Shown here: one piece after another, positions 1-26,841 of the stretch
How the letters are laid out: every line of letters starts with the position of its first letter
Position numbering within the stretch: position 1 is the stretch's first letter
Source of the DNA: a virus
Lineage: Duplodnaviria > Heunggongvirae > Uroviricota > Caudoviricetes
Virus record (IMG/VR): IMGVR_UViG_2802429248_000008
Coordinates: 1-26,841 of that record
Strand: one strand, 5' to 3'
DNA: 26,841 bases
The notes under the pieces: model-generated
What the model was told of the DNA's origin: nothing
Database searches by the model: none
The model's input: the letters and a program-made list of their open reading frames with translations, nothing else
Made by a program: the position numbers and the translations under genes

Positions 1-60
1 GATATCCGTTCAGCTTCAGAATAATGCTGTTGATTTTACGGTGACTCAGCGGGAGTGAAA

Positions 61-83
61 AGAAAAAAGGCCGCAGAGCGGCC
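61..83 (-). terminator. Rho-independent terminator closing the int-distal cassette
   Basis: GGCCGC (69-74) / GCGGCC (78-83) stem with a 3-nt loop. On the minus strand it is followed by TTTTTT (68-63). It lies about 110 nt downstream of the stop at 193. Confidence 0.65.
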
Positions 84-192
84 ATAATTACATTCAAAAA
101 TCAATAAGTTACACAATTATCAATAGCTTACAGACACACAAAAACACAGCCAACCACAGCAAGTAACAGGGATGTGGTCACTTTGTGGATCA

Positions 193-756
193 TCAGCCAA
201 CAAATTTAGCAACAAAATACGCGACCGCCGCCGTGAAAATGGTTGTGCACACTGGCACAATAATGCCACTCCAACGCCACTTCGTATTATCATCAACCTT
301 GTCAAACCGCCGATTCATCTCATCCATAATCTTGTCAAAGCGTTTATCCATCGCTTCGGTAAGCTCACCCTTCAGGCTGTTAATGTCTGATTTGAGCTGC
401 TCTTTCAGGTTAGCTGTATCAGATTTAAGCTCACCTTTCAGATTCGCAATATCGCATTTAAGCTCACCTTTCAGATTCGCAATATCGCATTCAAGATCAC
501 CTTTCAGATGTGCTATGTCTGCTTTGAGTTCACCTTTCACCTCACCAACATCGGCTTTAGTTGAGAGGTTTGTAGTGCGTTCAGCAAGTGTCGCAAGGTC
601 GTTTCTTGTTAGCGATAAATCACCTTCGAGCCGCTCAATTCGCCTTTCAAGTTTATCTGACATTCCGCCTCCATTATCACCGCCTCCCTCACCGAAAGAG
701 TTGCCAATGTCCTCACGAATAAGGGTTATGCCATGCTCACTTTTAGCATACGCCAC
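193..756 (-). CDS. Tail-anchored coiled-coil membrane protein (resembles the DUF1640 / XhlA architecture)
   Basis: 187-aa ORF with a GTG start abutting the upstream stop. An alternative ATG at 663 has a GGAGG Shine-Dalgarno (SD) 5 nt upstream. It contains 11-aa repeats such as DIANLKGELKC and a C-terminal hydrophobic helix (IIVPVCTTIFTAAVAYFVAKFV). Confidence 0.75.
   Translation of the reverse strand: MAYAKSEHGITLIREDIGNSFGEGGGDNGGGMSDKLERRIERLEGDLSLTRNDLATLAERTTNLSTKADVGEVKGELKADIAHLKGDLECDIANLKGELKCDIANLKGELKSDTANLKEQLKSDINSLKGELTEAMDKRFDKIMDEMNRRFDKVDDNTKWRWSGIIVPVCTTIFTAAVAYFVAKFVG
350..549. repeat. About six tandem 33-bp repeats inside the coiled-coil CDS
   Basis: Units at 385-417, 418-450, 451-483, 484-516 and 517-549. 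The two central units (atcRSatttaagctcacctttcagattcgcaat) are nearly identical. The period of 33 bp equals 11 codons, so the frame is preserved. Confidence 0.9.
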
Positions 757-1155
757 TCAGATTCCCTCCCAAACTATATATCCTTTGTCTCTTGCCCAAC
801 AAACAACTGTGTGGGCTGTATATGTGGATGTGAAGCCGCAATAAGAACATGACACTTCATACCGAGTATTGTAGATGTTAATGGGCTCGTTCTCCTTGTG
901 TATGGGAGTGACATATTCCCAATCATTCGAATCATCATAATCATCAAGCTCAGGGTCTGTGCCGTGAACAACCGTATGTGGAATAAACAAATCTGGGCGC
1001 CCACACGAGAGACAAGAGGTTCTGGCATCTCTATCTTTGAGGAATTGAATAAATAATTTGGGCGAAATCTGTTGCAGAACCTGCAAATGCCCACGTTCAT
1101 TATCATTAAGAGACCTGTCTGCATATGGAAAATCATCAAATTTAAGAGGCTTCAT
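757..1155 (-). CDS. Hypothetical zinc-ribbon protein (two CxxC pairs)
   Basis: ORF 757-1170. ATG 1155 has a GGAG 9 nt upstream; alternative starts are at 1164 and 1170. It carries CLSC and CSYC motifs about 60 aa apart. It overlaps the int stop (1142-1144), and its own stop abuts the next start. Confidence 0.7.
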   Translation of the reverse strand: MKPLKFDDFPYADRSLNDNERGHLQVLQQISPKLFIQFLKDRDARTSCLSCGRPDLFIPHTVVHGTDPELDDYDDSNDWEYVTPIHKENEPINIYNTRYEVSCSYCGFTSTYTAHTVVCWARDKGYIVWEGI

Positions 1156-2134
1156 ATAAGGCATCTCCAAGGGGATTAAATCTCACCGCATCCTGCAAGT
1201 AATCCGGCGCAAGATGGGCATAAATCATCGTTGTCTGAATCTTTGCGTGCCCCAGAATTTTCTGGAGCGTCAGAATATTGCCGCCGTTCATCATGAAATG
1301 ACTGGCGAAGGTGTGGCGCAGCGCATGAACAGCCTGGCCGTCGGGAACATCAGATGCGACCGTTTTGATGACATCGCGAACCAATGGATAATCCAGCGTC
1401 GGAAACACCAGTTTCCCGCCCCGTATTTTGATCTTTTCAAACAGGCTTTCAGAAATAGGAACGGTACGGTTTTTGCTGTTCTTCGTTTTTGAAAAAGTGA
1501 TTCGACAATGAAGAACACGGCGCTGCTCCAGTGCCGCTACCTCGCCCCATCGCGCCCCGGTCGACAGAAGGATTTCGACAGCCAGCCGTTCATCGGGATT
1601 TTCAGCCAGTGCATCCAGCAACTGAACACATTCAGACTTACTCAGATATCCCATTTCGCGCTCGTTAACCTTCATTCCTTTAAGGCCTTGAACGGGGTTA
1701 TCGTTAAGAAAATGGCCGGATGAGATGAGTGCGGTAAACATCGCGCTTAACGCCCCAATCTCTCGATTTATGGTGCTGGGCTGTATCCCCTGCTCTATCC
1801 TGGACACACGTAGCTCGGTGAGCATCGTTGTATTAAGTTTATGCACGCACGGGTCATCCATTGCCTCACTCAAGCGCAGCAATTTAAGGCGCGTGTTATG
1901 CCCTGACTTCATTAGCTGGCCGTGGTATTTCCACCACAAGTCAATAAGCACTGACAGCGGACGGCGATCAATGGAGTTTCCTTTCCACTCATTGTTATGC
2001 TGTTGCGCCAGCACCCACCGCTCATATAAAACTGCATCCGATTTCGTTTTAAATTTTTTACGAATGCGTTTGCCTTTACGCCCCTCCGGGCGCATGTCAA
2101 GAAGATACCCTCCCGGAATTGATTTTATGCTCAT
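1142..2134 (-). CDS. int: Tyrosine recombinase / P2-type phage integrase
   Basis: The start MSIKSIPGGYLLDMRPEGRKGKRIRKKF resembles the P2 Int N-terminus. The C-terminus has HALRHTFASHF and IYAHL catalytic motifs. The upstream part of the tracked ORF (to 2284) is probably untranslated. Confidence 0.93.
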   Translation of the reverse strand: MSIKSIPGGYLLDMRPEGRKGKRIRKKFKTKSDAVLYERWVLAQQHNNEWKGNSIDRRPLSVLIDLWWKYHGQLMKSGHNTRLKLLRLSEAMDDPCVHKLNTTMLTELRVSRIEQGIQPSTINREIGALSAMFTALISSGHFLNDNPVQGLKGMKVNEREMGYLSKSECVQLLDALAENPDERLAVEILLSTGARWGEVAALEQRRVLHCRITFSKTKNSKNRTVPISESLFEKIKIRGGKLVFPTLDYPLVRDVIKTVASDVPDGQAVHALRHTFASHFMMNGGNILTLQKILGHAKIQTTMIYAHLAPDYLQDAVRFNPLGDALYEAS

Positions 2135-2183
2135 TCGTGAAACCCCAGCGTTACAAGACCACCATGCCCCCAGCGCTCCATGA

Positions 2184-2492
2184 TTAGCCGGGCTGTGTGC
2201 CAGTCTTGCGGGGTTTTTGAGAAGGCGATGTGCTTTTTGGCCCATCAGGGGAGAGAGACGGACTGATCTGCCCAGCAGCCTCATTTGTTTTTCCCGTCAT
2301 AAGCCAATTCATGTACTTAAAAAAGCGAGGGTGATTAACAATCTTGATAAGCACTTCGCCCCCTATGTTTTCAATCCGCCCCGTTTCATAACGACGCAAA
2401 GTGCCGATAGGCACATCAATCAGGCCGCAAAATTCTTCGCGCGTTAAATCCTCTGATTCACGAATCACTCTAATTTTTTCACCGATAAGCAT
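2184..2492 (-). CDS. Immunity repressor, XRE-type HTH (P2 C-like)
   Basis: 102 aa from ATG 2492 (MLIGEKIRVIRESEDLTREEF...GTLRRYETG). It is similar in size to P2 C and lies directly upstream of int, divergent from the cox-like gene. Confidence 0.85.
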   Translation of the reverse strand: MLIGEKIRVIRESEDLTREEFCGLIDVPIGTLRRYETGRIENIGGEVLIKIVNHPRFFKYMNWLMTGKTNEAAGQISPSLSPDGPKSTSPSQKPRKTGTQPG

Positions 2493-2588
2493 TGACAGTG
2501 TTCCTATAAGTACACTAAGCTTGCGCACAAGGTGTACTTATAAGTACACCAAGTCACAAACAACCACAGATAGCGCAGGTTATCACAC
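2493..2588. promoter_or_regulatory. Divergent lysis/lysogeny switch region with TAAGTACAC operator half-sites
   Basis: Perfect 18-bp palindrome GTGTACTTATAAGTACAC at 2532-2549, plus a third copy TATAAGTACAC at 2505-2515. A TTGACA hexamer lies at 2492-2497. The region sits between the divergent repressor and cox-like genes. Confidence 0.7.
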
Positions 2589-2867
2589 ATGGCAAAAGTC
2601 CTGAACACACACGAACAGGCAGACTTTGAGCGTTTAGCAGCGTTCTATCCCTACCGCGATGAGCATGGGTTACCAGTACTTGAAGAAAGCCTGAAAGATT
2701 ACGCAAAGCGTACCAACCAAGCTGTTAACACAGTGAAAAGACAGGCTGACAGAGGTTCAATTCCCATCAACCAGGATGAAAAGAACTCAAGACGCACAGT
2801 AAATCTCTTCGCTCTTTTCCTGAAAACAATCAGGAGCGCAGAAAAATACGTGCAGATGACAAAATAA
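2589..2867 (+). CDS. cox: Cox-like excisionase / lytic switch regulator
   Basis: 92 aa and first gene of the rightward operon. The segment DYAKRTNQAVNTVKRQADRGSIPIN resembles the P2 Cox HTH (FAKLIGKSTGAVRRMIDKGKLPVI). Confidence 0.7.
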   Translation: MAKVLNTHEQADFERLAAFYPYRDEHGLPVLEESLKDYAKRTNQAVNTVKRQADRGSIPINQDEKNSRRTVNLFALFLKTIRSAEKYVQMTK

Positions 2868-2881
2868 CGAGGTGTCATTTT

Positions 2882-3220
2882 ATGCTGAAGCAACGCCGTA
2901 ATTTTCGTACCGGAACAGAACGCCACGCTAACCGTTTCACTACCAGTGCATCACGCAGCAACATCCGCTACAGCCTGAGTGATACACACGCAACGCCGGA
3001 TGGCTACCCAGTAAAACAAATCGGCGAGCACGCCTGGCTGATTGAGAAAGCTGGAATCGTGATCCACAAATGCCCACGCAATCCGTTTACCGGAAACCGC
3101 ATTTTTGCATTGAGCTGCGGCGACAATCAATTCGGGCAGGATTTCACATTATACGAAGCACTTCGCACGGTTGATCGTCTGCTTCGTGGGCAAAGTTTTA
3201 TTAAACAGGCTGATTTATAA
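2882..3220 (+). CDS. Hypothetical early protein
   Basis: 112-aa ORF with a GAGGTG SD 8 nt upstream, in the operon. Confidence 0.6.
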   Translation: MLKQRRNFRTGTERHANRFTTSASRSNIRYSLSDTHATPDGYPVKQIGEHAWLIEKAGIVIHKCPRNPFTGNRIFALSCGDNQFGQDFTLYEALRTVDRLLRGQSFIKQADL

Positions 3221-3230
3221 CAGGTGCTTT

Positions 3231-3509
3231 ATGACCAAAGAGCATGCACAAGGTGTATTTATCCGTTTTATTGATTTTCGCGGTGAACTGTTATTACGCG
3301 CATCAGCCATTGACGGAGTTGTTCCATCCGAAAAAAACGCAGCTACTTACGTTTATCTGAACGGTACGCGCCTGACTGTGGAGCTTCCGTACCAGACCGT
3401 ACGAGAAATCATTAGCGAAGCTGAAAAGGCACGTCAGGTTAATGGCGATGAACCATATATCGAAATTATTTGTATGGATTCAGAAGCTGAAATCCAGAAG
3501 GCAGATTAA
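3231..3509 (+). CDS. Hypothetical early protein
   Basis: Internal ATG at 3231 (MTKEHAQ...), 92 aa. It follows the previous stop by 10 nt. Confidence 0.6.
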   Translation: MTKEHAQGVFIRFIDFRGELLLRASAIDGVVPSEKNAATYVYLNGTRLTVELPYQTVREIISEAEKARQVNGDEPYIEIICMDSEAEIQKAD

Positions 3510-3519
3510 AGGGTGTGCG

Positions 3520-3762
3520 ATGGACAAAGAATATAAAGCTCTTGTCAATAAAGCACTTGAGCGTTTTTATTTTCGCCTAAACACATCAGGGGCCCAGGCA
3601 GAACACGCAGCCCATGATTCATTAGCAAGGGCAATCAGAAGCCTTTATGACGTGGCTTTTTACGCTGACGATTTGGATGCAATTAACGAACTTTCCGAAC
3701 TCATCTGTGCTGCAGAATGCGGAGAACACATTGAACCGTATAAACTGGGGAATATCGTATGA
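3520..3762 (+). CDS. Hypothetical early protein
   Basis: ATG at 3520 (MDKEYKALVNK...), 80 aa, tightly packed in the operon. Confidence 0.6.
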   Translation: MDKEYKALVNKALERFYFRLNTSGAQAEHAAHDSLARAIRSLYDVAFYADDLDAINELSELICAAECGEHIEPYKLGNIV

Positions 3763-3896
3763 GCATATTTATGTCATGGCTTGTTCTGATTATTTCGGTG
3801 TTCTGCGCTATTGGCATTATGCGAATTATTCATTCAGTGAAAAAGATTGAGCGTTTTTCTCTGACGAATAACAGCACAAATAAAACACCAGATTAA
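3759..3896 (+). CDS. Small single-pass membrane protein (45 aa; below the ORF-track cutoff)
   Basis: ATGA overlap with the preceding stop. Sequence MSIFMSWLVLIISVFCAIGIMRIIHSVKKIERFSLTNNSTNKTPD has one hydrophobic helix followed by a basic tail. Confidence 0.5.
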   Translation: MSIFMSWLVLIISVFCAIGIMRIIHSVKKIERFSLTNNSTNKTPD

Positions 3897-3964
3897 ATAA
3901 GAAAACGTGAAAACCATCCGAATTAGCGGAGGCATTCACACACGTAAACAACGGAGATACAAAA

Positions 3965-4375
3965 ATGAACGCAAAAGAAAAAGGCATTGTAACTGCGCTA
4001 AAAAATATATCGAAGACCGCAAACAGAGCCATTCAGGATGCAACAAATGCAGGAATGATTGGGCCTGCCACCACGGCCATGATGATAGCAAGAGTAACCG
4101 CCGAAGCAGCCGAAATTATCGAAAAACAGGATGCTGAACTAACGGTTCTCAGAACACAACCAGTCACCGGACTGGATTTGTCTAACACCGGACGCCTTAT
4201 TTACACAATTGGCTCGGAGCTACAGCAATACACCATTATCGCCGGATTACAGGATAAATACCTGATCACTCCTCACCCCATAAGGGAATCAGAAATTCTG
4301 ACAAATCTCCGCCTGATAGAGCGTTCTCACGTCGCATTCATTGATGACGCACAGCGCACCGTATTTAACGCATAG
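3965..4375 (+). CDS. Hypothetical early protein
   Basis: 136-aa ORF with a GGAGA SD 7 nt upstream. Confidence 0.65.
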   Translation: MNAKEKGIVTALKNISKTANRAIQDATNAGMIGPATTAMMIARVTAEAAEIIEKQDAELTVLRTQPVTGLDLSNTGRLIYTIGSELQQYTIIAGLQDKYLITPHPIRESEILTNLRLIERSHVAFIDDAQRTVFNA

Positions 4376-4398
4376 GGTTACTGGACAAAGGGGGCGCA

Positions 4399-4602
4399 AT
4401 GGCAATTAAGCGATTTACCGTCGTTCGTTTCACTTCCAGAGGACGTGAATACGAAGTTGACGAACGGCTGATTAAAACGCTCGACCGTCACCGTTCGCAA
4501 CCTGACGCGCATCACATTTATCTCACTGACGACACTTACTTCTGCGCCACCAACGTGGTGCAGGTGAACCTTATCCGACAGGTACAGGAGTCACGCAGAT
4601 GA
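4399..4602 (+). CDS. Hypothetical early protein
   Basis: 67-aa ORF with an AAGGGGG SD. Its stop overlaps the next start (ATGA). Confidence 0.6.
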   Translation: MAIKRFTVVRFTSRGREYEVDERLIKTLDRHRSQPDAHHIYLTDDTYFCATNVVQVNLIRQVQESRR

Positions 4603-4844
4603 CCATTCTGGACTACATCGCCGCCAATCCGGGTTGTAGCGGCGGAGAAATCGCCGCAGCACTGAATACCCCAACCACAGCCATTAATGCTGAGTTACGC
4701 CGACTCTGGCGCGACGGCTTAGTCATCAGAGAAGAACGCAAAACAGGCGGTCGGTTCTCTTACCAGGTAAACCCGATGCCGTTCGGGTGTGGCAATCCAC
4801 TTACTCACATGTTTAACCAGCTACTGAAGGAAGCCAGAGCATGA
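4599..4844 (+). CDS. Small winged-helix DNA-binding protein
   Basis: 81 aa. The pattern ILDYIAANPGCSGGEIAAAL...INAELRRLWRDGLVIRE is a MarR/wHTH-like pattern. Starts and stops overlap on both sides. Confidence 0.6.
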   Translation: MTILDYIAANPGCSGGEIAAALNTPTTAINAELRRLWRDGLVIREERKTGGRFSYQVNPMPFGCGNPLTHMFNQLLKEARA

Positions 4845-5140
4845 GCACCATCAACCACCAGGAACTACGCGAACTGGCGACTGACCTGCAACGAATGGCA
4901 ACGCATCAAAAATTACTGGCGTTTCGCGCAATGCTCTCGCCATCTTCCGTGCTGGCACTGCTGGATGAGCTGGAGCACGCCAGAACCATGGCTCCAGCCA
5001 TTCGCCTGACGCTCCATCATGAAATCGCTGATTTCTGCGCACCACTGGGTTCGCCTGGTGAACCAGAAACGCCGGAAGCAATGCAACGAGAGCTACTGCA
5101 ACGCATCGACAAGGTTTTTGATTTTTTCCTTAACCAGTAA
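4841..5140 (+). CDS. Hypothetical protein with an ead/Ea22-like helical motif
   Basis: 99 aa. The motif VLALLDELEHAR resembles the Ea22-family coiled-coil signature. Confidence 0.55.
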   Translation: MSTINHQELRELATDLQRMATHQKLLAFRAMLSPSSVLALLDELEHARTMAPAIRLTLHHEIADFCAPLGSPGEPETPEAMQRELLQRIDKVFDFFLNQ

Positions 5141-5151
5141 AGGACCGCGAT

Positions 5152-5355
5152 ATGAACAAAAAGACCTGGTTTCGCGCATACATGTGGGCGCTGGTATGCG
5201 TCCTCGTTTCTCTCATTCTGTATGCAGGACTACTCCCCCGAATGATTTCATCAGACAGCTCCTTCCTGGTATTGCTGGGCATTTTCATTGCCATGCTGTA
5301 CCCGGCAGGCGTTGTTCGCCTTTTCAGTAAGTACATCAAGGAAATCAAACAATGA
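5152..5355 (+). CDS. Small two-helix membrane protein, partner of the SPFH gene
   Basis: 67 aa with two hydrophobic stretches (WALVCVLVSLILYAGLL and FLVLLGIFIAMLYPAGVV). ATGA overlap with the next gene. Confidence 0.65.
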   Translation: MNKKTWFRAYMWALVCVLVSLILYAGLLPRMISSDSSFLVLLGIFIAMLYPAGVVRLFSKYIKEIKQ

Positions 5356-6182
5356 AGAAATTCAAACTCTTTCAGATTCTCCCGCTTTTTGCCGCCATCC
5401 TGCTGGTTGGCTGCGATCGCGTTGAGCCAGGTAATGTGGGCATCAAAGTCAACAAGCTGGGCGACGACAAAGGCGTTGGCGAAGTGGTTGGCGTTGGCCG
5501 CTACTGGACTGGCTGGAATACAGAGGTTTACATCTTCCCGACCTTCAAACAAATGAAGACCTACGATGAGCCGTTCAGCTTCCAGATGAGTGACGGCACA
5601 ACCATCGGCTATCACATCGGCGTGGCTTACAAGGTTGATCCATCCAAAGTTACCACAGTGTTTCAGACCTACCGCAAAGGCGTGGATGACATTACCGACA
5701 CTGACCTGCGCCAGAAGATCGCCGATGCACTCAACCGACTGGCCAGCAAAATGACCACCGATAAGTTTATCGACGGCGGTAAGTCTGAACTGCTGGATTC
5801 AGCACTTAAAGATATTCAGGAAGAGATGACCCCCATCGGCATTCAGGTCATGAGCCTCTCTTATGTCGGCAAACCGGAATATCCGCCAACCGTTATCGAC
5901 AGCATTAACGCCAAAGTCACGGCAAACCAGAAAACCCTGCAACGCGAACAGGAAGTCAAGCAACGCGAAGCTGAAGCCAACATGCTGCGCGCAGAAGCTG
6001 CCGGACAGGCCGATGCCATTCGCACAAAAGCCCAGGCTGAAGCCGACGCCATTCGTTTACGCGGCGAAGCTCTGCGCCAGAATCCCGGCGTCATGGAGCT
6101 GGAAGCGATTAACAAATGGAACGGCACGCTGCCGCAATACATGACCAGTAACACCGCTGTTCCGTTCGTTCCCGTGAAGTAA
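5352..6182 (+). CDS. SPFH / band-7 (prohibitin-like) lipoprotein
   Basis: 276 aa. Signal peptide with lipobox LLVGC. SPFH-type core (GNVGIKVNKLG...YIFPTF...) followed by an Ala/Glu/Arg-rich coiled coil (QREAEANMLRAEAAGQADAIRTKAQAEADAIRLRGEAL). Confidence 0.8.
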   Translation: MKKFKLFQILPLFAAILLVGCDRVEPGNVGIKVNKLGDDKGVGEVVGVGRYWTGWNTEVYIFPTFKQMKTYDEPFSFQMSDGTTIGYHIGVAYKVDPSKVTTVFQTYRKGVDDITDTDLRQKIADALNRLASKMTTDKFIDGGKSELLDSALKDIQEEMTPIGIQVMSLSYVGKPEYPPTVIDSINAKVTANQKTLQREQEVKQREAEANMLRAEAAGQADAIRTKAQAEADAIRLRGEALRQNPGVMELEAINKWNGTLPQYMTSNTAVPFVPVK

Positions 6183-6237
6183 TGACACCCGGCCAGTGAA
6201 ACCGCTGGCCAATAAACAAAAAGCCAGAGGACAGAAC

Positions 6238-6384
6238 ATGCACAAAGCCTTTGAACGATGGATGCGTCAGCGTTACGGCAACCGCTACGACCTGACAAGA
6301 GATGCCGATGGCTACTACTGCCGCGAAATTGTGAAACGAATGTTTGAAGTGTGGTGCCACCACCGCGGTTTATACGCCGTGTAA
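6238..6384 (+). CDS. Hypothetical small protein (48 aa)
   Basis: ATG 6238 has an AGAGGA SD 7 nt upstream. The tracked GTG start at 6196 lacks an SD. Confidence 0.45.
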   Translation: MHKAFERWMRQRYGNRYDLTRDADGYYCREIVKRMFEVWCHHRGLYAV

Positions 6385-6411
6385 AGCACCACCGCTAACG
6401 AGGTAAAAAAT

Positions 6412-6972
6412 ATGCATAACTTCAAACTCAAACCAATGGGTACACCTGGTGTGGCTCCGGCACATGTAAAACCATGGACACAACAGGAAGATGAAATGCT
6501 TATCTCGCTTTATCCGGAGTGCAACACGCGCCAGATAACCGAACAAATTCAACGAACCCATGACGCAGTTATGCACCGACTTAGTTTTTTACGTGATCGT
6601 GGATTGATTGGTCGCAAGAAAAAGACTCTGAGTGCAAAGGAGATCGCCTTTCTCATTGAAAACCGCCACACCAGAACGGCGCAGGAACTGGCCGCCGAGG
6701 TGGGATGCACCCATCGCACCGTACAAGCGCACCTGAATAAACGTGGTTATAGCCTGCGAAAATGCGGAGAACTCCACCACCTGACCAGATACAGCGATCA
6801 CCTGGTGGAACTGGTGACTGAACTACGTGATGAGCAGCACATGACGTTCGCCATGATAGCAAAACACATTAATCACACACTGCAAATAAAAGTCACCACT
6901 CGTACAGCACGTTTTCTTTACGGTCGCCGCACCGCCGCCGACGCCGTGCTGTACGAGCTATTACCAAACTGA
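6412..6972 (+). CDS. DNA-binding protein with an N-terminal SANT/Myb-like motif and repeated HTH-like units
   Basis: 186 aa. WTQQEDEMLISLY is Myb-like. Three HTH-like segments follow: TRQITEQIQRTHDAVMHRL, TAQELAAEVGCTHRTVQAHL and TFAMIAKHINHTL. Confidence 0.6.
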   Translation: MHNFKLKPMGTPGVAPAHVKPWTQQEDEMLISLYPECNTRQITEQIQRTHDAVMHRLSFLRDRGLIGRKKKTLSAKEIAFLIENRHTRTAQELAAEVGCTHRTVQAHLNKRGYSLRKCGELHHLTRYSDHLVELVTELRDEQHMTFAMIAKHINHTLQIKVTTRTARFLYGRRTAADAVLYELLPN

Positions 6973-7092
6973 GTAATCATCATGCACACACAAAAAAACC
7001 GCTTGCCATGCCGCAATCAGTCAGGTTACATTTCCGCTGCACCTCATAAAACGGGTGCCGGGATTCTCAACCTGCTGACAAACGAAGCGCAC

Positions 7093-7113
7093 AACCGCGC
7101 CAGCGGTTTTTTT
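7093..7113 (+). terminator. Rho-independent terminator inside the non-coding gap
   Basis: AACCGC (7093-7098), loop GCCA, GCGGTT (7103-7108), with a T run extending to 7113. Confidence 0.6.
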
Positions 7114-7154
7114 GTGCGTACTGTATTGCCACGTCTTTTTCGCATCAGAATTAT

Positions 7155-7235
7155 GGTGGGGCGTACGGGGCCGACTTCGGTCGGGCCGGTTTCTTCGTTT
7201 GCCGGTGTTGAGAACCCCGTACGTCTCGCCACCCC
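7155..7235 (+). ncRNA. Candidate structured antisense RNA with c4-like (P1/P7 immI-type) architecture
   Basis: Perfect 9-bp stem 7162-7170/7215-7223 and outer 5-bp stem 7155-7159/7229-7233. Inner hairpin CCGAC-UUCG-GUCGG (7171-7184). Second hairpin 7185-7190/7201-7206 with a 10-nt loop. The loop and the single-stranded 7207-7214 are complementary to duplicated targets at 7063-7087 and 7240-7284. No credible ORF is present. Confidence 0.55.
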
Positions 7236-7295
7236 GAGATTCTCAACTCTGGTTGGTGAGTATCCAAAAACTCACAAACGAAGAGGCCAAACACC

Positions 7296-7526
7296 ATGGC
7301 AAACCGCAAACAGCACCGCGCTATCGCGGAGCGTCGTCACATCCAGACTGAAATCAACCGCAGACTTTTCCGCGCATCACGCGTCGCGCAGATCATGCAC
7401 ATCAATATGCTGCATGAGCGCAGCCACGCGCTATCGAACATCTATTCAGCCTCTATTTTCAGCTATCTGGCGGATGATCTGCGCGAGCTTCAGCGGCTCA
7501 TCCTGCAGCAAAACAAACTCCATTAA
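7296..7526 (+). CDS. Small basic protein; likely target of the antisense RNA (occupies the position of Icd in the P1 module)
   Basis: 76-aa ORF. Its GAAGAGG SD (7280-7286) is overlapped by the 10-nt target CAAACGAAGA (7275-7284). Confidence 0.6.
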   Translation: MANRKQHRAIAERRHIQTEINRRLFRASRVAQIMHINMLHERSHALSNIYSASIFSYLADDLRELQRLILQQNKLH

Positions 7527-7598
7527 TTCTGGTTCCGGGCCTTTCCTGCACCTTGCGGCGGGAGGCCTTCGCACATCTGTAACAAGAGGATTGCCGCA

Positions 7599-7964
7599 AT
7601 GATTCTCGCCAACGACTTTCTTGAATACCTGCTCAACACAGAGCGCGATCTTGCCGTTCGCGTGCGTGACCGTTATGACATGTACCTGAAATCCCTGCCT
7701 GTACCGCAGCTCGCTGACGGAAAGATTGTTATTGATGGCCGCTACATGATTGACAGCCACGAGGGAAATTACAGGCTTTACCGCATTGAAGGCGGCACCC
7801 CGTCCGTTATTGGCATTTACCAGCGCCCATCCTCTGCGATCGTCGATGTGATTGCAGACAGCATCCGCATCACACATCGCTATGCCGACACAGAAGACAC
7901 CGTGCTGGAAATTCAGCGGCTGGCTGCCGTTTGCCGTGACACCCTGAACGGTATGACGAAGTAA
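7599..7964 (+). CDS. Hypothetical early protein upstream of the replication gene
   Basis: 121-aa ORF with an AAGAGGA SD 9 nt upstream. Confidence 0.6.
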   Translation: MILANDFLEYLLNTERDLAVRVRDRYDMYLKSLPVPQLADGKIVIDGRYMIDSHEGNYRLYRIEGGTPSVIGIYQRPSSAIVDVIADSIRITHRYADTEDTVLEIQRLAAVCRDTLNGMTK

Positions 7965-7970
7965 ATCAGT

Positions 7971-10793
7971 ATGACGACAGAGTACATCAGGGACTGGCAA
8001 CAACCGCGCCACGCAGTAGGGCGTGAAGGAACGGGGATCCCCGCACCTGAATCCGCGCTTTCCTCCTGGCTGGATGCCTACCGGGCAGAGAACGAGCGCC
8101 GCCAGGAAAAGGCTGATGCGGTGTTCTCCGCCACGCCACTGGGCAACCTGATTAATAAAAGCCTGGACGCACAGGAAAAACAGGACAAAACCATCACTCT
8201 GGCAGGAGAAGCCAGAAGACAGGCACGCGGCGCGGTGGATGAAGCCATGGCCTCGCTGCGCCTGCTGCCGTCCTATCTGCGCGATCCGCTTATTCGCCAC
8301 CTCTCCTTCCTGCGCAAAAAACAGGAAGCCGATCGCCGGAAAGGCAAAAAGAGCTGGCAGGCAGAACGCTATGCACGCGGAACCCTGCGCAAGATATTCG
8401 ATCGCATTAACCGTGCCGACAGTCGCTGGCTGACACCGGGTTATCGCTCCCTTGCCGGACGCGAACGCCTGGACGATTTGCTTTACCTGCCGCAGCTCAA
8501 CAAACACCAGATACAGACGCTGGCCACCATGACGGCGGCGATGTTCAGCAGCACCTTCGAAAAACTCTGCGATGGCTTTGGCGCGACTGATGGTGAGCTG
8601 ACCATGGAGGTGGCACTGAAGGCGTATCAGATGCTGGCCCGCATGGCGTTACACCTGCACACCGTGCCGCCGCATTACGAAGCGCTGACAACAGACAAAG
8701 ACCGGAGGAACGAACCGGACACGGAGCTGCTGCCGGGCGCAATCCTTCGTCTGACCTGTGCGGAATGGTGGAAACGCAAACTGTGGCTGTTACGTTGCGA
8801 GTGGCGGGAAGAACAACTCCGTGCCGCCTGTCTGGTTTCCAGAAAAACATCGCCCTATCTGAGCCAGGACGCGTTAAGCGAGTTTCGCGCACAGCGCGAG
8901 AAAACACGCGATTTTCTGAAAAGTTTCATGCTGGAAAACGAAGACGGGTTCACGATTGATCTCGAGACAGTGTATTACGCGGGAGTAAGTAACCCGGTTC
9001 ACCGTAAGGCAGAAATGATGGCCACCATGAAGGGGCTGGAACTTCTGGCCGAAGCCCGTGGCGACAAAGCGGTGTTTCTGACTGTCACCTGCCCGTCAAA
9101 ATACCACGCCACAACAGAGAACGGTCATCCGAACCCCAGATGGAACGGGGCCACCATGCGCGACTCCAGCGATTACCTAGTTAACACGTTTTTTGCGGCG
9201 GTCCGCAAAAAACTGAACCGCGACGGTCTTCGCTGGTATGGCATCCGCACGGTGGAGCCTCACCATGACGGCACTGTGCACTGGCATATGATGGTCTTTG
9301 CACATCCGGAAGAAATCGACAGCATCGTGGCCATCACCCGCGATATTGCCATTCAGGAAGACCGCCACGAGCTGGGCAATGATATTACTCCGCGCTTTAA
9401 GGTGGAGTATGTCGACGGCTCAAAAGGCACACCGACCAGCTATATCGCCACCTACATCGGAAAAAACCTGGACAGCCGCGCCGTGGATGGCATCGACCCG
9501 AAAACGGGCAAGCCACGCGTTGACCACGAAACCGGAAAATCAATGGCCGAGAGCGTGGAGCGCGCCATCGGCTGGGCGCGCCTTCACCGCGTCCGCCAGT
9601 TCCAGTTCTTTGGCATCCCCTCCCGTCAGGTGTGGCGTGAACTGCGCCGCCTTGCCAGCCAGATGGCACGCAACCCGGAAGGCCCGCAACGGCTGAAGGA
9701 TGACGCAATGGATGCGGTACTCGCTGCCGCTGATGCCGGGTGTTTTGCCTCCTACATTGAAAAACAGGGTGGCGTACTTGTTCCACGCAAGGACTACCTG
9801 ATTCGCACCGCCTACGACCTCGCAGATGAGCTGAACGATTACGGCGAACAGGGCGTACAGATTTACGGGATCTGGTCACCACTCATCGGGGAATCCTCCC
9901 GTGTGTGCACGCACCCGGATAACTGGAAGCTGGTAAGACGTAAACCGGAACAGGAAGGTAGCGCCCACGAAAATGGTTTTGACCTTCAGGGCGGCCCTGC
10001 CGCCCCTTGGACCCGTGGCAATAACTGTCCCCGTGTACAGGAAACGGACAACAACGGGACAGAACAGCCGGAAGAACGGCCAGCACCGTGGCCGCAGCTT
10101 CCTGACGGCATTGAAGTGAACGAATGGATGCGCTCACTGAAACGGCACGAACGCCGGGCGCTGATGCGTTCGCTTCGTGACAAACAGGCAAAAAACAGCA
10201 GTGATGAAATGCAGAGCTGGACACAGAGCCGCAAACAGCAGCGGCCTTTGCCTGATAACCACGAATTACTCGCTAGAGAATGGCGGGAGTCTGCTGAATC
10301 TCTCGGCCTGCATATCGGTGAACAACAAATGCAGCACCTGTTACGGGGCGGCAGTCTGTACGTTGACGGCAGCATCATTGCACCGCAGGGATTTGAAATT
10401 GTACGCAAACCGGATACCCGCCCGGACAGCCGAATCACGCAGCTCTGGCAGCGCCTGAGCCGTAATCACGGTGTAAGCAGCACGGAGATCCGCCATAACC
10501 CGGTCGCCAGCTATCTGGCACAGCTGGGGGCATCAGACCCTGAAGCCGCCGCACGCCTGGCATCCACACTTCAGCAGGACCAGAACACCATGAAAACACC
10601 CGTTACCGTGCTTTCTGACATGCTGCGCGCCATCCGCGACGCAGAGCACGCACAGAGAATCAGTGAAACCACTGAACGCGCCCACCGCAAAGCAGACCTG
10701 CTGCGGGGTGGCCTGACCAGTGGAAACAAAAAACAGACAGAAACGGGACTCACGAATCCCGTAAATGAGCAAAAAACGCGCAGCGATATATGA
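7971..10793 (+). CDS. A: Rolling-circle replication initiator endonuclease (P2 gpA family), C-terminally extended
   Basis: 940 aa. HUH motif HHDGTVHWHMMVF at 9261-9299. Paired catalytic tyrosines YIATYIGKN at 9441-9467. Positioned as P2 A. Confidence 0.9.
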   Translation: MTTEYIRDWQQPRHAVGREGTGIPAPESALSSWLDAYRAENERRQEKADAVFSATPLGNLINKSLDAQEKQDKTITLAGEARRQARGAVDEAMASLRLLPSYLRDPLIRHLSFLRKKQEADRRKGKKSWQAERYARGTLRKIFDRINRADSRWLTPGYRSLAGRERLDDLLYLPQLNKHQIQTLATMTAAMFSSTFEKLCDGFGATDGELTMEVALKAYQMLARMALHLHTVPPHYEALTTDKDRRNEPDTELLPGAILRLTCAEWWKRKLWLLRCEWREEQLRAACLVSRKTSPYLSQDALSEFRAQREKTRDFLKSFMLENEDGFTIDLETVYYAGVSNPVHRKAEMMATMKGLELLAEARGDKAVFLTVTCPSKYHATTENGHPNPRWNGATMRDSSDYLVNTFFAAVRKKLNRDGLRWYGIRTVEPHHDGTVHWHMMVFAHPEEIDSIVAITRDIAIQEDRHELGNDITPRFKVEYVDGSKGTPTSYIATYIGKNLDSRAVDGIDPKTGKPRVDHETGKSMAESVERAIGWARLHRVRQFQFFGIPSRQVWRELRRLASQMARNPEGPQRLKDDAMDAVLAAADAGCFASYIEKQGGVLVPRKDYLIRTAYDLADELNDYGEQGVQIYGIWSPLIGESSRVCTHPDNWKLVRRKPEQEGSAHENGFDLQGGPAAPWTRGNNCPRVQETDNNGTEQPEERPAPWPQLPDGIEVNEWMRSLKRHERRALMRSLRDKQAKNSSDEMQSWTQSRKQQRPLPDNHELLAREWRESAESLGLHIGEQQMQHLLRGGSLYVDGSIIAPQGFEIVRKPDTRPDSRITQLWQRLSRNHGVSSTEIRHNPVASYLAQLGASDPEAAARLASTLQQDQNTMKTPVTVLSDMLRAIRDAEHAQRISETTERAHRKADLLRGGLTSGNKKQTETGLTNPVNEQKTRSDI

Positions 10794-10841
10794 AGCGCGC
10801 ACAAAACAGGCAAAAACGGGATTTCAGAATCCCGTAAACGA
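10726..10841 (+). repeat. Two ~41-bp direct repeats, each with an internal hairpin; candidate parC-like centromere/operator
   Basis: Copy 1 at 10726-10768 (acaaaaaacagacagaaacgggactcacgaatcccgtaaatga) and copy 2 at 10801-10841 (acaaaacaggcaaaaacgggatttcagaatcccgtaaacga). Core is ACGGGA-N8-TCCCGT. Copy 1 lies inside the end of A; copy 2 lies in the A-parM spacer. Confidence 0.6.
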
Positions 10842-10869
10842 TTAATTAATCAACATAAGGAAAAGCGAC

Positions 10870-11829
10870 ATGAAAATTTGTATCGACGACGGCTCCACCA
10901 ACATCAAGCTGGCATGGACTGAGAACAGCGAACGCCGCAACGCCATCAGCCCGAACAGCTTCAAGTCGGAATGGTCTGCGCCGTTCGGTGGCTCGCAGCC
11001 TGCGAACTACATGCTTGATGGCGTGCGCTATGGTTTTGATCCGGTCAGCGATCGCTTTGTCCAGACGACCGACACGCAATACCAGTACAGCGATGTGAAT
11101 GTAATCGCCATTCACCACGCGCTGGTCAAATCAGGCATCACACCACAGGAGGTGGATGTGGTTGTCACCCTGCCACTGAGCGAGTATTTCGACACAAACG
11201 CACAGCCGGACATGGCCAACATCAACCGCAAAAAAGCGAACGTTATGCGCCCGGTGGAGTACCAGAACGGTGAGGCATTCACTATCCGTAACGTGCGGGT
11301 TATGCCTGAATCCATTCCGGCTGGCTTTAAAGCACTGGCTGACATGAGTCCGTTTGAATCCCTGCTGATTGTGGATTTAGGCGGAACCACGCTGGATGTG
11401 GCAAAGGTTCAGGGACAACTGGCAGGTATCAGCCAGGTGTTTTGCGATCCACACGTAGGCGTTTCCCTGATGGCCGATGCCGTACTGTCGGTGATGGCCA
11501 CTAACGGTATGCGTACCAGTCACCACATCGCCAATACCATTATCGAACATCGCCATGATGAAGCCTGGCTGCGCCAGCACATCCACAATGACGCGCATTA
11601 CAACAGCCTGATGGCGGTTATTCGTGAAAAGGAAGAAACACTGAAACAACGCGTGATCCGCGCGCTGGCGGGTTTTTCGGGTTACGGGCGGGTGATGGTT
11701 GTCGGTGGAGGGGCGGAGATTGTGGCACCCGCTATCCGCGAAGCCTGCGGAGTTAATGCGACTTTCATCGCGGACGGGGTGCCACAGTTTGCTCTGGTTA
11801 ATGGGCTGTACGCAATGGACAAGGAGTAA
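10870..11829 (+). CDS. parM: ParM/StbA actin-like plasmid segregation ATPase
   Basis: 319 aa, aligning along its whole length with my recollection of R1 ParM. Shared segments include IDDGSTNIKL, YSDVNV-A-HHAL, VMPESIPAG, DLGGTTLD, GGGAE and LVNG-Y. Confidence 0.9.
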   Translation: MKICIDDGSTNIKLAWTENSERRNAISPNSFKSEWSAPFGGSQPANYMLDGVRYGFDPVSDRFVQTTDTQYQYSDVNVIAIHHALVKSGITPQEVDVVVTLPLSEYFDTNAQPDMANINRKKANVMRPVEYQNGEAFTIRNVRVMPESIPAGFKALADMSPFESLLIVDLGGTTLDVAKVQGQLAGISQVFCDPHVGVSLMADAVLSVMATNGMRTSHHIANTIIEHRHDEAWLRQHIHNDAHYNSLMAVIREKEETLKQRVIRALAGFSGYGRVMVVGGGAEIVAPAIREACGVNATFIADGVPQFALVNGLYAMDKE

Positions 11830-11833
11830 ACCA

Positions 11834-12145
11834 ATGACGACACCAACCAGACGGATAAGTTTCTATCTGAAGCCCGCCGCCGTCAAGAACGAAGGCGAAG
11901 CATGCGCCTGGCTGGACAGCCTTACACCAGAAGCCCGCAAAAGCGGCCAACGCGTGGCTTTTCTGGCCGGGCTGGCACTTCTGAAAATGAATCCGGCAGA
12001 GGCTTACCGACTGGCTGCATGGGCTGACGATGAGGCGTTATCGGTGACACAAACCAGGACAGAACGCCCCGTGTCACAGCCAGTACCAACCGCACAGATA
12101 ACCAGTCAGATGGCAGGGAATATCCGGGCATTATTTCCTGAATGA
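11834..12145 (+). CDS. parR: ParR-like centromere-binding adaptor
   Basis: 103 aa from ATG 11834, with an AAGGAG SD 7 nt upstream. The N-terminal ribbon-helix-helix-like segment RRISFYLKP...ACAWLDSL...RVAFLAGLAL parallels R1 ParR (RTIAFKLNP...LDSIP...AALTAGLAL). It lies immediately downstream of parM. Confidence 0.7.
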   Translation: MTTPTRRISFYLKPAAVKNEGEACAWLDSLTPEARKSGQRVAFLAGLALLKMNPAEAYRLAAWADDEALSVTQTRTERPVSQPVPTAQITSQMAGNIRALFPE

Positions 12146-12205
12146 CGAATTTGACGGCTTTTAATTTTATCGGGGTGCACTGTCGCCCCGCACGAGGAAA
12201 ACACG

Positions 12206-12730
12206 ATGAAAAAATACGAATACATGCTAATGAAAGAAGCACTGCGGGCTGGTCTGGCTCCCTGTCCTGTATCCGTAGAAGCTGTTGTTGGGAACACGAT
12301 TTTCCGAACGCTGCGAAATCGCGTATCCGTGAAGATGATTCACCAACCACCCAAATCTACCAGCATGATCTATCTGCCGCTGCCCGAGGCTATCAAACTT
12401 ATGCGTTCGCTGAAATTTGCGATTTGGATGCAGACACAGCTCAACAAAGCGGTGCAAAACACCTTCGTTAAGAAACTGATGCCGGAGCTTGCTGCCAGAT
12501 GTGCAAAATGTACCAGACCAGCACTTCAATTTGATCTGTCATTGATTCAACAAGCTACGGAGGCAGAACTGTACCGCCTGTCACCTCTCCATGATGCTCA
12601 CACGGAAGCCTCAGAAATGTTCCGGCTCATGTTTCAATTTAATTTTGCCGTTCGACGCACACGCGTTCAGGTCAATCGCATGATGCAGGCGCAGGAAGAG
12701 CTGACGCAACACAAAGGAGGCAACCAGTGA
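12206..12730 (+). CDS. Hypothetical protein, accessory hotspot gene 1
   Basis: 174-aa ORF with a GAGGA SD. No family recognised. Visibly more AT-rich than the late genes. Confidence 0.65.
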   Translation: MKKYEYMLMKEALRAGLAPCPVSVEAVVGNTIFRTLRNRVSVKMIHQPPKSTSMIYLPLPEAIKLMRSLKFAIWMQTQLNKAVQNTFVKKLMPELAARCAKCTRPALQFDLSLIQQATEAELYRLSPLHDAHTEASEMFRLMFQFNFAVRRTRVQVNRMMQAQEELTQHKGGNQ

Positions 12731-13317
12731 GCAAGATTGACTATCAGGCATTACGCGAACGTTATTCACCTGCGCCAGTACCGAAATGCCCTATTTGCGG
12801 CGAGGAAATGTCAATTCAGCGAATATCTGGAGCACAGGTTGTTTATGCCTGCTCCGGTTATGGTGATGATGGAGATTTCAAAATTGGTCGAACTCTTGCC
12901 GACGAACATTATGAAAAATCACGCGTAACAGTGTTGGATGTCGGGGATCCTGAAGTATTGGCGCTACTTGATTGGCTGGAAACTAAAGACAACCGAATCG
13001 CTGAACTGGAAAAAATCGCCACTGACTATGCACTTAAATTCCAGAAAGCACAGGACGCATTAAAGTATGCCGCTTTGCTGCATAGCCGGACGGCGCAACA
13101 AACCAATAATTTTGCAGTATCGCTTCCGGACATAAGCGAATATTTCATTAATGACGTATTTCAGCCCTTGCGATACGAGCGGGATGTTGAAAGAGCCATC
13201 ATAAAGGCTGGCGGAAAAGCATTGTGGCAGGAGAAACACGAGGACAGAACGCATCAGTCCTGCGATGTAAATTGTGGATGGTTTAGCCCACTGACGACAG
13301 ATAAAAATAACACCTGA
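12727..13317 (+). CDS. Hypothetical protein, accessory hotspot gene 2 (zinc-ribbon-like N-terminus plus Ea22-like coiled coil)
   Basis: 196 aa. The GTG start forms a GTGA overlap with gene 1, with an AAGGAGG SD 8 nt upstream. Motifs: CPICGEEM...YACSG and VLALLDWLETKDNRIAELEK. Confidence 0.65.
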   Translation: MSKIDYQALRERYSPAPVPKCPICGEEMSIQRISGAQVVYACSGYGDDGDFKIGRTLADEHYEKSRVTVLDVGDPEVLALLDWLETKDNRIAELEKIATDYALKFQKAQDALKYAALLHSRTAQQTNNFAVSLPDISEYFINDVFQPLRYERDVERAIIKAGGKALWQEKHEDRTHQSCDVNCGWFSPLTTDKNNT

Positions 13318-13329
13318 TCCCCCTCAAAC

Positions 13330-13355
13330 CAGGGCGATAATCGCGCATCGCCCTG
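13330..13355 (+). terminator. Stem-loop after the accessory cassette (possible terminator; no U tract)
   Basis: CAGGGCGAT (13330-13338) / ATCGCCCTG (13347-13355) with an 8-nt loop. Confidence 0.3.
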
Positions 13356-13479
13356 CTGCACAATAGCGCACAAATTTGCACAATTTTTTTGAAAGACTTT
13401 TTACCCTTCCGGCCCGCATGGTGGCTGGATCCGTCAAGGATCCGTGCGTGCACAAAAAAACGCGTTTTTTCTGCGCGCA

Positions 13480-13498
13480 GGTGACGGGGGAACAGCCC
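13480..13498. other. Candidate 19-nt cohesive-end core
   Basis: GGTGACGGGGGAACAGCCC matches 13 of 19 positions of the P2 cos sequence as I recall it (GGCGAGGCGGGGAAAGCAC). It is immediately preceded by two perfect palindromes. Confidence 0.3.
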
Positions 13499-13807
13499 GC
13501 GTTTCAGGGGGTAAATAGCATTCCCTGAACGATGTCGCAGAGATACAACAGAATGGCTGTATTTCTCACGCTGAGCGTGAAAAAGACGTGAGGGCTTTTG
13601 ATTTGATGGGGTGAAAGGTAAGGCCGTCAAAATCGCACTGAGACGGCGAGAACATGCAGCCAACGCGGTGGGATTGCGTAAGAGTCTGGCTGTCGATGAT
13701 GGCAATAAGCAGGAAAGCGTCGTGAAATTATCTGATTGATACAGGAGCTGGAGAGTCGGGGCATAAATTTTTTATGCCCCGGCGAAGCAGCAGACAAGCG
13801 AAGCGCG

Positions 13808-14854
13808 TCAGGATGTGGGCTGGGTGTCCAGCAGTGCATAAGGGTTAAAGCGGATCACCTCTTCGCCAAGCCAGTCATTGATGTGCTTCATGGCCTCCAT
13901 GACGGGCATCAGCTCGTTAATTGCGTAAACCCGCGCGGCCTTCTCCACATCACCAAACGCACTTTTTTCGCCCGGCATCGCCCCCATCAGTTGCGGCGGA
14001 ACGCGGTGCGCAGCCAGCACATCATCACGGGATGCCGCCTTGACATTCATGAACTCATCCTTTGCGGTGATCTGCTGGAACGGCAAAATTTGCACCCCCT
14101 CTTTGCCCCCGTTGGGCGCATGAATGAGCACGTTTTTAAACGCACCACCACCACGTGCACCCTGTAACGTTTCTTTCAGGGAGTCCATGCTTTCGCGGTT
14201 TACCTGCGCTGCACCGATGTAGATGATGCACCCGGCGTGGGATCCGTTGTCGTAATACAGTTTTCTGAACATGTCCGCCGAATGAGACAGGCTGGCCGAG
14301 AGTAATGCGCCGAGATATTCCGGCATGCCGTAAATTTCCTGGTTAATGTCCGGATTCATCAGGTGGCACACTTTGCCAGGGCGAAACTGGAACGCGTCCT
14401 TGCCATCCTGCACATACCACCATGATTCAAGATCGCTTCCGCGTCGCATGTATTTCGCCAGTGCGTGCCGTAATTTAAGCGGTTCGCCGAGCATATTGCT
14501 TCGAAGCTCAAGGAATGCGTTACCGAACACAAACCAGTCCAGCGCCAGCGCCGAGAAATCCTGCCGGGAAAGCAGCGGGTGCGGAATATAGCAACCGAGC
14601 AATACATTGCGCTTAAAGTAAAGCGCAGACTGATGCCAGGACGTTTGCCGGGCAGCTCTTGCCAGACCGTACCAGTCCACCGGGGTTTCATACCACCGCC
14701 CGTTATCAGCACAGTACATATTGTCCAGCAGGTCATGCCCGGTCAGGCGATAAGGACCATCAAATGTGAATGCACTGAGCGATGATTCTTTCCTGAGCGC
14801 ATCAGCGAGATCAATGCGTGAACTCATGCGCACTTTTTTATTTTTTCTGCTCAT
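13808..14854 (-). CDS. Q: Portal protein (P2 gpQ family)
   Basis: 348 aa, first gene left of cos. One-nucleotide overlap (TGATG) with the stop of the terminase gene. Size and position match P2 Q. Confidence 0.88.
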   Translation of the reverse strand: MSRKNKKVRMSSRIDLADALRKESSLSAFTFDGPYRLTGHDLLDNMYCADNGRWYETPVDWYGLARAARQTSWHQSALYFKRNVLLGCYIPHPLLSRQDFSALALDWFVFGNAFLELRSNMLGEPLKLRHALAKYMRRGSDLESWWYVQDGKDAFQFRPGKVCHLMNPDINQEIYGMPEYLGALLSASLSHSADMFRKLYYDNGSHAGCIIYIGAAQVNRESMDSLKETLQGARGGGAFKNVLIHAPNGGKEGVQILPFQQITAKDEFMNVKAASRDDVLAAHRVPPQLMGAMPGEKSAFGDVEKAARVYAINELMPVMEAMKHINDWLGEEVIRFNPYALLDTQPTS

Positions 14855-16605
14855 CAGAACTCCATAACCGTGAAACGCTCGTTTTCTCCTTCGCCGCCAA
14901 TCGGTTCGTTAATGACAGCAAGCATGGTCGCCCACGCAAGGTCGCCGTGGCTGATCCCCCTCGCGCGGTCCGTTTCGTAAGTGATAAAGCCGCCCGGTGT
15001 TTTCACCTTACGCACGGCGTTAAAGGCCGCGACCAGTTCGCGTTCGGCGCGATCGTATTCCCACCGCCCGGCACGCATTATTTGCAGCATTTTCAGTACC
15101 AGCGACCGTTTTGATGACAGCGTGAAGGTGTACGGAATAGCAGCAGGGAAAAACCGTTTCACTATCTGATAAACAGCCTCCCCGTTCCCGCCCGTCACAT
15201 CAATGCCGATGTGTTCCACGTTGTAGCGACACGTGAACTCTTCAATGACTCTGGCCTGTTCTTCAAACTCCAGCCCCTGAACGCGTCGCGTCTCCACCGT
15301 TCGAAAACGGCCACCAGGAACAGCCGGAGGAACCACCACGGACACAGCGCCGCTGTCGCCGTTGCCACTGCTGCCGTTTGCGTCATACCCAATCCATACC
15401 GGACGATTTCCCATCGGGCGGGGAGCAAAAGGTTTCCAGTCTTTCCAGTCGTCGTATCCGTCAACGCCGCAGCCAATCAGGATATTCAGGTTAAATGCCG
15501 ATTCCCCTTCGCGGACAAACTCACACATGTAGAGATTGAGGAACTCGTCTTCGGTGTTTTCATCGCGGATTTCGTCAATATCGGTGTGTTTCCAGCCGTG
15601 ATTAACCACATCTTCCAGCGTGACAATCTGCCGCCATGTCCGGTCAGGGCAGATAAGTCCGTTATGCAGCGTTTTCCAGTCCACAGAAAAACGCTGGCGT
15701 TTATGCGAGGCCTTTTTCTCGTTCCAGCGGTCGCCGTTCCAGTAGGCGTATGCCTCGTGCGTTTCGGTGGATGGCGTGGAGAAGTAGGTGCGCCGCAGTC
15801 CGCTGAGGGTTGCCATAGCGCCAGCCACCTTGCGCAGTTCAGCAAAGCGACTGACCCAGAAAAATTCATCAAAATAAAAATTGCCCGTATAGGACTGTGC
15901 CGACGCAGCAGAAGTGCCGAGAAAATGCAGCTCTGCGCCGTTGGAGAGGATGATTTTATCGCCCCCTTTCAGCTCCACATCAACTTCAGCCGCGGCCTTC
16001 TGAATAATGCTTTTAAACTGGAACGCCTGACGACGCGACGCAGACAAAAAAATCTGGTTACGCTGGTAAGGTTGCGCCACATCGTCACGCAGCGCCATCA
16101 GCAGTGCTTCCTGTGCAAAATACCAGGTCGCCCCAATCTGTCGGGATTTCAGGATCATCCTGTTACGTATCCCGGCTTCCCTGCAAAGGGTCAGGGAGTC
16201 AAACCAGCCCCGCTGATGCCACTCCAGCCTGCTGATGATTTTTTCCCGCAGTGCGGCAATCTGTTCCGGCGTGAAATGATTTTTGAGTTTTTTCGCCCGG
16301 CCTTTCTTTCCTGCGGCCATCACATCCGGCTGGCCATCATGCAGCTTTTTAAGCTGCCGGGTCAGCAGGTCTATTTCCTTAAAGTCACCGCCTGTTTTAT
16401 TCTGTTTTTCAGTAAGCTGGATGAGGCGCGCATCAATGGACTGCGTGACACGCTGCACGGGTGGCGTTTCATCCCACTGGTCGCGTTTTTTCCACGCATA
16501 AATCGTGTTCGGGTTTATTCCCATCAGACGTGATATTTCTGCGGGCGGATAACCCTGCCAGTAAAGTTGCCGCGCACGCTGGCGCACAAAAGCGTCCTGA
16601 ATCAT
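14854..16605 (-). CDS. P: Terminase large (ATPase) subunit (P2 gpP family)
   Basis: 583 aa. N-terminal HTH (AEISRLMGINPNTIYAWKKRD) and a Walker-A-like KSRQIGATWY. Divergent from O, as in P2. Confidence 0.9.
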   Translation of the reverse strand: MIQDAFVRQRARQLYWQGYPPAEISRLMGINPNTIYAWKKRDQWDETPPVQRVTQSIDARLIQLTEKQNKTGGDFKEIDLLTRQLKKLHDGQPDVMAAGKKGRAKKLKNHFTPEQIAALREKIISRLEWHQRGWFDSLTLCREAGIRNRMILKSRQIGATWYFAQEALLMALRDDVAQPYQRNQIFLSASRRQAFQFKSIIQKAAAEVDVELKGGDKIILSNGAELHFLGTSAASAQSYTGNFYFDEFFWVSRFAELRKVAGAMATLSGLRRTYFSTPSTETHEAYAYWNGDRWNEKKASHKRQRFSVDWKTLHNGLICPDRTWRQIVTLEDVVNHGWKHTDIDEIRDENTEDEFLNLYMCEFVREGESAFNLNILIGCGVDGYDDWKDWKPFAPRPMGNRPVWIGYDANGSSGNGDSGAVSVVVPPAVPGGRFRTVETRRVQGLEFEEQARVIEEFTCRYNVEHIGIDVTGGNGEAVYQIVKRFFPAAIPYTFTLSSKRSLVLKMLQIMRAGRWEYDRAERELVAAFNAVRKVKTPGGFITYETDRARGISHGDLAWATMLAVINEPIGGEGENERFTVMEF

Positions 16606-16759
16606 TGCTCCCCCTGAGTAATTACAGGAAGATTACCCGCGCGCGAAACCGTTCTCCTTAACCCCCTGTTCTGGCCGTTTTCTTACAACAAAAGCCCTTT
16701 GTATCAGCCTGTTACGCTTTGCCATCATGACTGAAGAACCAGTCAGAGGGGCAAAAACT
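16606..16759. promoter_or_regulatory. Divergent late promoter region (P_P / P_O equivalents)
   Basis: 154-bp spacer between the divergent P and O genes. Partial dyad cTGTTctggccgttttcttacAACAa at 16666-16691. Confidence 0.5.
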
Positions 16760-17596
16760 ATGGCTAATGAAAAAAAGACATCCCGCAAAAAGTTTCGCGT
16801 GGCTGTCTCCGGATCAACTGTTGATGGCCGCGAAATCAGTCCGGTACATCTGCGTGAAGCCGCCGAGAACTTCAACCCGGATGTTTACGCTGCCCGCGTG
16901 AACGTTGAGCACTATCTCTCGCCATGCCCGTCAAGCGAATTTTCCGCAATGGGCGATGTCACCGCGCTGAGTACGGAAGATATTACGGAAGGCCCGCTGG
17001 CCGGACGTACTGCGCTGTATGCAGAAATCGAACCGACCGAGCGCATGAAGCAGCTTGTCGCTGACGGCAAGAAAATCTATTCCAGTATCGAACTGCACCC
17101 GCAGTTCTCCGTTAACGGGCGCGCCTATCTGGTCGGGCTGGCGATGACCGACACCCCGGCAAGCCTGGGCACTGAGCGCCTGAAATTCACGGCACAGCAA
17201 CGTCAGGCGGTGATGACGTTCAACAGTGTCCAGGGTGAAGCACCGCTTATCTCCGAAGCCATCGAGTCTGAAATCATCGAAATGGCAGAACAACGCCAGG
17301 AAGAAGGCACACAGTGGTTTAACCGCGTAATGGGGATTATTGGCCGTGGCCGCAAAGCGGATGACGCCAGTTTCTCCCGCATTCAGGAAGCGGTGGAAGG
17401 CGTCGCAACGTCACAGGCCGACATTATCGACCGTTTTAATGCACTGGATACCCGCCATCAGCAGGACAGCCAGAAAATCACTTCACTGACCACAGAGCTG
17501 GCAGCACTGAAGGAAAAACTGCGCACGCAGGACGGCGATCCGCAGAACCGGTTCACCGCAACGGGCGCAGCCTCCGACCAGCTGGCTGACTTCTGA
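16760..17596 (+). CDS. O: Capsid scaffolding protein / protease (P2 gpO family)
   Basis: The start MANEKKTSRKKFRVAVSGSTVDGREI aligns with the P2 gpO N-terminus (MAKKVSKFFRIGVEGDTCDGRVI). A GAGGGG SD is present. The tracked ATG at 16727 lacks an SD. Confidence 0.88.
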   Translation: MANEKKTSRKKFRVAVSGSTVDGREISPVHLREAAENFNPDVYAARVNVEHYLSPCPSSEFSAMGDVTALSTEDITEGPLAGRTALYAEIEPTERMKQLVADGKKIYSSIELHPQFSVNGRAYLVGLAMTDTPASLGTERLKFTAQQRQAVMTFNSVQGEAPLISEAIESEIIEMAEQRQEEGTQWFNRVMGIIGRGRKADDASFSRIQEAVEGVATSQADIIDRFNALDTRHQQDSQKITSLTTELAALKEKLRTQDGDPQNRFTATGAASDQLADF

Positions 17597-17619
17597 TAAG
17601 ACAAAGGAGCAAATTTTTT

Positions 17620-18672
17620 ATGAATCTGGTGATGTCAGATATTACCCGCAACAAGCTGGGTTGCTATATGGCGCAGCAGGCGTCGCTTAACAATATCCCG
17701 GTTTCCGCACTGGTATCGCGATTTACCGTGGAACCCTCGGTACAGCAGCGTTTTGAAAACGCCTCAAAGGAAAGCACCGAATTTACAAAAAGAATTAACG
17801 TGATCGGCGTGACCGACCAGAAAGGCGAAAAAATCCTCCTGGATACCACCGGGCCGATTGCGCGCACGAATACCAGTTATGACGGCACAAAACGCCGTAA
17901 CCCGAATAACGTGGTTGATCTGAAAAAACGCAAATACCAGTGCGAACAGGTGAACTACGACACGTTTATTTCATATCCGCAGCTTGATGCCTGGGCGGCA
18001 CACCCTGATTTTCAGTCCCGCATCAGCGCACAGATTGCCCGACAGGTGGCACTTGACCGCATCATGATCGGTTTCAACGGCACGTCTCACGCGGATGAGT
18101 CTAACTTCAGCACCAACAAGTTGCTTCAGGACGTTAACGTGGGCTGGCTGGAGCACATCAGAACCGACGCCAGCGAACGCGTTATGAATGACGTGACGCT
18201 GACCTCCCGTAACATGGACAACACCGTGGCGCACGCGGGTAAGTATGCGAACGCTGATGCACTGGTACAGGACGCGCGCTCATCCCTGCTGGATGAATGG
18301 CACAAGGAAGCTGACGACCTCGTGGTGATTATGGGGCGCAACCTGTTTAACTCGCTGCGTCTGCCCGTGCTGAACAGCATCAGCGGCCAGAATCCCAATG
18401 CGGAATTACTCGCCGGGCAGCTCATTCTGTCATCGCGCACCATTGGCGGGCTGGGCGTGTTCCTTGCGCCGTTCTTCCCGGATTCAACGATGCTGATCAC
18501 CTCGTTCAACAACCTGTCGATTTACTGGCAGAAAGGTTCAATGCGTCGTCTGATGAAAGACGAACCGGAATACAACCGCATCGCCACCTACCAGTCCATC
18601 AATGACGCTTATGTCGTTGAAGACTATGGCAAGTGCGCGATGGTCACTGGCCTGAAGTTCGCCGACAGCTAA
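17620..18672 (+). CDS. N: Major capsid protein (P2 gpN family)
   Basis: 350 aa. Segments FTVEPSVQQ, MIGFNG, LQDVNVGWL, NLSIYW and YVVEDY parallel P2 gpN. An AAGGAG SD is present. Confidence 0.92.
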   Translation: MNLVMSDITRNKLGCYMAQQASLNNIPVSALVSRFTVEPSVQQRFENASKESTEFTKRINVIGVTDQKGEKILLDTTGPIARTNTSYDGTKRRNPNNVVDLKKRKYQCEQVNYDTFISYPQLDAWAAHPDFQSRISAQIARQVALDRIMIGFNGTSHADESNFSTNKLLQDVNVGWLEHIRTDASERVMNDVTLTSRNMDNTVAHAGKYANADALVQDARSSLLDEWHKEADDLVVIMGRNLFNSLRLPVLNSISGQNPNAELLAGQLILSSRTIGGLGVFLAPFFPDSTMLITSFNNLSIYWQKGSMRRLMKDEPEYNRIATYQSINDAYVVEDYGKCAMVTGLKFADS

Positions 18673-18681
18673 TCAACTCAC

Positions 18682-18700
18682 GGCGGGCATCATGCCCGCC
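18682..18700 (+). terminator. GC-rich stem-loop directly after the capsid gene (possible attenuator or mRNA stabiliser)
   Basis: GGCGGGCAT-C-ATGCCCGCC, a 9-bp perfect stem with no U tract. Confidence 0.35.
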
Positions 18701-18717
18701 TGTAACGGAGAGAAAAA

Positions 18718-19518
18718 ATGATTACTCCTGCACAGCAACACTGGCAGAACGTGATGGCACAGCGCGCAGGCCGGGCGAATGAAGGCGTGGACCACGCCGC
18801 GCGTACCGCGCATGAAGAGGTGCTGTATCGTCTGCGTCTGGCACAGGCCCGGCTTAAGGGCGTACAGGCAAGAAGCGCGAAAGCCGCCATCAAAAAAGAG
18901 TTGTTGCCGGATTTTTCCGGCTGGATTGAGGGAACGCTGGAGGCTGACGGCGGGCAGCAGGACGAAGTGATTGCCACGCTGATGGTGTGGGCGATTGACT
19001 GCGGCGATCTTCCGCTTGCGCTGCGTATTGGTGCGTATGTGGTCCGTCACAACCTCATCATGCCGGATAACTTTGGCCGTACTGCTGCCACGGTACTGAC
19101 CGAAGAAATCTGCAACCCGGTATTGACGCAGGCCGGGACGGATGCCGACGCGGATTTGTCCACCTTTATCGAACCACTGGACACACTTTGGGAAATTGTC
19201 GCCAACCAGGATATGCCGGACGAAGTGCGCGCCAAATTATGCAAGGCGTGCGCATTTGCCCGCCGTGGCCTGAGCGATGCGGACAGCATGGCCTCATCAC
19301 TGAAGCTGCTGCGCGAAGCGATGCACCTGAACCCGAACGCAGGTGTGAAACGCGAGATTGCAACCCTTTCCCGCGCCCTGAAGAAAGCTGATTCCGCAGC
19401 CGCACCAGAAGATGCCAGCACACCGCAGACGCAGGACGAAAGCAGCAAAAGTAAAAAGACAACGCGGAAGCCTGCAACACGAAAAAACACCGCGACGCAG
19501 AAGGCGAAGCGCGGTTAA
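18718..19518 (+). CDS. M: Terminase small / endonuclease subunit (P2 gpM family)
   Basis: 266 aa. Follows N as in P2. Basic, low-complexity C-terminal tail. Confidence 0.8.
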   Translation: MITPAQQHWQNVMAQRAGRANEGVDHAARTAHEEVLYRLRLAQARLKGVQARSAKAAIKKELLPDFSGWIEGTLEADGGQQDEVIATLMVWAIDCGDLPLALRIGAYVVRHNLIMPDNFGRTAATVLTEEICNPVLTQAGTDADADLSTFIEPLDTLWEIVANQDMPDEVRAKLCKACAFARRGLSDADSMASSLKLLREAMHLNPNAGVKREIATLSRALKKADSAAAPEDASTPQTQDESSKSKKTTRKPATRKNTATQKAKRG

Positions 19519-19533
19519 CGACTGACCCCGTCA

Positions 19534-19605
19534 GCGGGCGGCGTGCGCGGTGTTCCGGTTTGACTCCGTGACCGTTTACACCGCGCACCCACCGCCCGAT
19601 TTTTT
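19534..19605 (+). terminator. Long imperfect hairpin plus T6 between M and L
   Basis: GCGGGCGGCGTGCGCGGTGT (19534-19553) pairs with ACACCGCGCACCCACCGCCCG (19578-19598), followed by TTTTTT (19600-19605). Confidence 0.6.
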
Positions 19606-19619
19606 CAGGAGTGAACCCC

Positions 19620-20114
19620 ATGAGTATGGTTGCCAGAACCAACCCCGGACCCGCAGAGGACGACATCACCGATACCGATGATGGTGATACCCGTATTTCA
19701 GCGGGCGCATTCTGGCCGGATATTGTGCTGCGTGAGCTGCGTCTGGCGATACGACTGTCGGGCCGTGTGACCACCTCCCGCCTGCTGCATACCGCCACCG
19801 GGGCCGTGGCACACGTTACCCGCGAGCTGGAAGCGTGGCAGCAGGAACAACAGGCGGCTGGCCATCAGACGCTGGCCGATGTTCCGGCACCCGTAATTAA
19901 CGGAGAAAGCGTCAATCTCTGGCACTGGCGCAATGCCGTTTATACCGCCACACGCGCCCTGATTCTGGAGCGTTACCGCGATGCGGACACAACGGATAAG
20001 GGCGACCGCCGCGCGGACGCACTGGATATACAGACATCGGATTTGTGGCGCGATGTGAGCTGGGCCATCTCTGACATTCTGCGCCGCCCGCGAATCTTTG
20101 CGGAGCTGTGCTGA
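19620..20114 (+). CDS. L: Head completion / stabilisation protein (P2 gpL family)
   Basis: ATG 19620 has a GGAG 8 nt upstream. 164 aa, in the position of P2 L. Confidence 0.8.
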   Translation: MSMVARTNPGPAEDDITDTDDGDTRISAGAFWPDIVLRELRLAIRLSGRVTTSRLLHTATGAVAHVTRELEAWQQEQQAAGHQTLADVPAPVINGESVNLWHWRNAVYTATRALILERYRDADTTDKGDRRADALDIQTSDLWRDVSWAISDILRRPRIFAELC

Positions 20115-20314
20115 TGAAAGTGAAGGCACTGGAAGGCGACACCGTGGATTCGCTCTGTTTCCGGTACTACGGCACGACGCAGGGCGTCACCGAAAAGGTG
20201 CTGGATGCCAACCCCGGACTCTGTCAGCAGGTATTTCTGGACGCCGGGCAGGACGTGGAGATGCCGGAGCCGGAGAAGAAGAAACGAGAAATGATTCAGT
20301 TGTGGGGGGAGTAG
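20114..20314 (+). CDS. X: Tail protein X (LysM-like, P2 gpX family)
   Basis: MKVKALEGDTVDSLCFRYYGTTQGVTEKVLDANPGL aligns with P2 gpX (MKTFALQGDTLDAICVRYYGRTEGVVETVLAANPGL). TGATG overlap with L. Confidence 0.9.
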   Translation: MKVKALEGDTVDSLCFRYYGTTQGVTEKVLDANPGLCQQVFLDAGQDVEMPEPEKKKREMIQLWGE

Positions 20315-20316
20315 CA

Positions 20317-20640
20317 GTGAGCACCATTCAAACAGGGATCACAGAGCAGGTTATTGCGTGGCTCTTTGACCACCTGCCAACGGTGTATGCAGTAGGCGCG
20401 GCAGTCAGCATTTCCGCGCTGATGAGTCTTTATGACGGACGAACACTGGTTCAGACCGTAACGGGATCGCTGGCGTGCGGCGTTCTTGCTATGGCCGTGG
20501 CCGGGTCGTTGCGCTTCTTCGGGTTTCCTGAAGATGCCGTGACGTTTATCGGCGCATCAATCGGTTTTATGGGGGCAGAGAAAGCACGCGACAAGGTTAT
20601 TGCGGCCTTTAATCGCAGGGTGAAGGAGAAGGACGAATGA
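20317..20640 (+). CDS. Holin, lambda S-like class (not P2 Y-like)
   Basis: GTG 20317 follows a GGGGGGA SD. 107 aa with hydrophobic helices and a basic C-terminal tail. FIGASIGFMGAEKARDKVIAAF resembles lambda S [20 protein letters not shown]. Confidence 0.7.
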   Translation: MSTIQTGITEQVIAWLFDHLPTVYAVGAAVSISALMSLYDGRTLVQTVTGSLACGVLAMAVAGSLRFFGFPEDAVTFIGASIGFMGAEKARDKVIAAFNRRVKEKDE

Positions 20641-21029
20641 GCAACACATTTAAATTCAGCAGCCGGAGCGAAAAGAATTTGCAGGGCGTAAATCCTGATC
20701 TGGTGAAAGTGACCCGACGGGCACTGGAAATCTCGGAAGTGGATTTTGGTATCACCGAAGGGTTGCGCAGCCGTTACCGCCAGAAGCAACTGGTGGCCAC
20801 GGGTAAGAGCCAGACCATGAACAGCCGCCACCTTACGGGACATGCCGTGGATGTTGTGGCTTATATCGGCAGCCAGGTGTCATGGGAATGGCCGCTGTAC
20901 GAAAAAATCGCAGCAGCATTCAGACAGGCCAGCCGGGAACTGAATATTCCGGTGGAATGGGGCGGCGACTGGAAGACCCTGAAAGACGGACCGCATTTTC
21001 AGTTACCACACGGAGCCTATCCGGCATGA
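20637..21029 (+). CDS. Endolysin, zinc peptidase M15 family (L-alanyl-D-glutamate / VanY-type)
   Basis: 130 aa. Metal ligand pattern SRHLTGHAVD ... DGPHFQL. Follows the holin with an ATGA overlap. Confidence 0.8.
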   Translation: MSNTFKFSSRSEKNLQGVNPDLVKVTRRALEISEVDFGITEGLRSRYRQKQLVATGKSQTMNSRHLTGHAVDVVAYIGSQVSWEWPLYEKIAAAFRQASRELNIPVEWGGDWKTLKDGPHFQLPHGAYPA

Positions 21030-21433
21030 AGCTCTGGCCCACGCTTGGCGTCGCTTTCCTTCTGATTGCCGGATGGGGAACATCCATGCGTCTGTCGTGG
21101 TCGCTGGGCCGGGAGAACGCCAGAAATGAAGCGCAGGCCAGCACCCTGAAAAGTACCGCCGACACCCTGAATATCATCAGCGCCGGGGTACAGGATATGC
21201 AGCAGGTGCTGGCGCAACTCCGCGTGGAAAATCAGCAACGCAATCAGGACGGAGAGGCAAGACGTGAACAGCTACGCAACGATATTGCAAAAGATGAATG
21301 CGCCCACGCTTTGCCTGACGCTCGTTTTACTGACAGGCTGCGCAGGCACGCAGAACGCGCCACTGCCAGCGCCGTCAGTCCGGCTTATACCGCAGACGCT
21401 GACCATACCGGTAACGCCTCCCCCATTCCCTGA
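21026..21433 (+). CDS. i-spanin (Rz / LysB-like)
   Basis: ATG 21026 overlaps the endolysin stop. N-terminal TM segment (LWPTLGVAFLLIAGWG) followed by a charged coiled coil. Confidence 0.75.
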   Translation: MKLWPTLGVAFLLIAGWGTSMRLSWSLGRENARNEAQASTLKSTADTLNIISAGVQDMQQVLAQLRVENQQRNQDGEARREQLRNDIAKDECAHALPDARFTDRLRRHAERATASAVSPAYTADADHTGNASPIP

Positions 21434-21584
21434 CACTCCCACATGGGGAAATCTCGGTATATGGGGCGACCGCCTTCTGGATGCACTGGAAACCTGTAAC
21501 GCGGATAAACGGGCCATTGAATTACTGGAACAGCGCAGGCTGCAACGACTGAACAACGAGGATAACAACCATGCTGAAAACTGA
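21294..21584 (+). CDS. o-spanin lipoprotein (Rz1 / LysC-like), overlapping the i-spanin
   Basis: MNAPTLCLTLVLLTGC lipobox with a proline-rich mature part. It starts within the Rz frame and extends beyond it, as with P2 lysB/lysC. Confidence 0.7.
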   Translation: MNAPTLCLTLVLLTGCAGTQNAPLPAPSVRLIPQTLTIPVTPPPFPDTPTWGNLGIWGDRLLDALETCNADKRAIELLEQRRLQRLNNEDNNHAEN

Positions 21585-22038
21585 TTCCCTGCGTGAAGCC
21601 ATGACCCGTTCATGCCGATGGTGTCAGGCTAACCCGGAAAAATTCACCATTTTCGTGGAGAGCGGCAACATTGAAACGACCGGAGAAACTCCCTCGTTTG
21701 TTTACCGCTATCAGATAGTGATGTTTGTCATGGATTACGCCGGGGAGCTGGACGACCTCACGCTGCCGCTACTGGCGTGGTTATCCGAAAATCAGCCGCA
21801 GTTGTTGCTCAATCCGGAGCGTAATCAGGACATCAAATTTTCCGCCGTTATCAATGACGATGACAGCGCCGATCTCCTGTTTACGCTCCCTCTGCGGGAA
21901 CGCGTTCGCATCACGCGCAGCAGTCAGGGCACGCCGCAGGCAGAACACCTGCCGGAGCCAAAACCCCGCCTGCCATCTTCCGAAGGCGACTGGTCGCATG
22001 TATTCCAGGATGTGACGTGGGGTGAAAGCGATGGATAA
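21571..22038 (+). CDS. R: Tail completion protein (P2 gpR family)
   Basis: 155 aa. MLKTDSLREAMT...NPEKFTIFVESGNI aligns with P2 gpR (MLKPDSLRRALT...NPDMLRIFVDNGSI). Confidence 0.88.
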   Translation: MLKTDSLREAMTRSCRWCQANPEKFTIFVESGNIETTGETPSFVYRYQIVMFVMDYAGELDDLTLPLLAWLSENQPQLLLNPERNQDIKFSAVINDDDSADLLFTLPLRERVRITRSSQGTPQAEHLPEPKPRLPSSEGDWSHVFQDVTWGESDG

Positions 22039-22666
22039 GGCATTCATCCGCGTGGATGAAACCTTTGAGGCTATCCGCGACAGCCTGAATCAGCAGGCCA
22101 TCAATAACATCGCCAGAAAGCTGGCACAGGATTTACGTCGCGCCCAGCAGGCACGTATCCGGTCACAGAAAGCGCCGGACGGGACCGCATGGACACCACG
22201 CAGACGCCGCGTAACCCGGATACAGGAGCGTATTCGCTTTATCTGGAATAACGAAGCACGCACGCTGAAAAACTGGCATCACGACACGGGGAAATACGGG
22301 CGAACCATTACCGGGTGGGATGAGGATAAAAACAATATCCGCACGTTTTACCGGGATGACATCGACCGTTTTCTGGAAATACGCACCCGGCGCATCAACC
22401 AGGACAGCACAAAGCGCGTCCCCATGTTCGTAAAACTGCGCACCGCCCGCTACCTGAAAGCCCGTGCAGATGCTTCCGGTGTGACGGTGGGTTACAGCGG
22501 CGTGGCCGCACGTATTGCACGCGTTCATCAGTTCGGTGAGCGCGATCAGGTTGCGCCGGGCATTTTCACCGATTACCCGGTACGTGAGCTGCTGGGCATC
22601 AGTCAGGCAGATGAACGCCTGATTTATAACACGGTGCTGGGCCGGATTGCGGAGGCTGTACGGTGA
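22031..22666 (+). CDS. S: Tail completion / virion morphogenesis protein (P2 gpS family) with an internal insertion
   Basis: QKAPDGTAWTPR and RVHQFGE motifs as in P2 gpS. 211 aa, compared with about 150 aa recalled for P2. Confidence 0.8.
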   Translation: MDKAFIRVDETFEAIRDSLNQQAINNIARKLAQDLRRAQQARIRSQKAPDGTAWTPRRRRVTRIQERIRFIWNNEARTLKNWHHDTGKYGRTITGWDEDKNNIRTFYRDDIDRFLEIRTRRINQDSTKRVPMFVKLRTARYLKARADASGVTVGYSGVAARIARVHQFGERDQVAPGIFTDYPVRELLGISQADERLIYNTVLGRIAEAVR

Positions 22667-23244
22667 GCGCAGAACTCATGCGGCTGCTGAGCAACATCAT
22701 CCGCACCGGGATCATCTCTGAAGTTGATGAGGAATCCTGGCGCGTGCGCGTTCGCAGCGGCGAACTGGAAACAGGCTGGTTGCGCTGGAACACCACGCGC
22801 GCGGGGGCCTTCAATGTGTGGCTGCCGCCATCACCAGGCGAACAGGTGGTCATTGCCTGCATTGGCGGCAACCCGGAAACCGCCATGATAATCGGCAGCC
22901 TGTGGAGTGATGCCAATCCGGCACCCGGCAAAAGCCTGAAAGAAATCGTGATCAGCGCGCCGGACGGCGCGGTGTTCCGCTACGACGCGGACGCAGGCGC
23001 ACTGAGTGCCAGCGGCATGAAAACGGCCACTTTGCAGGCATCCGTCAGCGTGAAACTGGATACACCCGTCGTGGAATGCACAAACCTTCTGAAAACAGCC
23101 GAGATTGACGTCACAAAAGGGGGAAAGATGAGCGGCAATATCACGCACAGCGGCGGCGACTTCACCTCAAACGGCATCACAGTGCATACGCATAAACACG
23201 GTGGCGTTAAAGGTGGCAGCGATTCGACAGGAGGCCCGCAGTGA
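22663..23244 (+). CDS. V: Baseplate spike / assembly protein V
   Basis: IRTGIISEVD, GEQVVIACIGG and HTHKHGG segments parallel P2 gpV. GTGA overlap with S and a GGAGG SD. Confidence 0.88.
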   Translation: MSAELMRLLSNIIRTGIISEVDEESWRVRVRSGELETGWLRWNTTRAGAFNVWLPPSPGEQVVIACIGGNPETAMIIGSLWSDANPAPGKSLKEIVISAPDGAVFRYDADAGALSASGMKTATLQASVSVKLDTPVVECTNLLKTAEIDVTKGGKMSGNITHSGGDFTSNGITVHTHKHGGVKGGSDSTGGPQ

Positions 23245-23591
23245 CAACCCGCTACACAGGAATGAACCCGGACGGGACGGGAAACCTGAACGATATGGAG
23301 CACCTGAAACAGTCAGTCAGGGACATCCTGACCACCCCGCTGGCAAGCCGGGTTATGCGACGGGAATATGGCAGCCTTGTGCCTGATTTGATTGACGAAC
23401 CCATGAATAACACCACGCGTCTGCAATGCATGAGTGCCGCCGTGATTGCGCTGACACGATGGGAACCCCGCATTGCCCTGGATGCCATCGACGTTGTCTG
23501 GAAAGCGGGAGGCCGCGCCGGGGTGACGCTGTCGGGCACTGTCATGCAGACCATGCAGAATGTTGAATTAACCATCGCGCTGAGGGAGTAA
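23241..23591 (+). CDS. W: Baseplate wedge protein W (gp25-like)
   Basis: 116 aa with a GTG start after a GGAGG SD. Positioned between V and J. Confidence 0.85.
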   Translation: MTTRYTGMNPDGTGNLNDMEHLKQSVRDILTTPLASRVMRREYGSLVPDLIDEPMNNTTRLQCMSAAVIALTRWEPRIALDAIDVVWKAGGRAGVTLSGTVMQTMQNVELTIALRE

Positions 23592-23593
23592 TC

Positions 23594-24490
23594 ATGCCTG
23601 CCGTTGACCTTTCCCAGTTACCGGAACCCGCCATCATCGCGGAGCCTGATTTTGAGGCAATTCTGGTTGATACAAAGGCCATGATGATTGCGGCTTATCC
23701 CGCCGAACAGCGTGAAGCCGTCTCCGCCGCGCTGGAGCTGGAATCGGAGCCCCTGAACGTTATCGCCCAGACAACAGCGTTTCGTGAAATGCTGTTACGC
23801 CAGCGGGTCAATGAGGGTGCACGCGCCTGCATGCTAAGCCACAGCGCCGGGACAGACCTGGACAACCTCGCGGGCAATATGAACACAAAGCGCCTGGTTA
23901 TCACTCCGGCAACGGATACCACCGACGCGGTGATGGAAAGTGACACCTCGCTGAGACTGCGGGCGCAACGGGCGTATGACGGTCTGAGTGTTGCTGGCCC
24001 GTCAGGTGCATACGAGTATTTTGCACGCAGCGCCAGCGGTCTGGTGCGTGATGCGCGGGCTATCAGTCCGTCTCCGGCAAATGTGACGGTTTCCATCCTG
24101 TCCACTGAAGGCGACGGCACAGCAACGGAGGCGTTGCTTAATACCGTTCGCGCCGTTCTGAATGCAGAGGATACCCGCCCGGTGGCCGACCGCCTGACCG
24201 TACAGAGCGCCAGAATCGTGACATGGCGGCTGAATGCAAAGCTGTACTTTTACCCCGGCCCGGAATCCGAACCTATTCTGGCTGCGGCTGAATCGTCGTT
24301 CAGGAAGTGGCTGGCTGAACAGGGGCTTATCGGTCAGGACGTGGCGCTGTCCGCCATTGCTGCCGCACTTCATGTGCACGGCGTGCAACGCGTGGAGATA
24401 ATCGAACCCACACAGAATATGGCCATCAGCGACATACAGGCGGCGCGCTGTGAGTCATTCACCATCAGCGAAGGTGGGCGCAATGAGTAA
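23594..24490 (+). CDS. J: Baseplate wedge protein J
   Basis: 298 aa. Size and position match P2 J. Confidence 0.85.
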   Translation: MPAVDLSQLPEPAIIAEPDFEAILVDTKAMMIAAYPAEQREAVSAALELESEPLNVIAQTTAFREMLLRQRVNEGARACMLSHSAGTDLDNLAGNMNTKRLVITPATDTTDAVMESDTSLRLRAQRAYDGLSVAGPSGAYEYFARSASGLVRDARAISPSPANVTVSILSTEGDGTATEALLNTVRAVLNAEDTRPVADRLTVQSARIVTWRLNAKLYFYPGPESEPILAAAESSFRKWLAEQGLIGQDVALSAIAAALHVHGVQRVEIIEPTQNMAISDIQAARCESFTISEGGRNE

Positions 24491-25010
24491 TTCGTTGTTA
24501 CCACCATCAGCCAGCAATTTCATGCGTTGTGCCGAAGCCGTCGGAACACGCATTACAGACATTCCGGTAGACCTCAACACGCTGTGGTCACCGGATACCT
24601 GCCCGGTACATCTGCTGCCTTATCTCGCCTGGGCGTTTTCCGTTGACCGCTGGGATCGCAACTGGCCGGAAGAGACAAAGCGACAGGTGATTCGTGATGC
24701 ATGGCTGATACACCGACACAAAGGAACCATCAGCGCCCTGCGACGAGCCATTGAACCGCTGGGATACCTCATTCGCGTGTCTGAGTGGTGGGAGTTCGAC
24801 GGCGAACCCGGAACATTCAAGGTTGATGTTGGCACGCTGGACAGTGGTGTGACCGAGGAAATGTATCTGGAAATGGAACGGCTGATTGCCGATGCCAAAC
24901 CCGCAAGTCGCCACCTTATCGGCCTGAACATTATCCAGGACATTCCCGGCTATCTGTATACAGGCGGTGTGGTCTGTGATGGTGATGTTATTACTGTTTA
25001 TCCCGGATAA
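24483..25010 (+). CDS. I: Baseplate / tail protein I
   Basis: ATG 24483 (MSNSLLPPSAS...), 175 aa. Overlaps the end of J as in P2. Confidence 0.85.
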   Translation: MSNSLLPPSASNFMRCAEAVGTRITDIPVDLNTLWSPDTCPVHLLPYLAWAFSVDRWDRNWPEETKRQVIRDAWLIHRHKGTISALRRAIEPLGYLIRVSEWWEFDGEPGTFKVDVGTLDSGVTEEMYLEMERLIADAKPASRHLIGLNIIQDIPGYLYTGGVVCDGDVITVYPG

Positions 25011-25020
25011 GTGAGAAACA

Positions 25021-26841
25021 ATGAGCACGAAATTTAAAACCGTTATCACTACTGCCGGAGCCGCGAAGCTGGCAGCCGCCACTGTTCCCGGCGGGAAAAA
25101 AGTAAACCTGTCTGCAATGGCCGTGGGTGACGGTAATGGCAAATTGCCGGTGCCGGATGCCGGTCAGACGAAACTGGTGCATGAGGTCTGGCGTCACGCC
25201 CTGAATAAAGTCAGCGTGGATAATAAGAATAAAAACTATATCGTGGCTGAACTGGTTGTTCCGCCAGAAGTGGGCGGCTTCTGGATGCGTGAGCTTGGTC
25301 TGTATGACGATGCCGGAACACTGATTGCGGTCGCCAACATGGCGGAAAGCTATAAGCCTGAACTGGCTGAAGGCTCCGGACGTGCGCAGACCTGCCGCAT
25401 GGTCATTATTGTCAGTAACGTGGCGTCCGTTGAGCTGAGTATTGATGCCAGCACAGTGATGGCGACGCAGGATTACGTCGATGACAAAATCGCAGAGCAT
25501 GAGCAGTCCCGCCGCCATCCTGACGCCACGCTGACAGAAAAAGGTTTTACTCAGTTAAGCAGTGCAACAAACAGCACCAGTGAGTCATTGGCAGCAACGC
25601 CAAAAGCGGTCAAGGCAGCAAATGACAACGCAAATTCACGTCTGGCGAAAAATCAGAATGGTGCAGATATCCAGGATAAATCAGCTTTTCTGGACAATGT
25701 TGGCGTTACCAGCCTGACGTTTATGAAAAACAATGGCGAAATGCCGGTTGATGCTGATCTGAATACGTTTGGTCCTGTTAAGGCTTATTCAGGTATCTGG
25801 TCTAAAGCTACATCCACTAACGCGACGGCTGCTAAAAATTTCCCTGAAGACGGTGCAGTCGGTGTACTGGAGGTATTCAATGGCGGTAATTTTTCAGGAA
25901 TGCAGCGTTATACCACCAGAACAGGCAATGTTTATATGCGCAACCTTTCTGGCACATGGAATGGTTCAGACGGTCCGTGGAGTTACTGGCGTCAGGTTCA
26001 GTCTGCAACACGCCCCCTGAGCACAACCATTGACCTGAACACGCTCGGAGGCGCAGAGCATCTTGGTTTATGGCGAAACAGTAGTGGCTCAATCGCTTCA
26101 TTTGACCGCAACTATCCGGAAGAAGGAAGTTATGGTCAGGGACTCCTTGAAGTTCTTGAAGGTGGTGGTTACTCGCGAACGCAGCGTTACACGACCCGCC
26201 GTGGAAATGTTTATGTTCGCTGTCTTTCGGCCTCGTGGGATGCAGAGAACCCACAGTGGGAGCCGTGGTCAAGAGTGGGCTACCAGTCAGAAAGCCGTTA
26301 TTACGACGGTGATTTGAATGATGTAACCTCACCAGGTATTTACAGCGTTACAGGTAAAGCGACCAATGGTCCAATACTGGACGGAAACGGCGTGACAGTC
26401 CTCGGTATTCTGGAAGTGTTGAGGCGCTTTGATGGTGTTAACGTATGGCAGCGTTATACAACTGCCGGAACAGGTACAACCCTTAAAGGTCGCACGTTTG
26501 AGCGCGTTTTTACCGGCAGCTCATGGAGCGAATGGCGGGAAGTTTACACATCTTATTCACTTCCCCTGAATCTGGGTATCGGTGGCGCAGTAGCAAAACT
26601 CACCAGCCTGGACTGGCAGACATACGATTTTGTGCCGGGCAGTCTGATAACCGTTCGGCTGGATAACATGACCAATATTCCCGACGGTATGGACTGGGGC
26701 GTCATTGATGGCAACCTGATAAACATCTCAGTCGGTCCGAGTGATGATTCCGGTACGGGGCGCTCAATGCATGTATGGCGCAGCACCGTAAGTAAAGCGA
26801 ACTACCGCTTTTTTATGGTGCGTATTTCAGGAAATCCGGGA
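25021..26841 (+). CDS. H: Tail fibre protein H (5' partial; open to the window end)
   Basis: No stop in frame 1 from 25021 to 26841. The first ~190 aa (MSTKFKTVITTAGAAKLAAATVPGG...GFTQLSSATNSTSESLAATPKAVK) are nearly identical in pattern to P2 gpH. The remainder is divergent. Confidence 0.92.
   Translation, partial: MSTKFKTVITTAGAAKLAAATVPGGKKVNLSAMAVGDGNGKLPVPDAGQTKLVHEVWRHALNKVSVDNKNKNYIVAELVVPPEVGGFWMRELGLYDDAGTLIAVANMAESYKPELAEGSGRAQTCRMVIIVSNVASVELSIDASTVMATQDYVDDKIAEHEQSRRHPDATLTEKGFTQLSSATNSTSESLAATPKAVKAANDNANSRLAKNQNGADIQDKSAFLDNVGVTSLTFMKNNGEMPVDADLNTFGPVKAYSGIWSKATSTNATAAKNFPEDGAVGVLEVFNGGNFSGMQRYTTRTGNVYMRNLSGTWNGSDGPWSYWRQVQSATRPLSTTIDLNTLGGAEHLGLWRNSSGSIASFDRNYPEEGSYGQGLLEVLEGGGYSRTQRYTTRRGNVYVRCLSASWDAENPQWEPWSRVGYQSESRYYDGDLNDVTSPGIYSVTGKATNGPILDGNGVTVLGILEVLRRFDGVNVWQRYTTAGTGTTLKGRTFERVFTGSSWSEWREVYTSYSLPLNLGIGGAVAKLTSLDWQTYDFVPGSLITVRLDNMTNIPDGMDWGVIDGNLINISVGPSDDSGTGRSMHVWRSTVSKANYRFFMVRISGNPG
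25750..26545 (+). repeat. Three ~85-95-aa internal protein repeats in the tail-fibre distal part (knob-like modules)
   Basis: Each unit has DLN(T/D)...G..(W/Y), then (V/L/I)LEV(F/L), then QRYTT, then G..(Y/F).R, then W..W. Cores lie at about 25852-25998, 26134-26277 and 26392-26545. Confidence 0.65.

Follow-up and report, generated by a model that had tools for sequence, protein, structure and literature searches.

Two coupled genes lie between int and the attachment site

The window analysed here is the whole 26,841-nucleotide stretch of IMG/VR record IMGVR_UViG_2802429248_000008. Near its left end lies int (1142–2134, minus strand), encoding a P2-type tyrosine integrase recognized by the Pfam domains Int_N and Phage_integrase and by the RefSeq annotation of relatives. 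Upstream, the gene of a C-type immunity repressor with a helix-turn-helix domain (2184–2492, minus strand; Pfam HTH_3/HTH_31; a 102-aa form in RefSeq) is the first gene of a presumed lysogenic operon. The gene order is that of P2 C-int, and an ORF in the position of cox, at 2589–2867 on the plus strand, is divergent from the C-int unit.

The first-pass annotation had proposed that two further genes follow int on the same strand, and we find them at 757–1155 and 193–756 (minus strand). The first, which we call ZnR, encodes an acidic protein of 132 aa (pI 4.9), a predicted zinc ribbon without a named family; the second, CC-TM, encodes a tail-anchored coiled coil of the DUF1640/CCDC90 type, with a long form of 187 aa starting at GTG 756. 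The ORF containing ZnR (757–1170, minus strand) offers three candidate starts: TTG 1170, ATG 1164 and ATG 1155. Their overlaps with the int stop codon (1142–1144) are 29, 23 and 14 nt, respectively, matching the 14–29 nt overlap initially described. The likely start, judged from sequence features, is ATG 1155; GGAG is found 9 nt upstream of it, and the homologues in the eight closest clusters are exactly 132 aa long, the most distant having 130 aa. The GTG of CC-TM adjoins the ZnR stop codon (TGAGTG), as had also been noted. The locus thus contains two translationally coupled genes that separate the int stop codon from the P' arm of attP.

The attachment core coincides with a host terminator

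Positions 1–58 represent host flank, the B arm of attL, which lies in the upstream region of btuC and aligns with the E. coli btuC-ihfA intergenic region. In contig L005, which is identical to the window, the btuC start is located just beyond the window's left edge. A promoter-like site spans 61 to 33 on the minus strand of this flank. Adjacent to it is the 25-bp att core, AAAGAAAAAAGGCCGCAGAGCGGCC (59–83, minus strand), which is the intrinsic terminator of host ihfA. Similarity between the window and E. coli empty sites stops exactly at 83. The same 25-mer is common to attL and attR of the 97%-identical prophage of E. coli TUM1880 and is also present in the empty site; the sharing between attL and attR is read from this relative, the attR of the window's own prophage being outside the window.

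A terminator scan of the minus strand revealed a hairpin, GGCCGCTCTGCGGCC, followed by TTTTTTCTTT, at 83–59, and RNA folding assigned the hairpin a free energy of −13.4 kcal/mol (z = −3.4 relative to shuffled sequences). The minus-strand terminator first placed at 61–83 is therefore real as a hairpin, but its attribution to the inserted genes was rejected: it is the att core and ihfA terminator, found at the empty site in 5424 of 5426 E. coli genomes. By its sequence and position, the att core doubles as the predicted terminator closing the C-int-ZnR-CC-TM unit.

Between the core and CC-TM, an AT-rich spacer of the P' arm (84–171; GC 34.9% over 84–192), the counterpart of which carries Cox-binding sites in the P2 annotation, is followed by predicted P2-type Int arm-binding direct repeats, TGTGGTCA ... 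TGTGGATC (172–191, plus strand). Octamers resembling TGTGGACA are expected on the int side, and the two found here have TGTGG starts 11 nt apart. The distance from the P' arm to the core is 88 bp in the window vs 87 bp in P2, and the 11-nt register is common to both, so that the repeats agree with the annotated P2 P' arm in sequence, orientation, spacing and offset. In P2, which lacks the inserted genes, the P' arm overlaps the 3' end of int according to the annotation; in the window, the repeats adjoin the CC-TM stop codon. The arm motif likewise adjoins the stop codon of the partner gene in Salmonella and Raoultella loci, and in locus L009 it follows that stop codon with a terminator in between. 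We conclude that the left end of the window is an attL, formed by a P2-like prophage that has inserted into the ihfA-btuC interval at the terminator of ihfA. The core at 59–83 lies downstream of ZnR and CC-TM, and not between int and these genes, the arrangement that would have assigned them to the host. The att mapping thus rejects a host origin and bears out the original assignment of both genes to the phage; we hold this anatomy and the phage ownership of the pair to be very nearly certain.

Transcriptional context of the pair

A scan of the minus strand from the C-cox region to the att core revealed no promoter-like or terminator-like site, in agreement with the initial view that the pair is fused to the int operon. 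Because the Pc promoter was not detected by our consensus scan, co-transcription rests on synteny with P2; on this analysis, ZnR and CC-TM are probably co-transcribed with C and int. As the distal part of a Pc-driven operon, the pair would therefore be produced at a low level in lysogens.

The GC content of the inserted region is 43.9% (41.9% for the ZnR gene), compared with 49.3% for int and 53.2% for the whole window. The region is thus AT-richer, as first observed, although the figures given then (about 40% vs 50% or more) slightly overstated a gap of some 5–10 points. When positions 1–2600 were compared with a phage collection by megablast, a fragment of int was the only match. A deviating GC content (43.9% vs 53.2%) is typical of morons, and the pair had initially been described as carrying a typical moron signature. 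The classical moron, however, has its own promoter and terminator. Here the genes overlap int, they have no promoter of their own and the terminator is the att core, and the pair is therefore not a classical autonomous moron; nor is it a one-off acquisition, being found throughout its lineage, as described below.

ZnR is a predicted zinc-ribbon protein

The presence of two CxxC pairs in the first protein, reported initially, was corroborated by the alignment of 84 family members, in which C48/C51 and C103/C106 are invariant. The AlphaFold2 model has a pLDDT of 87 and a pTM of 0.80, and comparison with an 85%-identical allele yielded a dN/dS of 0.30. ZnR is under purifying selection and is a real gene with a confident fold and wide conservation, although RefSeq leaves it unannotated in most E. 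coli relatives. Its product is a cytoplasmic, acidic, predicted zinc-ribbon protein. It belongs to no Pfam family, and scans of Pfam, NCBIfam and PADLOC gave no useful match, a structure comparison no informative neighbour and a profile search of PDB sequences no match; similarities to TFIIS/TFIIB-like proteins are weak. Homology to Ogr/Delta was considered and rejected, the Ogr_Delta HMM giving no match.

CC-TM is a predicted tail-anchored coiled-coil protein

The second protein is predicted to form a coiled coil and to carry a transmembrane helix at its C terminus, consistent with its first description as a tail-anchored coiled-coil membrane protein. Its score against the Pfam CCDC90-like model (PF07798) is 28.1 bits, below the gathering cut-off of 33.5; relatives at 79–92% identity have precomputed PF07798 matches and are named DUF1640/CCDC90 by NCBI. 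In this family, the stalk begins with a beta-layer neck motif, [aliphatic]-A-T-K-[polar]-[D/E] (PMC4786415). CC-TM contains L-S-T-K-A-D at residues 64–69, at the start of the stalk, and T66, K67 and D69 show little or no variation in sets of 19 and 43 homologues. The AlphaFold2 model shows a disordered segment (1–31), two helices (32–64 and 68–153) interrupted at 65–67, that is, at the beta-layer motif, and a transmembrane helix (159–186). Hydropathy places the anchor similarly (Kyte-Doolittle 19-residue mean 2.14 at 165–183), with about four residues following it. The modelled CC-TM is thus composed of a disordered extension, a Gly-rich linker, a helical head, an STKAD neck, a stalk of ~86 residues and a membrane anchor. 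With a single transmembrane helix per chain and almost no periplasmic tail, it does not readily suggest a pore or a blocker of injection, an observation that speaks against an anti-phage role.

Tandem Repeats Finder identified 4.2 copies of a 33-bp repeat at 402–539, which encode 11-residue repeats of the stalk; homologues, 112–192 aa in total length, differ from one another in the number of complete repeat units. The gene also contains an internal GGAGG followed by ATG, kept in 7 of 8 lineages. ATG 663 is a probable second start, giving a product of 156 aa, and the conservation of this Shine-Dalgarno sequence and start codon suggests two CC-TM isoforms. The short, PGAP-style start was rejected as the sole start of CC-TM, as the 28–44 codons upstream are open and start-coupled in all 8 lineages; the N-terminal extension is likewise open and start-coupled in distant relatives.

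The Pfam model of XhlA (PF10779) does not match CC-TM, and comparison with PHROG gave faint matches to holins and "hemolysin" (E = 0.004–0.02). In PADLOC-DB 2.0, ZnR has 0 matches, and CC-TM overlaps with models such as LmuB and ZorA through its coiled coil alone, at 23 bits or less; NCBIfam likewise yielded nothing for CC-TM beyond sub-threshold or coiled-coil signal. Our search of the literature on DUF1640, XhlA and prophage defence turned up neither a functional study nor a paper that ties DUF1640 to phage defence.

Distribution and allelic exchange of the pair

Among 5426 complete E. coli genomes, at least 141 (2.6% or more) have the int-att slot filled by one of four divergent alleles (A–D), and the empty site lacks the pair in more than 5000. 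The homology of allele D was recognized by hhalign, with probabilities of 97.9 and 98.4. A CC-TM profile search of genome contigs yielded at least three loci. The pair is also present in P2-like prophages of Salmonella, Klebsiella, Serratia, Raoultella and Aeromonas, with tight coupling to int in the first four of these genera. In the Aeromonas prophage L016, it lies upstream of int, in one unit after a repressor-like HTH gene, and the metagenomic contig L029 likewise carries it upstream of int. The extrachromosomal 32-kb genome CP052639, also P2-like, contains int, a homologue of ZnR and one more small ORF, after which comes the side of the phage with the late-control gene D. In the lambdoid phage SPN3UB, the pair is far from int, in a moron-type region adjoining arc/ant. 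The association between the two genes is retained in homologues with identities as low as 20–45%: a ZnR homologue is always followed by an overlapping gene for a tail-anchored coiled coil. This conservation marks both ORFs, and not ZnR alone, as real genes.

Comparison of the window with the O157 allele revealed identities of 20% for ZnR and 21% for the CC-TM extension vs 91% for the stalk body, and the int products listed for allele-bearing prophages are nearly identical. As judged from these alignments, ZnR and the N-terminal extension of CC-TM are swapped as one unit. Their linkage could also result from physical adjacency and a recombination-prone tract of Gly codons alone. Most prophages of this int/att lineage carry the pair as one of alleles A–D, and one prophage of the same lineage has an unrelated single gene in its place. 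By this distribution, the pair is a lineage-wide, allelically diversified module and not sporadic cargo; more broadly, the genomes compared indicate that it is a conserved, uncharacterised pair recurring in swapped variants in many temperate phages. Four allele types at one site, together with the repeat-length variation, would fit an arms-race function. The near-universal presence in the lineage is an observation that could point instead to the phage's own lysogeny.

A proposed mechanism and its alternatives

We propose that the pair forms the distal part of a Pc-driven lysogenic operon, C-int-ZnR-CC-TM, ended by the att core/ihfA terminator. CC-TM would form a stalk, presumably trimeric, standing on the inner membrane at its cytoplasmic side, and ZnR would dock onto its N-terminal extension, an interaction for which we see the chances as evenly balanced. 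In this scheme, the interchangeable portion, ZnR with the extension, would provide specificity or sensing, and the membrane stalk would be the constant scaffold or effector. The complex may serve as a prophage-encoded exclusion or abortive-infection device with a logic like that of lambda cI-rexA-rexB, in which a cytoplasmic and an inner-membrane component are encoded downstream of the immunity repressor on a lysogen-only transcript. An anti-phage role of the pair is a tentative proposal that we hold to be quite possible but somewhat short of an even chance, and the explanation as a whole, a lysogen-expressed, membrane-tethered phage-exclusion or abortive-infection pair, falls only just short of one. 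The location of the pair speaks for an anti-phage role: the interval it occupies is a reported minor defence hotspot of P2-like phages (PMC13586616), and in SPN3UB it sits in a moron-type region. We are more doubtful of a still more specific picture, an undescribed two-component system of P2-like and lambdoid phages in which disordered tethers on a two-isoform stalk of tunable length capture the cognate ZnR, ZnR and tether forming an exchangeable specificity cassette for exclusion or abortive infection.

The pair might instead be an accessory factor for the phage's own lysogeny, acting on the level or activity of Int, the directionality of integration and excision, or the lysis-lysogeny switch; a regulator could, for example, be sequestered at the membrane. 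The coupling to int or inclusion in the C-int unit across genera, the carriage of alleles A–D by most prophages of the lineage and the proximity of the P' arm are all consistent with such a role, as is the fact that small zinc-ribbon proteins often bind polymerase or nucleic acids, the TFIIS/TFIIB-like similarity of ZnR being weak. However, P2 itself does without the pair, its int running into the P' arm, the SPN3UB pair is remote from int, and one prophage of the same lineage has the slot occupied by an unrelated single gene. The acidic ZnR (pI 4.9) is unlike a DNA-binding protein, and ZnR and the extension have diverged to ~20% identity between alleles whereas the stalk body has remained at 91% and the int products nearly identical. 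We consider this explanation unlikely, although it deserves serious attention.

Only slightly less probable is lysogenic conversion unrelated to phages, in which the membrane stalk would alter the host envelope or physiology, either as a scaffold or regulator of an inner-membrane transporter, in the manner of MCUR1-MCU, or as a ribosome-membrane tether, in the manner of ElaB/YqjD. CC-TM has the head-neck-stalk-anchor architecture of the DUF1640 proteins CCDC90B and MCUR1, and lysogens presumably express the unit; the MCUR1 head is said, in work of Adlakha et al. from 2019, to bind a membrane channel. Yet the homology between CC-TM and MCUR1 is confined to coiled-coil and neck features and lies below the Pfam threshold, and no host partner is indicated. 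The swapping of ZnR with the extension and the occurrence in several unrelated temperate phages argue for a conflict-type function.

A toxin-antitoxin or addiction pair, with CC-TM as a membrane toxin restrained by ZnR and the prophage thereby stabilised, appears improbable. A small bicistronic unit of overlapping genes with the membrane protein downstream has the appropriate form, and a Hok/Gef gene at the other end of a related E. coli prophage indicates that such cargo is tolerated. But neither protein matches a toxin-antitoxin family, ZnR has no HTH or RHH autoregulatory domain, the unit has no promoter of its own, and CC-TM, being mostly a long soluble stalk, does not resemble toxins of the Hok/TisB type. 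Very improbable is a lysis accessory, that is, an XhlA-like holin partner or lysis-timing factor, as might be suspected from the weak Pfam XhlA matches of short partner alleles, the faint PHROG holin and "hemolysin" matches of CC-TM and its architectural resemblance to PBSX XhlA. The pair is located in the lysogenic operon, on the strand opposite to the late genes, and the 97%-identical E. coli relative has its own holin, endolysin and Rz-like genes in the late block; the PHROG matches are below any threshold, and the XhlA model leaves CC-TM unmatched. That the genes are host genes beyond the prophage, or spurious ORFs, as their position at the window edge and the lack of a RefSeq annotation for ZnR in most E. 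coli relatives might suggest, can practically be dismissed given an att core beyond both genes, more than 5000 empty sites without them, their presence in an extrachromosomal phage genome (CP052639), and the purifying selection, confident fold and wide conservation of ZnR.

Relation to known systems

The likeness of our proposed exclusion or abortive-infection pair to lambda Rex is one of operon logic and an analogy only. ZnR and CC-TM have no sequence or fold relation to the Rex proteins; CC-TM, with its single C-terminal helix and long stalk, differs from the polytopic RexB; and the pair, for which no exclusion phenotype is on record, follows int as well as C. The pair resembles the P2 lysogenic-conversion genes old, tin and Z/fun and the cargo of the P2/P4 defence hotspots (Rousset 2022, PMC9122126; NAR 2026, PMC13586616) in being an accessory element that a P2-like prophage carries where genes turn over. 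The main hotspots, however, are found elsewhere, in the tail region and in the segment from the replication gene A to the portal gene Q; the stretch from int to att in P2-like phages is a minor defence hotspot, with 3% of recognised systems (PMC13586616). Unlike that cargo, the pair lacks a promoter and terminator of its own and matches no catalogued system, and the int-att slot holds mostly alleles of one module rather than many unrelated systems.

With the DUF1640/CCDC90B/MCUR1 proteins (PF07798; structure 6H9L of Kcr-0859), CC-TM shares the head-neck-stalk-anchor layout, the xSTKAD neck at the start of the stalk, the C-terminal transmembrane anchor and the 11-residue stalk repeats. It differs in its additional disordered N-terminal extension and Gly linker, its probable internal start and its obligate ZnR partner, none of which has been described for the family. 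PBSX XhlA (PF10779) and the E. coli proteins ElaB/YqjD/YgaM are likewise small, each combining a coiled coil at the N terminus with one anchor at the C terminus. The partner alleles of ~100 aa resemble them, two from Raoultella giving weak XhlA matches, but CC-TM itself has no significant match to this group, and its gene lies in a lysogenic operon rather than in a lysis cassette or a host stationary-phase regulon. ZnR recalls the Ogr/Delta activators of P2/P4, small four-cysteine zinc proteins also encoded beside attP; it is not homologous to them, its Cys spacing differs, and its gene belongs to the lysogenic operon, on the side of attP where int lies, and not to the late genes.

Implications

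The locus demonstrates that P2-like phages can hold cargo between int and attP with the attP geometry undisturbed, and that the att core, the terminator of a host gene, can apparently be reused as the terminator of a phage operon. It defines a recurrent, unnamed gene pair, carried by at least 2.6% of complete E. coli genomes and found in several further genera; its genes are largely missed or mis-started by automated annotation. Should the pair prove to be an exclusion or abortive-infection system, its sensor-effector design would add a new architecture to the prophage defence repertoire, and would provide a first function for bacterial DUF1640/CCDC90 proteins, the mitochondrial relatives of which, MCUR1 and CCDC90B, are themselves poorly understood. 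If it tunes lysogeny instead, it would add a new level of regulation to the P2 C-int operon.

Two cargo genes lie between int and the att core

The first-pass annotation had described two overlapping or abutting genes after int on the minus strand of 61-1170, and this layout was recovered. Downstream of int (1142-2134, minus strand; 330 aa, with Pfam Int_N and Phage_integrase domains), the ORF for the predicted zinc-ribbon protein ZnR (757-1170, minus strand) could start at 1170, 1164 or 1155, which would give overlaps with the int stop of 29, 23 or 14 nt, respectively. The ATG at 1155 is the likely start, given a GGAG 9 nt upstream and the lengths of the homologues (132 aa in the eight closest clusters, 130 aa in the most distant). 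The ORF for the predicted tail-anchored coiled-coil protein CC-TM (193-756, minus strand) is in the same reading frame and opens with a GTG directly after the ZnR TGA (TGAGTG). GC content is 43.9% in the two cargo genes, 49.3% in int and 53.2% in the window.

The window has the same sequence as contig PTSI01000022.1 (assembly GCA_002965825.1). Its host flank shares 86.6% identity with the btuCED-nlpC region of E. coli, in which the corresponding site is the ihfA-btuC intergenic region. Window positions 3-83 were matched in 5424 of 5426 complete E. coli genomes, and most matches end exactly at 83. E. coli TUM1880 carries a 97%-identical prophage whose attL and attR share the 25-mer AAAGAAAAAAGGCCGCAGAGCGGCC, which corresponds to window 59-83. 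The att core was thus found not between int and the two genes but beyond both, and ZnR and CC-TM are therefore phage DNA, as the first-pass annotation had proposed; together with the tight coupling to int, this position bears out the view of the pair as cargo of the phage, joined to the int operon. That the ORFs are host genes or spurious is, accordingly, barely conceivable. In CP052639, an extrachromosomal P2-like Klebsiella genome of 32 kb, int is followed by a ZnR homologue, a further small ORF and then the late-control gene D side, an order confirming that the pair travels with the phage.

A G+C-rich minus-strand hairpin with a T-run occupies 83-59 (fold -13.4 kcal/mol, z = -3.4). The good terminator noted earlier at the end of the unit is thus present, but it is the att core itself, the intrinsic terminator of host ihfA, rather than a moron terminator. 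Upon integration, the phage-borne core gives ihfA its terminator back at attR (4930-5030 of the TUM1880 locus), and the core at attL (window 59-83; compare the empty site L003) supplies a terminator for the C-int-cargo unit. ihfA encodes a subunit of a host factor required in P2-type integration. Direct repeats TGTGGTCA and TGTGGATC lie at 172-191, spaced by 11 nt and 88 bp away from the core; the 11-nt spacing recurs in the annotated P' arm of P2, whose TGTGGACA repeats are 87 bp away from the P2 core. In P2 this arm overlaps the int 3' end, whereas in the window it abuts the CC-TM stop codon. Judged from these positions, the cargo (~950 bp) sits exactly between int and an attP that otherwise resembles that of P2.

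Just past the core and facing btuC is a sigma-70-like site (33-61, minus strand; TTTTCA, 17 nt, TAAAAT), which may be the btuC promoter. The lysogenic operon ends immediately upstream of btuCED, so that read-through could influence B12 uptake genes. At the other end of the TUM1880 prophage, a Hok/Gef-family toxin gene lies between ogr and attR (L004 5248-5388), placing cargo beside the att sites at both prophage ends; the window stops short of the equivalent region.

Sequence and predicted structure of ZnR and CC-TM

ZnR (132 aa, pI 4.9) matches phrog_4293 (E = 1.6e-29), and no family was found for it in Pfam or NCBIfam scans; by these sequence comparisons it falls in no described family. Its relatives (41 clusters at 90% identity, 278 representatives at 50%) are all ~100-165 aa long and unnamed, with four invariant cysteines in two CxxC pairs and a conserved ITPxxFxxFL helix. 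The AlphaFold2 model is confident (pLDDT 87, pTM 0.80) and shows a beta zinc-ribbon core flanked by two helices at the N-terminus and one at the C-terminus. Against an allele of 85% identity, dN/dS is 0.30. Among the eight records listed, out of 14 E. coli genomes carrying the window's allele A, the gene is left unannotated by PGAP in seven (for example, at 5722-6120 of the E. coli relative L001).

CC-TM (187 aa) scores just below threshold for the Pfam DUF1640/CCDC90-type family (28.1 versus 33.5 bits). Close relatives bear DUF1640/CCDC90 names, the beta-layer neck motif LSTKAD is present with T66, K67 and D69 conserved, and the top PDB sequence match, 6H9L, is an archaeal family member. Architecture and motif thus make DUF1640-like the most fitting label for CC-TM, despite its sub-threshold HMM score. 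The AlphaFold2 model comprises a disordered segment (1-31), helices at 32-64 and 68-153 separated by a break at 65-67, and a transmembrane helix (159-186). This anchor comes after basic residues and leaves a tail of only about four residues, from which we infer a tail-anchored protein with its stalk in the cytoplasm. A 33-bp tandem repeat (402-539; 4.2 copies, 83% matches) encodes 11-residue repeats of the stalk. Homologues vary by whole repeat units (total lengths 112-192 aa), and copy number differs even between alleles otherwise >90% identical, indicating that stalk length evolves via repeat slippage.

CC-TM probably has two starts and an exchangeable N-terminal extension

The disordered N-terminal extension of CC-TM (28-44 codons) is open, with its start coupled to the ZnR stop, in all eight lineages, and its last part is a Gly/Asp-rich linker, after which comes a conserved Met. 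In seven of the eight (the window and the compared loci L002, L009, L023, L025, L026 and L029), GGAGG lies 4-7 nt ahead of the conserved internal ATG. Hence the gene probably gives both a long and a short isoform; RefSeq/PGAP calls the short form only, from the internal ATG. The Shine-Dalgarno-like GGAGG (together with the ATG, window 633-663) is made of rare GGA Gly codons. Compared with the O157 allele, identity is 20% in ZnR and 21% in the extension versus 91% in the remainder of CC-TM, which argues that ZnR and the extension are exchanged as a unit with a breakpoint at the Gly-rich linker. This pattern suggests that the extension may be the docking peptide for ZnR.

The gene pair recurs across phage lineages

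Downstream of every ZnR homologue examined lies an overlapping or abutting gene for a small tail-anchored coiled-coil protein, either DUF1640-like or an XhlA-like form of roughly 100 aa. At the att site used in the window, E. coli carries alleles B (O157), C (ETEC) and D (strain 165); among complete genomes of the species, the counts are 14 for A, 23 for B, about 18 for C and 86 for D. P2-like prophages of Salmonella, Serratia, Raoultella and Klebsiella bear the pair at other sites, a metagenomic relative has 45% identity, and a degraded copy is found in another genome. In one prophage of the lineage, an unrelated single gene replaces the pair. Upstream of int, the pair occurs in an Aeromonas prophage (L016, 3188-4703), after a repressor-like HTH gene, and in a metagenomic contig (L029, 411-2517). 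A Flk_N-like protein precedes it in both, and a VasI-like protein also lies within the unit in L029; these extra genes suggest that the accessory block is larger in the two lineages. Genes gp24/gp25 of the lambdoid Salmonella phage SPN3UB (L023, 3453-4122) form the pair as well; they sit next to an arc/ant immI-like region, with the tape-measure gene downstream. On these comparisons, the pair is a recurrent module with diversified alleles and no one-off.

Other genes in the window

In the early region, between a cox-like gene and gpA, lies a gene for a Band_7/SPFH-domain protein (5352-6182, plus strand; 276 aa, E = 6e-31), which has no PADLOC match and is absent at this position from the TUM1880 relative. 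Between gpA (7971-10793) and the portal gene (13808-14854, minus strand) lies the interval known from P2 as the classical old/tin defence hotspot. In the window this interval (10870-13705) encodes a ParM-type actin-like segregation protein (10870-11829) and an Ead/Ea22-like protein (12727-13317), along with several family-less ORFs, and PADLOC matched none of them.

Proposed expression and role of the pair

As in P2, the lysogenic promoter Pc would drive the immunity repressor gene C and int, here together with the cargo, and the att core would terminate the transcript. A consensus scan found no internal promoter-like or terminator-like site in the C-int-cargo unit, and it did not call Pc or Pe either. 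Two copies of TATAAGTACAC in direct orientation, spaced by about 27 bp, lie in the C/cox intergenic region (2500-2590) and resemble P2 O1/O2-type operators for the C repressor. In the proposed mechanism, ZnR would bind the tether, that is, the extension, of a presumably trimeric CC-TM stalk at the cytoplasmic face of the inner membrane.

The int-att location, the presumed lysogenic expression, the swapped putative specificity part and the variation in stalk length lead us to favour, tentatively, a prophage-encoded exclusion or abortive-infection device. The operon logic would be analogous to that of lambda rexAB, and a recent paper counts the int-att interval of P2-like phages among the minor defence hotspots (PMC13586616). 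In a PADLOC scan the pair matched none of the catalogued systems, and our literature search turned up no paper addressing what DUF1640 proteins do in phages. An accessory role in lysogeny or for Int is unlikely, and lysogenic conversion unrelated to phages is rather improbable. We give a toxin-antitoxin pair a slim chance, and a lysis accessory is very improbable.

Prophages are known to carry accessory cargo at P2 hotspots; we found no description of this module or its design. SPN3UB is a cultured phage, which makes it experimentally tractable for work on the function of the pair. The pair is a clean, testable candidate system, and also a tidy example of att-site anatomy.

Follow-up and report, generated by a model that had tools for sequence, protein, structure and literature searches.

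SPFH proteins, among them HflK/C, prohibitin, flotillin, stomatin, erlin, and QmcA-YbbJ, form membrane cages that have been resolved only recently, and what these cages do to the membrane they enclose is still debated. In Escherichia coli, HflK and HflC (PDB 7vhp, 7vhq, 7wi3, 9cz2) build a periplasm-facing SPFH cage around FtsH from two paralogous subunits, which are encoded together and are held in the membrane by an N-terminal transmembrane helix. A second type of system is represented by the NfeD-SPFH operons, including QmcA-YbbJ of E. coli (PDB 8z5g), YqiJ-YqiK, and YuaF-FloT of B. subtilis, where the gene for a small multi-helix membrane protein lies beside the SPFH gene and is co-translated with it. 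According to a citing passage in PMC13086221, the partners in the solved QmcA-YbbJ cage are present 1:1, as 26 heterodimers. For phage-encoded relatives, our full-text literature search returned only genome descriptions, in which the role of the genes was called unclear, and one study of the Pasteurella protein PM0222; the same search found no paper describing a conserved partnership between a small membrane protein and an SPFH protein.

The window analysed here, a stretch of 26,841 nucleotides from a P2-like prophage, contains two adjacent genes that encode a 67-aa membrane protein and a 276-aa SPFH lipoprotein (Table 1). We put the probability at roughly 55% that this pair is a self-contained two-component SPFH membrane scaffold, in the sense developed below. 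The two open reading frames had originally been described as a translationally coupled pair, and both were recovered together with an ATGA at 5352-5355, which combines the SPFH start codon with the stop codon of the small gene. Spacing between the two genes is kept in other phage backbones, at -20 to +3 nt, and the N4 genes for gp19 and gp20 overlap by 8 nt.

Table 1. Features of the gene pair and of its products, in window coordinates
Feature	Coordinates	Strand	Basis and remarks
Shine-Dalgarno-like AAGGA of small gene	5140..5144	+	7 nt 5' of ATG, from sequence
Small partner gene	5152..5355	+	ORF, 67 aa, two transmembrane helices
Translational coupling region	5338..5355	+	Shine-Dalgarno-like AAGGA 5338-5342 within small gene, then ATGA
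SPFH lipoprotein gene	5352..6182	+	ORF, 276 aa
Lipoprotein signal peptide, residues 1-21 (predicted)	5352..5414	+	Lipobox L-V-G-C21; predicted helix 4-18
SPFH/Band 7 domain, residues 23-209	5418..5978	+	Pfam PF01145, AlphaFold secondary structure, Foldseek
Long helix, residues 179-243 (predicted)	5886..6080	+	AlphaFold; A/E/R/Q-rich, proposed ring/cage wall
C-terminal tail, residues 255-276	6114..6179	+	Conserved K-W-[ND]-G-x-L-P, invariant columns

Upstream of the pair, an ead/Ea22-like ORF (4841-5140) leaves a gap of just 11 nt before the small gene. The pair lies inside a tight co-directional gene array, 3' of a Cox-like gene, and no promoter of its own was found: a scan of the + strand from 4013 to 7003 returned no sigma-70-like site, which is weak evidence either way. 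Equally weak evidence came from two other genomes, as the scan found no promoter for the pair in RCS47 and, in phiP27, placed the sole + strand consensus-level site within the small ORF. The position in the window is matched in phage P88, where the pair lies between cox and a replication gene, while in N4 it follows the RNAP II genes, within the block of early-to-middle genes. Because the pair sits in the early operon, this P2-like prophage would be expected to make both proteins at an early stage of the lytic cycle, and none while the lysogen is repressed.

The SPFH core attributed to the larger protein was evident in a profile search, in which Pfam Band_7 (PF01145) matched with E = 5.7e-31 and 108.4 bits vs. 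a cut-off of 23.6. In the AlphaFold model (pLDDT 79.5), the elements followed the expected order, with a beta-rich SPFH1 (about residues 21-95) and an alpha/beta SPFH2 (about 97-176) leading into the long A/E/R-rich stretch that had been noted originally and that was modeled as a single predicted helix of 65 residues. Foldseek aligned the full-length model at probability 1.0 over 250-300 columns with prohibitin, HflK/C, erlin, stomatin, flotillin, and QmcA, and every solved cage-forming SPFH protein was matched along the full length. The best full-length fold matches were the eukaryotic prohibitin, erlin, and stomatin cages (PDB 8rrh, 9o9z, 9vvj, 9oh9), although these share only 14-19% identity with the phage protein, are anchored differently, and have no small co-encoded partner. 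Within the long helix, A207, A209, A216, G218, A220, A227, and A229 are invariant, Ala/Gly recurs every 11 residues (lag-11 autocorrelation 0.58, 0/5000 shuffles), and the same positions are A/G in HflK. The C-terminal tail contains the invariant residues W256, G258, and P261; its residues 263-276 fall below a pLDDT of 50 and are disordered in the monomer model, and the tail is a candidate cap or oligomerisation element. Taken as a whole, the model directly predicts a complete cage-protomer architecture of SPFH1, SPFH2, 65-residue helix, and C-terminal tail. The protein also matched PHROG 200 (lipoprotein) with E = 1.8e-112, and that profile is longer by about 80 positions at its N-terminal end, as would be expected if it includes fused members.

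The closest solved relative by sequence was HflK (E = 1.2e-4). With HflK/C, the phage protein shares SPFH1/SPFH2, the long helix, the C-terminal tail, the Ala/Gly positions of the wall helix, and, as predicted here, an SPFH domain on the periplasmic side of the inner membrane. This sequence relationship, the presence of HflK and HflC among the best fold matches, and their identical periplasmic orientation would all suit a dedicated mimic of HflK/C, one that would capture or release FtsH and thereby tune lysis-lysogeny or shield labile phage proteins. Control of lambda CII by HflKC-FtsH (PMC1838920; also discussed in PMC8540360) points the same way, as does the location of the pair in lambdoid prophages, in the early-left region between repressor and int. 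However, we regard such mimicry as distinctly unlikely. HflK/HflC orthology was rejected, with NCBIfam TIGR01933 and TIGR01932 scoring 23.5 and 25.7 bits vs. cut-offs of 159.4 and 134.4, and with scores so far short of the thresholds for these families, an FtsH-type client should not be taken for granted. The phage protein has a lipobox and lipid anchor in place of the N-terminal transmembrane segment, its locus encodes a single SPFH protein rather than a K/C heteropair (the window and every locus examined had one SPFH gene only), and it comes with phage carriage and a dedicated 2-helix partner that HflK/C lack. Moreover, strictly virulent carriers (N4, Mydovirus, Ounavirinae) face no lysogeny decision, and the gene pair also occurs on Dyella chromosomes; one passage of PMC8540360 argues likewise from lytic phages against a lysis-lysogeny role.

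At its N-terminus (MKKFKLFQILPLFAAILLVGC), the 276-aa protein has a basic n-region (MKKFK), a hydrophobic core, and the lipobox L-V-G-C21, which fits the pattern [LVI][ASTVI][GAS]C in agreement with the original prediction; lipidation itself is predicted. A lipobox was present in 108/120 close relatives and in 115/119 profile-search relatives. Directly after Cys21 come Asp22 and Arg23, and this C-D-R arrangement was found in 100/108 lipobox-bearing enterobacterial relatives, such that Asp at +2 is fixed in the clade. The virulent phage N4 instead has C-Y-D, and relatives outside Enterobacterales mostly have Ser or Thr at +2. In lipoproteins of Enterobacteriaceae, Asp at +2 is an inner-membrane retention signal (PMC9595528; PMC6469965), which is strong when Asp+2 is followed, ideally, by Asp, Glu, or Gln and has no basic neighbor (PMC6469965). 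The basic residue at +3 in our protein is not the strong form of this signal. Sorting to the outer membrane is therefore conceivable, because Asp+2 is not family-wide and Arg follows Asp here.

A lipoprotein that reached the outer membrane or its vesicles could serve lysogenic conversion or virulence. Triacylated lipoproteins are sensed by TLR1/2. The precedent is Pasteurella multocida PM0222, a prophage-encoded HflK/C-like protein of 25-35 kDa that is found in outer-membrane vesicles, signals via TLR1/2, and whose deletion attenuates virulence (PMC9872710); its comparison with the phage family is by description. The prevalence of Ser/Thr at +2 outside Enterobacterales and the weakening of the retention signal by Arg+3 are in line with such a role. 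Still, we judge it very unlikely, as Asp+2 is fixed in the very lineage where it means inner-membrane retention, and the conserved partner is a predicted inner-membrane hairpin with 9 periplasmic residues that is sometimes fused to the SPFH protein. Virulent phages would also gain nothing from lysogenic conversion, and no promoter was found that would belong to the pair itself in this prophage. Lipoprotein export and lipidation at Cys21 would leave the SPFH domain in the periplasm, as in HflK/C. Prohibitin and erlin likewise face a non-cytosolic compartment, whereas the SPFH domain of the NfeD-partnered QmcA is cytoplasmic.

The 67-aa protein showed the two hydrophobic segments expected of the two-helix membrane protein it had been taken for. 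Averaged over 16 homologues, the K+R count of the N-tail was 1.7 and that of the C-tail 3.6, against 0.5 for the 9-residue loop. Because this charge pattern is positive-inside, both ends of the protein are predicted to be cytoplasmic and the 9-residue turn periplasmic. In alignments, the turn carries a conserved P-x-[LM]-[IV]-S, with P29 and S33 invariant and G43 near-invariant, and homologues range from 62 to 84 aa in length. The likeness to NfeD-SPFH operons that had been suggested for the pair held for gene position and adjacency, including co-translation of the two genes, but not for homology of the partner. As had been anticipated, no NfeD OB domain was detected: PF01957 gave no match at E<=1 to the small protein or to three diverse homologues (from N4, RCS47, and Alcaligenes), while the YbbJ control scored 3.5e-12. 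Searches of the small protein against Pfam, NCBIfam, and NfeD likewise returned no match, and homology to NfeD was rejected after hhalign of a 16-sequence partner profile vs. YbbJ gave a probability of 3.9%. The small protein is instead a member of a separate family, PHROG 1130 (membrane protein; E = 1.3e-22), which is categorized as "moron, auxiliary metabolic gene and host takeover."

Class II holins are of similar size and have two helices, cytoplasmic ends, and a basic C-tail. The hairpin, with its 62-84 aa, two helices, basic C-tail, and predicted cytoplasmic ends, resembles them, and it could be holin- or antiholin-like and restrained by the SPFH lipoprotein, with the two together setting the time of lysis. 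Delayed lysis is a known trait of N4, whose gp19 had a weak, non-significant similarity to a Pfam holin family (E = 0.038). However, the unrelated YbbJ control was equally weak (E = 0.052), so this similarity reflects hydrophobic composition only. With the pair also located far from lysis cassettes (in P2-type genomes the late operon encodes holin and endolysin) and conserved on Dyella chromosomes outside any phage context, we find a lysis-timing role extremely unlikely.

That the two proteins work together was strongly supported by their co-occurrence in bacteria and in phages unrelated to one another, as well as by in-frame fusions found in nature. The partner was present in 83/84 close phage loci and, as detected with a small-protein HMM, in 64/77 taxonomically broad genome loci of the SPFH gene, being adjacent to that gene in 60/77. 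All 64 HMM matches were directly upstream of, or fused to, the SPFH gene, and no matches were found elsewhere among 8,790 stop-to-stop ORF segments. Distant partners were located by genomic position together with this custom HMM, and the genome-contig profile search used a 7-sequence alignment; a word-indexed search with the small protein recovered close relatives only. Judged from these gene neighborhoods, the pairing lies far beyond chance. Fusions accounted for 16/150 family representatives (about 10% of family clusters), and E. coli P0001 also carries one. Their order of hairpin, then signal peptide/lipobox, then SPFH fits the predicted topology. A Sutterella homologue, which has no lipobox Cys and an apparent transmembrane anchor yet keeps the partner, makes it less likely that the partner merely substitutes for an absent transmembrane anchor. 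The most remote chromosomal relatives and the phiCbK-like phages do not have the partner.

The genes themselves are already catalogued. Phage P88 of Escherichia carries the same element as gp11/gp12, at the same early-operon position, with a 100% identical SPFH protein and a 98.5% identical small protein. In coliphage N4, gp20 is an SPFH lipoprotein of 61.5% identity and gp19 is a homologous 68-aa partner. The pair was found in 385 phage records, virulent phages included, and is thus not peculiar to this prophage. Carriers include P2-like, lambdoid/Stx, P1-like, SSU5-like, and Mu-like phages, the virulent N4 (gp19/gp20), Mydovirus, Ounavirinae, and Bruynoghevirus, and prophages of Vibrio, Alcaligenes, and Epibacterium. 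About 13% of complete E. coli genomes (715/5,426) carry the cassette. P2 and 186 do lack the pair, as had been supposed, with no such gene annotated in either and nothing returned by tblastn of the SPFH protein at E<=10. In lambdoid phages, the pair lies in the region adjoining int/xis, and in the P1-like RCS47 it lies between upl and ban, in the position of tciABC, the normal occupant of that site in P1. Outside phages, 26 Dyella-group genomes share a syntenic chromosomal pair, which is flanked by housekeeping genes, has no phage context, and is vertically inherited; this synteny suggests that the function of the pair may be cell-autonomous. A divergent BlaI/BlaR-like pair is a candidate regulator of the Dyella locus.

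Phage exclusion functions usually take the form of early-made small membrane proteins and lipoproteins, such as T4 Imm/Sp, T5 Llp, phi80 Cor, and TP-J34 Ltp. The pair matches this form, occupies accessory, variable positions in many phages (RCS47 and the lambdoid phages), and has its small member filed under the moron/host-takeover category, and virulent carriers would gain from shutting out competitors. An inner-membrane hairpin and a periplasmic lipoprotein could accordingly keep secondary phages from penetrating the cell wall or delivering their DNA. Nevertheless, we consider superinfection exclusion an unlikely function. In the absence of its own promoter and within a repressed early operon, the pair would leave the lysogen unprotected; the synteny across the Dyella group is unlike the patchy spread of defense genes; and no exclusion protein is known to have a complete SPFH architecture of the cage type. 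No defense model in PADLOC-DB 2.0 matched the SPFH protein, and membership of the pair in a defense system was rejected on that search, where the small protein gave only a hydrophobic match of 14 bits and 21 residues, to PDC-M18B (E = 0.0078).

We therefore return to the two-component scaffold. In this mechanism, the 276-aa protein would be exported by its lipoprotein signal peptide and lipid-modified at Cys21, and would build a periplasm-facing ring or cage on the inner membrane. The choice of membrane draws on Asp+2 in the enterobacterial clade and on the inner-membrane nature of the partner, and indirect support for high-order assembly comes from the 11-residue Ala/Gly periodicity of the helix and from the conserved C-terminal motif. 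The 67-aa protein would be an inner-membrane hairpin exposing only its 9-residue turn to the periplasm, and would act as a roughly equimolar integral membrane partner, either as a transmembrane palisade beneath the ring or as an enclosed client. By contrast with NfeD-type partners, it has no OB-fold, no detectable homology to YbbJ, and just 62-84 aa. The module would require no other phage protein. Its likeliest role would be to enclose or reshape part of the host inner membrane, with effects in the infected cell on the quality control of membrane proteins or on the stability of the envelope, comparable to what HflK/C do for FtsH. Oligomerisation, lipidation, localisation, and partner contact are features that we infer for the pair, and envelope or proteostasis control and superinfection exclusion are the candidates for its biological role. 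Protease modulation, exclusion, and envelope protection, as put forward originally, are likewise candidate functions. More tentatively, and with the odds against it, the pair may represent an unrecognised SPFH class, a mobile minimal kit of lipoprotein and dedicated non-NfeD hairpin. [quoted passage not shown]

As one lipoprotein plus a 67-aa hairpin, the cassette would be smaller and more portable than any other SPFH version known, and no host-specific co-factors are apparent. Its presence in E. coli genomes, N4, and P1-like plasmids makes it convenient, for genetics and for structural work, to ask how SPFH scaffolds choose their partners and what a virus gains from installing one. The analysis also corrects misleading family labels in databases: GenBank entries call members "serine protease" or "transposase," and we found no such domain, Band_7 alone being present. 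Finally, the pair adds an unannotated gene to both phiP27 and RCS47.

As the original prediction had it, the 67-aa and 276-aa ORFs are coupled through an ATGA overlap (5352-5355), and every element described for them was present. The start codons of the small and SPFH genes are preceded by AAGGA at 7 and 9 nt, respectively. The small gene lies just 11 nt beyond an upstream ead/Ea22-like ORF (4841-5140), and the pair closes a tight co-directional array (3965-6182) in which genes overlap or lie within ~25 nt of each other. With this array downstream of a Cox-like gene (2589-2867), and no sigma-70-like site found on the + strand at 4013-7003 by a promoter scan of the window, the natural inference is that the pair would be expressed from the early lytic promoter. 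The region shares 97.6% identity with Escherichia phage P88 (Peduoviridae, Xuanwuvirus), where gp11 ("membrane protein," 98.5% identical to the small protein) and gp12 ("lipoprotein," 100% identical to the SPFH protein) lie in the early region between the Cox-like and replication endonuclease genes. As expected, P2 and 186 have no comparable gene, by annotation or tblastn at E<=10. The match to P88 breaks off at about 6210, just past the SPFH gene, and two other ORFs follow, so the cassette borders a variable spot. The gene directly upstream varies, being ead/Ea22-like in the window and P88 and gp18 in coliphage N4 (4413-4727 of that locus, annotated "similar to P22 gp17"); across these three, no conserved third gene accompanies the pair.

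Features of the window and predicted parts of the SPFH lipoprotein (residue numbers refer to the 276-aa protein)
Feature	Position	Strand	Detail
Small partner ORF	5152..5355	+	67 aa
SPFH lipoprotein ORF	5352..6182	+	276 aa
ORF past P88 match	6196-6384		phrog_3871, unknown function
ORF past P88 match	6412-6972		phrog_323, "transcriptional regulator, D5-like"
Promoter-like site	7003-7032		
isrK Hfq-binding sRNA	7039-7113	+	Rfam, 62 bits
Terminator-like hairpin	7093-7108		
C4 antisense RNA	7149-7236	+	Rfam, 79 bits
Signal-peptide helix	residues 4-18		AlphaFold
SPFH1 part, beta-rich	residues 21-95		AlphaFold
SPFH2 part, alpha/beta	residues 97-176		AlphaFold
Long helix, 65 residues	residues 179-243		AlphaFold
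Short helix	residues 245-255		AlphaFold
C-terminal tail, disordered	residues 255-276		AlphaFold

The larger protein begins MKKFKLFQILPLFAAILLVGC, a lipoprotein signal peptide with lipobox L-V-G-C21, and matches Pfam Band_7 (E=5.7e-31, residues 23-209) and PHROG 200 "lipoprotein" (E=1.8e-112), bearing out its reading as an SPFH lipoprotein. It belongs to the SPFH superfamily but is neither HflK nor HflC, as similarity to those NCBIfam models was weak (23-26 bits vs. cut-offs of 134-159). In an AlphaFold model from a 40-sequence alignment (mean pLDDT 79.5), the anticipated long helical segment forms one continuous helix. Against the PDB, Foldseek matched the model at probability 1.0 over 250-300 columns to human prohibitin, E. 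coli HflK/HflC, erlin, stomatin, flotillin, and QmcA, which make up the full set of solved cage-forming SPFH proteins. The long helix carries invariant A207, A209, A216, G218, A220, A227, and A229 in an 11-residue repeat (autocorrelation 0.58 at lag 11, reached by 0 of 5,000 shuffles, vs. 0.14 at lag 7), and in a phmmer alignment HflK likewise has Ala or Gly at these sites. A C-terminal motif, K-W-[ND]-G-x-L-P, has invariant W256, G258, and P261. Together, the fold matches, the Ala/Gly repeat, and this motif suggest rather than demonstrate that the protein could form a ring or cage. Some homologues are labeled "serine protease" or "transposase fusion protein" in GenBank; neither a protease nor a transposase domain is present, so these labels are unsupported.

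The small protein falls in PHROG 1130 "membrane protein" (E=1.3e-22) and matched no Pfam or NCBIfam family. Across 16 homologues, two hydrophobic helices and a 9-residue turn are kept, with a P-x-[LM]-[IV]-S motif in the turn region (P29 and S33 invariant) and a near-invariant G43. K+R averages 1.7 for the N-tail, 0.5 for the turn, and 3.6 for the C-tail, a distribution that predicts a hairpin with both termini in the cytoplasm. The likeness to NfeD-SPFH operons held for the position of the pairing but did not extend to homology, and the small partner has no NfeD domain: PF01957 found nothing at E<=1 in the window, N4, RCS47, and Alcaligenes proteins (YbbJ control, 3.5e-12), and the partner profile matched YbbJ, the E. 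coli NfeD protein, at a probability of only 3.9%. The pair is thus not an NfeD-SPFH system; the original interpretation was right about identity and pairing, and its NfeD link is only positional.

Conservation of the hairpin-SPFH partnership across phages and bacteria is our main new result. Of 84 close loci, 83 (phiP27, P1-like RCS47, and the SSU5-like phage-plasmid Cyrano among them) have a homologous gene for 62-78 aa that overlaps the SPFH start or directly adjoins it; the sole exception is interrupted by a contig end. In the RefSeq records of phiP27 (2759-2947 of the locus) and RCS47 (2730-2966) the partner gene is unannotated. The pairing extends to Vibrio, Alcaligenes, and Epibacterium prophages, a Dyella chromosome, and virulent coliphage N4, whose gp19 (68 aa) shares an 8-nt overlap with gp20. 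The partner also occurs in Mydovirus KNP2 (E=1e-13, one gene intervening before the SPFH gene), Pseudomonas phage 5400 (5e-10), Bruynoghevirus PaP4 (1e-4), and Ounavirinae SunLIRen (4.5e-4). Among 80 loci from species-level genomes, 77 had upstream DNA, and a partner HMM detected the gene in 64 of these (60 adjacent, 2 displaced, 2 fused), with no match among the other 8,726 ORF segments at E<=0.01. Four further loci show the motif by eye, and the partner is truly absent only in the remotest lineages (Ignavibacteria/Kapaibacterium, Bacteroidia, Cytophagales, a myxobacterium, and phiCbK-like phages).

In RCS47, the pair lies between upl and tRNA-Met/ban, a position normally occupied in P1 by tciABC. 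Two chromosomal loci (Shigella flexneri and E. coli) carry a ~768-bp insertion (about 2237-3003 of these loci) between the two genes, a natural disruption of their coupling; we take its opposite-strand ORF to be a degenerate IS1 InsA-like gene. In a closely related IMG/VR contig, the small ORF is frameshifted.

The partner is fused in frame to the SPFH protein in 16 of the best 150 family representatives, N-terminally in 15 and C-terminally in P0148 alone (HMM from just four phage partners; fused segments, E = 7e-9 to 4e-3). In one E. coli protein, loss of the stop/start junction yields a 347-aa in-frame fusion. Domains run from the hairpin through a cytoplasmic linker and a signal peptide that retains its lipobox to SPFH, precisely as the predicted topologies of hairpin and lipoprotein would require.

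An exhaustive representative search returned 221 clusters at E<=1e-30 and 953 at E<=1e-10. An SPFH relative is encoded by 385 of 50,697 phage records, covering Pseudomonas, Klebsiella, Erwinia, Escherichia, Burkholderia, Caulobacter, Salmonella, and Prevotella phages, and P1-like and SSU5-like phage-plasmids are among the phage matches listed. Nucleotide matches occur in 715 of 5,426 complete E. coli genomes, with roughly half of the sites on plasmids. In 26 Dyella/Rhodanobacteraceae genomes, the pair occupies a single syntenic chromosomal site flanked by a BlaI/BlaR-like pair and a ribonucleotide-reductase small subunit gene. There it is divergent from the BlaI-like repressor and BlaR-like membrane protein genes, ~400 bp apart, which hints at possible envelope-stress regulation.

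Presence in virulent phages and Dyella chromosomes argues that the module would work without other phage proteins, to the benefit of virulent phages and cells alike. Such use speaks against a role restricted to lysogeny control or lysogenic conversion. Among the rival readings, a specific FtsH/lysogeny mimic is improbable, and a PM0222-type virulence lipoprotein of the outer membrane or of vesicles (PMC9872710) is less probable still.

At the position after the lipobox Cys (+2), 103 of 108 close relatives, most of them enterobacterial, have Asp (C-D-R in 100), and those outside this group mostly have Ser or Thr; N4 gp20 has C-Y-D. In Enterobacteriaceae, though not in many other Gram-negatives, Asp+2 acts as a signal for inner-membrane retention (PMC9595528; PMC6469965), and its fixation in exactly the enterobacterial lineage favors inner-membrane retention, as does a hairpin partner that lies in the inner membrane with almost no periplasmic mass and is sometimes covalently fused to the SPFH protein. 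Because Asp with a basic neighbor falls short of the signal's strong form (PMC6469965), we regard inner-membrane retention as likely but unproven.

The best-supported mechanism is that the SPFH protein would assemble on the inner membrane into a ring or cage facing the periplasm, and that the hairpin would be its roughly equimolar membrane partner, either a transmembrane palisade beneath a lipid-anchored dome or an enclosed client. In Sutterella, a homologue without the lipobox Cys still has the partner, which speaks against the partner serving as an anchor alone. By analogy with HflK/C, we favor a role in remodeling or insulating membrane patches during infection, which may affect membrane-protein quality control or envelope stability. 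Superinfection exclusion by the pair seems unlikely, and a holin-like lysis-timing device very unlikely.

Sequence records and family catalogues already contain the genes (P88 gp11/gp12, N4 gp19/gp20, PHROGs 1130 and 200). Neither phages nor lipoproteins come up in a 2026 survey of Pseudomonas SPFH proteins (PMC13086221), and the full-text literature searched, whose coverage is incomplete, held no description of the conserved hairpin partner or the fusions. What we regard as new is the combination of an SPFH scaffold, putatively lipid-anchored and periplasmic, with its own non-NfeD partner, spread mainly by phages. The cassette is a clearly delimited, widespread module that is amenable to experiment and belongs to a field now active, but on present evidence it is not a new kind of biology.

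Elsewhere in the window, the isrK and C4 RNAs lie directly upstream of an ORF (7296-7526) whose P88 homologue is annotated "derepression protein," and together they make up a P1 immI-like antisense/antirepressor module within a P2-like early region. Another ORF (10870-11829) is colinear with P88 8856-9815, annotated as plasmid segregation protein ParM and followed in P88 by a "partition protein," an unusual cargo for a P2-like integrating phage.

Follow-up and report, generated by a model that had tools for sequence, protein, structure and literature searches.

The DNA analysed here, called the window throughout, is a stretch of 26,841 nucleotides (positions 1 to 26,841 of IMG/VR record IMGVR_UViG_2802429248_000008). 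It belongs to a P88-like phage (Xuanwuvirus, Peduoviridae) of the P2 family and shares ~93% identity with phage P88 over bases 6980-8000. Its genes include those for a P2-C-type repressor, a Phage_GPA replication initiator and ParM, and its structural module is of the complete P2 type (portal, terminase, GPO scaffold, P2 capsid and baseplate). When the whole window was scanned with Rfam, just two matches reached gathering level, C4 and isrK, and both lie in the gap 6973-7295. Downstream of the gap are a 76-aa ORF (ORF76), ORF121 and gpA. Directly upstream, an ORF at 6412-6972 encodes a 186-aa HTH DNA-binding protein that varies among relatives, being missing from P88 and just 57% identical in relative L003. 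Conserved sequence of the cassette described below starts at ~6985-6990, right past this ORF. The features of the region, in window coordinates, are:

7003..7032, + strand: promoter-like site (TTGCCA, 18-nt spacer, TACATT) from a consensus scan, predicted start ~7039
7039..7113, + strand: IsrK-like short RNA, the P4 seqA equivalent, carrying a1/b1 (Rfam isrK)
7039-7058, + strand: hairpin 1 of the IsrK-like RNA
7064-7071, + strand: a1, in the loop of IsrK-like hairpin 2
7079-7087, + strand: b1, unpaired in the Rfam consensus structure
7093-7113, + strand: intrinsic terminator of the IsrK-like RNA (terminator scan)
7149..7236, + strand: C4/CI-type antisense RNA (Rfam C4, fold, stem covariation)
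7154-7170 with 7215-7231, + strand: C4 closing stem, 17 bp
7171-7184, + strand: C4 hairpin 1 (CCGAC-UUCG-GUCGG)
7185-7206, + strand: C4 hairpin 2, with b' in its loop (7192-7201)
7207-7214, + strand: a', single-stranded segment of the C4 RNA
7240..7247, + strand: target a2 (TTCTCAAC), complement of a' (exact over 8 nt; covaries with a' and a1 in at least five a-types)
7275..7286, + strand: target b2 (CAAACGAAGA, 7275-7284), overlapping the Shine-Dalgarno sequence (exact over 10 nt; covaries with b' and b1)
7296..7526, + strand: gene for an ε-like 'derepression protein' of 76 aa (Pfam PF25738, BLASTP to P4 ε)
7599-7964, + strand: ORF121 (downstream context; no family match)
7971-10793, + strand: gpA replication initiator (Phage_GPA, 432.7 bits; 30% identity to P2 A)

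Two RNA families and their paired targets

Rfam C4 (RF01695) matches 7149-7236 on the plus strand with 79.2 bits, against a gathering threshold of 45, and the match is full-length (1-87 of 87). Scores in P88-like relatives range from 76.8 to 81.1 bits. The minimum-energy fold of 7149-7236 (-48.6 kcal/mol, z = -4.67) equals the Rfam consensus, and none of 200 shuffled sequences was as stable. The original prediction, made from the letters of the window, described a compact fold at 7155-7235 with a 9-bp closing stem, a CCGAC-UUCG-GUCGG hairpin and a second hairpin. The fold and both hairpins are present in the minimum-energy structure; the closing stem has 17 bp instead of nine.

Stem covariation was examined in 49 diverse C4 sequences, where 95.5% of the stem cells are paired, compared with at most 50% in slid controls. 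Double, compensatory changes occur in 14 stem pairs of this set, including 9 of the 17 closing-stem pairs and 4 of the 5 pairs of hairpin 1. Past the closing stem a CACC is conserved, which is compatible with excision as an RNA of ~77-80 nt. The C4 RNA of P1 and P4 is a stable species of ~77-80 nt that is cut from a longer transcript, its 5' end being generated by RNase P. The prediction had named a search with the Rfam C4 model and stem covariation in homologues as its checks, and both came out in its favour. Together the Rfam scores, the stem covariation and the three-way target covariation given below bear out the identification as a c4-type antisense RNA whose a/b targets are duplicated.

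The second match, Rfam isrK (RF01394), covers 7039-7113 on the plus strand with 62 bits (gathering threshold 50). The isrK architecture is present: a pair of 5' hairpins, a stretch of single strand, and a terminator hairpin followed by a U-run. Instead of standing alone as a target site, the upstream a1/b1 element lies within an IsrK-type RNA. With the Rfam c4-a1b1 model (RF03163), 6900-7400 yielded no match at E up to 10, and P4 scores 44.1 bits, slightly under the gathering threshold of 46.7; in the window it is the isrK model that covers the a1/b1 element.

The predicted start of the promoter-like site at 7003-7032, ~7039, coincides with the 5' end of the isrK match. The site agrees with the consensus at 9 of 12 positions, in a scan that found two sites against 1.3 expected by chance, and it may act as the promoter of the IsrK-like RNA. 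The other promoter-like site, at 7126-7154 (TTGCCA, 17-nt spacer, AATTAT), would place its start inside the 5' stem of C4. It is probably a chance match, since AUUAUGG belongs to the conserved C4 consensus.

The C4 RNA is complementary to sites on both of its sides. The loop segment b', TCTTCGTTTG (7192-7201), has an exact complement at 7275-7284 (10 of 10 nt), a site that overlaps the Shine-Dalgarno sequence of ORF 7296, as had been described. With G-U pairs allowed the b':b2 duplex reaches 12 contiguous pairs. Likewise, the 9-nt upstream pairing claimed for b' is found, at 7079-7087 (b1). The single-stranded a', GTTGAGAA (7207-7214), is matched by exact complements at 7240-7247 and at 7064-7071; the prediction had the first of these sites right and placed the second at 7063-7070, one base off. 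It also extended the upstream pairing to 11 of 12 nt with 7059-7070. By reading of the sequence this holds solely against 7208-7219, and as such a duplex occupies 3' bases of the closing stem, the stem would have to open. The order of the target pairs upstream and downstream of C4 is mirrored relative to b'/a' in the RNA, as proposed, with exact matches of 9, 10, 8 and 8 nt.

Each of the a/b motifs occurs nowhere else in the 26.8-kb window. When the flanks were shuffled 20,000 times, single matches were reached in 0.02-0.46% of the shuffles and all four together in none. The Shine-Dalgarno sequence GAAGAGG (7280-7286), followed by an ATG at 7296, is overlapped by b2. In predicted folds a local hairpin already sequesters it in part, so that regulation may be more complex than plain occlusion of this site.

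Covariation and specificity types in relatives

To collect relatives, viral contigs were scanned with a pattern, and a second scan used the conserved ORF121 as its anchor; together they gave more than 200 loci. The P88-like set comprises 85 loci, 68 with the module (53 unique sequences) and 17 without it. A contig scan based on ORF76 returned only three loci, because patterns from a single protein recover close relatives only. All eight of the tested P88-like loci of other specificity types match both C4 and isrK above gathering (isrK 59-72 bits), and the three cassette-less relatives tested match neither model.

Among 42 unique C4 loci of various kinds, a locus's own b' and a' are complemented in its own flanks in 76-98% of cases, compared with 4-13% in cross-locus controls. 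The 68 P88-like loci contain 18 distinct (b', a') types, built from roughly five a-types and about a dozen b-types. In 51 of the 53 unique P88-like sequences a change in the RNA segment goes along with changes in both its upstream and its downstream target, and all four duplexes are kept. Across types the duplexes measure 9 bp for b':b1, 8-12 bp for b':b2 and 7-8 bp for both a':a1 and a':a2. The variation sits in six patches only (a1, b1, b', a', a2 and b2), with 0.58-0.91 bits (a1 0.58, b1 0.91), whereas mean entropy over the same 53 sequences is 0.09 bits in the promoter, 0.02 in the terminator and 0.13-0.20 in the stems. This pattern is what selection for divergent antisense specificity leaves behind when the scaffold stays fixed. 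The RNAs of the gap genuinely belong to an already known type of phage antisense-RNA immunity system, carried in this case by a phage of the P2 family.

Two loci depart from the three-way match. In L189 (2444-2700; IMG/VR 2565956729_000013) the b' loop, CTGTAGTTG, is unpaired with its own b1/b2, CAACCAAAG. It is the sole P88-like cassette whose b' is mismatched to its own targets, and this b' is identical to that of L143, a co-resident P88-like prophage with the same genome id. The mismatch may reflect gene conversion between co-resident cassettes or an immunity-escape recombinant. The second exception, L160, has a hybrid a1 (ATTCTCACCC, equivalent to window 7059-7072) that forms 4 bp with its own a', and its a2 is intact. 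Prophages that reside in the same genome differ in a or b type in all three informative pairs, a very small number of pairs.

The ε-like gene and the systems it resembles

ORF76 matches the Pfam Derepression family (PF25738) with 31.2 bits (cut-off 27), where P4 ε scores 170 bits, and by BLASTP it is 30% identical to P4 ε (E = 8e-9). Judging by this identity and by the 4 bits over the Pfam cut-off, the homology to P4 ε is modest. The ORF is intact in 52 of the 53 unique relatives, with a conserved core, and it is C-rich and G-poor (C/G 1.51, compared with 1.04-1.20 in neighbouring genes). The prediction had called its product a 76-aa basic protein. Derepression is the only family that the protein matches, which makes it a P4 ε homologue rather than an analogue of Icd or an anonymous leader peptide. 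NCBIfam gave no match for ORF76, ORF121 or gpA.

Homologues of ε inactivate repressors of the P2 C type. The repressor encoded in the window is a P2 C homologue (39% identity, E = 2e-23). By count on the alignment it keeps the threonine equivalent to T67 of P2 C, mutation of which abolishes binding of the P4 anti-repressor; I70, a second residue of P2 C tied to the P4 interaction, is not conserved by the same count. The homology of ORF76, the P2 C homologue in the window and the retained T67 equivalent suggest that ε would act on the C-type repressor. Since ε homologues inactivate such repressors and this phage has one, the cassette is most likely an RNA-gated anti-repressor switch with a hypervariable immunity specificity of its own, and the ε-like gene is most likely its directly gated output.

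The cassette behaves as a unit among relatives. In 17 of the 85 P88-like loci the IsrK-like RNA, C4 and ε are absent as one block, and ORF121 and gpA are ~97% identical. These loci fall into nine unique sequences (L162, L164, L168, L179, L184, L188, L196, L200 and L207). They carry a winged-helix (MarR-like) gene instead, and the last ~40 nt of ε remain, which marks a recombination or deletion boundary inside ε. Because the two RNAs and ε are jointly present or absent, promoter, IsrK, C4 and ε make up one cassette, and because gpA is kept in cassette-less relatives, gpA does not need it. ORF121 and gpA lie outside the cassette and are possible polar targets. In the immI architecture to which the prediction likened the locus, icd is translationally coupled to downstream genes; here the ε stop lies at 7526 and ORF121 starts at 7599, with no overlap. 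ORF121 has its own AAGAGG ribosome-binding site and begins 72 nt after the ε stop, and so is not classically coupled. The 72-nt spacer (7527-7598) has an entropy of 0.05 bits and is kept even in cassette-less relatives, likewise at ~97% identity; a GC-rich hairpin within it, at ~7537-7568, folds no better than shuffles (z = -0.35).

What the sequences themselves show is that the RNAs belong to these families, that they fold, pair and covary as described, and that they are gained and lost with ε as one cassette. We put at roughly 0.7 the probability that 6990-7526 of the window is a self-contained cassette of the IsrK-C4 type (P4 seqA/CI/seqC, P1 c4), placed in the early operon and working as an RNA-gated anti-repressor switch.

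From P1, P4 and Gifsy-1 we infer by analogy how expression, processing, translational block, polarity and ε activity would follow one another. A constitutive promoter near 7003-7032 would start transcription at ~7039, and most transcripts would end at the terminator at 7093-7113, yielding an IsrK-like RNA of ~75 nt that displays a1 and b1. Transcripts that read through, together with early-operon transcripts from upstream, would carry the C4 structure, which would be cut out as a stable RNA of ~80 nt, as in P1 and P4. Its b' loop and single-stranded a' would then pair with a2/b2 on the mRNA, cover the ε Shine-Dalgarno sequence and block translation. Polarity of the Rho type onto downstream genes operates in both P1 and P4. 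By analogy with P1 icd-ant and with P4, the untranslated, C-rich ε message would here be open to Rho-dependent termination, lowering ORF121 and gpA expression; such a polar effect on both genes is plausible. The IsrK-like RNA itself could take part in repression as a required co-target, the role it has in P4, or could turn ε on by titrating C4 as a decoy, as in Gifsy-1. The two experimental precedents assign opposite roles to this upstream RNA. In the fold predicted for the long transcript, a1/b1 are paired in cis with b'/a', which resembles the inactive structure demonstrated by experiment for Gifsy-1 isrK (PMC4825925).

A wider proposal is that P88-like phages carry a mobile RNA-gated ε cassette that acts on P2-C-type repressors and serves as their own induction trigger or as a derepressor of heteroimmune P2-like prophages in the same cell, its combinatorially shuffled a and b determinants (at least 18 types) defining a set of RNA immunity groups. 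We regard this as less likely than not. If it were true, these RNA immunity groups would be orthogonal to the protein-repressor immunity of P2-like phages, and the helper-derepression and immunity module of P4 would be shared with, or taken from, its helper lineage.

The nearest homologue is the P4 immunity region, which we compared in the order PLE, seqA, CI RNA, seqC, then ε, orf151 and α. On the minus strand of P4 the same order is found, isrK at 8615-8692 over the seqA region (60.8 bits), C4 at 8420-8507 over the CI RNA (74.9 bits) and then ε. In both elements the ε genes are homologous, a replication gene lies downstream in the same operon and the a1/b1 element ends in an intrinsic terminator. 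The differences are also clear. P4 is a satellite, whereas the window element is a complete P2-type phage, and its gpA is a rolling-circle initiator where P4 α is a primase-helicase. In the window ε follows C4 directly, with b2 on its ribosome-binding site, whereas in P4 ~245 nt (8176-8419) separate C4 from ε, a stretch that holds the small kil and eta ORFs. ORF121 shows no similarity to P4 orf151, and the specificity sequences of the window are unlike those of P4.

The prediction had compared the locus with the immI region of P1/P7 (a1 b1, c4, a2 b2, icd, ant). The c4 architecture with duplicated targets stands, and P4 takes the place of P1/P7 as the closest relative. As in immI, b' lies in a loop and a' is single-stranded, the targets are duplicated with the downstream pair on the ribosome-binding site of the first ORF, and the final output is an anti-repressor. 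Citron and Schuster are said to have found in 1990 that specificity differs between the related phages P1 and P7. Unlike immI, the window has a first ORF of the ε type in place of Icd, has no ant, belongs to another phage family and carries an upstream target element that matches the isrK model and has its own terminator. Gifsy-1 provides the third comparison with isrK, orf45 (STnc1160) and anrP, where IsrK has a promoter and a terminator, read-through enters a C4-like region and an anti-repressor lies downstream (PMC4825925). Alternative cis structures pair part of IsrK with part of C4 in Gifsy-1, and IsrK activates translation there in trans (PMC4825925); in the window such structures are predicted. 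The host element differs, being a lambdoid prophage, and AnrP is a different anti-repressor. IsrK and C4 have already been regarded as homologues of P4 seqA and CI, and an 'IsrK-C4 immunity system' has been named as common to P4, P1, P7, N15 and some lambdoid prophages (PMC3632133).

Alternative readings, annotation and distribution

The prediction saw C4 chiefly as a second, RNA-based immunity layer, in which translational repression of a leader ORF, together with polarity, would silence ORF121 and gpA in the lysogen. The cassette does lie 675 nt upstream of gpA in the same direction, both the IsrK terminator and the C-rich ε ORF could attenuate read-through into gpA, and in P4 the homologous system based on CI RNA keeps the replication operon from being expressed (PMC4825925, PMC3632133). 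Against this stand the 17 of 85 close relatives that lack the cassette and keep ORF121, gpA and the ORF121 spacer and ribosome-binding site; the cassette is gained and lost strictly with ε and not with gpA, and the ends of ε and ORF121 neither overlap nor couple. Moreover, C already represses the early promoter in the lysogen, which makes a second lock on gpA needless. We therefore rank an RNA-gated ε anti-repressor above replication immunity, which is unlikely as the primary role and survives as a possible polar effect. According to another proposal, a helper-type phage would use its own copy of a P4-type immunity RNA to hold down P4-like satellites that reside in the same host and would hijack it. 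Barquist et al. (PMC3632133) suggested that IsrK-C4 in non-satellite prophages might guard against predatory satellites, and the cassette is indeed homologous to the P4 immunity region. In the sampled loci, however, no P88-like b' equals the b' of a P4-like satellite and the a' sets differ too. Apart from the two exceptions given above, every P88-like RNA perfectly matches targets in its own cassette, which argues for a self-directed role and leaves an anti-satellite decoy very improbable.

The region could also be thought to encode a protein, the 'ash family protein' or one of the hypotheticals annotated in GenBank/RefSeq, with the RNA features incidental. Mechanically called ORFs do run through the gap, and several are found in database annotation: PGAP assigns the region a pseudogene of an 'ash family protein', and the P88 record has gp13 on the other strand. 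Frame 6982-7602 (+) weakly matches Phage_ASH with 20.9 bits. This match, the only one to a protein family in the gap, lies under the Pfam cut-off and traces to an obsolete 'cI protein' ORF of P4, where the Phage_ASH match coincides exactly with the CI RNA. The substitutions fall into six patches with base-pair covariation, the stems carry compensatory changes, and a 2-nt loop insertion in one allele (L129 and L146) would shift any reading frame. The gap therefore holds no credible ORF, as had been claimed, and a protein-coding origin of these patterns has a negligible probability. An RNA-gated ε cassette accounts for the region best.

The obsolete 'cI protein' ORF, at 8168-8584 (-) in P4 (our locus L004), scores 59.7 bits to PF10554 (Phage_ASH, 'Ash protein family') and covers exactly the CI RNA region. 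The loci concerned are this one, window 6982-7602 (+) and 1490-1762 in L208. PGAP puts 'ash family protein' pseudogenes on IsrK-C4 RNAs, and genuine P4 ε matches PF25738 instead. PF10554 is thus very probably a translation of this RNA locus. A survey of P4 satellites equates Ash with ε, and a likely spurious family has in this way served as an ε marker in satellite surveys (PMC8628076). In our sample all P4-like loci carry C4, and an ε homologue is present in one, which is near-identical to P4 itself.

Candidate signals for induction and for plasmid replication were also considered. A search for LexA boxes found only one CTGT-N8-ACAG site, inside gpA and at chance level, and none near the cassette; SOS control of the cassette is therefore unsupported. 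P88 was recovered following mitomycin C treatment. A ParM-type segregation ATPase is encoded at 10870-11829 of the window, and the neighbouring P88 gene is annotated as a partition protein. A plasmid lifestyle would have favoured control of replication as the role of the cassette. Plasmid records matching the cassette region number only 19, mostly large replicons, plus one phage-sized record of 34.5 kb. The latter, the E. coli 'plasmid' record NZ_CP148288.1 (34,461 bp), matches 61% of window 6990-8000 with 91% identity and could be a P88-like element maintained as a plasmid or an assembled replicative form.

None of the records inspected annotates the cassette as RNA, and some give a hypothetical or "ash family" protein. 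Our literature search found no description of the module in P88-like or other P2-type phages, and the accessible part of the P88 paper does not mention it. The regulatory principle itself is already known from P1, P4 and Gifsy-1, and we consider the locus of moderate interest, for a satellite's module in a helper-type P2-family phage, for its combinatorial specificity diversity and for its abundance, with no RNA annotation in the inspected records. The cassette ties the immunity and derepression module of the P4 satellite to its helper lineage. It offers a testable explanation for anti-repressor control in P2-type phages, a family in which induction mechanisms differ between lineages. Its near-invariant stems and at least 18 types also make it a natural library of orthogonal antisense RNA/target pairs on one scaffold.

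The module was not found in phage P2. The cassette is present in ~1,160-1,180 of 5,426 complete E. coli genomes (~21%), with at most four copies per genome and ~1,350 copies altogether. By distant BLAST, 160 phage records contain the module; ~90 are Stx-converting lambdoid phages and nine are P88-like. One 56-kb metagenome viral contig (3300045988_113976) carries two C4 copies of a single specificity type, L107 (~11483-11570) and L115, whose b', TTTCTTCGTTTA, almost equals that of the window, although the surrounding genes fit neither a P88-like nor a P4-like element.

Follow-up and report, generated by a model that had tools for sequence, protein, structure and literature searches.

In the immI region of phages P1 and P7 the c4 antisense RNA, with its a1/b1 and a2/b2 targets, controls an antirepressor operon. 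The equivalence of the IsrK RNA with the seqA RNA of P4, and of C4 with the P4 CI RNA, has already been published (PMC3632133, PMC4825925). In Gifsy-1 the read-through transcript is acted on in trans by the short IsrK, whose sequence complements that of a C4-like RNA, STnc1160 (PMC4825925). In P4 itself the eta gene starts 5' of the internal promoter PLE and, in the part of PMC10111431 that summarises Forti et al. (1999), translation of eta prevents the termination of transcripts that come from the upstream promoter. The cassette described here controls an antirepressor and precedes a phage replication gene, and the passage of early transcripts across the IsrK terminator therefore bears on prophage induction.

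The DNA analysed, a viral stretch of 26,841 nucleotides (IMGVR_UViG_2802429248_000008) that we refer to as the window, carries, within the early operon of a P2-family prophage resembling P88, an RNA immunity cassette of the P4 type. Its parts are ordered as isrK promoter, IsrK/seqA RNA with an intrinsic terminator, C4/CI RNA, a target copy at a ribosome-binding site and an epsilon-like derepression gene. Closest to the prophage are P88 and other members of Xuanwuvirus (Peduoviridae), whose cassette sits in the rightward early operon beginning at cox, and the DNA of the module is matched in 1184 of 5426 complete E. coli genomes, O157 and ST131 prophages included. The last upstream gene of the early operon (6412-6972, + strand) encodes an HTH DNA-binding protein of 186 residues, with weak Pfam HTH matches and a PHROG transcriptional regulator match at 5e-31. 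The gene is co-directional with the cassette, its stop codon lies 10 nt 5' of the ATG of the next open reading frame, and a consensus scan found no terminator-like site on the + strand between this gene and position 6989.

The IsrK-type small RNA, a homologue of the P4 seqA RNA, is a full-length match to Rfam RF01394 (7039-7113, + strand; model positions 1-77, 62.0 bits against a cut-off of 50), a family laid out as two 5' hairpins, a linker and a terminator hairpin with a U tail. It holds the upstream target copies ATTCTCAAC (within 7059-7071) and CAAACGAAG (7079-7087), both complementary to the loops of C4. The intrinsic terminator predicted by a terminator scan at 7093-7113 (+ strand) coincides with the 3' hairpin of the isrK model and consists of an AACCGC-GCCA-GCGGTT hairpin (7093-7108; a 6-bp stem with four GC pairs and a 4-nt loop) followed by seven T residues in the DNA, the U7 of the transcript. 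The candidate isrK promoter (7003-7031, + strand) has its -35 element, TTGCCA, at 7003-7008 and its -10 element, TTACAT, at 7026-7031; the consensus scan listed it as TTGCCA-18-TACATT at 7003-7032, which is equivalent to TTGCCA-17-TTACAT. Both elements are conserved in relatives, and the 5' end of the Rfam match (7039) fits a start 7-8 nt past the candidate -10, at 7038-7039. The original prediction had placed a promoter here and had derived from it an RNA of about 75 nt that ends at 7113 and carries the upstream target copy; the scan finds that promoter, the isrK match begins where its transcript would, and the full-length Rfam match fits the RNA. Its idea of a sponge or decoy is reasonable and agrees with the published biology of IsrK/seqA, of which it was already a part (PMC4825925).

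The structured RNA that had been foreseen downstream is C4 (Rfam RF01695, a full-length match at 7149-7236 on the + strand; 79.2 bits against a cut-off of 45). According to a repeat search, its loops TCTTCGTTTG (7192-7201) and GTTGAGAACCCCG (7207-7219) are complementary to the upstream as well as to the downstream target copies. The latter lie at 7235-7284 (+ strand), where direct and inverted repeats place them at 7235-7252 and 7275-7284, and the second of them overlaps the Shine-Dalgarno sequence of the P4-epsilon-like derepression (antirepressor) gene. This gene (7296-7526, + strand, 76 residues) matches Pfam PF25738, Derepression, with 31.2 bits against a cut-off of 27 and PHROG 3688 at 5e-44; its P88 counterpart is annotated 'derepression protein', and it is the regulated gene of the cassette. 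In six related phages with four specificity types the target sites and the C4 loops co-vary, all three copies changing together in an otherwise constant module, and the 127 P2-like loci (three from genomes, the others collected in two pattern scans of viral contigs) hold at least 12 distinct second-site sequences. The locus thus combines two loops, two target pairs, an overlap with the ribosome-binding site and co-variation, as befits a C4/CI-type antisense immunity system. Further downstream, at 7599-10793 on the + strand, Pfam and the P88 annotation identify orf121 (121 residues) and then a P2 gpA-type replication endonuclease (7971-10793; Phage_GPA at 1e-129), and both must be reached by early transcripts.

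A second site resembling a promoter, TTGCCA-17-AATTAT at 7126-7154, had been proposed to serve the structured RNA. The consensus scan does find it, but its -35 element varies among relatives (TTGCCA, TCGCCA, TCGTCA, CTGTCA), and its -10 element (AATTAT, 7149-7154) adjoins the first base of the C4 stem, so that a transcript starting near 7161 would lose seven bases of that stem. In Gifsy-1, moreover, the C4-like RNA is lost when the isrK promoter is deleted (PMC4825925). A separate promoter for C4 is therefore doubtful and unproven.

With P1 and P7, compared through the Rfam families and general knowledge, the locus shares a two-loop antisense RNA directed at one target pair upstream and another downstream, the latter lying over a ribosome-binding site; unlike in P1 and P7, the upstream copy scores as isrK, with its own promoter and terminator, and not as c4-a1b1. 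The likeness to the IsrK/orf45/anrP region of Gifsy-1 in Salmonella, judged from the published description, extends to an isrK RNA with a promoter of its own, a terminator that is partly read through, a C4-like RNA downstream and the control of an antirepressor (PMC4825925), but Gifsy-1 is lambdoid and has the antiterminator gene antQ upstream. Closest in organisation is P4, which has an internal constitutive promoter (PLE, of which the isrK promoter is the analogue) inside a long open reading frame that starts upstream, followed by an isrK-type RNA with a hairpin and U7, a C4-type CI RNA, a target copy at the ribosome-binding site, an epsilon-family gene and replication genes. Unlike that of P4, the present cassette precedes gpA in a helper-like phage of the P2 type. 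The system belongs to the known IsrK/seqA and C4/CI immunity family.

The annotation of such loci is uneven. In the E. coli AST240 contig (2552-2815) the NCBI pipeline calls the isrK-C4 stretch a pseudogene, a truncated 'ash family protein'; most other genomes carry no annotation across it, and none of the records examined has an RNA gene annotated there. A primase-bearing, satellite-like contig (L108, 2766-3429) carries tandem cassettes, namely isrK and C4 followed by c4-a1b1 and a second C4. One contig labelled Vagococcus sp. (NZ_JBQPOM010000071.1) contains an enterobacterial P88-type cassette whose derepression protein is 87% identical to that of the window, and the label may reflect contamination or a mislabelled assembly.

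An eta/ash-like open reading frame of 206 codons (6982-7602, + strand), apparent from the list of open reading frames and from the conservation of its frame, spans the isrK promoter, IsrK, its terminator, C4 and, in another frame, the whole derepression gene, and finishes at orf121 with an ATGA overlap. Among 121 P2-like loci, representing 90 distinct sequences, 119 have no stop codon in this frame over at least 520 nt. An in-frame ATG is found 5-11 nt 5' of the left arm of the inverted repeat described below in 118 of the 127 loci (7 nt 5' of it in the window, at 6982), and this holds across about seven distinct start-codon contexts whose upstream sequences are otherwise unrelated; in the remaining nine loci the frame is fused to the upstream gene. 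The Pfam family Phage_ASH (PF10554) stays below its cut-off here (20.9 bits against 26, residues 16-87), whereas its homologues in satellites score 44 and 117 bits, again across the stretch that encodes the RNAs. Most lambdoid and satellite loci likewise keep this frame free of stop codons through isrK-C4, and across C4 it is identical to the frame of P4 eta. That the frame stays open in nearly all loci, keeps its ATG and recurs elsewhere with Phage_ASH matches indicates that the open reading frame is not an accident, and by position it is the analogue of P4 eta. Similarity to the P4 Eta protein is confined to the stretch that encodes C4, and whereas eta and epsilon of P4 overlap by only 8 nt, the eta-like frame here overlaps the entire epsilon-like gene. 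Homology to P88 begins exactly at the left arm because a gene starts there. Both overlapping frames are conserved across the 90 distinct sequences, and the eta-like frame and the derepression gene may be a true overlapping gene pair. Insertions and deletions in the target copies keep the frame of the overlapping reading frame; the window carries one of +1 and one of +2 nt near 7268-7290.

A further difference from P4 is a long-range inverted repeat, which the lambdoid isrK loci sampled also lack and which the literature searched does not mention; nothing useful was found in the literature on RNA immunity of P88 and Xuanwuvirus or on the transcript ends of O157 P2-like prophages. By direct reading of the sequence, CACAAAAAAACCGCT (6989-7003) and AGCGGTTTTTTTGTG (7102-7116) are exact reverse complements of one another, and the repeat search extends the pair to 6986-7006 and 7099-7119 (21 nt, 90% complementarity). 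The 15-nt repeat flanks the isrK promoter and the body of IsrK within the cassette. It is the sole perfect inverted repeat of at least 15 nt with arms no more than 200 nt apart in the 26.8-kb window, in which no other motif matches the arms; simulated sequences of the same dinucleotide content give an expectation of 0.007 such 15-mers per window. The original prediction of a perfect long-range repeat thus holds, as does its statement that the right arm comprises the descending arm and U tract of the terminator at 7093-7113, which the terminator scan confirms.

The two arms are working parts of two separate devices. The right arm (7102-7116, + strand) starts at the final loop base of the IsrK terminator and continues through its descending arm and U tract to the GTG that follows. 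The left arm (6989-7003, + strand), which contains A7 and CCGC, falls at roughly -47 to -37 with respect to the isrK promoter and supplies codons 3-8 of the eta-like frame, which in turn encloses that promoter. If transcription starts at 7039, its A7 run spans about -47 to -41. The proximal subsite of the UP element reportedly has the consensus AAAAAARNR at -46 to -38, and we take the A-tract of the left arm to occupy this position at the isrK promoter. The left arm was also considered as a terminator of the minus strand, but no complementary ascending arm precedes it on that strand and the scan found no terminator there.

Two more perfect inverted repeats, of 13 nt each, occur at 6899-6911/6945-6957 and 7384-7396/7474-7486, where 0.13 would be expected per window. 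Together with the 15-mer these are all the perfect repeats of at least 13 nt in the 26.8 kb, and a span of 600 bp holds all three. The 13-mers are not conserved, the first being missing from the homologous upstream genes of other phages and the second having one or two mismatches in P88 and other relatives.

The 15-nt repeat is strongly conserved. The core of the left arm, ACAAAAACCGCTTGC, is invariant in 16 representatives of P2-like lineages, and throughout the 127 loci the left arm is kept apart from three kinds of variant, namely a C for A in the run, a C to T change of the first base and one change in the tail. The lineage A' has the left arm ACACAAAAACCGCT, which puts a C.U mismatch inside the A:U run; locus L053 combines the same C-for-A change with a different tail that weakens pairing further, and L173 carries the C to T change, which still allows a U.G pair in RNA and breaks the repeat in DNA. 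The right arm is invariant in all loci except L053. All four bases occur at loop position 7101, and a C to A variant there lengthens the perfect complementarity to 17-18 bp. The three loci found by a genome scan with the derepression protein all have the exact repeat, and the repeat is kept where gpA identity drops to 33-53% and where the promoter spacer and upstream genes differ. In rare variants, seen in two viral contigs, the ascending arm of the terminator is altered, AACCGC becoming AGCCGC in L147 and AGGCGC in L174, with left and descending arms unchanged; the latter change weakens the local hairpin, and the left arm of L174 would be a better partner of the descending arm than the local one.

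Outside the P2-like clade the picture differs. Strong complementarity, meaning a duplex energy of at most -17 kcal/mol that reaches or passes the limit of 500 shuffles, is seen only in loci with the derepression gene and gpA downstream. P4 shows no significant complementarity between promoter-upstream sequence and terminator (-10.5, p 0.08), the large lambdoid isrK groups lie within the shuffle range at about -8.7, and a subgroup of Stx phages reaches -14.7 (p about 0.01), a signal that is lost when the same promoter joins another terminator. The repeat was accordingly rejected as a general property of isrK loci, since lambdoid, Stx, satellite and P4 loci fall within the range of the shuffles apart from this marginal subgroup. 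Each arm also occurs without the other: A7-CCGCT-TG stands beside a terminator with a non-complementary stem in primase-bearing satellites (L108, L064), and the AACCGCG...GCGGTTTTTTT terminator is common in lambdoid loci that have no left arm. When promoter-upstream segments were ranked against all 23 terminator types, no preference for the cognate terminator emerged outside the P2-like clade, and 47 combinations of flanks gave no excess of complementarity beyond the conserved core (all p > 0.13). An apparent signal for an extended helix came from the CAC/GTG of the core and was gone once this was excluded. The invariance of loop base A7102 was likewise set aside as evidence of pairing: the loops GCCA, GCAA, GCTA and GCGA all keep the first G and last A, in the manner of a GNNA-type tetraloop. 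Judged by these comparisons, the predicted long-range helix is a clade-specific and strongly conserved feature, free of compensatory change, each of whose arms has a reason of its own to be conserved; that selection acts on the complementarity itself stands at roughly even odds.

Folding gives the repeat a prominent place in the RNA. Both the minimum free energy and the centroid fold contain the long-range helix, for 6980-7125 (z = -5.3) as for 6960-7300. When a transcript from 6900 is folded by partition function, the pairs of the helix reach a probability of about 0.9 once AGCGG (7102-7106) is exposed, and the pairs of the local hairpin drop to about zero; in a transcript from 7039 the local hairpin reaches only about 0.3, the segment 7069-7077 competing as well. 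Masking 6967-7001, which mimics a ribosome on the AUG at 6982, abolishes the long-range helix and restores the weak local hairpin. These calculations show the helix to be the predicted dominant structure in naked read-in RNA, on the understanding that they describe equilibrium and ignore kinetics, in which the local hairpin normally wins. Intrinsic termination is driven by a stem that abuts the U tract. The GCGG of the descending arm is paired in every modelled case (P 0.77-1.0), and a GC stem therefore still adjoins the U tract whichever partner is used. By its modelled architecture the helix is an alternative, stronger terminator stem, not an antiterminator.

These results, together with the P4 precedent, suggest a picture in which naked read-in RNA is closed by the helix and translated RNA passes, to which as a whole we assign a probability of about 0.4. 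Only RNA from the upstream early promoter would contain the left arm. On read-in RNA free of ribosomes this arm would out-compete the weak local ascending arm and close over a long range around the IsrK domain, setting the GC stem and A:U pairs able to extract the U tract beside the point of termination and burying +8 to +22 of the eta-like frame; the expected effect is to favour the termination or closure of untranslated read-in RNA, not to suppress it. A ribosome initiating on the eta-like frame or translating it would exclude the helix, and early transcripts under translation would get past the IsrK terminator and the region controlled by C4, as shown for P4 eta. By analogy with P4, early transcripts more plausibly pass through translation of the eta-like frame than through antitermination. 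Transcripts from the internal promoter, with neither arm nor AUG, would yield short IsrK and, by some read-through, C4. In favour of this mechanism count the Rfam and Pfam identities, the co-varying sites, the P4-like layout, the clade-conserved repeat, the folds, the eta-like frame and the P4 precedent. Against it count the absence of compensatory change, the C.U mismatch of A' and L053, the satellite A7-CCGCT with its non-complementary terminator, the absence of the repeat from P4 and of any extension past the core, the fact that both arms could be conserved independently, and the equilibrium nature of the folding; the helix may also form rarely if upstream RNA is always translated.

A sharper version holds that the first codons of the eta-like frame double as a second, long-range ascending arm of the IsrK terminator, about 100 nt away, which would sense ribosomes and act in a promoter-specific manner, possibly with RNase III processing as well. 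Were it true, a ribosome at the start of the frame and the terminator-closing helix would be mutually exclusive, and untranslated early transcripts would be cut off at IsrK. We regard this specific form as rather unlikely. The locus bears a likeness to lambda sib and to classical attenuators, in which one RNA stretch folds according to its promoter of origin or the presence of a ribosome; in attenuators, however, the alternative helix takes the ascending arm and forms first, whereas here it takes the descending arm, and the sib helix needs sequence 3' of the terminator whereas this one uses sequence 5' of the promoter. A working long-range helix would give a well-known RNA immunity system an additional layer that is promoter-specific and gated by translation; an idle one would leave an ordinary overlap between a promoter A-tract and a terminator U tract inside a known module.

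That the repeat is such a by-product without consequence is a serious contender, if short of even odds. An A-tract at a promoter and frame start would simply face the U tract of a terminator, eight extra complementary flank bases would have arisen once in an ancestor, and they would persist only since each arm is conserved for its own job. In line with this, a tract of five to seven A residues 4-5 nt 5' of the -35 element recurs in several unrelated types of isrK promoter, whatever the terminator. Left motif and terminator also occur apart, as in L108 and L064, and outside the clade cognate pairing is no better than non-cognate. Arms mismatched in A' and L053, the lack of compensatory change and of a selected extension of the helix also speak for this explanation, and the repeat was picked as the most extreme among many windows. 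It is harder pressed by the rarity of the repeat (0.007 expected per window), by a match that runs eight flank bases beyond the A/T runs, and by the confinement of strong complementarity to one genomic context. The codons AAC CGC, moreover, are free of synonymous change throughout the 127 loci, next to a spacer that does diverge.

Processing in the manner of lambda sib is improbable. Here a helix of about 19-21 bp, formed only in read-in RNA, would be cut by RNase III, splitting the early mRNA from the replication genes, freeing an IsrK decoy, or both. RNase III uses helices of about two turns, and the 19 pairs over 21 positions (20 in the variant with A at 7101) come near this size; promoter-proximal transcripts would lack the arm, as the logic of sib demands. 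The perfect run, however, is only 15 bp and rich in A:U, no context shows a selected extension, and the helices of A' and L053 are interrupted.

The original prediction had cast the left arm as an RNA antiterminator acting in cis, which in read-through transcripts would sequester the descending arm and the U tract. Part of this stands, in that the arm does compete with the terminator: it is found only in RNA initiated upstream, and in the equilibrium folds it displaces the local ascending arm. A stem that abuts the U tract nevertheless remains, for the competing helix shares its descending arm with the terminator and stops at the same point before the U tract, so that the stem is replaced and not removed. 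Known attenuator antiterminators sequester the ascending arm and form before the terminator. Here the ascending arm is not sequestered, and the helix cannot form first: left arm and ascending arm are of the same sense, and the 3' partner of the left arm (7102-7116) is transcribed last, with the U tract held in the RNA:DNA hybrid at the point of decision. P2-like phages are not known to employ an N-type antiterminator; this, the position of gpA downstream and the restriction of the repeat to the context of derepression gene and gpA are what recommend the model. Covariation does not support it, the arms are mismatched in some loci, and a translation-based bypass is available. The repeat is real and conserved in the P2-like group, but an antiterminator role is without support, and suppression of the terminator by the left arm is very improbable.

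A role at the level of DNA, as paired regulator sites or as an invertible or cruciform element around the isrK promoter, is scarcely credible: the arms do form a perfect palindromic pair about the promoter, but the 98-bp segment has one orientation relative to both flanks in all 127 P2-like loci, which also disposes of an invertible or MITE-like element, no invertase gene is seen nearby, the window holds no matching motif elsewhere, and the change in L173 preserves RNA pairing at the expense of the DNA repeat.

A separate structural element lies at the far end of the module, where a hairpin at about 7538-7569 (GGCCTTTCCTG ... CGGGAGGCC) is conserved between the stop codon of the derepression gene and the start of orf121. 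It is not followed by a U tract, and in divergent relatives it shows one compensatory pair (G-C to A-U) together with several GU/GC changes.

Follow-up and report, generated by a model that had tools for sequence, protein, structure and literature searches.

The window analysed here, the whole 26,841-nucleotide stretch, is a P88-like (Xuanwuvirus) P2-family prophage of E. coli integrated beside btuC. Its parM and parR genes, together with two palindromes upstream of parM, appear to form a complete, selectively maintained type II (ParMRC-like) segregation cassette, in which ParR would bind the palindromes and ParM filaments would move extrachromosomal circles of the phage genome. We assign a probability of about 0.5 to this reading. 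The features concerned are collected in Table 1. Portal, terminase and capsid genes of P2 type were also found in the element, and the flank of its left end, near the integrase, matched the chromosomal btuC side in related genomes. The integrase, previously noted as intact-looking, carried both of its domains. The gene upstream of parM was gpA, lying in the same plus-strand early gene block.

Table 1. Features of the prophage that bear on the parMR cassette (positions are those of the window)
Feature	Position	Strand	Basis or remark
Tyrosine integrase	1142..2284	-	Int_N and Phage_integrase Pfam domains; intact; prophage left end abuts chromosome near btuC
gpA, P2-type rolling-circle replication endonuclease, 940 aa	7971..10793	+	Pfam Phage_GPA, E 1e-129
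Upstream repeat 1, 42 nt	10727..10768		Direct-repeat family D1; inside last 22 codons of gpA
Palindrome 1, ACGGGACT-CACG-AATCCCGT, core GGG-N10-CCC	10743..10762		Candidate ParR site
Upstream repeat 2, 42 nt	10800..10841		Direct-repeat family D1; gpA-parM intergenic region
Palindrome 2, ACGGGATT-TCAG-AATCCCGT	10816..10835		Candidate ParR site
parM, 319-aa actin-like segregation ATPase	10870..11829	+	Pfam StbA_N and ParM C-terminal; R1 ParM structure match
parR, 103-aa adaptor	11834..12145	+	Pfam PF10784; profile match to pB171 ParR

Residues 1-157 of the parM product matched Pfam StbA_N (E 7.7e-82) and residues 159-316 the Pfam ParM C-terminal domain (E 1.4e-68), while residues 2-316 aligned end to end with residues 2-318 of R1 ParM (PDB 1mwk, E 2.1e-92). 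The preliminary description of this DNA had identified the product as a ParM like that of R1, and all the motifs quoted for it (IDDGSTNIKL, VMPESIPAG, DLGGTTLD, GGGAE and LVNGLY) were found. The ATP-binding motifs D6 D7 G8 S9 T10, E147, D169 G171 G172 T173 T174 and G279-A282 were invariant when compared with ParM of R100 and pEL60. The gene was intact in 78 of the 79 sampled IMG/VR loci and under purifying selection, with a dN/dS of 0.08-0.21 (about 0.1). In an NJ tree constructed without bootstraps, the ParMs with verified P2-like context all fell into one clade, whose sister is the IncL/M plasmid type and from which R100 is distant. The clade spanned at least six genera, and the lineage of P2-like phages carrying the cassette comprises P88 (Xuanwuvirus) and relatives in Salmonella, Hafnia, Plesiomonas, Serratia and Enterobacter.

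The start codon of parR was the ATG at 11834, not 11835. Residues 6-76 of ParR matched Pfam Plasmid_stab_B, the ParR family (PF10784), at E 1.6e-24, in agreement with the ParR-like N-terminus described before; the membership of both products in the ParM and ParR families, for which a BLAST or HMM comparison had been proposed, was thereby confirmed. ParR has a ribbon-helix-helix (RHH)-type domain for DNA binding at its N-terminus, followed by a linker at about residues 65-95 that is hypervariable, and it ends in the conserved tail NI(R/Q)x(L/F)FPE. The N-terminal MTTPTRRISFYLKP was invariant among alleles, and ParR was intact in about 76 of the 79 loci. As a profile of its relatives matched pB171 ParR (PDB 2JD3, E 7e-4, residues 9-74), the only solved structure matched, the phage protein was placed in the RHH ParR family. 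These domain and structure matches bore out the overall identification, namely a ParM/ParR pair of type II carried by an integrating phage of the P2 family.

PGAP named the cassette in 1,308 of 5,426 complete E. coli genomes. According to Rousset 2022 (PMC9122126), where plasmid maintenance was suggested, the cassette is present in about a fourth of the P2-like phages of E. coli. In Pfeifer 2021 (PMC7969092), P88 was scored as a phage-plasmid, and an episomal as well as an integrative state was proposed. The cassette is thus already known: its genes are annotated as a matter of routine and have been commented on in print. Contrary to what had been supposed, the pairing comes as no surprise to the field, since both papers raised a possible plasmid state. 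A literature search aimed at functional studies of the cassette found none. The present analysis adds its integrated residence, the purifying selection on parM, the single clade of the ParMs, conserved paired sites in five lineages and the lack of R1 periodicity.

The copies in the 5,426 genomes were located on chromosomes in 1,454 of 1,456 cases, and the resident state is therefore integrated. This bears on the possibility, in line with both papers, that P88-like phages are facultative phage-plasmids. Where attB is missing or already taken, for instance, they could be inherited over generations as circular plasmids of low copy number, with ParMRC serving maintenance and integration being only one of two lysogenic states. 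Such a lifestyle would agree with the PLSDB record pZ1323PEC0009-2, a circular 'plasmid' of 34,461 bp made up of a complete P88-like phage with a hok/gef killer module, and with the use of a related ParM by the true E. coli phage-plasmid D6. However, none of the 442 genomes carrying the attP type of this lone episomal record contained an unsplit junction, and spontaneous induction in a sequenced culture can give a single circular contig. The remaining plasmid records with the cassette were either fragments or replicons of 227 kb to 1.4 Mb, none of them a phage-sized circle. An integrated state has also been reported for phiSM and P88 lysogens, and the rolling-circle gpA was the only replication gene in the window, where no plasmid-type theta replicon was seen. 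The episomal lifestyle put forward in the preliminary description was thus contradicted as the usual state, and we consider a facultative plasmid state unlikely.

A repeat search revealed a single dominant direct-repeat family upstream of parM, with two members 81% identical and 73 nt apart from start to start. The repeat pair reported at 10726-10768 and 10801-10841 was thus recovered, with boundaries shifted by 1 nt. Repeat 1 overlaps the end of gpA, as had been stated, because the gpA stop codon is located at 10791-10793. Each repeat contained an exact match to the reported ACGGGA-N8-TCCCGT. The two palindromes are spaced 73 bp (about seven helical turns) apart, and palindrome 2 precedes the parM ATG by 35 nt. 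The stricter CGGGAYT-N4-AATCCCG occurred only at the two palindromes in 26.8 kb, against 0.00 expected from 100 shuffles, and the motif was not found elsewhere in phage loci of 41 kb and 29.5 kb.

The comparison of five lineages (E. coli, Salmonella, Hafnia MAG, Plesiomonas and Hafnia sp.) identified exactly two GGG-N10-CCC sites upstream of parM, at -124 to -131 and -52 to -59 from the ATG and 72-73 bp apart, the background density of such sites being 2.2e-4 per nt. The paired sites were kept in Plesiomonas and Hafnia sp. even though their ParM is only 62% identical, and were still present in Hafnia sp., where the gene upstream of parM is not gpA. Palindrome 1 of the Hafnia MAG has the gpA stop codon at its centre and is read in a different frame, so that palindrome 1 is constrained as DNA and not as protein. 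All lineages having these sites had the ParR beta-strand TRR(I/V)SFYL(K/N)P in common; in Serratia and Enterobacter the strand was RKISFYLKP and the inverted-repeat layout differed. Three ParR alleles, only about 50% identical, had the same palindromes, and there is therefore no within-group covariation proving the pairing of ParR with its site. As the paired sites travel with parM across genera, the candidate centromere gains real comparative support. The earlier proposal of an element at the position of parC held in this respect, but not as an R1-type iteron array, as the phage region showed none of the 10-11-bp periodicity of R100 (z = 4.7) and pEL60 (z = 3.3).

The repeats might instead be RNA or transcription elements: terminators of antisense transcription running leftward out of hotspot cargo genes, or processing or attenuation signals between gpA and parM. 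Both palindromes indeed resembled intrinsic terminators on the minus strand, with an 8-bp stem followed by a T-rich tail; the E. coli RNA hairpins fold at -9 to -11 kcal/mol, and the two commonest arm changes (A to G and C to T) retain G-U pairing in plus-strand RNA. In Plesiomonas and Hafnia sp., however, only GGG/CCC is kept, leaving a stem of 3-4 bp with a 10-nt loop and no A/T tracts (-4 to -5 kcal/mol, against about -10 in E. coli), and the position and 72-73-bp spacing were maintained despite the weak stem. Within each genome both copies had the same arm sequence, as expected for a protein site and not for independent terminators, and a terminator upstream of parM would leave parMR unprotected from antisense transcripts. 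Among 88 loci, the arms were conserved and the central 4 nt variable, and all arm changes were single-sided substitutions, with no double compensatory change found. The folding energies, the single-sided changes and the differing frame and stop codon argue against RNA hairpins, making this explanation distinctly improbable. Consensus scans detected neither a sigma-70-like promoter in 10400-12400, the gpA-parM interval included, nor a plus-strand terminator-like site between 7189 and 11419; judged by these scans only, parM and parR are probably co-transcribed with gpA as early genes.

The cassette is situated in the gpA-portal interval, which in P2-like phages of E. coli is a hotspot with many defence systems (Rousset 2022, PMC9122126), and variable cargo, toxins included, directly follows parR. 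This location would suit a cargo that hinders ParMRC plasmids or rival phages by incompatibility, or serves in anti-phage defence, instead of segregating its own genome. Nevertheless, no match to 5,027 PADLOC defence models was obtained; parM was conserved jointly with gpA (95-98% nucleotide identity), variability beginning only inside or after parR; and the triad of ATPase, adaptor and upstream repeats was kept over deep divergence, as for a cis-acting partition system. The GGG-N10-CCC sites were absent from R100 and pEL60, and cross-reaction with plasmid centromeres is unlikely because tblastn at E 1e-3 found no ParR relative in true plasmids. Nothing thus supported the exclusion role listed in the preliminary description, which we regard as very unlikely. 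That the cassette is a functionless relic hitch-hiking beside gpA is hardly credible given the dN/dS, the intact copies and the retention of the module, together with its conserved non-coding sites, in one clade over at least six genera, although no phenotype reports for it were found and some degraded prophages, such as the O157:H7 CP-933T type, have a mutated palindrome 2 (GCGGGATT-TAAA-AATCCTGT) next to an IS insertion.

Of the roles listed earlier, the most likely is therefore that the system positions or segregates extrachromosomal genomes. In this segregation model, parM and parR, directly behind the replication gene, would probably be expressed early with gpA. The RHH domain of ParR would bind the two palindromes, which should lie on the same helix face because they are 73 bp apart, and its C-terminal tail would capture ParM filaments. 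Filament growth would then push apart or position phage genomes in the free-circle state, that is, once injected but not yet integrated, following excision, and in the course of rolling-circle replication of P2 type, which yields monomeric circles. Fewer phage genomes would be lost from dividing cells and/or replication would be more efficient; the resident integrated prophage would have no need of such a system. SrpMRC in ICEs and AlpAC in prophage CGP3 offer supporting precedents by analogy. Against the model, two palindromes may not recruit enough ParR dimers for the capping of a ParM filament, the region lacks the iteron periodicity of R100 and pEL60, and a segregation benefit during lysis is not obvious because P2-type lytic growth is short.

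The phage cassette shares with R1/R100 ParMRC the gene order (cis site, parM, parR), a similar CATAAGGA ribosome-binding context, a ParM alignable end to end (E 2e-92; 46% identity by MAFFT) with all ATP-binding motifs, the N-terminal RHH-type domain of ParR (34% identity to R100 ParR over 56 aa) and a C-terminal tail of the same KNxxxL type (KKNAMKLIN in R100). In contrast, R100 parC is built from 11-bp direct iterons arranged in two blocks on either side of a promoter, whereas the phage region has two 20-bp palindromes and no recognisable sigma-70 promoter or periodicity; the R1/R100 replicon is a low-copy plasmid and that of the cassette an integrating phage. The beta-strand expected to face DNA is RRISFYLKP in the phage and RRTIAFKLNP in R1/R100, and the DNA specificity is therefore presumably different. 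The plasmid clade closest to the phage ParMs in the tree was IncL/M (pEL60/pOXA-48 type), with 52% identical ParM and about 67% identical DNA over 600 nt. The pEL60 ParR C-terminus, KNVQHLFPDDD, resembles the phage NIRALFPE, but pEL60 has 10-bp iterons (GTATTTTTCT) in two clusters, and its 147-aa ParR was missed by tblastn with the phage ParR. The sequence similarity of the phage ParR to pB171 ParR is low, and the centromeres of pB171 are made up of numerous 6-bp repeats in arrays. Among 50,697 records, the only other phage with an R1-type ParM was the P1-like D6, whose StbA-type ParM is 47.5% identical over its full length; its prophage is a 91-kb extrachromosomal plasmid, whereas P88-like phages integrate.

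Two systems belong to integrating elements. In the integrated prophage CGP3 of Corynebacterium glutamicum, AlpC/AlpA/alpS comprises an actin-like ATPase and a co-transcribed adaptor (Donovan 2015, PMC4446434; Forde 2017, PMC5539076). The binding sites of the adaptor lie upstream of the operon that encodes it, and the excised circular phage DNA replicates efficiently only with these early-induced genes (PMC4446434). AlpAC differs in its actin-like family, host phylum and gene order (alpA-alpC), and no close sequence relationship of AlpC/AlpA to the phage proteins was found. SrpMRC of the SXT/R391 ICEs, which integrate and use an HUH-type rolling-circle initiator when excised, is a type II ParM-like system upstream of the int operon, with a centromere of only four short direct and inverted repeats (Carraro 2015, PMC4489591). 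The relationship of SrpM and SrpR to R1 ParM/ParR is only distant, SrpR has no recognisable ParR domain, and SXT/R391 elements are conjugative, not viral. For the phage cassette, SrpMRC is the best functional analogy; it was shown to reduce element loss and to stabilise a test plasmid about 2-fold (PMC4489591).

The first gene of the cassette encodes an actin-type ATPase of the ParM family, as recognised in the preliminary description from its motifs. Both Pfam domains of the family were detected, and residues 2-316 of the phage protein aligned with residues 2-318 of R1 ParM (PDB 1mwk) with an E-value of 2.1e-92. The ATPase residues on which that description had made the assignment depend were all intact: alignment with the R100 and pEL60 proteins showed D6, D7, G8, S9, T10, E147, D169, G171-T174 and G279-A282 to be invariant, and the phosphate-1, phosphate-2, catalytic Glu and adenosine motifs of the actin-fold ATPases were all present. 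The second gene starts 5 nt past the parM stop, at 11834 and not at 11835, and it is a small adaptor gene in the order parM-parR required of type II systems. Its proposed identity as parR was supported by Pfam PF10784 and by a profile of ParR relatives that matched pB171 ParR (2JD3, E 7e-4). A direct PDB search with the phage ParR sequence gave no match, 2JD3 being reached by the profile only, and the AF2 monomer (pLDDT 60) found nothing below E = 4.9 with Foldseek against the PDB. Such poor results are expected for the N-terminal ribbon-helix-helix (RHH) DNA-binding fold predicted from the sequence, because this fold is an obligate dimer.

The first 14 residues of ParR, MTTPTRRISFYLKP, which form the predicted DNA-reading strand, were invariant across alleles. 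The helical core fell into two main types, residues ~65-95 were hypervariable, and the last eight residues, NI(R/Q)x(L/F)FPE, were conserved, with N96, I97, F101 and P102 invariant in 28 relatives. Similar C-termini are found in pEL60 ParR (KNVQHLFPDDD) and R100 ParR (KKNAMKLIN). In R1 ParR the corresponding C-terminal region is the ParM-binding peptide. It is virtually certain that the two phage proteins are true ParM and ParR.

Positions of the partition cassette and neighbouring features
Feature	Position	Strand	Description
SPFH/Band-7 family gene	5352-6182	+	inside early operon
gpA	7971-10793	+	940 aa
Repeat 1	10727-10768		42 nt
Palindrome 1	10743-10762		inside repeat 1
Repeat 2	10800-10841		42 nt
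Palindrome 2	10816-10835		inside repeat 2
parM	10870-11829	+	319 aa; Pfam StbA_N E 7.7e-82, ParM C-terminal E 1.4e-68
parR	11834-12145	+	103 aa; PF10784 E 1.6e-24
D6-like segment	12139-12214		84.6% identical to phage-plasmid D6

Phage P88 (genus Xuanwuvirus, P2 family) matched 78% of positions 1-25000 of the window at 96.3% identity, and the gpA-parM-parR segment was 98.1% identical to P88. P2-type portal, terminase, capsid, lysis and replication genes were present alongside parMR, so that plasmid-type partition genes and a full phage gene set, as expected of a phage-plasmid, occur together. A C-type repressor is encoded as well, gpA closes an early + strand block, and the tyrosine integrase proved intact, as it had earlier appeared to be. 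At its left end the prophage runs into chromosomal DNA next to btuC, indicating that this copy is integrated. The SPFH/Band-7 family gene appears to be a moron passed between P2-like and lambdoid phages, judging from the 90-93% identity of 5409-6360 to phiP27 and several Stx2-converting lambdoid phages.

The residence of the cassette was surveyed in 5,426 complete E. coli genomes, where 1,454 of the 1,456 copies were chromosomal. In PLSDB the cassette was found in 7 of 72,556 plasmids, six of which were very large replicons or fragments. The sole phage-sized 'plasmid' record, pZ1323PEC0009-2, is a 34,461-bp circle corresponding to a complete P88-like phage. The attP junction was built from this circular record and searched in all complete genomes; its int/att type was present in 442 genomes, and the junction was split at the att core in every one of them. 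The chromosomal copies and the split junctions indicated that the resident state is integration. The episomal lifestyle suggested in the preliminary description was thus not borne out as the usual state, since none of the 442 genomes had an intact attP junction, and a plasmid state of P88-like phages is at most rare or transient. Facultative plasmid lysogeny, in which the partition genes would maintain an autonomous replicon in lysogens, finds its example in the single circular record, also equipped with hok/gef, but this one exception stands against the chromosomal location and split junctions of the other copies, and we consider such lysogeny unlikely. In the same record (NZ_CP148288.1), the hok/gef toxin gene lies next to ogr, as does a com/mom-like methyltransferase pair.

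Upstream of parM lies the sole large direct repeat of the region, two copies that are 81% identical and 73 nt apart. The pair itself had been noticed earlier, with the extents 10726-10768 and 10801-10841 now corrected to those in the table. It was confirmed that the copies are located directly upstream, that each contains ACGGGA-N8-TCCCGT, and that the first falls within the last 22 codons of gpA. In the window, the stricter motif CGGGAYT-N4-AATCCCG was confined to these two palindromes and occurred not once in 100 shuffles, and the palindrome motif was not found elsewhere in phage loci of 41 kb and 29.5 kb. In IMG/VR, the matches to CGGGATT-N4-AATCCCG were either P88-like or unrelated chance singletons. 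Among 88 P88-like loci, the consensus at both palindromes was ACGGGATT-N4-AATCCCGT with four freely variable bases at the centre, and the changes in the arms were single-sided substitutions without any double compensatory change.

In a Hafnia MAG, the gpA stop is a TGA at the centre of palindrome 1 and the palindrome is read in another frame, indicating a constraint on the DNA and not on gpA. As gpA is longer here than in relatives (940 aa versus 785-913 aa in the comparison loci L216, L218, L219 and L011), with its last 22 codons traversing palindrome 1, the C-terminal tail is probably an incidental read-through over the cis-element. In Plesiomonas and a second Hafnia lineage (Hafnia sp.), whose ParMs are only 62% identical, GGG-N10-CCC, a pattern with a background density of 2.2e-4 per nt, still occurred exactly twice, at -128 to -131 and at -55 to -59 relative to the ATG, the two sites being 72-73 bp apart. 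The same two-site layout was seen in E. coli, Salmonella and the Hafnia MAG, and the repeated sites are thus conserved with parM in five lineages. In Hafnia sp., another ORF precedes parM and the sites accompany parM, not gpA, which argues against their being part of the P2 replication origin. A presumed P2 nick-site sequence, an unreliable query, gave no match at <=3 mismatches.

The repeats could instead be RNA or terminator elements, as suggested by a consensus scan. The predicted hairpin energy was, however, about -10 kcal/mol in E. coli versus -4 to -5 in Plesiomonas and Hafnia sp., where the A/T tracts flanking the palindromes were also missing while the sites and their spacing were kept. 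The loss of hairpin energy and tracts argues against a terminator or RNA hairpin, which we regard as quite improbable, and favours a dimeric protein that recognises duplex DNA. The ParR strand TRR(I/V)SFYL was common to every lineage with the GGG-N10-CCC pair. Serratia and Enterobacter, with RKISFYL in ParR, had instead one upstream inverted repeat of 14-20 nt with a 26-28-nt spacer. Covariation of ParR alleles with the palindromes within the group was sought and rejected, the three alleles having identical sites. On these comparisons, the palindromes are probably the ParR site. A third GGG-N10-CCC (GGGGTGCACTGTCGCCCC, from 12173) lies in the D6-like segment just past the parR stop. This segment is not conserved in other P88-like phages, in which homology ends at ~12146, and is thus probably downstream cargo.

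The upstream element is not an R1-type parC. Autocorrelation of the upstream DNA gave a z below 2 for 10- and 11-bp periodicity in the phage region, in contrast to the 11-bp periodicity of R100 parC (z = 4.7) and the 10-bp periodicity of pEL60 (z = 3.3). An R1-type iteron array, glimpsed by eye as 11-bp 'CAAAA...' units, was ruled out by the same analysis, and the element consists of two palindromes only, corresponding to four half-sites. By consensus scan, no sigma-70-like site was detected in 10400-12400 or between gpA and parM, and a ParR-autoregulated promoter embedded in parC was accordingly not seen. No -10/-35 element was conserved between the palindromes across lineages; the weak ATGAGC-16-TATATG considered as an own promoter there was not conserved in Salmonella, Plesiomonas or Hafnia sp. 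and was not recovered by the scan. As neither a promoter nor a + strand terminator was detected from gpA to parM, parM and parR would probably be expressed together with the early replication operon.

PGAP names the pair in 1,308 of the 5,426 complete E. coli genomes; cassette-bearing P88-like prophages are present in 24% of complete E. coli genomes, including UTI89, ST131, O157:H7 and E2348/69-type strains. Among 50,697 phage records, R1-type ParM was confined to the P88 group and phage-plasmid D6. Protein searches detected distant ParM relatives at 53-62% identity, and contigs of Plesiomonas, Hafnia, Serratia and Enterobacter showed the order gpA, parM-parR, cargo and portal. A narrow scan of genome contigs with ParR peptide patterns gave three loci. 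Locus L005, on a 226-kb Firmicute-labelled contig ('Vagococcus sp. WN89Y', NZ_JBQPOM010000071.1), carried a P88-like gpA-parM-parR block nearly identical to those of E. coli, most likely owing to assembly contamination or mislabelling.

In a neighbour-joining tree without bootstraps, all the ParMs with verified P2-like context formed one clade, whose sister was the IncL/M plasmid type and which lay far from R100. With the phage ParR as query, tblastn detected no copy in true plasmids. The dN/dS of ParM against seven diverged copies was 0.08-0.21, and full-length ParM and ParR were retained in 78 and ~76, respectively, of 79 IMG/VR loci. These sequence comparisons indicate that selection maintains the cassette and that P2-like phages have carried it for a long time. 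That it serves as exclusion cargo, a role also raised in the preliminary description, or as defence cargo is very unlikely, as PADLOC gave no match for ParM, ParR and the two downstream ORFs and the cassette is conserved with the phage backbone. A relic is hardly credible in view of the low dN/dS, the intact ParMs and the single phage clade.

The nucleotide homology among P88-like prophages broke inside parR, at around codon 18 or codon 48 (parR here and in loci L002-L004 and L015-L094), so that the variable hotspot between gpA and the portal gene has its left edge within parR. The gene is mosaic, with at least three alleles ~50% identical, in which the linker is hypervariable and the ends are invariant. 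The cargo 3' of parR differed in every lineage (22807-23187 in locus L001, 7450-8084 in L217 and 7411-8757 in L218), with examples such as a YafO toxin, a HicAB toxin-antitoxin pair, a KAP NTPase and an Ead/Ea22-like protein. This variation is consistent with the published defence/accessory hotspot. The CP-933T-type prophage of E. coli O157:H7 strain 9234 (L002) was degraded, with IS1203 right after parR and structural genes missing; its palindrome 2 was mutated to GCGGGATT-TAAA-AATCCTGT, and parM and parR were still intact.

The cassette is already annotated and discussed in print. GenBank/RefSeq entries of P88, phiSM, P884B11, 520873 and others name the genes ParM or partition protein, and PHROGs holds 'partition protein' families for both; the cassette first noted from the DNA was thus real and correctly read, in a system nonetheless annotated before. 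Rousset et al. 2022 (PMC9122126) analysed 18,150 gpA-gpQ loci, and Pfeifer et al. 2021 (PMC7969092) scored P88 as a phage-plasmid candidate. No functional study of the phage cassette was found in the literature, and the O157 proteome and ciprofloxacin transcriptome papers mentioning CP-933T contained nothing on parM/parR. New, as far as our searches show, are a defined cis-element with comparative support, unlike the iteron-type parC, the single phage ParM clade, and quantitative evidence for an integrated resident form. The cassette remains intact under purifying selection, though an integrated prophage should not need a partition system. This question has already been posed in the literature; a testable cis-element and population evidence against episomal residence are added here. 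The role of the cassette would clarify the free-circle stage (lysogenisation efficiency, prophage loss and post-induction replication), a possible switch to a plasmid state, and the minimum size of a type II centromere.

In P2-type replication, gpA is the rolling-circle initiator and the products are monomeric circles, which are also the packaging substrate. The phage thus resembles a plasmid once it has been injected, once it has been excised and while it replicates. We propose that ParR would bind both palindromes, seven helical turns apart on the same DNA face, that its tail would recruit ParM filaments, and that the system would act on the free-circle stage. We assign this composite partition model a probability of roughly 0.5, and action on the free-circle stage, taken by itself, appears evenly balanced. 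More tentatively, and with considerable doubt, the two-palindrome element may be a minimal type II centromere by which both daughters inherit the phage while it is extrachromosomal; such a state, of a carrier or plasmid-like kind, would be heritable either ahead of integration or following excision. If true, a phage family assumed to lysogenise by integration only would have a plasmid-like state, and a ParM spindle could work from four ParR half-sites with no iteron array.

Two systems that have been studied experimentally provide precedents. In SXT/R391 ICEs, which are integrating elements with rolling-circle replication, the type II system SrpMRC has a centromere of four short repeats, direct and inverted, and reduces loss of the excised form (PMC4489591). 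In prophage CGP3, AlpAC is induced early and has an adaptor that binds upstream of the AlpAC operon; the excised circle needs AlpAC to replicate efficiently (PMC4446434). The P88-like cassette resembles both in functional class, not in sequence family, in that its actin-like ATPase, its adaptor and the sites upstream belong to an element with an integrated resting state.

Follow-up and report, generated by a model that had tools for sequence, protein, structure and literature searches.

An Ead/Ea22-family gene and an orphan gene behind parMR in the A-to-Q hotspot of a P2-family prophage

The locus and its signals

The window analysed here (the whole 26,841-nucleotide stretch of viral DNA) carries two same-strand open reading frames directly to the right of the partition genes parM and parR, referred to below as gene 1 and gene 2, followed by a stem-loop and by the portal gene Q on the opposite strand, an arrangement in agreement with the initial annotation of this DNA (Table 1). 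The parM call is made from Pfam matches to StbA_N (7.7e-82) and ParM_N (1.4e-68) and from PHROG 691 (partition protein), and agrees with the RefSeq annotation of a 99%-identical locus. Both gene 1 and gene 2 are oriented with the early operon. GC content over 12200-13400 is 45-49%, whereas gene A, parMR and the late genes have 53-60%, and so the AT-richness estimated earlier by eye holds up; equally the GTGA stop/start overlap, the AAGGAGG inside gene 1 six nucleotides before the GTG, and the closing 9-bp stem-loop with its 8-nt loop are present as had been described.

A scan for sigma-70-like promoters across 10700-13900 returned no sites against 2.8 expected. Since it also missed the presumed parMR promoter its silence is weak evidence, and the two genes may be expressed in a lysogen. 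A P2 cos 19-mer had no match in the window within 3 mismatches.

Table 1. Features of the parMR-to-Q interval, in coordinates of the window.
Feature	Position	Strand	Description
parM	10870..11829	+	319 aa; actin-like plasmid segregation ATPase; lies to the left of the gene 1/gene 2 cargo in the A-to-Q interval
parR	11834..12145	+	103 aa; plasmid stability / centromere-binding; Pfam Plasmid_stab_B 4.1e-24
gene 1 leader	12146..12205	+	SD GAGGA (12194-12198), 7 nt to ATG; small hairpin 12171-12190
gene 1	12206..12730	+	ATG start, 174 aa
SD/stop/start joint	12714..12730	+	AAGGAGG 12714-12720, 6-nt spacer, GTG 12727-12729, TGA 12728-12730
gene 2	12727..13317	+	GTG start, 196 aa; Ead/Ea22 family (assigned by profile match)
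gene 2 N module	12727-12948 (residues 1-74)	+	CxxC...C zinc-ribbon-like element
gene 2 coiled coil	12949-13095 (residues 75-123)	+	LLDWLE...RIAELE
gene 2 C module	13096-13314 (residues 124-196)	+	small alpha/beta + disordered tail
stem-loop	13330..13355	+	CAGGGCGAT-8 nt-ATCGCCCTG; 9-bp stem; closes the variable cargo
portal gene Q	13808-14854	minus	right of the gene 1/gene 2 cargo

Gene 2 and the Ead/Ea22 family

Neither gene had initially been placed in any family, and for gene 1 this stands whereas for gene 2 it does not. By profile comparison gene 2 is a member of the Ead/Ea22 family: Pfam PF13935 (Ead_Ea22) matches residues 2-140 on profile positions 1-134 of 139 at 111.2 bits (gathering cut-off 27; E = 7.6e-32), PHROG 368 matches at 4.4e-31, the RefSeq label is 'ead/Ea22-like family protein', and PF13935 is found in all 120 of the homologues listed, out of 525 gene 2 homologues. 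The family is a large one, with hundreds of clusters in enterobacterial prophages, Stx phages included.

The organisation of the protein into an N region, a coiled coil and a variable C domain is that described for the family (PMC10834534). An AF2 model (pLDDT 60.5) has a single helix spanning the coiled-coil segment between two small domains, in line with the Ea22-like coiled coil that had been proposed from inspection of the translation. Across the family alignment M1, S2, I4, Y6 and L9 are conserved and L80, L81, L94 and E95 of the coiled coil are invariant, while the C modules diverge. The alignment is a mosaic in which four alternative N modules are recombined with the same C module, and the N module of gene 2 is itself joined to many C modules. 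A zinc ribbon (CxxC...CxxC) has four metal ligands, in two knuckles on either side of a beta-hairpin. Cysteines C21, C24 and C42 are kept throughout the homologues that share the N module of gene 2, and of these P0042 and P0100 alone have a fourth; the AF2 model has strands at 29-34 and 37-41 (pLDDT about 70), and matches of the N module to Pfam zinc ribbons are weak and sub-threshold (E = 0.013-0.12).

Gene 1, an orphan under selection

Gene 1 has no family match in Pfam, PHROGs (best E = 0.34), NCBIfam or PADLOC, nothing at E <= 10 in the PDB by sequence or by profile, and no tblastn match at E <= 1 among 50,697 phage records. An exhaustive profile search of a 1.84-billion-protein library gave 3 representative clusters, and a second, indexed profile search found 13 clusters among 5.8 billion, all of them close relatives, those with a named source organism all being from Escherichia/Shigella. 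By these searches gene 1 belongs to an orphan family confined to P2-like prophages of Escherichia/Shigella.

The gene 1 protein is basic (pI 10.0) and predicted to be mostly alpha-helical. No TM segment is seen in it (maximum KD19 = 1.23), and neither gene 1 nor gene 2 has an enzymatic, ATPase, nuclease or TM domain, in line with the earlier remark that gene 1 carries no TM segment and no Walker or nuclease motif. The AF2 model built from a 6-sequence family alignment has a pLDDT of 44, and Foldseek against BFVD with this low-confidence model gave only noise (nothing at E <= 0.001); because the models of both proteins are poor (pLDDT 44 and 60), fold-level homology to defence or anti-defence proteins may have been missed.

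Codon comparisons of six variants, down to 45% identity, gave dN/dS of 0.20-0.43 with a third-codon-position excess, and frame and length (151-188 aa) are kept in all diverged variants; at the level of codons, this shows purifying selection on gene 1. Truncated or fused variants also occur (P0004, P0005, P0007).

Upstream, the leader folds no better than shuffled sequences (z = -0.16). In four loci (L013, L014, L015, L018) it lies downstream of zf-C4_ClpX genes, alone or together with the initial 83 nt of gene 1, this placement after a ClpX-type zinc-finger gene occurring in prophages and in plasmids, and in L018 a ClpX zinc-finger pseudogene remnant lies upstream of gene 1. From the leader's position elsewhere and the L018 remnant, the arrangement in the window derives from a larger cassette of SSB, ClpX zinc-finger, gene 1 and Ea22 genes. 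A role for gene 1 as an accessory of ParMR was considered and rejected, homologues being present in P2-like loci without parMR (L010, L025).

A portable joint between the two genes

The overlap of the two genes is real as sequence, but the translational coupling that had been read from it as a property of the pair is not specific to them, as other Ea22 genes are joined in the same manner. The joint encodes the C-terminal KGGNQ-stop of gene 1, a stretch that also supplies the SD of gene 2. An identical joint (KGGNQ-stop / VSKIDYQALRE) leads from Ea22-like ORF15 to Ea22-like ORF14 in the Stx phage P13374, and a 48-nt match is found in well over 100 lambdoid phage records. After gene 1 homologues the joint is kept whatever comes next, be it a full Ea22 gene, an Ea22 stub or DUF7446. 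These alignments show the SD/GTGA joint to be a portable, reusable linker, by which other genes too are attached to Ea22 genes in Stx phages.

The KGGNQ end common to gene 1 and an Ea22-type protein had raised the idea that gene 1 is a diverged Ea22; comparison with the Ea22 family by hhalign gave a probability of 0.5%, and the common end is the joint and not protein homology. The joint suggests a simple explanation for the Ea22 C-terminal motif of 'unknown significance'.

Occurrence and breakpoints

Among 5,426 complete E. coli genomes parR occurs in 658, gene 2 in 134, gene 1 in 29 and the full pair in 21; of the 134 genomes with gene 2, at least 105 have no gene 1. Gene 2 comes immediately after parR in phage P88-4B11, as it does in most of the E. 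coli prophages that have this allele; in P88-4B11 and E. coli 2014C-3051 the same gene, at 97-98% identity, stands behind 66 bp of spacer that supply an ATG and an SD of its own. Conversely, in five loci an intact gene 1 stands next to an Ea22 pseudogene stub of 24 codons, with a YafO-type cassette after it, L025 has a DUF7446 gene after gene 1, and L022 a decayed Ea22 start. Each gene thus occurs separately, and the genome comparisons show that the two are neither obligate partners nor a co-inherited unit. An Ea22 start or remnant follows gene 1 in 8 of 9 variants, which could mean a functional link and not only a recombination joint.

The breakpoints are sharp. Alignment to P88-4B11-type loci ends at 12143, and on its left the gene 1 module breaks at the parR stop codon (12143-12145). 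A 584-bp segment of the window (12144-12727) exactly replaces the 66-bp parR-Ea22 spacer of those loci, the insertion of gene 1 with its own leader running precisely from the parR stop codon to the start codon of the Ea22 gene. To the right, the backbone common to other P2-like prophages resumes at 13356 (matches start at 13356-13358), immediately after the stem-loop.

A 71-nt stretch around that hairpin folds at -18.4 kcal/mol (z = -2.4), and the motif has one match in the window against 0 expected. It also follows the Ea22 gene in L002, L004, L013 and L020, and in P88-4B11-type loci a second copy precedes the Ea22 gene. As an intrinsic terminator the hairpin was rejected: it is without a U tract and so is not a canonical one, and a terminator scan of the plus strand made no call. 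It is possibly an mRNA 3' stabiliser or a module-boundary element.

The cargo of the hotspot

That the A-to-Q interval is an exchange point had been put forward at the outset, and it is a documented P2-family hotspot with 1,650 arrangements in 18,150 loci (Rousset 2022, PMC9122126). Tabulating its occupants in related E. coli prophages confirmed that the cargo after parMR varies: Ea22 alone, DUF3800, DUF4760, XF1762, ClpX-zinc-finger cassettes, Phd/Doc and YafO are all found there. The gene 1/gene 2 arrangement was already catalogued by Rousset et al. 2022 (PMC9122126), 'Ea22' is missing from their table of systems evaluated for defence (PMC9122126), and part of the hotspot cargo is by their account non-defensive, for example partition systems and toxins (PMC9122126).

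Given the sequence comparisons above, the pair is unremarkable cargo: this well-studied hotspot has more than a thousand catalogued arrangements, half of the present one falls in a named family, and no picture is changed by it. It is a clean natural example of lambdoid-type ea modules being moved into P2-family phages by way of a reusable SD/stop/start joint. A defence or counter-defence role is possible but unsupported by anything found in the analysis, and a phenotype of that kind, if there were one, for gene 1 or for a P2-family Ea22 allele would give the Ead/Ea22 family its first molecular function.

Proposed explanation

The reading we favour, by a little better than an even chance, is that 12146-13355 is the A-to-Q hotspot cargo of a P88-like (Xuanwuvirus) prophage of E. 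coli, made of two independently exchangeable early accessory modules, with no dedicated two-gene system, gene 2 being Ea22-like and gene 1 a separate factor. Modules of this kind fill the lambdoid exo-xis/ea regions. Transcription of the two genes would run rightward, at the end of the early (cox...A-parMR) transcript or of a parMR transcript, and gene 2 would be translated by coupling to gene 1.

In lambda and Phi24B ea22 is an early pL gene which favours lysogeny (PMC7093339, PMC10834534). Its deletion in either phage shortens latency, enlarges burst size and lowers host survival, and in lambda also lowers lysogenisation (PMC7093339); the protein is a tetramer with a variable CTD and without a known partner (PMC10834534). 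By analogy gene 2 is probably a lambda Ea22-like modulator favouring lysogeny: an early-made oligomeric coiled-coil protein that would slow lytic development, so that host survival and lysogeny are favoured, and which may bind some host or phage partner via its variable end modules. The lambda phenotype is mild, the C modules of lambda Ea22 and of gene 2 are unrelated, and gene 2 sits in a defence-enriched hotspot and not in an exo-xis region under pL. Gene 1 would then be a separate early host-directed or counter-defence factor with no need of an Ea22 protein. It is doubtful that gene 1, alone or with the Ea22 coiled-coil scaffold as partner, founds a new class of small phage immune or anti-immune effector, a reading which cites its restriction to Escherichia, its basic and helical character, the purifying selection, its occurrence only in the P2-family hotspot and its position nearly always at an Ea22-type start.

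Other readings of the pair

The strongest of the other readings, though an unlikely one, is counter-defence, with one or both proteins neutralising host or rival-prophage immunity early in infection or induction and the variable Ea22 end modules serving as evolving inhibitor surfaces, after the manner of small proteins of the lambdoid ea/recombination regions. The early-operon orientation with no promoter of its own detected would suit this, as would the extreme shuffling of N and C modules among Ea22 proteins, of a sort usual for proteins in an arms race, the host-directed look of the SSB and ClpX-zinc-finger cassette neighbours found elsewhere, and the very narrow distribution of gene 1, which fits a specific target. 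A 2026 preprint describes these loci as a reservoir of anti-immunity proteins (10.64898/2026.07.10.737580), and reports that Oad2, an anti-OLD protein, is a relative of P22 EaE and that Oad2 is, in some phages, part of a fusion with an EaD/Ea22 protein (10.64898/2026.07.10.737580). However the Oad2 link is indirect, going via a family fusion partner in other phages, and in the searches run neither protein is similar in sequence or fold to any characterised anti-defence protein.

Rather improbable is the reading for which the pair had at first been singled out, a prophage defence or exclusion pair by which gene 1 and gene 2 jointly block superinfecting phages in the lysogen, for example as sensor and effector in abortive infection, compare P2 old and tin. 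The gpA-gpQ hotspot does host old/tin and several validated systems (PMC9122126), the cargo GC is below that of the backbone, the alternatives at the same site include TA modules and known defence-type cargo, gene 1 is without any known function, and a basic and an acidic protein (pI 10 and 5.2) could form a complex. However a check against PADLOC-DB v2.0.0, with its profiles of known and candidate defence systems, gave no family at E <= 1 for either gene, nor for ParM or ParR, the enzymatic, ATPase, nuclease and TM domains are all absent, and ABC ATPase and TOPRIM domains of the P2 Old type are found in neither protein by Pfam or NCBIfam, both being under 200 aa. The two genes are not co-inherited, their coupling joint is generic, no promoter was detected and they run in the early-operon direction, the gene 2 family is known for expression in the early lytic phase and a lysogeny-favouring role, and the hotspot carries non-defence cargo too. 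No paper was found tying Ea22 to anti-phage defence, save for the indirect Oad2 remark. The arguments for defence from position, coupling and composition are weaker than first appeared.

Far less probable again is a type II toxin-antitoxin-like addiction module stabilising the prophage or its plasmid form alongside parMR: two small overlapping genes do adjoin a partition system, one protein is basic and the other acidic, and Phd/Doc and YafO modules occupy the same site in sister prophages, yet no TA-family domain is found in Pfam, NCBIfam or PADLOC, 174 and 196 aa are large for typical type II pairs, the gene 2 family is not known as toxic, and each gene is stably present without the other, which would be lethal or pointless for a toxin and antitoxin. 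That gene 1 is non-functional, a chance ORF or decaying remnant in a recombination scar, as its orphan status, low-confidence structure prediction and truncated or fused variants might suggest, is just as improbable against the purifying selection, the preserved frame and length, and an SD of its own at proper spacing.

Comparison with known systems

P2 old/tin and the Rousset systems (PARIS, DUF4238, 3HP, DprA-PRTase, TIR+TM) occupy the same gpA-gpQ slot near cos and have, by PADLOC, no sequence relationship to gene 1 or gene 2, which, unlike the hotspot defence systems, lack ATPase, TOPRIM, TIR and TM domains. The Oad2 and P22 EaE-type anti-OLD proteins of lambdoid recombination loci are likewise small, early and accessory, and come out of the same pool of shuffling genes; in the searches run no similarity to characterised anti-defence proteins was detectable for gene 1 or gene 2, Oad2 being compared by description only.

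With the Ea22 proteins of lambda and the Stx phages (Phi24B, 933W, P27) gene 2 shares the PF13935 match, and it has both the M-S-x-I-D-Y-Q-A-L-R-E N-terminal signature and the LLDxLE...RIAELE coiled coil of the family. An unrelated C-terminal module is itself typical of the family, Ea22 CTDs are described as acidic (PMC10834534) and the gene 2 protein is acidic too (pI 5.2), and in Stx phages the Ea22 start overlaps the upstream stop through the same joint. The differences are several. Lambda Ea22 lies in the exo-xis region under pL, whereas gene 2 lies after parMR in the P2-family A-to-Q hotspot, between parR and the cos/portal region. The C module of gene 2 is unrelated to the solved lambda CTD, with no PDB sequence or fold match; Foldseek of the model against PDB and BFVD gave nothing at E <= 0.001, and failure to recover the lambda CTD is expected of an unrelated module. 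The N module has a CxxC...C element which lambda Ea22 lacks, and the K/R-G-E tripeptide with which the Ea22 proteins compared in PMC7093339 commonly end is absent from gene 2, which ends ...TTDKNNT, many homologues with other C modules ending ...IRIKGE.

Also close is VUD40217.1 of Escherichia phage P88-4B11 (Xuanwuvirus; LR595891 / NC_049391), the same gene as gene 2, placed after parM-parR and last before the genome end, with 97.8% DNA identity over 12728-13355, terminal hairpin included. In that phage gene 1 is missing, and the 66-bp spacer provides the gene with an ATG and an SD of its own, along with a hairpin upstream; in place of that spacer the window has the 584-bp gene 1 module, and a GTG start.

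Layout of the locus

The window is an E. coli prophage of the P2 family. Two genes stand between parR and the portal gene Q, and on balance we favour reading them as two independently shuffled early accessory modules in a known hotspot. The physical description in the initial annotation (ORFs, overlap, embedded Shine-Dalgarno (SD) sequence, GC content, stem-loop) was correct, all of it being confirmed in the sequence. The gene 1 TGA (12728-12730) overlaps the gene 2 GTG (12727-12729), AAGGAGG at 12714-12720 lies 6 nt 5' of that GTG, and 12200-13400 is 45-49% GC where gene A, parMR and the late genes are 53-60%. The 71-nt stretch holding the hairpin 3' of gene 2 reaches -18.4 kcal/mol (z = -2.4), with no U tract after the hairpin and no + strand call by the terminator scan.

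Two 42-nt direct repeats, each with a palindrome ACGGGA-n8-TCCCGT, straddle the gene A stop codon (10793) just 5' of parM, the first copy lying in the coding end of gene A; they could be the parC centromere or ParR-binding site together with the parMR promoter region. Adjoining isrK and C4 antisense RNA matches in the early region, both above the Rfam gathering score, are what we take to be the regulatory RNA pair of P1/P7-type antirepressor control, here in a P2-family prophage.

Coordinates of features in the window and in comparison loci from other genomes (L numbers)
Feature	Locus	Coordinates	Strand	Remarks
isrK match	window	7039-7113	+	62 bits
C4 antisense RNA match	window	7149-7236	+	79 bits
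Gene A	window	7971-10793		Phage_GPA, 1e-129
42-nt direct repeats	window	10727-10768; 10800-10841		81% identical
parM	window	10870-11829		after gene A
parR	window	11834-12145		after parM
Gene 1	window	12206-12730	+	ATG, 174 aa
Gene 2	window	12727-13317	+	GTG, 196 aa
Hairpin	window	13330-13355		9-bp stem, 8-nt loop
Portal gene Q	window	13808-14854	opposite to genes 1 and 2	
Paired hairpins, P88-4B11-type	L002	7945-7962; 8603-8628		
Paired hairpins, P88-4B11-type	L004	755-772; 1413-1438		
Proposed SD-footprint site	window	12714-12730		also C-termini in alignment A3
Proposed SD-footprint site	L011	2495-2520		
Slot after gene 1, sister prophages	L012	3258-4241		also L016-L019; 197-aa hypothetical, YafO-family toxin
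Longer cassette	L005	7015-9684		
Longer cassette	L024	4392-6978		

Gene 2 and the Ea22 family

The pair had been called unassignable, which holds for gene 1 but not for gene 2: residues 2-140 score 111 bits on Pfam PF13935 (Ead/Ea22-like; cut-off 27, E = 7.6e-32), PHROG 368 is matched as well (4.4e-31), and RefSeq names it 'ead/Ea22-like family protein'. A search of a large protein collection gave 525 homologues, with PF13935 in all 120 of the 120 listed. In an alignment of 40 homologues the proteins open with a conserved M-S-x-I-D/N-Y-Q-A-L-R-E, go on to one of at least four unrelated N modules, continue with a coiled coil in which L80, L81, L94 and E95 are the sole invariant columns, and end in a C module. 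The N module of the window, RERYSPxPxPxCxxCGEEMSIQRISG..VVYACSG, has many different C modules attached in other prophages, and the C module (residues 96-196) is found with all four N modules. The earlier term 'zinc-ribbon-like' is fair as a description of the CxxC...C pattern, although only three Cys are conserved and a fourth is kept in two homologues. In the AF2 model (pLDDT 60.5) a small beta-containing N domain leads into one long helix at 75-123, after which come a small alpha/beta domain and a disordered tail; PDB and BFVD gave it no significant match.

The ea22 gene of lambda and Phi24B is expressed early from pL, and its deletion gives shorter latency, larger burst size and fewer surviving hosts, and in lambda also lowers lysogenisation (PMC7093339); lambda Ea22 forms a tetramer, its CTD is variable, and no partner has been identified (PMC10834534). 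Gene 2 may well act likewise: its coiled-coil product would form oligomers and, via a partner, temper lytic development in favour of lysogeny. Counter-defence cargo is the strongest rival, possible if hardly likely: a 2026 preprint (10.64898/2026.07.10.737580) on P2 Old reports that the anti-Old protein Oad2, a relative of P22 EaE, is fused to an EaD/Ea22 protein in some phages, and it proposes that Oad2-type loci serve as a reservoir for anti-immunity proteins. Rousset et al. 2022 (PMC9122126) define the gpA-gpQ interval as a hotspot and count 1,650 arrangements among 18,150 loci; according to them, about a quarter of P2-like phages have a partition system there, and part of the cargo is non-defensive.

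Insertion breakpoints and the joint

Gene 2 has a counterpart at 97-98% DNA identity in phage P88-4B11, a Xuanwuvirus of the Peduoviridae, and in E. coli 2014C-3051. There, unlike in the window, parR is followed by a 66-bp spacer (with hairpin, SD and ATG) and then the Ea22 gene, with no gene 1 between, and in most carriers the gene 2 allele comes directly after parR. By pairwise BLAST, homology to these loci runs to 12143, the first base of the parR stop, and picks up again at 12728, the middle base of the gene 2 GTG; their spacer is replaced by 584 bp (12144-12727), the leader and gene 1. At the right-hand end, P2-like prophages with different cargo align to the window from 13356-13358 onward, which makes the hairpin the last cargo element. 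Its motif also lies 3' of the Ea22 gene in four other loci. P88-4B11-type loci have the Ea22 gene flanked by two hairpins with common arms CAGGGCGA / TCGCCCTG; in the window the upstream copy is replaced by the gene 1 module, and the paired motif may be a module-boundary or RNA-stability element. The same P88-like prophage is integrated in the Salmonella enterica plasmid pS2122_1 (L020; NZ_CP110658.1, 112215-125424), where the gene 1 protein (WP_000759755) is identical and the DNA of the pair 99.3% identical, and so the prophage has crossed genera on a large IncHI2 plasmid (272 kb, typed non-mobilizable by MOB-suite).

The GTGA overlap and embedded SD are real, but fail as a sign of mutual need. 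The 48 nt across the junction of genes 1 and 2 have a 94% match in well over 100 lambdoid and Stx phage records. In Stx phage P13374 the Ea22-like ORF15 ends ...RKGGNQ (stop) and the next Ea22-like ORF starts VSKIDYQALRE, the DNA being identical to the window joint, AAAGGAGGCAACCAGTGAGCAAGATTGACTATCAGGCA; the left half (SD...CAGTGA) is kept after every gene 1 homologue, whatever gene is next. The joint is therefore portable and generic, the way in which gene-pool modules plug together. PMC7093339 describes the K/R-G-E tripeptide at the C-terminus of Ea22 proteins as 'of unknown significance'. Since AAR-GGN-GAR codes such an end and spells an SD, as KGG does in gene 1, the tripeptide would most simply be the trace left in the protein by an SD that serves a following coupled gene; gene 2, which stands last before cos, has neither the tripeptide nor a downstream gene.

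Separate occurrence of the two genes

Among 5,426 complete E. coli genomes (coverage >= 80%, the full pair excepted) parR is found in 658, the gene 2 allele in 134, gene 1 in 29 and the full pair in 21, which leaves at least 105 of the 134 carriers of the gene 2 allele without gene 1. Five loci (DSM 103246, GPEC1031, F95, CDE6306 and MFDS1022581) have an intact gene 1 (>= 98% identity) and, behind it, an Ea22 pseudogene cut down to 24 codons, after which come a 197-aa ORF and a YafO-family toxin. Downstream of diverged gene 1 homologues lie Ea22 ORFs of 179, 173, 99 or 63 aa, or else a 37-aa truncated Ea22, a decayed startless remnant or a DUF7446 gene; one lineage has an intact Ea22 gene 5' of gene 1, not 3'. 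Genes 1 and 2 are not an obligate unit. A two-gene defence or exclusion system, for which position, coupling and composition had spoken, is improbable, and 'Ea22' is absent from the table of systems evaluated for defence in Rousset et al. 2022. One sister locus (L014) has an opposite-strand Phd/Doc pair after a ClpX-zinc-finger gene; with the YafO cassettes this means that toxin-antitoxin cargo alternates with Ea22 here. That the pair of genes 1 and 2 is itself an addiction module is very unlikely. The 147-aa protein P0005, seen on one E. coli contig of 15 kb, arose from the pair by deletion: it is a natural in-frame fusion of gene 1 residues 1-119 with the final ~30 residues of gene 2 (...EDRTHQSCDVNRGWFSPLTTDKNNT).

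Genes for a ClpX-type zinc-finger protein and an SSB are often found 5' of gene 1. The gene 1 leader follows a ClpX zinc-finger gene even in L014, where gene 1 is truncated, and in plasmid L015, which has no gene 1 but does have a gene for a Ref-family nuclease, and CDE6306 keeps a zinc-finger pseudogene remnant 5' of gene 1; the window thus looks like a cut-down SSB / ClpX zinc-finger / gene 1 / Ea22 cassette. Related P2-like prophages have a longer cassette, in the order 66-aa ORF, SSB, ClpX C4-type zinc finger (a phage-encoded look-alike of the ClpX zinc-binding domain), gene 1 homologue, short Ea22, and 75-aa and 167-aa ORFs, L024 being without the zinc-finger and 75-aa genes. It resembles a transplanted lambdoid or plasmid leading-region-like early accessory block.

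Gene 1

With single sequence and family profile alike, gene 1 has no family match in Pfam, PHROGs (best E = 0.34), NCBIfam, PADLOC or PDB. An indexed search of 5.8 billion clusters gives 8 matching ones (13 with the profile), all Escherichia or Shigella where a source names the organism, an exhaustive profile search of a 1.84-billion-protein library gives 3 representative clusters, and tblastn finds nothing at E <= 1 in 50,697 deposited phage genomes. Gene 1 encodes a basic protein (pI 10.0), predicted mostly helical and with no TM segment, and its AF2 model (pLDDT 44) is too low for fold inference. Descent from Ea22 was rejected (hhalign probability 0.5%). That gene 1 is non-functional is scarcely credible: frame and length are preserved across six variants, down to 45% identity, and dN/dS of 0.20-0.43, with third-position changes in excess, indicates purifying selection on what is, judged by its sequence, an orphan but real gene.

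Expression, function and comparison with known systems

Genes 1 and 2 might be co-transcribed rightward as part of the early or the parMR transcript. A scan of 10700-13900 detected nothing promoter-like, a silence that counts for little because the scan also missed any parMR promoter. Translation of gene 2 would be coupled to that of gene 1, and gene 1 would have a separate, host-directed or counter-defence role; that it is a new immune or anti-immune effector, alone or with an Ea22 scaffold, is a tentative suggestion at best. Nothing seen here suggests a system of a new kind. The family of gene 2 is known and was already annotated and catalogued at this site, the allele being what is new; gene 1 makes up a very narrow, uncharacterised family, and such genes are known in their hundreds from this hotspot.
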